NCBI GenBank assembly: GCA_048213135.1
Contig: PS015140.1
Coordinates: 62,001 to 91,466 of the forward strand
DNA: 29,466 nucleotides
Source of the DNA: Reclinomonas americana ATCC 50394
Lineage: Eukaryota
Reading direction: 5' to 3'
The notes below the pieces were generated by a model. That model was not told where the DNA came from, searched no databases, and worked only from the letters and a program-made list of their open reading frames with translations. The translations under genes were made by a program, and so were the position numbers. Positions 1 to 29,466 of the stretch are shown here, piece by piece. How positions within the stretch are numbered: position 1 is the first letter of the stretch; the number at the start of each line of letters is the position of its first letter.

Positions 1-310
1 ACACACACACACACACACACACACACCTTCTCTCTCTCTCACACACCTTCCTCCCCATATGCACCTATTCCCTCCTCGCCCACTTGTACATCAAGGCAAG
101 ACAACACACAGTGCATCTTGGGATTGTTTACGCCAAACTCACAAGTATTAAGAAGTTCACTCCAAACCGCGAACAGCTGCATGATGATCTCCAATGTGTC
201 AATCATTGACGCTTGCGTCGTCGTCTTCATCGCCAGCAGGGCTCACATCATCGTCATCGAACGAAGACTCATCGCCCATCTTCGTCATCCTCATCGTCGC
301 TCCCGTCCCC

Positions 311-3300
311 CTAGTCGGTCACTTCCTCGATGCCGACGCCACCCACAGCACCAAGCGCATTGGTGAAATCGGGCAAGACGGTGCCGAAGATGCGTTCCAC
401 AAGCCCGCGAGTGTGTTGACGTATGAATAGCATCACCCTGCCGGACACCCGGGCGGTGTACGCAGAACCGAACGCCGTGCTGCGAAGAAGAGTCACACGA
501 TCCACCGCAGGAGTCACCAGATCTGCCTGCTCATGAAGAGACACTTCATCTCCAGTAAACAGTGACCACACTCGCACTGTATTGTCAGACCCGCCACTTA
601 TAATGTGCTGGCCATCGGGTGTCACTGCCACTGCAAACACCCGACTCGTGTGGCCTTCCAGTCGGCGTACCTCCTCACCACTTGCCATTGACCACAACCT
701 CAGAGTATTGTCATTACTGCCACTTACAATGTGCTGACCATCGGGTGTCACTGCCACTGCAAATACCGCGCCAGTGTGGCCTTCCAGTCGCCGTACCTCC
801 TCGCCACTTGCCATCGACCACATCCTTACATCGTCCCCGTCGTTGGAGATGAACAAACTCCCGCTGCAACTCACAATGTGCTGCCCATCGGGTGTTACAG
901 CCACTGCCGACACCGACTCTGTGTGCCCCTCCAGTCGGCGCACCTCCTCGCCATTTGCCAGCGACCACACTCGTACAGTCTTGTCGAAACTGCCACTCAC
1001 AATGTGCTGGCCATCCGGCGTCACTGTCACCGCAAACACCCTCTCCGTGTTGTCCTCCAATCGGCGCACCTCCTCACCACTTGCCAGCGACCACACCCGT
1101 ATAGTCTTGTCCTCACTGCCACTCACAATGTGCAGGCCATCGGGTGTCACCGCCACTGCCCACACCTTATCCGTGTGGCCTTCCAGTCGGCGCATCTCCT
1201 CGCCACTTGCCAGTGACCACACCCGTACAGTCTTGTCCCAACTGCCACTAACAATGTGCTGGCCATCAGGTGTCACTGCCACTGCAAGCACCCTACTCGT
1301 GTGGCCTTCCAGTCGGCACACCTCCTCGCCACTCGACAGCGACCACACCAGTACCGTCTTGTCCCAACTGCCACTCACAACATGCTGGCCATTGGGTGTC
1401 ACTGCCACTGTATACACCCAATCTGTGTGACCTTCCAGTCGGCGTACCTCCTCGCCACTTGCCACAGACCACATCCGCACAGTCTCGTCCCCACTGCCAC
1501 TCACAATGTGCTGGCCATCGGGTGCCACTGCCACTGCCCACACCCTACTCGTGTGACCTTCCAATCGGCGCACCTCCTCGCCACTTGCCACCGACCACAT
1601 CCGCACAGTCTTGTCATCACTGCCACTCAGAATGCGCTGGCCATCGGGTGTCACTGCCACTGCAGATACCGATCTCGCGTGGCCTTCGAGTCGGCGCACC
1701 TCCTCGCCACTTGCCGCCGACCACACCCGCACAGTATTGTCATCGCTGCCACTCACGATGAACTGCCCATCGGGTGTCACTGCCACTGCATACACCCTAC
1801 TCGTGTGCCCTTCCAGTCGGCGCACCTCCTCGCCACTTGCCACCGACCACACTCGTATAGTCCCGTCCCCACTGCCACTCACAATGTGATGGCCATCGGG
1901 TGTCACTGCCACTGCATGCACCGAATTCGTGTGGCCTTCCAGTCGGCGCACCTCCTCGCCACTTGCCACCGACCACACCCATACAGTCCCGCCTTCACAG
2001 CCACTCACAATGTGCTGGCCATCGGGCGTCACTGCTACTGCATTCACCCCATTCGTGTGGCCTTCCAGTCGGCGCACCTCCTCGCCACTTGCCACCGACC
2101 ACACCCGTACAGTCATATCCCAACTGCCGCTCACAATGTGCTGGCCATCAGGTGTCACTGCCACTGCAAGCACCCTACTCGTGTGGCCTTCCAGTCGACG
2201 CACCTCCTCGCCACTTGCCACCGACCACATCCGCACAGTCTTGTCCCAACTGCCACTCACAATATGTTGACCGTCAGGAGTGACAGCAACAGACACAACA
2301 TAGCTGGTGTGCCCGACCATCGGCTTCCTCGGCCACCTCACATCCGTCACATCCGCCCCTCTGAAATCCGCCTCTCTCGCATACGCCATGCACACATTCA
2401 CCCCACGCAATTCAGCTGCACACCACACCGTCCTGTGCATCACCACATCCCTCAAATCCGCACCCCTCACTCGCACACCCGACAGATCTCGCCCACTGAA
2501 CGACACTTGCGCCACACACAACACCGTTGCCGCATTCGCCGCTGCCGTCACCACTCTCTCCTCATCCACCTCGCGTGACATCTCAATCACCTCCCACAAC
2601 CTCGCTTGCAATGCAGGAGACCGTCGCACCACCTCGGCCACCTGCTCCACCAGCGATGGTCGATCGTTCAGCAGCCGCACAGACAACACATGCTGCTGCA
2701 CATCTTGCACCGACAATCTCCTCTCCTCATCCCACGTCTCCCACGCAAACACATGCCGCGCCACACAGTGCTCCAGCAGCGAACCCCACTGCGTCGTCCC
2801 ATACCGTCGCACAATTGGACAACACACTCGCACATGCTGGTTCTTGTGACCGAGGAACTTGTCAAACGGTCCCTCTTCCGCACGTCGCACGGTGAGTGGT
2901 GCACCATCAAAGTCATCCTCACTTGATTGACTCTCCATCACGGACACACGAACCACATTCCTCTCGTGCATCAACCGCGCCAGCCCCTCACAGAATGCCA
3001 GACACGTCTCCTCACTCGGCACACGCTCCGCACCGAGACGCGTCTGCCTCTCCTGCTCCCTCACAATCCACTGTCGAATGAATCGGTCAAACACATCGCA
3101 CCGAGTCGGTCGCAGCACGCCACTCGCCACCAACTGCGGCAACACACGAGCCACCACTGCCAGCAGGAAGGGATTCGACACCAATGCATCCAGTCCATGC
3201 ACCTTTTTCAGTGCACGAATGTACTCCTCGGCAGTCGACCATCGCACTTCGCCACCGTCATCATCATCATCAATACCCACTTGCACCAGTCTCACGAAAT

Positions 3301-5110
3301 ACTCCTCAATCTGCTCTTTGTTGAACGGTGCAATGTGTCGCTCCATCAACTGCTGAACGCACAACTGTCCTCGTGCATCCACTGGTGCAAAGTACCGTCG
3401 ATACTGCGCTGCAGCGCCCAGTGCCGTCAGTGCATAATCGCCTCGACACGTGATAATCACCTTCAGATCGCGACACACATCCAGCTGGTTCTTGACAAAC
3501 AGATTCACACCACGATACAACTCGTCGTACCCATCAAGTAACAACAGCAGTGGTTCCTCCTTCAACCGTCGCACGTCCGATTCCAATCCCAACTCGGGTG
3601 ACAGTCGCTCCAGTGCCTCCTCCAATAATCGCTCGTCGGCATTGCGCAGTGCGCCGAGAGGCACACGCACAGGCACTCGTCTGCTTTCTCTCGTCTGCCA
3701 CTGCCGCCACGCTCGTTCGGCCAGCACCGACATCGTGGTGGTCTTGCCGGCTCCACTGTTGCCAAAGAGCACCAGCACACGATGGGAGGTGTTGGTGTCG
3801 GAGAGGAACACAGTCACCTCCGTCAACAGATCCGTCATCTTGTCTCGCGACGAGACATCACGATCACGTGAACACAGCAGTGGCACATACATCTGCATGT
3901 CCTGGTGCACACTCTCGTCGTGCTGATAGAATGAGAGCTCACGCACAGCCAGTCGATGCAGTCGCTCCTCGAATGTGCTGATGATGTGCTGAACGTGACG
4001 CGCCTCTCGAATCCGCGCCGCAAAACCGTCAATCTCGTCGGCAGGCAGCTGCAACTTGCCAAGGAGTGTAAGGAACGTGCCATAGTCACCGAGACACTCA
4101 TGAACGCTGAACTCGGTCCATGCCCACGAACCGTGAACCAGTTCGTTCCGCACTTTACGCAACAGCTCCAGCGCCTTGCGTTCATCAACGTCGTCAATCA
4201 GAAGCATCTGGCGACCGTCACCAAGCACAAAGCCACCAAACAGCAAGATGGATGCCAAGGCCGTCACGTCAAAGGTGTCACACGGAGGGTCGGAGGCGGG
4301 ATCGGAATCAAAGGCAGACTTCCAGTCGAGCATGTGCTGCTGCTGCTGCGCAAACAACTTGACTCGACCGGGGACGAGAGGTGCATGCTGATCGTGCCAC
4401 GTCTTGATCGTTGTTGGATGCCAGAACAATGGTGGCATCCACACATCGGGAGTCCACGCCCGCACATCAAAGTCGGGAAGATCGCGACTGAACTGCGCCA
4501 GCGCGCGTTGACAGCGCAGACGCACGGCCTCCTCCACCACCTCAAAGGCCATGTTAATGCGCTGCGAGTTGATCATGCTGTGCGTGCACACACAGACACA
4601 GTCAGCACGGACTAGCATCGAGTGAAGAACAAGGAAGGGACGAGGGCAAGCAAAACAAACCGCGTCACTCTCTCCGAGTTGCTGTGCGAGGACATGAGAG
4701 TGAGAAGAATGCTTTACACAGAGGACGGTTCACAAAGCACACCTTCCACTCTCACTTCCACTCCCTCCACTCGACAGCAGCGCCGAGCCAAGCGTCAGAC
4801 GGACGACAAGATGAGTGGATGAGGTGATGCCGAGATCCTCCAGCTCCAAGACGTCAGCCTTGGCCACCTTGTATGGTACAGGCTTCTCCACCCCCACAAT
4901 CTCCATCTCCCCATCTCCACTCTTCTCACGCAGCAAGCGAGTGGCCTCGCGCAGCAAGTCCGCCAGAGTGGACATGGCCGACATGCCCTCCACCACCACC
5001 GACAGCGACGAATCATGCGCCGCACTCACATGCACAGAGAACTGTGACACACACAAGGCAGTGAGCACACACAGCGAAAGGGAAAAGAAAACAAATAAAC
5101 GCACCGACAT
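311..5110 (-). CDS. NLR-like STAND NTPase: Ubl - HEPN - NACHT - pentapeptide repeat - 14x WD40 (NWD/HET-E-like), ~1530 aa
   Basis: Predicted exons 5110-5105 (ATG TCG), 5041-4743, 4681-4661 and 4577-311. Introns are GT-AG (GTGCGT..CACAG, GTGTGC..CACAG, GTTTGT..CACAG) with CTCAC/CTGAC branch-like motifs. Phases are consistent and the CDS is 4593 nt (1531 codons). Walker A GNSGAGKT at 3740-3763, Walker B LLLLDGYDE at 3521-3550, then ITCR and NPFLL motifs, then WD40 repeats. Confidence 0.9.
551..2314 (-). repeat. Coding tandem array of 14 WD40 repeats, 126-bp (42-aa) unit, high nucleotide identity
   Basis: Unit GHTxxVxAVAVTPDGQHIVSGSxDxTVRVWSVASGEEVRRLE is repeated 14 times. The nucleotide string 'ccttccagtcggcgcacctcctcgccacttgcca' recurs at 126-bp spacing. 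Repeat 12 carries an insertion (SGSLFISNDGDD). Confidence 0.97.
2333..2500 (-). other. Pentapeptide-repeat segment between NACHT and WD40
   Basis: FSGRDLSGVRVRGADLRDVVMHRTVWCAAELRGVNVCMAYAREADFRGADVTDVRW shows 5-residue A(D/N)Lxx periodicity, preceded by AAANAATVL. Confidence 0.85.
4050..4550 (-). other. HEPN-like domain (DZIP3/Swt1-type) with R-x4-H motif
   Basis: FDVTALASILL...LELLRKVRNELVH. The RNELVH motif is at 4133-4150, in a predicted helical context just N-terminal to the NACHT. Domain boundaries are approximate. Confidence 0.7.
4796..5110 (-). other. N-terminal ubiquitin-like (beta-grasp) domain of the NLR-like gene
   Basis: Spliced translation is MSFSVHVSAAHDSSLSVVVEGMSAMSTLADLLREATRLL...LELEDLGITSSTHLVVRL. 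The pattern is two beta strands, then T-L-A-D-L helix, then a C-terminal LEDLGITSSTHLVVRL resembling ubiquitin LSDYNIQKESTLHLVLRL. There is no diglycine directly after it. Confidence 0.6.
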
Positions 5111-5697
5111 AGTGTGCGTGGTGTTCTGTTCTCCGTTGTGTTTATCACAAATTCCTGTCAATGAAGTTGTCGCAGCTGGCGGGTTTCTTCAGTGACATCG
5201 ATCCTTGCAAGCCAAACCAAGCCGGGAAGAGAGGGCATGCCTTGACCAGTTCGCTGATGATTCCGAAGGAAGGAACAGGCTGCAGGCCGTTCGTGACCCC
5301 CTTGCTGACAGCCCACTGCGAACGACGAAGGCTGAACCCGGTTGGAAGAAATCCAGCACTGCTGAGCAGAACCTGAAAGGAAAAAGATTGACGAGAGCGT
5401 CTTGCGTGTCACAAGTAACCCGCTTGCTAATGGCAAGCAAGTCACTGCCCAACCCACTGCGAAGGAGGCTGGCTGGACCGGTAATCTGCTTGTCGACAAG
5501 CCTGGAAATGAAACCGACGGATTCGATTAGGCACAGGCTGAGCGTTGTGCGTAATCCCCTTGCAGATAGGAGACATGTCGGTGCTCAGTCCACCACGGAG
5601 AACGCTGGCAGGATCAGAGATCAACAAGACCATGGCACTGAGTGGTGGCCTGCCCACTGCGCTGATAAAAAGCATTTGGGTCTTCGATTTACAGTCG

Positions 5698-8247
5698 TTA
5701 TGAGAGGAGGACAGGCAGGGCGGCCACCGGCATGCTTTCGATGCCGTTCTCGTCGACACCACGCAAGATGCGGAAGAAACCGTCTTCACCCCACGAGCGG
5801 CCCCCTGTTCGAACAAGAGAGGGAGAGATGAGGGAGGGACAAATAGACAGGGATGTGAGGAGAGGGTGAAGAGGGAGAGAGAGAGAGAGGAGGGACGGGA
5901 GGAGAGAGAGGGAGGGGGAGGAGAGAAGAAAGGAGGAGAGAGAGGAGGAGAGAGAGAGAGAGGAGCGGTCGAGAGTGAGAGAGAGAGTGGAGAGAGAGAG
6001 AGTGTAGTACGAAACAGACGAGCAGTGAGCNNNNNNNNNNNNNNNNNNNNAGAGAGAGAGGAGGAGGAGGGAGGAGAGAAAAGGAGGGAGGAGAAGAGAG
6101 GGAGAGACAGAGAGAGGAGCGGTCGAGAGTGAGAGAGAGAATGGGAGAGAGAGAGAGTGAGTTGAAACAGACAGCAGTGAGCGATCGAACGAGAAGGACA
6201 AACAGACAGGCGAGGGAAAGGAAGAGAGAGAGAGAGAGAGAGAGAGGTGCAGGTAGTGGAAGAGAGGATAGGAGGGTGCAAGCCGAATGCATCTTCGGGA
6301 AGAAAGGAGCGAGGAAGAGAAAGAGAGTGTGCATGAACAAACGGACGCAACAAGAGTTCTGCACGATCCAGTAGCGATCGACCTGTCGTGTGGTCTCGTT
6401 CAGTTCCTCGCCCCATCCAACTGCAAGCGAATGGATCAGGCATAGGCAACGGAAACGAAAAAGCACTGAAGTGACAAACCAATGAGGACGGCGTGCGTAG
6501 TGGGCTCGAAAGAATGTCGCCACGATGAGTGCATGTGCTGGTTGGCCAGCTTGCGGTAAATGCCGGACGAGTACAGGCTCCATTCGCCCGTCTACATCGC
6601 AAAGAGTGAGTGGACGAGGAAGAGAGAGAGAGTGACGGGCGAGACAACTCTTGTCACAAACCGCGGCAAAGCAGGCGGCGATCGGACCGTTTCGCAGGAT
6701 TTCCTCCATCATCGATTGTTCGGTGGCCGCGCCGAAGAAGCCTGACGAGGGGGGAAGGGGAGGAAGAGGGTAAAGGTGAGCGGGAGAGAGGGAAGGGGGG
6801 AAAGGGAAAGGGAAGAGGGAAGAGGGAAGAGGGAAGAGGGGAAGAGGGAAGAGGGAGAAGAAGAGGCAGAGGAAGAGGAAGAGGAAGAGGAAGAGGAAGA
6901 GGAAGAGGAAGAGGAAGAGGAAGAGGGAAGAGGGAAGAAGGAAGAGGGAAGAGGGAAGAGGCAGGGGCAGAGATCGAAGAGGATGAAGCGGTAGAGGAAA
7001 ACGGAGAAGAAAGAGGAAGAGGGACACAGAAGAGGGGAAGAATGAAGATGAGGACTGCGAGAGCGTCGGAAACGACGAAAGAAAGAACGTACAGTCAGGG
7101 ACAGTCAGTTGGAAGAAGTGAGACAGAGAGACTGAGAAAAGAAAGAGTGCAGAACAAGCGAATGCACGAATGCAGCCGCAAACTCACCGCCGACATAATA
7201 GTAATCAGCAACTTGGACGACACGACGACGACCGCACGAGCCGCGGCATGTGTAGGTGTCGCTGCCCTTGTATGGCTGGCACGACTGTATCGAGGGGTAA
7301 AGAGACAAGGTGAGTGGGGAGAAGGGCAGGGGGAAGGGAGGGAAGTTCTCGACATAAAACAGAGAGAGAGAGAGAGAGCCACAACTAAAGGCCAGCACTG
7401 CACTTGTCCTCCCTGCTCACCTCATCAACCGCGCCAAACGAATGCGCAAACTTGGAGGCCAAGTACGGCCACCCACCGCCGCATCCTTGCGACCAGGGTG
7501 AGCACGAGAGAGCCCGTTGTGGCGAGAGTGTCAGCTGCGCACGCCCAAGTCAGCAACTGTGGTCATGCAATGGCGACGCAAGAGCGACGCACCTGTTCCT
7601 TGTTCTTTGTCGACACTCGCAGACGTGCCTCCAGCATTGCAGTGGTGGCCACCGAGTAGCTGAAGAAGAATGAGTGTCACGGAGGAGCGCGATGGCGAAG
7701 ACTTGCCACTCACCAGCTGCCACAGGCACCTTGCGTGCTGTTGCACGAGGTGGATGAGATGCAGATCTTTGCTTCAGTCACAAACGAAAGCACTAACCGA
7801 ACAGGTGGCACAAAGTTCTCGCCATTCACATTGCGCCAGTCAAAGAAGCGCGGCAAGTGGGAGGTCTCGATATTGGTGAGGTAGCCAGTGGAAATGGCCT
7901 GCATAACGAGGAAAGATGAGCACAACAGATGAGGCCTTGCGATTCATGATTGCACACACCGATGCGTGCGCCGCACGAGCTGCGCTACCGGCGCGATGGT
8001 GCCGGCCTCCTGACATGAGTTGTTGCTGTGGAATGCAAGAGCGCAAGGTGAGCATACAACATGGAAGGATACGAGATGCTCCGACAAGCGACAACTATTC
8101 AACTCCACGTGGGGCACTCTATTACTAATTCTATTCCAGCAACATTCCCTCTCTTCGTCATCTCAAGAAGGAGAGAAGGCAATAGAAAAAAGAGATACAC
8201 AGAGACAGAGACATGCAGGCAGACATACATACACAACGGGAGAAAGT

Positions 8248-8293
<46 letters not shown>

Positions 8294-10828
8294 CAGACAA
8301 ACAAACAAATGTACAAAGAAAGAGAGACGAACAGACAACACTTCGAAACTAACAACCAGTAATGCTGAGAAAGAGAGACAAACACTTCGACACAAACAAG
8401 CAGAAATACAAAGACAGAGAGGCAAAGACAGCCAGACAATCGACTTAGCACCAGAAATTCAGAAAAAGAGAGACAGAAACACAAACAACCAGAAATGCTG
8501 AGAAAGAGACAAATACTGCGACACAAACAAACAGAAAATGCAAAGAAAGAGAGACAAACGCTACGACGCAACAAACAGAAATACAAAGCGAGACAAACAG
8601 ACCAACAGATAGACAAACCTACAGACAGACAGAGAGAGAGAGAGCAACATATTTTCCTCATCCAGTCTCTCTCTCCCTACAATCACCCCAACACCCTCCC
8701 TCTTCTTCCCCCTCTGACCTTCGACCACTCCACACCAGCCAACGACTCATGCGCTCGCGCCTTCCACGACTGCTGCTGCGTGTTGATGGTGCGCACAAAG
8801 TCGTCCGTCTCCGCTGCCGTCGGTCCCACATCCGACAAATCCTCGTCGTCCTCGTTCTCGCGCACCGACACGAATTCCATGGTCGGCAGGTCGAGGCCGA
8901 GGGCGTTGGGCGGTACGTTGTACGCGAACTCGTCGGCCACCAGCTGGCTCGGTCGGATGCGGAAGACGGGGGGTGGGAAGTTCTCGCTCTGTGGGAGAAG
9001 GGGGGGGGGGGGGGTGAGGACGGGGGAAAGGTTGGATTGCGTTCGGGAAGGAGGAACGCACGCGGTCGAGGTTAACCAGCAAGTTCTCGTTCATGTCATC
9101 CTTGACGGCGCGGAAGCAGCCCCACTTTCTCTGCGGCGGGGGGACAGGGTAATAAGGGTGAGGGAGGAGAAAGGGATTGAGGAAACATCCTGCCTCTCTA
9201 TCTTCACCATCACACACCTGATCGGCGCGATGGAACCACCCGTTGAAACTGACACCACACAGGCTCTCCGCTTGTCGCTGCCCCGACACGGGCCGATACT
9301 GGAGATACGCAAAGTACTGCACATGATCGCGGGTCAGACGGTCGTTCGGCGAGGTCATGACGAGCAGCATAACTAACCGTGTGTCCGCCAACGCGGATCT
9401 CAACGCCCTCTGCGTACACCATCTGCAGAGAGACACGCAGTCAGTCGCCAAGATCGTCAACTAGTCACAAAGCTCGTGTCATGCACGCTCTATTCAATTT
9501 CATCTCTCAACAGGCGTGCTCTTGCATTTCTCAATCCCTGCTGCCCGCGGCAAGACAACTCACTGCTTCTGAATTGTGCTCTCTCGGCATCGCTCGTTGC
9601 ATTACCACAACTGAGGGCGTGACCTCGCAGAACAAGCGCTGCCTACCGCCTCACTCTCCATCATGCTTCTCACGAGGATCCAACCGTCCTTGCGCGCGCT
9701 CTTGCGCCCTTCACAGAGGCCACTCTCCCTCCTTGTTGTCTTGCAGATTATCGCTTCTTTCTCAGTCTCTCCTCCTTCTCTTATTTCCCTTCAGTTTCTC
9801 AATGCCTGCTTAATGTCTTGCTCCTTGCTCTCTCACCTCCCTTCCTCTTCCATCTCTTGCTTCCACTCAGCTTCCAACGACTGCTTCCCTCTCTCGCTTC
9901 TGTCTTTCTCAGTCTCTCTCTGTCCTCTTCCCTCTCTTATCTCTATTCAGTTTCTTGCCTGCTTCCATGTCTTGCTTCTTGCTCTCTCACTCTCCCTTCC
10001 TCTTCCATCTCATGCTTCCACTCAGCTTCTCAATGTCTGCTTTCCTCTCTCGCTCCTTGATCTCTCACTCTCCTCCCTTCCTAGTTTCCATTCAGTTTCT
10101 CGACGTCTGCCTTCATGTCTTGATGCCTGCTCTCCCACTCTCCCCCGTCCTCATCCCTCTCTCGCTTCCTTTCAGTTTCTCAATGGCCGCTTCCATGTCT
10201 TGCTTCTTTCTTTCTCAGTCTCTTCCCCCGTCCTCTTCCCTATCTTTCGCTCAGTTTCTCAATGTCTGTTCCTGTCTTGCTTCTTTGTTTCTCAGTCTCT
10301 CTCCCCCTCTCCCTCCCACCCTCGTCCCTCATATCTCTCTCTCTCTCTCTTCCACCCCCTCCCTTCTCCTCCCCCCTTCCCCTCCATCCCCCCCTTCCCC
10401 TTCATCCCCCCTTCCCCTCCATCCCCCCCTTCCCCTTCACCACTCACCGTCCACGTCCCCCTCACCCCACCCTCCTCCGTCACCACCACATTCGGCTCCT
10501 CCAGACGCACCCGCAACGGCGCCGAGCGCGCCACAAACCGCGAGCACGAGCGCGGTGGCGGCAACGAAACCGCCGACGACGCCGCCGCCATGGCAAACGC
10601 CCCCGCCGGGACAGTCGACCACGCTCGCGCCGACGCATCAGACGCCGTCTGCGCCCACGCTGCCGCTGACGATGACTCACTTGCTGTGGTGGAGAGCCAC
10701 GCTGATCGGTACAGCGTCCACTCGCCCGCCACTTGCGGCAACTCGCAGTGTGTCGCCACGTCAGCGTGCACGCCGGCGACGACGAGCAAGACGAAGACGA
10801 CGCATAGAGCGACAAAGTTGGCGCGCAT
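5698..10828 (-). CDS. CTSC: Cathepsin C / dipeptidyl peptidase I (papain family C1A with exclusion domain), ~566 aa, 15 exons
   Basis: Exons 10828-10448, 9422-9378, 9316-9218, 9130-9062, 8988-8719, 8025-7960, 7898-7798, 7737-7714, 7659-7593, 7534-7421, 7284-7188, 6741-6662, 6591-6480, 6420-6352 and 5804-5698 (1701 nt, phases consistent). Signal peptide, then DVATHC..VAGEW, GTWTMVYAEGVEI and FNGWFH..KWGCF (exclusion domain). Mature part [53 protein letters not shown] and [23 protein letters not shown], so Gln/Cys/His/Asn are intact. Confidence 0.95.
6790..6960. repeat. Intronic GAGGAA/GAGGGAA polypurine microsatellite
   Basis: Direct reading: (ggaaga)n and (gggaaga)n runs inside cathepsin C intron 11. 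Confidence 0.9.
8249..8290. repeat. (ACAG)n microsatellite in a longer ACAG/AG-rich intron tract (~8170-8645)
   Basis: Direct reading. Confidence 0.9.
9760..10440. repeat. Degenerate CT-rich minisatellite in cathepsin C intron 1
   Basis: Recurrent TCAGTTTCTCAATG, TTCCATGTCTTGCTTCTT and TCAGTCTCT blocks at irregular spacing, ending in a CCCT-rich tract. Confidence 0.75.
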
Positions 10829-11000
10829 TTCGTGCAAGATATCCAATCGCCCGTTGATTGGAATGGACGGGTGAACATGTGGCGCATAAGAAAGGCCATG
10901 AACGCTGCGTCGTTGTGCGGCAAGCAGCGCGCCAGTGAGAGGAAAGCATATCGCCTCTCACATGACGTCCGCGTAAAATGAAAATGCATTTTATTGCACC
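10829..11000. promoter_or_regulatory. Putative short bidirectional promoter between cathepsin C and the HNH-like gene
   Basis: Only 172 bp separate the divergent ATGs at 10828 (-) and 11001 (+). The interval contains TGACGTC (~10963). The call depends on 11001 being the true start. Confidence 0.45.
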
Positions 11001-11562
11001 ATGTTTGGTGGCAGCGCACTCGGCCTCGCCGGCTTCTGGTTGCAGTTCAAAGTGAGAGAGTGGTACTATCGCCTCTTTGACCCGCTCTATCAATGGGAGG
11101 AAGAAGAGGAGGAGGAGGAAGCGACATCGATGCCGACGGAACCGCCCATGCCACCGAGGAGATCTAGAATGAAACGCGTTTGTGGCTCCTCTAGATCTGC
11201 CGCCGTACGCGTTGCTCGTCCGTGGTCTTTGACTCCCGCGCTGTCGCGCTTGGCACACTGCGGTGTGAGTACATTCCTCAGAGGGCTATGGCCTTATTCT
11301 TTTGCGTTTGTGAGTTTGGGAGCACGTAATTCAGTTCGAGTCCTCCTTGTCGCGGATTTATTGGCGGGCCCGGGAGTGCCAATGCTCGCATACCGTCTTT
11401 CGACAAACTACTCTACATATCACCCGCGCGCCTGGCGTTGGCGGGGCAAAGAATGCACAGGTGTGCTTTGTGTGACTGTCGTCGTGGTTATATACTTGCT
11501 AACGATTTGAGATGCGTGCGCGTGTGTGTTTGTGTTTGTGTGTGCATGTTTGTGTGTGCGTG

Positions 11563-11615
<53 letters not shown>

Positions 11616-13619
11616 TATGTGTGTGTGTGTGTGTGCGTGCGTGTGTGCGTGTGTGCAGAAGTACCAGGGAGCCACCGCGGTGAGCGACGCAGCGGCAGTG
11701 GGAGGGAGAGAGAGAGTGCGAGAGAGAGTGTGCGACAGAGCGAGTTACAGTACCCGCCTCCTGACACCAAGCTGTGGCAGTCCGTCGTCTGCGAGGCCGC
11801 ACGCGAGCGCTGGAGCACGCAGGACTGGTCAAACGGTCACTGGTGGCCCGCTCGCCCGAAGGCAACCAACGTTTCGTTCATTTTCGCTTTTCGCGGCTTG
11901 CACACGAGGATTCACAACGTAGCACTGATGCGCGTGAATCCGCAGAGATAGGGGCGCTGGCTCCAGTTCTCTTTCTGCAGTATCGGCAGCCGCGCCGGCG
12001 CCGGCGTCGATTGCAGCAGCGGCCACATCGTCTGTGTCGGGTCTGCCGCCACGCGATCCTCGTGATCAGCATCATGCGCTCGACGAGAATCCGGCCGCGG
12101 TCGTGCAACAGAGCTCAGCCAGTGCCGCAGAAATGGCCGCGGTTCTTATTGCGCATCTCACGCAGCAAGCGCAGCGACTCGACCTGCTGTTGGCGAAATC
12201 GATGGAAGAGAACGCGCAACTCAAGCAGCACCATGCGGAGGAAGTCGCGTTTATGAGGCTGCTGTTGACGAAATCGATGGAGGATGTCGCGCAACTCAGG
12301 CAGCACCATGCAGAGGATGTCGCGCAACTCAGGCAGCACCATGCAGAGGATGTCGCGCAACTCAAGCAGCACCATACGGAGGATGTCTACCTTCGCGTCG
12401 AGGAAGCTCGAAACAGCTGCACTGAACAGATGCGCTCAGCCCAGAAAGTTATCACAACTTTTGTCATGTGCCATGCCATGCTGCCGTCCATGCTTACAAT
12501 CGGTAACTGTGTGTCCTGATTCAGCGGCTGAAACGCATCACCGTGGATATATCTGTGGAGAGAGGAATGGATCGTGTTGAGGACTTATCCGACTTCGACC
12601 TGGCTCACATCCACGACGTCCAGGTGAGGCACTGAGTCCCTTTTGCCGTTGATGATGAGTTTCGATGCTGACGGTCGAGTGTATACTCCCGATCCTGTAG
12701 CATTGCAGAACATACACCCACAGAGCGCAATGCTGTATATTTGCTCAGGATAATCTGGCGCACCCCGTCAACTGTCCACGGAACACTTTGTTGCTCACAA
12801 AGGCTGAGCATCAGGCTTTCAGCAGCTTCACTCTGTGTGTCAAGGTACGTACAGCGGTTGGGTTTGACCTGCAGCCGATGTGCATGTATGATAAGACCTC
12901 CTTTCTTTGTTGTGTTAGGCCGACGGTACACTGCTGTCAACGCACGGGAGCAGCAGAGTTCTCGATGGCCGTGTGGTGTTCAATAAGCGCAGTGCAATGT
13001 TCCAGCGGTGGTCGTTGCCGCACATGGACCTGCTGCTGCACCACGCTCGGAACTGCAAGGCGCCGCCTGCTGTGACTGAAGCTCTCGCAGCAGCTGCTGC
13101 GGAGGAAGAAAGCAACGGTCTTACGGATGCTGAGGCAAGTGGCCAGCTGCACGTGGTATTTTCCGTCGGCTTTCGTTGCTAAACGCGATCCATCGTGCTG
13201 TGTAGTGGCGCGTGCTGTATGGAGCTTTCAGTCTCAGAATTTCAGATGCGAAAAGCAGCAGTGGAGGCGTATCAACTACTCGGCGCACTGACTCTGGCGT
13301 TGGCGGTTCTGGTTCGTGGCGTGGTGGTCACGAGTCTGAGGACACGGAGGTTGAGGAGAAAAAAGACGAGGAGAAGAGTGGCGAAGCGCAAGGAGACAAG
13401 AATGGAGTGGCTGAGCATGAAAAGGTGGCTGATGGCGGAAGTCCGACGGAGGTCTCGGCACCCGTCGAGCTTGCCCCCTTCCAACTCAACGAAACCAACC
13501 TGCTATGCTTGCGGTCGCTCTCACTGCGGTTGCGTGTCAATATGTGGCGCCTGTCGACGAGTGTTCCGTTGGATCACCAGCCGTGCCCGGCCGTGGTGCA
13601 CCAGCAGCCGCAACCATAG
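11001..13619 (+). CDS. Putative coiled-coil plus HNH-like (HNH_2-type) nuclease-domain protein, 7 predicted exons
   Basis: Model: 11001-11177, 11659-11870, 11946-~12462, 12525-12623, 12701-12844, 12919-~13155 and 13206-13619, phases consistent. Translation gives DLAHIHD...VNCPRNTLLLTKAEHQAFSSFTLCVK...LPHMDLLLHH, matching the AHI...N..LLL....H..F...P...L..H pattern. The donors near 12463 and 13156 and exons 1-2 are uncertain. Confidence 0.55.
11521..11656. repeat. (TG)n microsatellite running up to a 3' splice site
   Basis: Direct reading. It ends at TGCAG (11658). Confidence 0.95.
12280..12387 (+). repeat. 33-bp coding tandem repeat (EDVAQLRQHHA x3.3)
   Basis: gaggatgtcgcgcaactcaggcagcaccatgca at 12280, 12313 and 12346, plus a partial copy at 12379. 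A diverged copy lies upstream (EENAQLKQHHAEEV). Confidence 0.95.
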
Positions 13620-15828
13620 GCGTCGTCGGCACCGGTTCAGCTACGCTCGGCGGCCCTGCCGAAGCCATGGCGCCGGTGACGAAGAAAGGCGTCGAGATGC
13701 CGGCGGTGGACCACGTGGCCGTGCCGTCTCAGCACGCACAACCCGCGGTGTAATGGGACTTGCACTAATACCGCCAACTGTTACCATGTTGGCGTGCCGA
13801 AAACTGAATACAGACGGTACTCATGCGAAAACCAGTCCAACAACACATGTCGAGACGGGCAGCAACTACCTGCGGGCAGGTGCGCGCCACCATTGGTTCC
13901 GCGACACGTTTTGATGCAACGTTTTCTTCCTGCGTGGAATGGAAATGTTCGGATTCATTGTGTTGCATCATATTGACCAGTTTTTTGTAAGCTCACGAGA
14001 CGATCTGTGGACGGAAGGCCCGTTTTCGTCTCTCAAGATGCCTTCACCACTGCACCTAACAAATTCATTCACCAACAAACAAGCAACAGCTGTTTTGATG
14101 ACCCAAGTTCAACCGCAGCGTATCCAATACATCAACACNNNNNNNNNNNNNNNNNNNNTTCCATTACCATTTTCTCTGTGGTGCTACATGTGCGGTTTCG
14201 TGCCAGAGATGCGCAGGTACGCGCAATCGATGTGTACAAATAAATGACGCTACAACAAGCACACGACGCGAATACAAACACACAGACAGACAGACGCACT
14301 CGCCCAGAAGACGTGCCAGTGTTGACAGATTGCAGTTTATCACACATTTATACTCACGCATTCACAATCTCGCTTCACCCTCTCGTCTCGCTTTGTCTCT
14401 TTAATCTAACAGTATCGATGCCATCCTCCTCACCTTACCATTATCAGTACTGTCACCATCACGCGCATCTCTCTCGTCCACAAACACATCCACGCAACAC
14501 CACACGAAGACACAGACAGCAGTTCACGGCCATCTCCATGGCAAGAACCACCTCTCACGCACCGCGCACACTCACAGAGAGAGAGACAGAGAAAGAAGCA
14601 CACAGAAAACGGCCACTCACTCCATCCCGACTTGTCTTTCGCACACAAACACGCTCAATCAGTCTCACTCACACAGGCATTCTCGCACAAAGTCTTACCC
14701 ATTCACTCTTGGTGTACTTCTCTGTATCTCTGTCTCCTGTCTCCTGAGGTGCCTCCTGAATCTCAAACTTCTAGATCAAGATCTCTCATTCTGCTCACTT
14801 CACGCTGACTGACCGATACTCACTCTCTCAGTTTCACACTCACACGCTCACCTACAGTCTCAGTCGCAACGCGGTCCACTTCGGGACCACTATGGGCGGG
14901 CCCGCTGTGGCACCAGAAATGAGAGCCGTCAACGTTCACGACTGCATCACTCACAACAAACAACTGAAGCTCGCATGCGGGCGCCCACACTGACAACGGC
15001 GACGTCGAACGGAGAGCCTGTGAGTGTCCACACTGACAACAACAGCTGGAGAGCCTGTGTGCACGAGTGATGGGTGGGTGGGAGTTAATGCTCACACAGG
15101 CGTGACGGCGGGAATTCGCAAACAAATCTGCCGCGCACCCCTTTGCTGTTTTGCGCCAGAGGTTGCTGAGTGCACAGACAAGACACGCACGATATATTTT
15201 GGAAGCGAGCAGCAGCGGTGAGCTGCGTGCTCTCAGACAACTGCGCGAGAATGTGTGAGGACTAATGGTGCTCGCGCTCGCGCGGGTCGCCGGTCCTCTG
15301 CGCGGGAGTGTGTGACGCCACAGTTTTGCTTGCGTGCCTGTTGTGTGCGATGCGTGTGTCCCGCTCTCCCGTTGCGTGTCACTGTGTACGAGTGATCAAG
15401 GGCTCCTGGTAAGTGCCTCCAGCTCCGCTGCCTCCTCTTGTGAGAGGAAGAGAGACTCAAGAGAGAGAGAGAGGAGGGGGGAAGAGGGAATGAGAGAGAG
15501 AGCNNNNNNNNNNNNNNNNNNNNTGACGATTGGCATGAAGTCGCTGGAGAGGTTCACTATGTAGACGTCACTCTCCTCTACTGCCAAGTCACTGCTGATG
15601 CTCGAGCTTGAGAGCGCTCTTGGCGACTGATGGCTAATGCTGTGACTGGAGATGTGTGGCTTGAGTCGCGGTCGAAGACGGTCACTCAAGCGCTGCATTA
15701 GACTCAAGCAGAGAGTACGCTTGAGGCTGATGCACTGGCTTGGACAGAAGCACCGACACAAGTCACGCTTCTGCCAGACTTGACAGGCAAGCCATGGGTT
15801 GCTAGGCATGTCACTTCTTGCAGGGAAA

Positions 15829-16171
15829 NNNNNNNNNNNNNNNNNNNNNNNNNNNNNNNNNNNNNNNNNNNNNNNNNNNNNNNNNNNNNNNNNNNNNNNN
15901 NNNNNNNNNNNNNNNNNNNNNNNNNNNNNNNNNNNNNNNNNNNNNNNNNNNNNNNNNNNNNNNNNNNNNNNNNNNNNNNNNNNNNNNNNNNNNNNNNNNN
16001 NNNNNNNNNNNNNNNNNNNNNNNNNNNNNNNNNNNNNNNNNNNNNNNNNNNNNNNNNNNNNNNNNNNNNNNNNNNNNNNNNNNNNNNNNNNNNNNNNNNN
16101 NNNNNNNNNNNNNNNNNNNNNNNNNNNNNNNNNNNNNNNNNNNNNNNNNNNNNNNNNNNNNNNNNNNNNNN
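15829..16171. other. Assembly gap (other gaps at 6031-6050, 14139-14158, 15504-15523, 19627-20229, 26677-26770)
   Basis: Runs of N. Confidence 0.99.
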
Positions 16172-16476
16172 CCAGGCAAACAAAGCAAAGCCGGGTCCGG
16201 ATCCGTGAAGCAAGCGAAGCAAAAGCAGTGGAGGCGTCGTCGACGTCAATGGTGCATCATGAGCCGTGGTTTCTCTTGCAGAAACGCCAGCATTAGCCAT
16301 CTCGACTTTTTCTCGCTTTTGTTTTCACATGGACAGTCGCGCTCGCGTGTCATCATTGTCACTCGGTCAGTGTGCGCGTGCGCTGATCGGTCCTCGAGTC
16401 GCGTTGCTGACTTTGTGTTTGTGCGGCAGTGACTCTCCCTTTGTTCCTCTTTCTTTTCTCCAGCACACTTGCAACA

Positions 16477-20503
<4,027 letters not shown>

Positions 20504-21045
20504 TCTTCTCCTCCACACTTTGTTTCCTCGTGTTTTTTTCTTCTTGGACTGCAGTCCCTCGTTGCTCGCTCGGCTTCATGGGACTGTAGGGTGTGCGTGC
20601 GTGTGCGTGTGTTTGTCGTCGTCGTTCTGTGCGTGGTTTGAAGGGGGGGAGGCGGCGGGGGGAGCAAGGCGAGGTCAAGGTCTCCTTTCTCTTTTTTCCA
20701 GTTTCCCCCCCAACTTTAGCAGGCCGCGGTCTCGCGCACAGAGACCGCGTGTTCCCTCCGCTGTTCCCCCCTCCCACCGTCGTCTTCTACCTGCCGTCTG
20801 TCTCCATACTCTCTCTCTTTGTTGCTGTGTGCTGCATTTTTTATTACAAACCAACCCTCCGAAACGCACCGAGCGGGGGTGGGGAAGCGAGAACACAGGT
20901 AGTTGCAGATCTGTCTGCTTTTGCTTCTTTCTGAGAAGTAGGCGGTCAGGTTGATGTTTCTTGGCTGGCACGGCTTTCGAGAGGAAGGCGGTCAGCTTGT
21001 TGAGCATGACATGCTTCTTGCTCGAGAGCAAGGCAGTCTGCCCGG

Positions 21046-21760
21046 TGCTTGTTGGCTTTCTGCATTTCATGCTGTGCACTTGGCAGTGTGCCTGCTGCTT
21101 GTTGTCTCGGAAAACAACGCAGTCTGCTTGATGCTTGCTGAGCAGAACCTGATAGTGTCGGGATCTTGTCTGCTTGTTGGCTTTCTGCATTTCATGCTGT
21201 GCACTTGGCAGTGTGCCTGCTGCTTGTTGTCTCGGAAAACAACGCAGTCTGCTTGATGCTTGCTGAGCAGAACCTGATAGTGTCGGGATCTTGTCTGCCT
21301 CCTCGACACAAGTGTCTGCTTCTTGCTTTGCGCCACTCAATGCTTGTTGACGTGCACTTCGTGCTTCGAAAGCCTGGCAGCCTGCTCGGCGCTTGCGGAG
21401 CTGAACTCGGGATCTTGGCTGTCTGCGCGACGTTGTTTCCAGTTTCTGCTTCTTGCTTTGTGCCACTCGATGCTTGTTGACGTGCACTTTCTGCAGTTCA
21501 TCCTGTCGAGAACTGGGCAGTCTGCTCGGTGCTTGTTGACTCGGAAAACAACGCCGCCTGCTTGATGCTTGCTGAGCCGACTTTATGGTGTCGGGATCTT
21601 GGCTGTCTGCCAGTGTCTGCTTCTTGCGCATGCTTTGTGCCACTCTAGTTCTCGAGAGCAAGGCCGATGCTTGTTGACGTGCAATTCTTCCTGTCGAGAA
21701 CTTGGCAGCCGGCTCGGTGCTTGTTGAGCTGAGCAAGCTCTGCCTGATGCTGCCAGCAAC
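21046..21760. repeat. Intergenic TGCTT-rich repeat block with a near-perfect 125-bp tandem duplication and diverged copies
   Basis: The unit starting tgcttgttggctttctgcatttcatgctgtgcac occurs at 21046 and 21171. Sub-motifs tcgggatctt, tgcttgttgacgtgca and ctcggaaaaca recur up to ~21720. Confidence 0.85.
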
Positions 21761-21950
21761 AGCGCCTTCCATTTGCAACTGGACGAAACTTGTACTGCAT
21801 CGAATTGGTCGCAAACGCCGACGCTCTCTCCTCACCCCTTTCACCTTCTACGCCTCCTCCGCCTCCACAACAAACGACAAAGCAGGCTGCCCGAAGTGCC
21901 ACGTCATTCCCGCGTCCCATTTCACGGCAAACCCCCTCATTTCCCGCAAA

Positions 21951-24900
21951 ATGCAACGCAATAAGGCACCGACACTCGACTTCTCCTCGATGGCCATTGA
22001 CGGCGATGACGACACCGCCGCTGTGGCCACTGCCACCGAGGAAGCAGTGCCAGCCGAAGTCGACTCCGAAGACGTGCAAGTGCTCGACACTAAAAAGGAG
22101 AAGAAGAAGAAGCGCAACAAGCTGAAGCGACGCTCTGCGCCTGTGCCCGCGCCTGCCACACAGAGCGAGGACGAAGGCGGAGGCGGAGTGGTCACTGCCT
22201 CGCCGTTCATGCCTGGGCGACGCAAGAGTGGCGCAGTGTTTGAGGAGGAGGAAGAGGAGGAAGCAGCAGTGGTGGAAGAGCGTGTGTTGTTGGAGTCGCG
22301 CGCGGTCACGCCATCGCCTGTGCCGGCTGAGGAGAAGGCGGCGGCAGTGGAGGAGGAGGAGGAGGAGGAAGAGGATGATGTGCAAATGGTGACTGTGGAG
22401 GTGGAGGAGGGCGTGGATGTGGCCAAGCCAATGATGGAGGATGATGATGATTTGGGGGAGGAGGAGGAGGCAAAGGCGGAGGAGGTGGAGAAGGCGGTGC
22501 CGGAGGCGGAGGCGGAGGTGGTTCCGGAGGCGGAGGCGGAAATGGAGGCGGAGGTGGTGGCCAATGGTAATCTGACGAGGAAGACGGATGCGGAGGCGAA
22601 TGGAGGTGCATCTGCTGCATCTGCGCCTCCAGCGTTGGTGGTGACTTCAGTGGCGACACCGGCGGTGGGGGATGGTCAGCAGTCGGTGAGTGGGGGGAGA
22701 AGGGAGGAGAAGGCAAAGGGAAAGGGAAGTGCGTGTCACAAGTTGTCACGAGTGTCGGGAAAAGAGGATAGAGGTGAAGAGAGGCAAGCGCAGCTTGGAG
22801 GGAACACGCGGTTACCGTCGACGTGGCCACGCACTGCTTGGGCGACGCTGTGAATGTCCACGAGATGCACGCGGTCAGCAGAGAGCACCACAGCGAGCAT
22901 GCTTGGGAAGGGATGGGCAGGGCTTTGTCGCCAGTTGTCAGCTGCATTTCACTGTGTTGCTAAAGAGGATCAGGAAGAAGAAAGAAAGAGAGAGAGAGAG
23001 AGCGCGCGCAAGAGAAGAGAGTCATGGAAAGACGACCCACGCATGTACAGAGAGAGAGAGAGGAGGGAGAGAGAGAGAGAGAGAAACACGAGATCTGCAG
23101 CCGAGAGACAAAGACAGATCTGCAGCTGAATGATGTAGAAAGAAAGAAAGAAACGACGAACGAAAGAGAGAGAGAGACTATGCTGTAGCAGCAGAGTATA
23201 AATGTAGTGGATACAGAATGGAGGGCAATAGAAGGGAAGGGCTTTGTCACTTGTTGTCATTCTTTTCAGTGACCGAATTGTGCGTCGGAAAAGACGGCAG
23301 GAAGAATGAAATAGACAGCCAGCGACAGAGATGGAGAATCAGAGAGAGAGAGGGAGAGGGAGAGATAGCGAGAGACAGCGAGAGACAAAGAGATAGAGAA
23401 GAGAAGAAAGAGAGATTTGAGAGAGAATGATCGTTGTTGCACAGTTGTCCTTGTGCTTTTTTCCATTCTTCCCTTTCTCTCTCTCTCTATTCACGAATCA
23501 GCTTCTTGCGATAATGATGGGGGAACGGTGAGCACACAAGATTCGTGAACTGAGATCGGCACATTATCTGTGAGCGATCTTCCTGTGACCGAGAAACGGG
23601 CGAAGTGAGGCGATAAATGGAGCTGGAGGATGCAATGAAGAGAGAGATACAGACAGAGAAAGGCGATTGAAGAGGACGGAAAAATGCAGAGCAAGACAAC
23701 TGTGTTTCGACTCAATCTCTCCCTCGTCTCTCTCACTCTGCCTCACTTCCCCCTTCACACACTTTATCTTCGCTTTCGAATTTCCTTTCGACTGCAAGCC
23801 TTTACTTTCTCTCGCTCCCTCTTCTCCTCTCATTCCCTTCAGTTCTCCTTTCCTGTCGCCTTCCCACTTCTCAATTTCCCTTTCGTTCCCTTCTCCTCTC
23901 TTTCCCTTCTCCTCCCAAGTCCTTCTCTTTCCCTTGTCTCCCTGCCCCCTATCCCCATTTCCCTTCTCCCCCTTTCCCTTCTCCCCCTTTCCCTTTCCCT
24001 TTCCCTTTCCCTTCTCTTCCCCTTCGCCTTCCCCCTCGCCCACCCTTCTCCCCCCTTCCCCGCAGGTGGCCTCCCCCCTCGAGACACCCCTGAGCAGCAA
24101 ATCCTCCACCGGCCCACCCACCCACGCCGTGCGCCGTGTCGCCGTTCTCGCTCTCCTGCCAGAGGTACGCTCCTCTATTCCCCTCTTTCCTCTTTTCTTC
24201 CCTTTCCCCCGACATTTTCCCTCCCTCCCTCTGCGCAGGCAGAAACAGACGAGCAAATCTCGGAGAGCGACCTGGCACCCTCCCTCGACGCCTACTGCAC
24301 CGCGGTCTTCCGAGCCAGCGGCGAGGCGCCAGTGTTGCAGCCGCAATCGGCCAAGAAGCTGTTGCGCTTCGCCAAGGAGTCCGGAGCCATGTCTCTGTAC
24401 AAGCAATTGAGTGCGTTTCGACAGTGGTGGTTGTTGGTTGTGGGGAAGGAAGGTGTGCCGACCTTTCTTTGTGTGCGCAGTGGACAAGCGCGTGACGCTT
24501 GACAAGCCACCAGTGGAGGTCGTCACGTGTCTGCAGTTTCGTACGCTCTGCTGCTGCTGTCGTCATTTCTTGTTATTCTCACATCGTGTCGCGCAGAGAG
24601 GTTTGGCGGAAGCGGCACTATGCACCGCCGGCGCCAGTGTTGCAGGCGGTGTTGTCGGCGGTATGTGCCTTTCATATCTCTCGCAACAATCAGTGCGTGA
24701 GAATCATCCTCCATTATTCGTGCAGCTCTACGACACGATTCAAAACGCGAAAAAGCCACCGGCCTTGCTGGTGCGTTCCCATTCTCTGCGCTCATACAAT
24801 AGCAGTGGCGACGATCTGACAGCGGACTCGCACGCAGTTCAATGAGGTTTCTCAAGAGGCGCCAAAGGCACTCTCCCCCACCAAGGTTTCGTGCTTCACC

Positions 24901-27900
24901 TCTTGTGCGCGTTGTGATGTCGCTCACAGTCGTTCGGTGCAGAAGGTCAAGGCATTGAGCAAGAGCTCACGAGAGCGCCGGGACGAGACGCCACCCGCAC
25001 CTCCTGCTGCAGAATCCAGCAACAAGAAGAAGGAGGAGGTAGCCGACGTGGACGAGGAGGACGAGGTGCATGTGGTGGAGATGCCGCGGCCATCCTCCGG
25101 GCCTCCTCGTGCCGGCAAGCGCGGTCGGCCACGATGGATTCCCGTGCCGACAGCGCCAATCGCCCCCAAACCTGTGACAGCACTCTCTCCCTCACCGGCA
25201 GCCGCAGAAAAAGGACGTGGCGCCAAGAAGGCCAAGAAGCAGAGGAAGAAGAAGGGCAGGAAGCTGGGATCGTCGTCGTCATCGTCCTCGTCGTCGTCCG
25301 ACGAGGATTTCGTGGCCGGAAGCGAGAGCGGTGCCGGGGACGACGGGGATGACGACTTGGAGGACTTCGAGCTGGTCAAGGAGTCGCACAGTTGCGCTCG
25401 TCACGCTTGTTCTCGTTTTTCATTCCTCGACCTGACCGTGTGGCGATGCAGAGTCGGATCGCAAGCAAAAGGGCACGCCGGTGCGAACCAGCCGACGCAA
25501 TCGCAAGCCGACGACTCATTTCCTCGACGAATTGGAGTCGACAGAGAAGAAGGGCAAGAAGCGGAACAGGTGCAGTGGAGTGCAGAGTGCTGGCAAAAAG
25601 CGATATTTTTGTGTCTGAACTTCCTGCGCAGCGGCCGTCTGCCGTCACTCTCCGCCGCCTCCTCCTCGTCCGAGTTGGATTCGGATTCAACCGGTCGTGG
25701 CAAGAGAATGTGCGTGGGAGTTGTCGCCTGCAGTGTGTTTAATTTGCTTTGTCATCAGACTCCTTGCTGGACGCAGGTCCGTCGACAAGGTGATGCCGTT
25801 GAACCTCGACGAGGAGTCGCTCCCGAGCGACGATGACAAGAAGAAAAAGAAAAGAAGAAGAAGGAGGTGGAAGAGGAGGAGCAGGAGGAGGTGCAGGAGG
25901 AGGAGGAAGAGGCAGCGGCGGAGGAGCCGGCTCCCGAGAGTGCGGAGGCGATGGAGGAGGATCAAGAGGTGGAGCAGGAGGAGGAGAAGAAGCAGGAGGA
26001 AGAGGAGGAGAGGGAGAAGGAGGAGGAGGAGGAAGAGGACGAGGACGATGAGAGGGAGAGGAAGTCAGCAAAGAAGAAGAAGAAGGGAGCGTCGCGGAGT
26101 GAGCGTCCGCCGCCGTCGGATAACACCAGGCTCAAGTCGAAGAAGTCGAAGAGGTGCGTGGATTGAGGGGAAGGGATGGAGGGAAAGGGAATAGGGAGTA
26201 AGGGATGGAGGGGAAGGGATGGACGGGAAGAGGTAGAGGGGAAGGATGGAAGGGAAGGGATGGAGGGGAAGGGATGGAGGGGAAGGGATGGAGGGGAAGG
26301 GATGGAGGGGAAGGGATTGAGGGGAAGGATTGTGGGGAAGGGATGGAGGAGAAGGGATAGAGGGGAAGGGATGGAGGGGAAGGGATTGAGGGGAAGGGAT
26401 GGAGGGGGAAGAGATGAAGGGGAAGGGATGGAGGGGAAGGGATAGAGGGGTAGAAGGGAAGGGATGGAGGGGAAGGGATGGAGGGGAAGGGATGGAGGGG
26501 AAGGGATTGAGGGGAAGGATTGTGGGGAAGGGATGGAGGAGAAGGGATAGAGGGGAAGGGATGGAGGGGAAGGGATTGAGAGTGAGGTGACGGAAGGGGA
26601 ATTGTGAAGGTGATGATGAACACAACACACTCCAACAAACCTCAGGCGATCAATGGCCTGTGCACCGTGCACAATCNNNNNNNNNNNNNNNNNNNNNNNN
26701 NNNNNNNNNNNNNNNNNNNNNNNNNNNNNNNNNNNNNNNNNNNNNNNNNNNNNNNNNNNNNNNNNNNNNNAGGATGAGGAAGGATAGGGTAGAGGAGGAG
26801 TGGAGGAAGGATGGAGGGAAGGATGGAGGGAAGGATTGAGGGAAGGATGTGGGAAGGGATGGAGGAGAAGGGATAGAGGGAAGGGATGGAGGGAAGGGAT
26901 TGAGGGAAGGGATGGAGGGGAAGAGATGAAGGGGAAGGGATTGAGGGGAAGGGATTGAGGGGAGGAGATGGAGGGGAAGGGATTGAGGGGAAGGGATTGA
27001 GGGGAAGGGATGGGTACAAAAGAACAGTTAAGACGTAAAAGAATGTGGAGTGAGCGAAGGATGAACGAGAACATGTAAATAAGGGAGTACAGAATGGACA
27101 TGCTTGTCACTGCAATAGATTGAGAAGAAAAGAAAGGGGCAAGGGAAGATGTCGAAGAAGACGAATGGAGAGGATATTTTTCCCTCTGCCTTTCTCGCGA
27201 CCCCCTTTCCTTGTTCTCCTCCTCCCGATAATGCGCGTGTGCCAGTCTTCTGTCTTCTCTTCTTGATACACCTTTCAGCAAGAGAGAGCGCGCGCAACTT
27301 TGTTACCTCCACGACCTCTCATGAATGTGGAGAGAGAGAGGGTAGAGTGAAGTAAATGAGAGATGGAGGTAGGAGGAGGGCGATTCGAAGCATCTGAGGA
27401 AGGAGGTAGGAGGGGTGAGGGAAAGGCGAGAAGAGGACGGAGAAGAGGGAGAGAATAGCAGGTGAGGCTGGGGAGAGGAGCAGATGAATATCGAGAGGAA
27501 AGCGTGAGCTGAGTGCAAAGTACGAGCCCTTCCCTCTTTTGTCTCTCACCGGTGTTGCACTTTGACAGGTCACGAGAGGCGGAGGTCGCCGACGAGTCAG
27601 CCGCAGACACTCCGGCCTCGCCTCGCCCCGAGTCACCGCCACGCAAGCAGGCCAAGCACAAGCAGGGCAGCATTGCCTCGCGCGCTGCCGCTGGGACGCC
27701 ACCAGTGGAGAGCCTCACCAAGCAACCCTCCTCGTCCTCCTCCAGCAAGAACGGCAAGAGCAAGCCGTCGGTGGAGTCACCGCAAGTCACCAAGGTGTCG
27801 GTGCCCGAGGTGACGGTGGATTCGGACATGTCCGAGTCGCCAGCGCCGCCCAAGCCGATGAATGGCAAGCAGCGACGTGAGAAGGAACGGCTCGCCAAGC

Positions 27901-28712
27901 TGGCGGCGGAGGCGGCGGTGGATTCGGAAATGTCCGAGTCGCCTGCGCCGCCCAAGCCGACTGGTTTTTTTGCGCAGCGACGCGAGAAGGAACGACTCGC
28001 CAAGCGGGCGGCGGAGGAGGCGGCGGCGGCGGCGGCTGCTGCTGCTGCTGCGGCTGCTGCCCAGGAGTCGGACGCCGAGTCGGAGCACTCGGCTGCGCCG
28101 GTGGTGGTGGTGTCGCACAAGAAGTCAGGGAGCAAGCTGCGGGAGGTCGAGCCGGCGCCCGAGTCGCCGCCGGCGCCGCCAAAAGTTGTGGCGCCGCACA
28201 GGCTTTCGAGGGATACACAGTCGTTGGATAGCGGTGCGTCGGCGGCTTTCCGTGAGCCGTCACCGCGGCCAGTGGTGGTGAAGACGGAGGTGCAGAGGTG
28301 AGCAAGAAGGGGAAGGGGGAAGGAAAAGGGAATGGATGGGGAAGGAGAGCTGCATATCTAACACTCCTTTCTCTGCCTTTCCTGTACACAGAGCCGCTTA
28401 CATTCCAGTGATTCCCGTGAGCCGACAAGGAGGTGCGTTGTCTGCCGTCATCTTTCTCGCACAGCTCACTGACTCTGCATTCGTGCCACAGTCAAATCCG
28501 ACATCAAGCGACTGATCGCCTTCCGCGGCCAACCAACGTGGGAGACAGTCGGTCGCTCGGTGACGGCGCTGTCCAACGAGGGCACGATGTACTTTGTCGA
28601 GGATGGCGCAAAGTTCCGCGTCAGCAACGAAGTCGACTGGGAGGCGTTCTTGGTGTTGCGCGCCGATCCCGGTGTGCAGTTGGAGTTGTTCTTGGAGACG
28701 GATGATATCTGA
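21951..28712 (+). CDS. Large acidic/Lys/Ser-rich low-complexity protein (~1076 aa, 14 exons) with central helical region and C-terminal PB1-like domain; one apparent 1-nt deletion
   Basis: Exons 21951-22685, 24066-24164, 24239-24410, 24481-24535, 24597-24660, 24726-24770, 24838-24885, 24943-25390, 25452-25569, 25632-25709, 25777-26153, 27569-28297, 28392-28432 and 28492-28712. All phases agree except exon 11, which is 1 nt short near 25841-25860. It has many poly-K NLS-like tracts. The gap at 26677-26770 could hide further exons. Confidence 0.7.
26164..27013. repeat. GGGATGGAGGGGAA 14-bp polypurine minisatellite (intronic), interrupted by an assembly gap
   Basis: Direct reading: tandem gggatggaggggaa / gggattgaggggaa units. 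Confidence 0.9.
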
Positions 28713-29196
28713 GTGGTGTGGATCAAAGGGAAATGAATTGAGAAGGGCGTTTAGAAGGATGGGGGGAAGGGGGAGGAAGGGGAAGGGTGGTGAAGGAGAA
28801 GGATGGAGGAGATGGGGCACAGGGAGAGGACAGAGGGAGAGTTGACTGGGAAAGGACTGAATGGAGACAGTTGACGGGTGGCAGGAGAAGGTGGGGTAAT
28901 GGCTGGAGGGGAAGGGCTGGAGGGAAAGGCTTGAGGGCGGTGAGTTAGAGGCGAGGAGTGGACATAGGTAGTAAGGACTGAATGGAGAGTGTTGAAAAGT
29001 AGAAGGAGGGTTGAAGGAGAAGGCGGAGAAAAGACTGGATGCCGAGAGTGGTTGCGGATGGGTTGAAAGGAGCATGGCCAAAAGGTAGGACCGAAGGGGA
29101 ATGGATGAAAGAGAATGGAAGGAGAGGGACAAGCGTGGATGGTGAGAGTGGAAGCAGATGGCATGAAAGGAGAGTTGTCAAGGGAAGGACTAATGT

Positions 29197-29362
<166 letters not shown>

Positions 29363-29466
29363 GAGAAGACGACGAGAGACGAGAGACGAGACGACGTACG
29401 ACGTACGACGTACGACGTACGTACGTACGACGACGTACGACGACGACGACGACGTACGACGACGAC

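Follow-up and report, generated by a model that had tools for sequence, protein, structure and literature searches.

N-terminal DZIP3-like HEPN domains followed by NACHT and by LRR, TPR or WD40 repeats are described from oysters and cnidarians in the accessible text of PMC3710099, PMC9646362 and PMC8260672, and the same text of PMC3710099 reports bacterial fusions of an N-terminal HEPN domain to STAND NTPases. Among bNACHT proteins, as covered in the available part of Kibby et al. (10.1101/2022.07.19.500537), the fusion partners of NACHT include HEPN, and the sensors include beta-propellers and pentapeptide repeats. The fungal HET-E/HET-D/NWD proteins combine NACHT with WD40 repeats of high internal conservation, and the WD repeats of fungal NLRs are about 85% identical to each other in amino acid sequence (Dyrka et al. 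2014, PMC4986451, portion available). In the NLRs of Mortierellomycota, Mycoavidus and Glomeribacter (Wojciechowski et al., 10.1101/2022.03.16.484565), a pre-NACHT helix, the NACHT domain and helical domains run into a pentapeptide stretch, and WD40 arrays follow this core.

The window analyzed here is a 29,466-nt stretch of DNA from Reclinomonas americana ATCC 50394 (contig PS015140.1, positions 62,001 to 91,466). Spliceosomal-type introns in the adjacent Ras-family gene mark the DNA as eukaryotic. A minus-strand open reading frame of 1,435 aa (311..4618; residue numbers marked ORF refer to it) and its Pfam-matched domains are clearly above chance. With moderate confidence, the locus 311-5110 on the minus strand is read as a eukaryotic gene that is intact, contains introns and encodes an NLR-like STAND protein with a putative HEPN-type RNase head. 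By its domain architecture, as deduced from sequence, the product is an NLR-type, immune-receptor-like protein. The single-chain layout of the initial annotation, an N-terminal module followed by NACHT, a pentapeptide stretch and a WD40 sensor, is borne out by the domain matches and by the homology of the core. An upstream Peptidase_C1 gene ends near position 5700 and bounds the 5' end of the receptor gene.

The NACHT NTPase domain was matched by Pfam at ORF residues 280-392 (3443..3781, minus strand; PF05729, E = 1.9e-8; score 34.8 bits, cut-off 26.7). Both Walker motifs are intact, as had been noted from the sequence: GNSGAGKT at ORF 286 (3740-3763) conforms to the Walker A pattern G-x4-GK[ST], and LLLLDGYDE at ORF 358 (3521-3547) to the Walker B pattern hhhhDGxDE. 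The pentapeptide-repeat stretch follows at ORF residues ~690-760 (2339..2551, minus strand), where PF00805 was found in two stretches, the best at residues 705-729; the previously proposed pentapeptide repeats are thus present, with a borderline score (20.6 bits; cut-off 20.2). This stretch aligns to the matching segment of the relatives from Mycoavidus and Haplosporangium.

When 8,000 candidates were scored, 13 relatives of the core were found at E <= 0.001, with 25-29% identity. Five of the 13 were named (Mycoavidus, Glomeribacter, Haplosporangium, Linnemannia and Mortierella), and no animal protein was among these five. ORF residues 196-768 align to residues 443-1028 of Mycoavidus P0006 (28% identity, E = 5e-45), and residues 213-762 to residues 625-1168 of Haplosporangium P0009 (27% identity, E = 4e-39). 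By these alignments, the region from NACHT to the pentapeptide stretch is homologous to NLRs found in Mortierellomycota fungi and in the Burkholderia-related endosymbionts of these fungi. The present protein shares with these NLRs the order of the core elements and the WD40 array behind the core, and PF00805 is listed for at least 8 of the 13 relatives in precomputed domain lists. At the other end, the N-termini of the relatives align only over their last ~60-90 residues before Walker A. As judged from these alignments, homology ends just upstream of NACHT, and the head, composed of the first ~195 residues of the open reading frame and the upstream exons, is a different, lineage-specific one. 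The N-termini of the fungal and endosymbiont NLRs, at least about 530 aa in length, do not align with this head; Pfam returned only sub-threshold TPR matches, in one of three Mycoavidus N-termini. The present gene also differs from these NLRs by its spliceosomal-type introns and by the HEPN motif in its unrelated head, and the available text of 10.1101/2022.03.16.484565 makes no mention of RNase, ribonuclease or HEPN.

The WD40 array extends over 530..2314 (minus strand) and comprises 14 repeats of 42 aa, one of them 49 aa, in units of 126 nt. Pfam found 14 stretches (E = 1.1e-164), in agreement with the earlier count, and TRF reported a period of 126 with 11.1 + 2.1 copies and 84% matches. 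By eye, in a listing of the units, differences from repeat to repeat are confined to a few positions. Fourteen repeats are enough for two seven-bladed propellers, and the array corresponds to the superstructure-forming repeats expected at the C-terminus of NACHT/STAND proteins. The near identity of the repeats suggests, by analogy, a sensor that diversifies rapidly, as in the fungal HET-E/NWD family; the figure for the present repeats refers to DNA matches, whereas that for the fungal family in the available part of PMC4986451 is amino-acid identity. The protein departs from the fungal HET-E/HET-D/NWD proteins in that Pfam finds no HET domain and in that a pentapeptide stretch is present.

NACHT-WD40 proteins have non-immune roles too, which counts in favor of a housekeeping or signaling scaffold, an NTPase-WD40 protein of the Apaf-1 or TEP1 type, in place of an immune or cell-death receptor. 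We regard such a scaffold as very unlikely, since WD40 units that are near-identical in DNA and differ at few positions follow the pattern of diversifying sensors of fungal NLRs (PMC4986451, portion available), and since an orphan head, for which no homolog was found in the libraries searched, is expected of fast-evolving conflict genes.

Upstream of the long open reading frame, the initial annotation had proposed three small exons. Computed from the predicted junctions (5110-5105, 5041-4743, 4681-4661 and 4577-311), the exons do give one in-frame protein of 1,530 aa. The three predicted introns of 63, 61 and 83 nt all have the form GT...CACAG and resemble the introns of the neighboring Rab gene, which are about 70 nt long. 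Predicted coding exon 1 (5105..5110, minus strand) begins at the first ATG past the in-frame stop at 5189-5191 and has two codons before a GT donor. Predicted intron 1 (5042..5104, GTGCGT...CACAG) is pyrimidine-rich and like the Rab gene introns in size and ends; its 63 nt would also keep the frame if retained. Exon 2 (4743..5041) comprises about 99 codons and is predicted to encode a small alpha/beta module. For predicted intron 2 (4682..4742, GTGTGC...CACAG), reading of the sequence revealed an alternative, consensus-looking donor, GTGAGA, 13 nt upstream, which would break the frame. The putative mini-exon 3 (4661..4681) of 21 nt is optional on sequence grounds, as the coordinates show that the frame is kept when it is skipped. 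Predicted intron 3 (4578..4660) has a GTTTGT donor, a type also present in the Rab gene, and ends in CACAG. The main exon (311..4577, stop codon 311-313) encodes the HEPN-like region, NACHT, the pentapeptide stretch, the WD40 array and a C-terminal tail of ~72 aa.

The ubiquitin-like head ascribed to the exon-2 peptide did not find support. No ubiquitin family was matched in Pfam at E <= 10, where the sole match was Methyltransf_8 (E = 0.28), and NCBIfam, PADLOC and PDB sequences returned no matches. The AF2 model of the module (pLDDT 61.4) has the order strand-strand-helix-strand-strand-strand, which is compatible with a beta-grasp. Searches with this model gave a best Foldseek E of 0.11 and a best VIA Z of 6.4, the latter to a de novo design, and no ubiquitin-like structure was among the Foldseek and VIA matches listed. 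A precedent for ubiquitin-like and HEPN domains in one chain is provided by sacsin, with a ubiquitin-like domain at its N-terminus and a HEPN domain at its C-terminus, and by KEN domains fused to UBI (PMC3710099, accessible text); the remaining architecture of these proteins is unrelated to the present one. From the model, a small alpha/beta module is predicted to precede the HEPN-like region.

The upstream exons may also lie outside the protein. Translation would then start at an ATG within the long open reading frame, at residue 15 or 23, and the upstream frame would be a 5' untranslated region, a separate small open reading frame or a chance product. The small size of exon 1 (two codons) and exon 3 (21 nt), the exon-2 peptide without family or fold match, and the ATG codons that closely follow the main exon's acceptor speak for such a start. 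It is nevertheless unlikely, as exon 2 carries the codon bias of the main open reading frame in the joining frame only (+0.12 bits per codon; the two remaining frames give -0.33 and -0.67), and as all three junctions share the GT...CACAG form and a length of 61-83 nt akin to the Rab introns. Moreover, the upstream frame stays open for 152 codons, and only ~150 nt separate the stop of the exon-2 frame from the internal ATG, leaving scant room for a separate gene. The spliced four-exon model is preferred.

The HEPN-like helical region covers ORF residues ~85-215 (3974..4366, minus strand). It contains RNELVH at ORF 157-162 (4133..4150; residues 252-257 of the spliced protein), with FDVTAL about 40 residues ahead, both as described earlier. 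In HEPN RNases, the R of R-x4-6-H is followed by a polar residue, in most cases N, and RNELVH has this form, being a strict R-N-x3-H followed by G. The chance expectation of the strict pattern is 0.0095 per 261 aa; generic R-x4-H, expected 0.83 times over the same length, is not above chance, and the first 280 residues contain three strings of the R-x4-6-H form. Among 5,027 PADLOC models, the only match was CARF_HEPN (E = 0.0075), over 24 residues at RNELVH, where the motif aligns to the catalytic RN..AHG of CARF-HEPN proteins, as checked by profile position in member sequences. The hhalign score of 26.5 was reached by none of 250 shuffles (mean 13.0, SD 2.4, maximum 22.8); for the reversed sequence it was 11.3. 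With the six RNELVH residues masked, the score fell to 14.0, which is background (negative control with the CARF half, 15.4), so that the profile evidence amounts to a restatement of the motif. Two genuine HEPN profiles scored only 30.0 against each other, over 33 columns around the motif, and a motif-only signal is therefore normal within the HEPN superfamily.

Comparison with 12 bacterial Swt1-type HEPN domains gave a score of 17.3, which was reached by 8 of 200 shuffles and exceeded by the reversed sequence (21.8). No HEPN family of Pfam or NCBIfam was matched in the protein even at E <= 10, including the DZIP3/hRUL138-like profile PF18738, a family found in 0 of 401 bacterial genomes. A significant HEPN profile match beyond RNELVH was thus not obtained with Pfam, NCBIfam, PADLOC, hhalign or the Swt1 set. 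In the protein-language-model atlas, the nearest clusters to the whole head and to its core were DZIP3-like HEPN clusters. Their scores of 0.79-0.81 amount to a lead only, as the line is set at 0.9 and shuffled proteins attain 0.8 in one case out of three; the best named matches fell in one clan in 10 of 10 and 9 of 10 cases, respectively. The AF2 single-sequence model of the head is all-helical, at a pLDDT of 39.0 that is too low to show the fold. Searches of 1.84 billion representatives, the word-indexed library and metagenome contigs yielded no homolog of the head.

The head could accordingly be a lineage-specific helical adaptor or another effector of an NLR-like STAND protein, with RNELVH as a chance string. 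We consider this possible, if somewhat doubtful. Such a head would agree with the loss of profile similarity on masking, the missing Pfam and NCBIfam HEPN matches, the nonsignificant Swt1 comparison and the lead-only atlas scores, and also with the unrelated N-termini of ~530 aa in the closest relatives, called helical solenoids in the available text of 10.1101/2022.03.16.484565. It accords poorly with the low chance expectation of the strict motif in this region, with the placement of RNELVH where a predicted helix ends, which matches the aligned HEPN families, albeit in the low-confidence AF2 model (pLDDT 39), and with the convergence of the language-model neighbors on one family known to head NACHT proteins. 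Of the HEPN RNase head proposed in the initial annotation, the strict motif, the CARF_HEPN match and the DZIP3-like neighbors stand, while all profile signal comes from six residues and the atlas scores remain below 0.9. A HEPN-type RNase domain within the head, closest in kind to the DZIP3/hRUL138-type HEPN of cnidarian and mollusc NLRs, is plausible, though weakly supported.

With those DZIP3/hRUL138-like NLRs (Anantharaman 2013, Takeuchi 2022, Emery 2021; accessible text), the protein shares R-x4-H with N after R, NACHT and repeats, and their HEPN clusters are the nearest to its head; it differs in giving no match to their profile and in its pentapeptide spacer, which is not mentioned for animal NLRs in the accessible text of PMC3710099, PMC9646362 and PMC8260672. 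The effector-NACHT-repeat logic is common to bNACHT and HEPN-STAND defense proteins, from which the present gene differs in being eukaryotic and intron-containing; the 1.84 billion representatives and the word-indexed library yielded no bacterial protein with the present head. If the head is HEPN, its fusion to a fungal/bacterial-type NACHT core was probably independent, because the relatives found for the NACHT core are fungal and bacterial, with no animal among the five named of 13. The five-part architecture had been put forward as unrecognized. This is contradicted by the oyster and cnidarian HEPN-NACHT-repeat NLRs and the bacterial HEPN-STAND fusions (PMC3710099, PMC9646362 and PMC8260672, same text), and the pentapeptide-WD40 tail is common to the fungal and endosymbiont relatives. 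The HEPN-NACHT-repeat design is already known from corals, oysters and bacteria, and here it would stand on a receptor core of fungal/bacterial type.

By analogy with other STAND proteins, a ligand binding to the variable face of the WD40 propellers would release autoinhibition, and the NACHT domains would then exchange nucleotide and oligomerize. The clustered heads would come together in pairs and form composite HEPN active sites for RNA cleavage, which would lead to cell arrest or death.

The NACHT-pentapeptide-WD40 (NLR/STAND-type) gene lies on the minus strand, where its long open reading frame at 311..4618 encodes 1435 aa; residue numbers preceded by ORF refer to this frame. A NACHT domain was recognized at ORF 280-392 (Pfam E 1.9e-8; bit score 34.8, cut-off 26.7), its Walker A motif GNSGAGKT (ORF 286) and Walker B motif LLLLDGYDE (ORF 358) both intact, together with two pentapeptide stretches, the better at ORF 705-729 and borderline (Pfam, 20.6 bits against a cut-off of 20.2), and 14 WD40 stretches (Pfam E 1.1e-164). 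Joining the predicted coding exons 5110-5105, 5041-4743, 4681-4661 and 4577-311 gave an uninterrupted frame of 1530 aa, exactly the joined product described in the initial annotation, whose observation was for the most part right. The proposed introns of 63, 61, and 83 nt all have GT...CACAG ends, which resemble those of the ~70-nt introns in the neighboring Ras-family gene (GT...(C)ACAG); the GTTTGT donor recurs in one of the latter. Codon bias in exon 2 resembled that of the main ORF in the joining frame only (+0.12 bits/codon versus -0.33 and -0.67 in the other two frames); the WD40 part, left out of training, scored +0.10. Upstream, the frame is closed by an in-frame stop at 5189-5191, after which the ATG at 5110 is the first, and the distance to the end of the same-strand Peptidase_C1 gene (~5700) leaves about 590 nt for a promoter and untranslated regions. 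The frame is also preserved if intron 1 is retained or the 21-nt exon 3 is skipped, the latter giving a predicted form of 1523 aa. A stronger-looking GTGAGA donor at 4755 was rejected because it breaks the frame, and a prokaryotic origin of the gene was rejected because both the gene itself and its neighbors are split by introns.

A papain-family Peptidase_C1 gene, presumably cathepsin C-like, lies directly upstream on the minus strand, where fragments of its exons were found at 5698-7200; its last exon ends at ~5700, matching the end of the Pfam profile, and the gene is split by an N gap at 6031-6050. In the intergenic region between the protease and NLR-like genes, a 30-nt core occurs three times in direct orientation (5309-5615; 63-80% identical to the reference copy, spaced by 141 and 136 nt); it may act as a promoter element or represent a small repeat. 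A Rab-type GTPase gene is located on the plus strand at 16990-19190; its Ras-family exons lie at 17120-17245 and 18865-19017, and it is split by introns of about 70 nt plus a CT-rich one of about 1.5 kb. The search with one of its exons retrieved 22 proteins of 59-67% identity, four of them named Rab-14 (JGI). The assembly is a draft with six N runs totaling 1100 bases (6031-6050, 14139-14158, 15504-15523, 15829-16171, 19627-20229, and 26677-26770), and long CT/GA low-complexity tracts run through much of the noncoding DNA, giving rise to numerous long but spurious ORFs on either strand.

The DNA of the WD40 array is built of 126-nt units (11.1 + 2.1 copies, 84% matches in TRF), which correspond to 42 aa, with one unit of 49 aa. 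The units vary mostly at positions 4, 5, 7, and 23-25, as judged by eye from the unit listing, and this repeat pattern matches that of the fast-diversifying fungal NLR sensors in the passages of PMC4986451 that describe it. Opposite the array, the plus strand carries long open frames at 731-2578, e.g., 440 aa at 1256-2578; these are by-products of the 126-nt repeat and do not speak for an antisense gene.

Relatives of the core, from NACHT through the pentapeptide stretch, were found in early-diverging fungi and their endosymbionts. Among the 8000 candidates scored with ORF 15-700 as the query, 13 proteins reached E <= 0.001 at 25-29% identity, five of them named (Mycoavidus cysteinexigens, Glomeribacter, Haplosporangium gracile, Linnemannia elongata, and Mortierella). 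ORF 196-768 aligned with residues 443-1028 of the Mycoavidus protein (28% identity, E 5e-45) and ORF 213-762 with residues 625-1168 of the Haplosporangium protein (27% identity, E 4e-39), and both alignments span the pentapeptide stretch. The Walker A motif lies at residue ~530-790 in 11 of the 13 relatives; the remaining two have it at 70 and 144. The N termini of the relatives align to the window protein only over the 60-90 residues that immediately precede the P-loop. Mortierellomycete and Mycoavidus proteins that combine long helical N termini with NACHT and WD40 are reported in the pertinent part of 10.1101/2022.03.16.484565, and to that extent the NACHT-WD40 family of these organisms is already in print. 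MAGs of M. cysteinexigens contain at least eight paralogous NACHT-WD40 loci (L001-L008) across three Mycoavidus assemblies, 54-80% identical to one another's query protein, with four of the loci on a single 543-kb scaffold. No named animal protein occurs among the 13 core relatives, a hint rather than a proof, drawn from sequence comparison, that the putative HEPN-NACHT fusion seen here arose independently of the animal one.

The 261-aa head contains RNELVH at ORF 157-162, a strict R-N-x3-H motif followed by G, with the sequence FDVTAL about 40 residues upstream. By chance, 261 aa would contain a strict R-N-x3-H 0.0095 times and a bare R-x4-H 0.83 times, so that the bare form is uninformative. 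Among 5027 PADLOC models, the head matched one, CARF_HEPN (E 0.0075, 24 residues), at the profile positions of the catalytic RN..AHG motif (ten member sequences). In hhalign, the head scored 26.5 against the HEPN half of the CARF_HEPN members, a value reached by none of 250 shuffles (maximum, 22.8) and compared with 11.3 for the reversed sequence; as calibration, two genuine HEPN profiles scored 30.0 against each other over 33 motif-centered columns. Masking the six motif residues lowered the score from 26.5 to 14.0, with the CARF-half negative control at 15.4, and the PADLOC and hhalign signals therefore add nothing beyond the motif. A Swt1-type HEPN profile of 12 domains (matches in 13 of 401 genomes, two rows below the family cut-off omitted) aligned collinearly, keeping FDVTAL, the motif, and the next helix in register; the comparison was not significant (hhalign 17.3, reached by 8 of 200 shuffles; reversed, 21.8; motif masked, 15.1). 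The protein-atlas neighbors of both the whole head and its HEPN-like core (ORF ~85-215) were DZIP3/hRUL138-like HEPN clusters at 0.79-0.81, below the 0.9 line of the tool.

Homologues of the head were found neither by phmmer against 1.84 billion representatives (0 at E <= 0.001) nor by a word-indexed search restricted to proteins 143-457 aa long (256 candidates scored, 0 at E <= 10), and no relative was present among 110 pattern matches in metagenome contigs. PDB sequences gave chance-level rows only (E 0.36 and 1.5), NCBIfam no family, and PHROGs one family at E 0.25; the DZIP3-HEPN family PF18738 was detected in 0 of 401 Pseudomonadota and 0 of 14 control genomes. The AF2 single-sequence model of the head was all-helical with a pLDDT of 39, too low for a fold search, and the two-copy complex prediction of the HEPN-like core (score 0.00, mark 0.32, run without controls) is evidence neither way. 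The motif, restated by the CARF_HEPN match, speaks for the HEPN head proposed in the initial annotation, and the loss of the profile signal on masking and the nonsignificant Swt1-type comparison speak against it; the overall interpretation was reasonable with its HEPN part under-supported, and we judge the head somewhat more probably than not to be a true HEPN domain.

A ubiquitin-like domain had also been proposed for the exon-2 peptide (4743-5041, ~99 codons), a claim that went unsupported. Searches of Pfam, NCBIfam, PADLOC, and PDB sequences matched the peptide to no ubiquitin family (PDB, 0 matches). Its AF2 model (pLDDT 61.4) has a strand-strand-helix-strand-strand-strand order suiting a beta-grasp; the best Foldseek match in PDB had E 0.11, and the wide VIA search yielded 11 chains at Z >= 5 and 0 at Z >= 8, led by de novo designs (top Z 6.4), with no ubiquitin-like structure among the VIA and Foldseek matches listed. 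On its modeled topology, the module is possibly ubiquitin-like. Ubiquitin-like and HEPN domains occur together in sacsin and some KEN proteins, according to the relevant section of PMC3710099.

The novelty assigned to the five-part architecture was overstated, given the HEPN-NACHT-repeat precedents in the pertinent parts of PMC3710099, PMC9646362, PMC8260672, and the Kibby preprint (10.1101/2022.07.19.500537). The DZIP3/hRUL138 HEPN is fused to NACHT, TPR, LRR, DEATH, and others (Table 1 of PMC3710099) and expanded in Nematostella, oyster, and Capsaspora, and bacterial proteins with N-terminal HEPN and STAND are noted in the same source. The pearl oyster has more than 50 NACHT proteins with an N-terminal DZIP3-like HEPN, whose commonest motif form is R-x4-H with N after R, as well as NACHT proteins with TPR or WD40 C termini (PMC9646362), and anthozoans have 17-83 HEPN-NACHT proteins per species (PMC8260672). 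In the Kibby preprint, HEPN is one of the domains fused to NACHT, and the sensors include beta-propellers and pentapeptide repeats. From these animal and bacterial precedents, the effector-NACHT-repeat design with a HEPN head is already established; the RNase activity of coral and oyster HEPN-NLRs is worded only as predicted or putative in the corresponding passages of PMC3710099, PMC9646362, and PMC8260672. What appears new, judging from sequence, is the combination of an orphan HEPN-like head and a small module with a fungal/bacterial-type NACHT-pentapeptide-WD40 core in an intron-bearing eukaryote.

The protein has this domain order, intact NTPase motifs, an intact R-N-x3-H, and self-similar repeats. 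On the model of known STAND proteins and HEPN RNases, a ligand would be bound by the WD40 face, the NACHT domains would oligomerize, the heads would pair into composite HEPN sites, and RNA would be cut, leading to growth arrest or death. It is possible, if on balance doubtful, that a non-animal eukaryote independently built an RNase-armed NLR by placing an orphan DZIP3-like HEPN, itself behind a small and possibly ubiquitin-like module, in front of a NACHT-pentapeptide-WD40 core whose type is common to early-diverging fungi and their bacterial endosymbionts. If the head is not HEPN, the protein would be one more lineage-specific NLR with an effector of another, unrecognized kind. If the independent origin of an RNase-armed NLR is true, HEPN-NACHT would be a design reinvented by convergence, and immunity in a single-celled or early-branching eukaryote might then act through abortive-infection-style RNA degradation. 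An active HEPN RNase in the head would mean that the same effector was gained separately by two NLR lineages, the fungal/bacterial NACHT-pentapeptide-WD40 and the animal DZIP3-HEPN-NACHT; it would lend weight to the idea that death effectors are exchanged freely between STAND receptors of different kingdoms and would offer a compact single-chain system in which to ask whether oligomerization turns on a eukaryotic HEPN.
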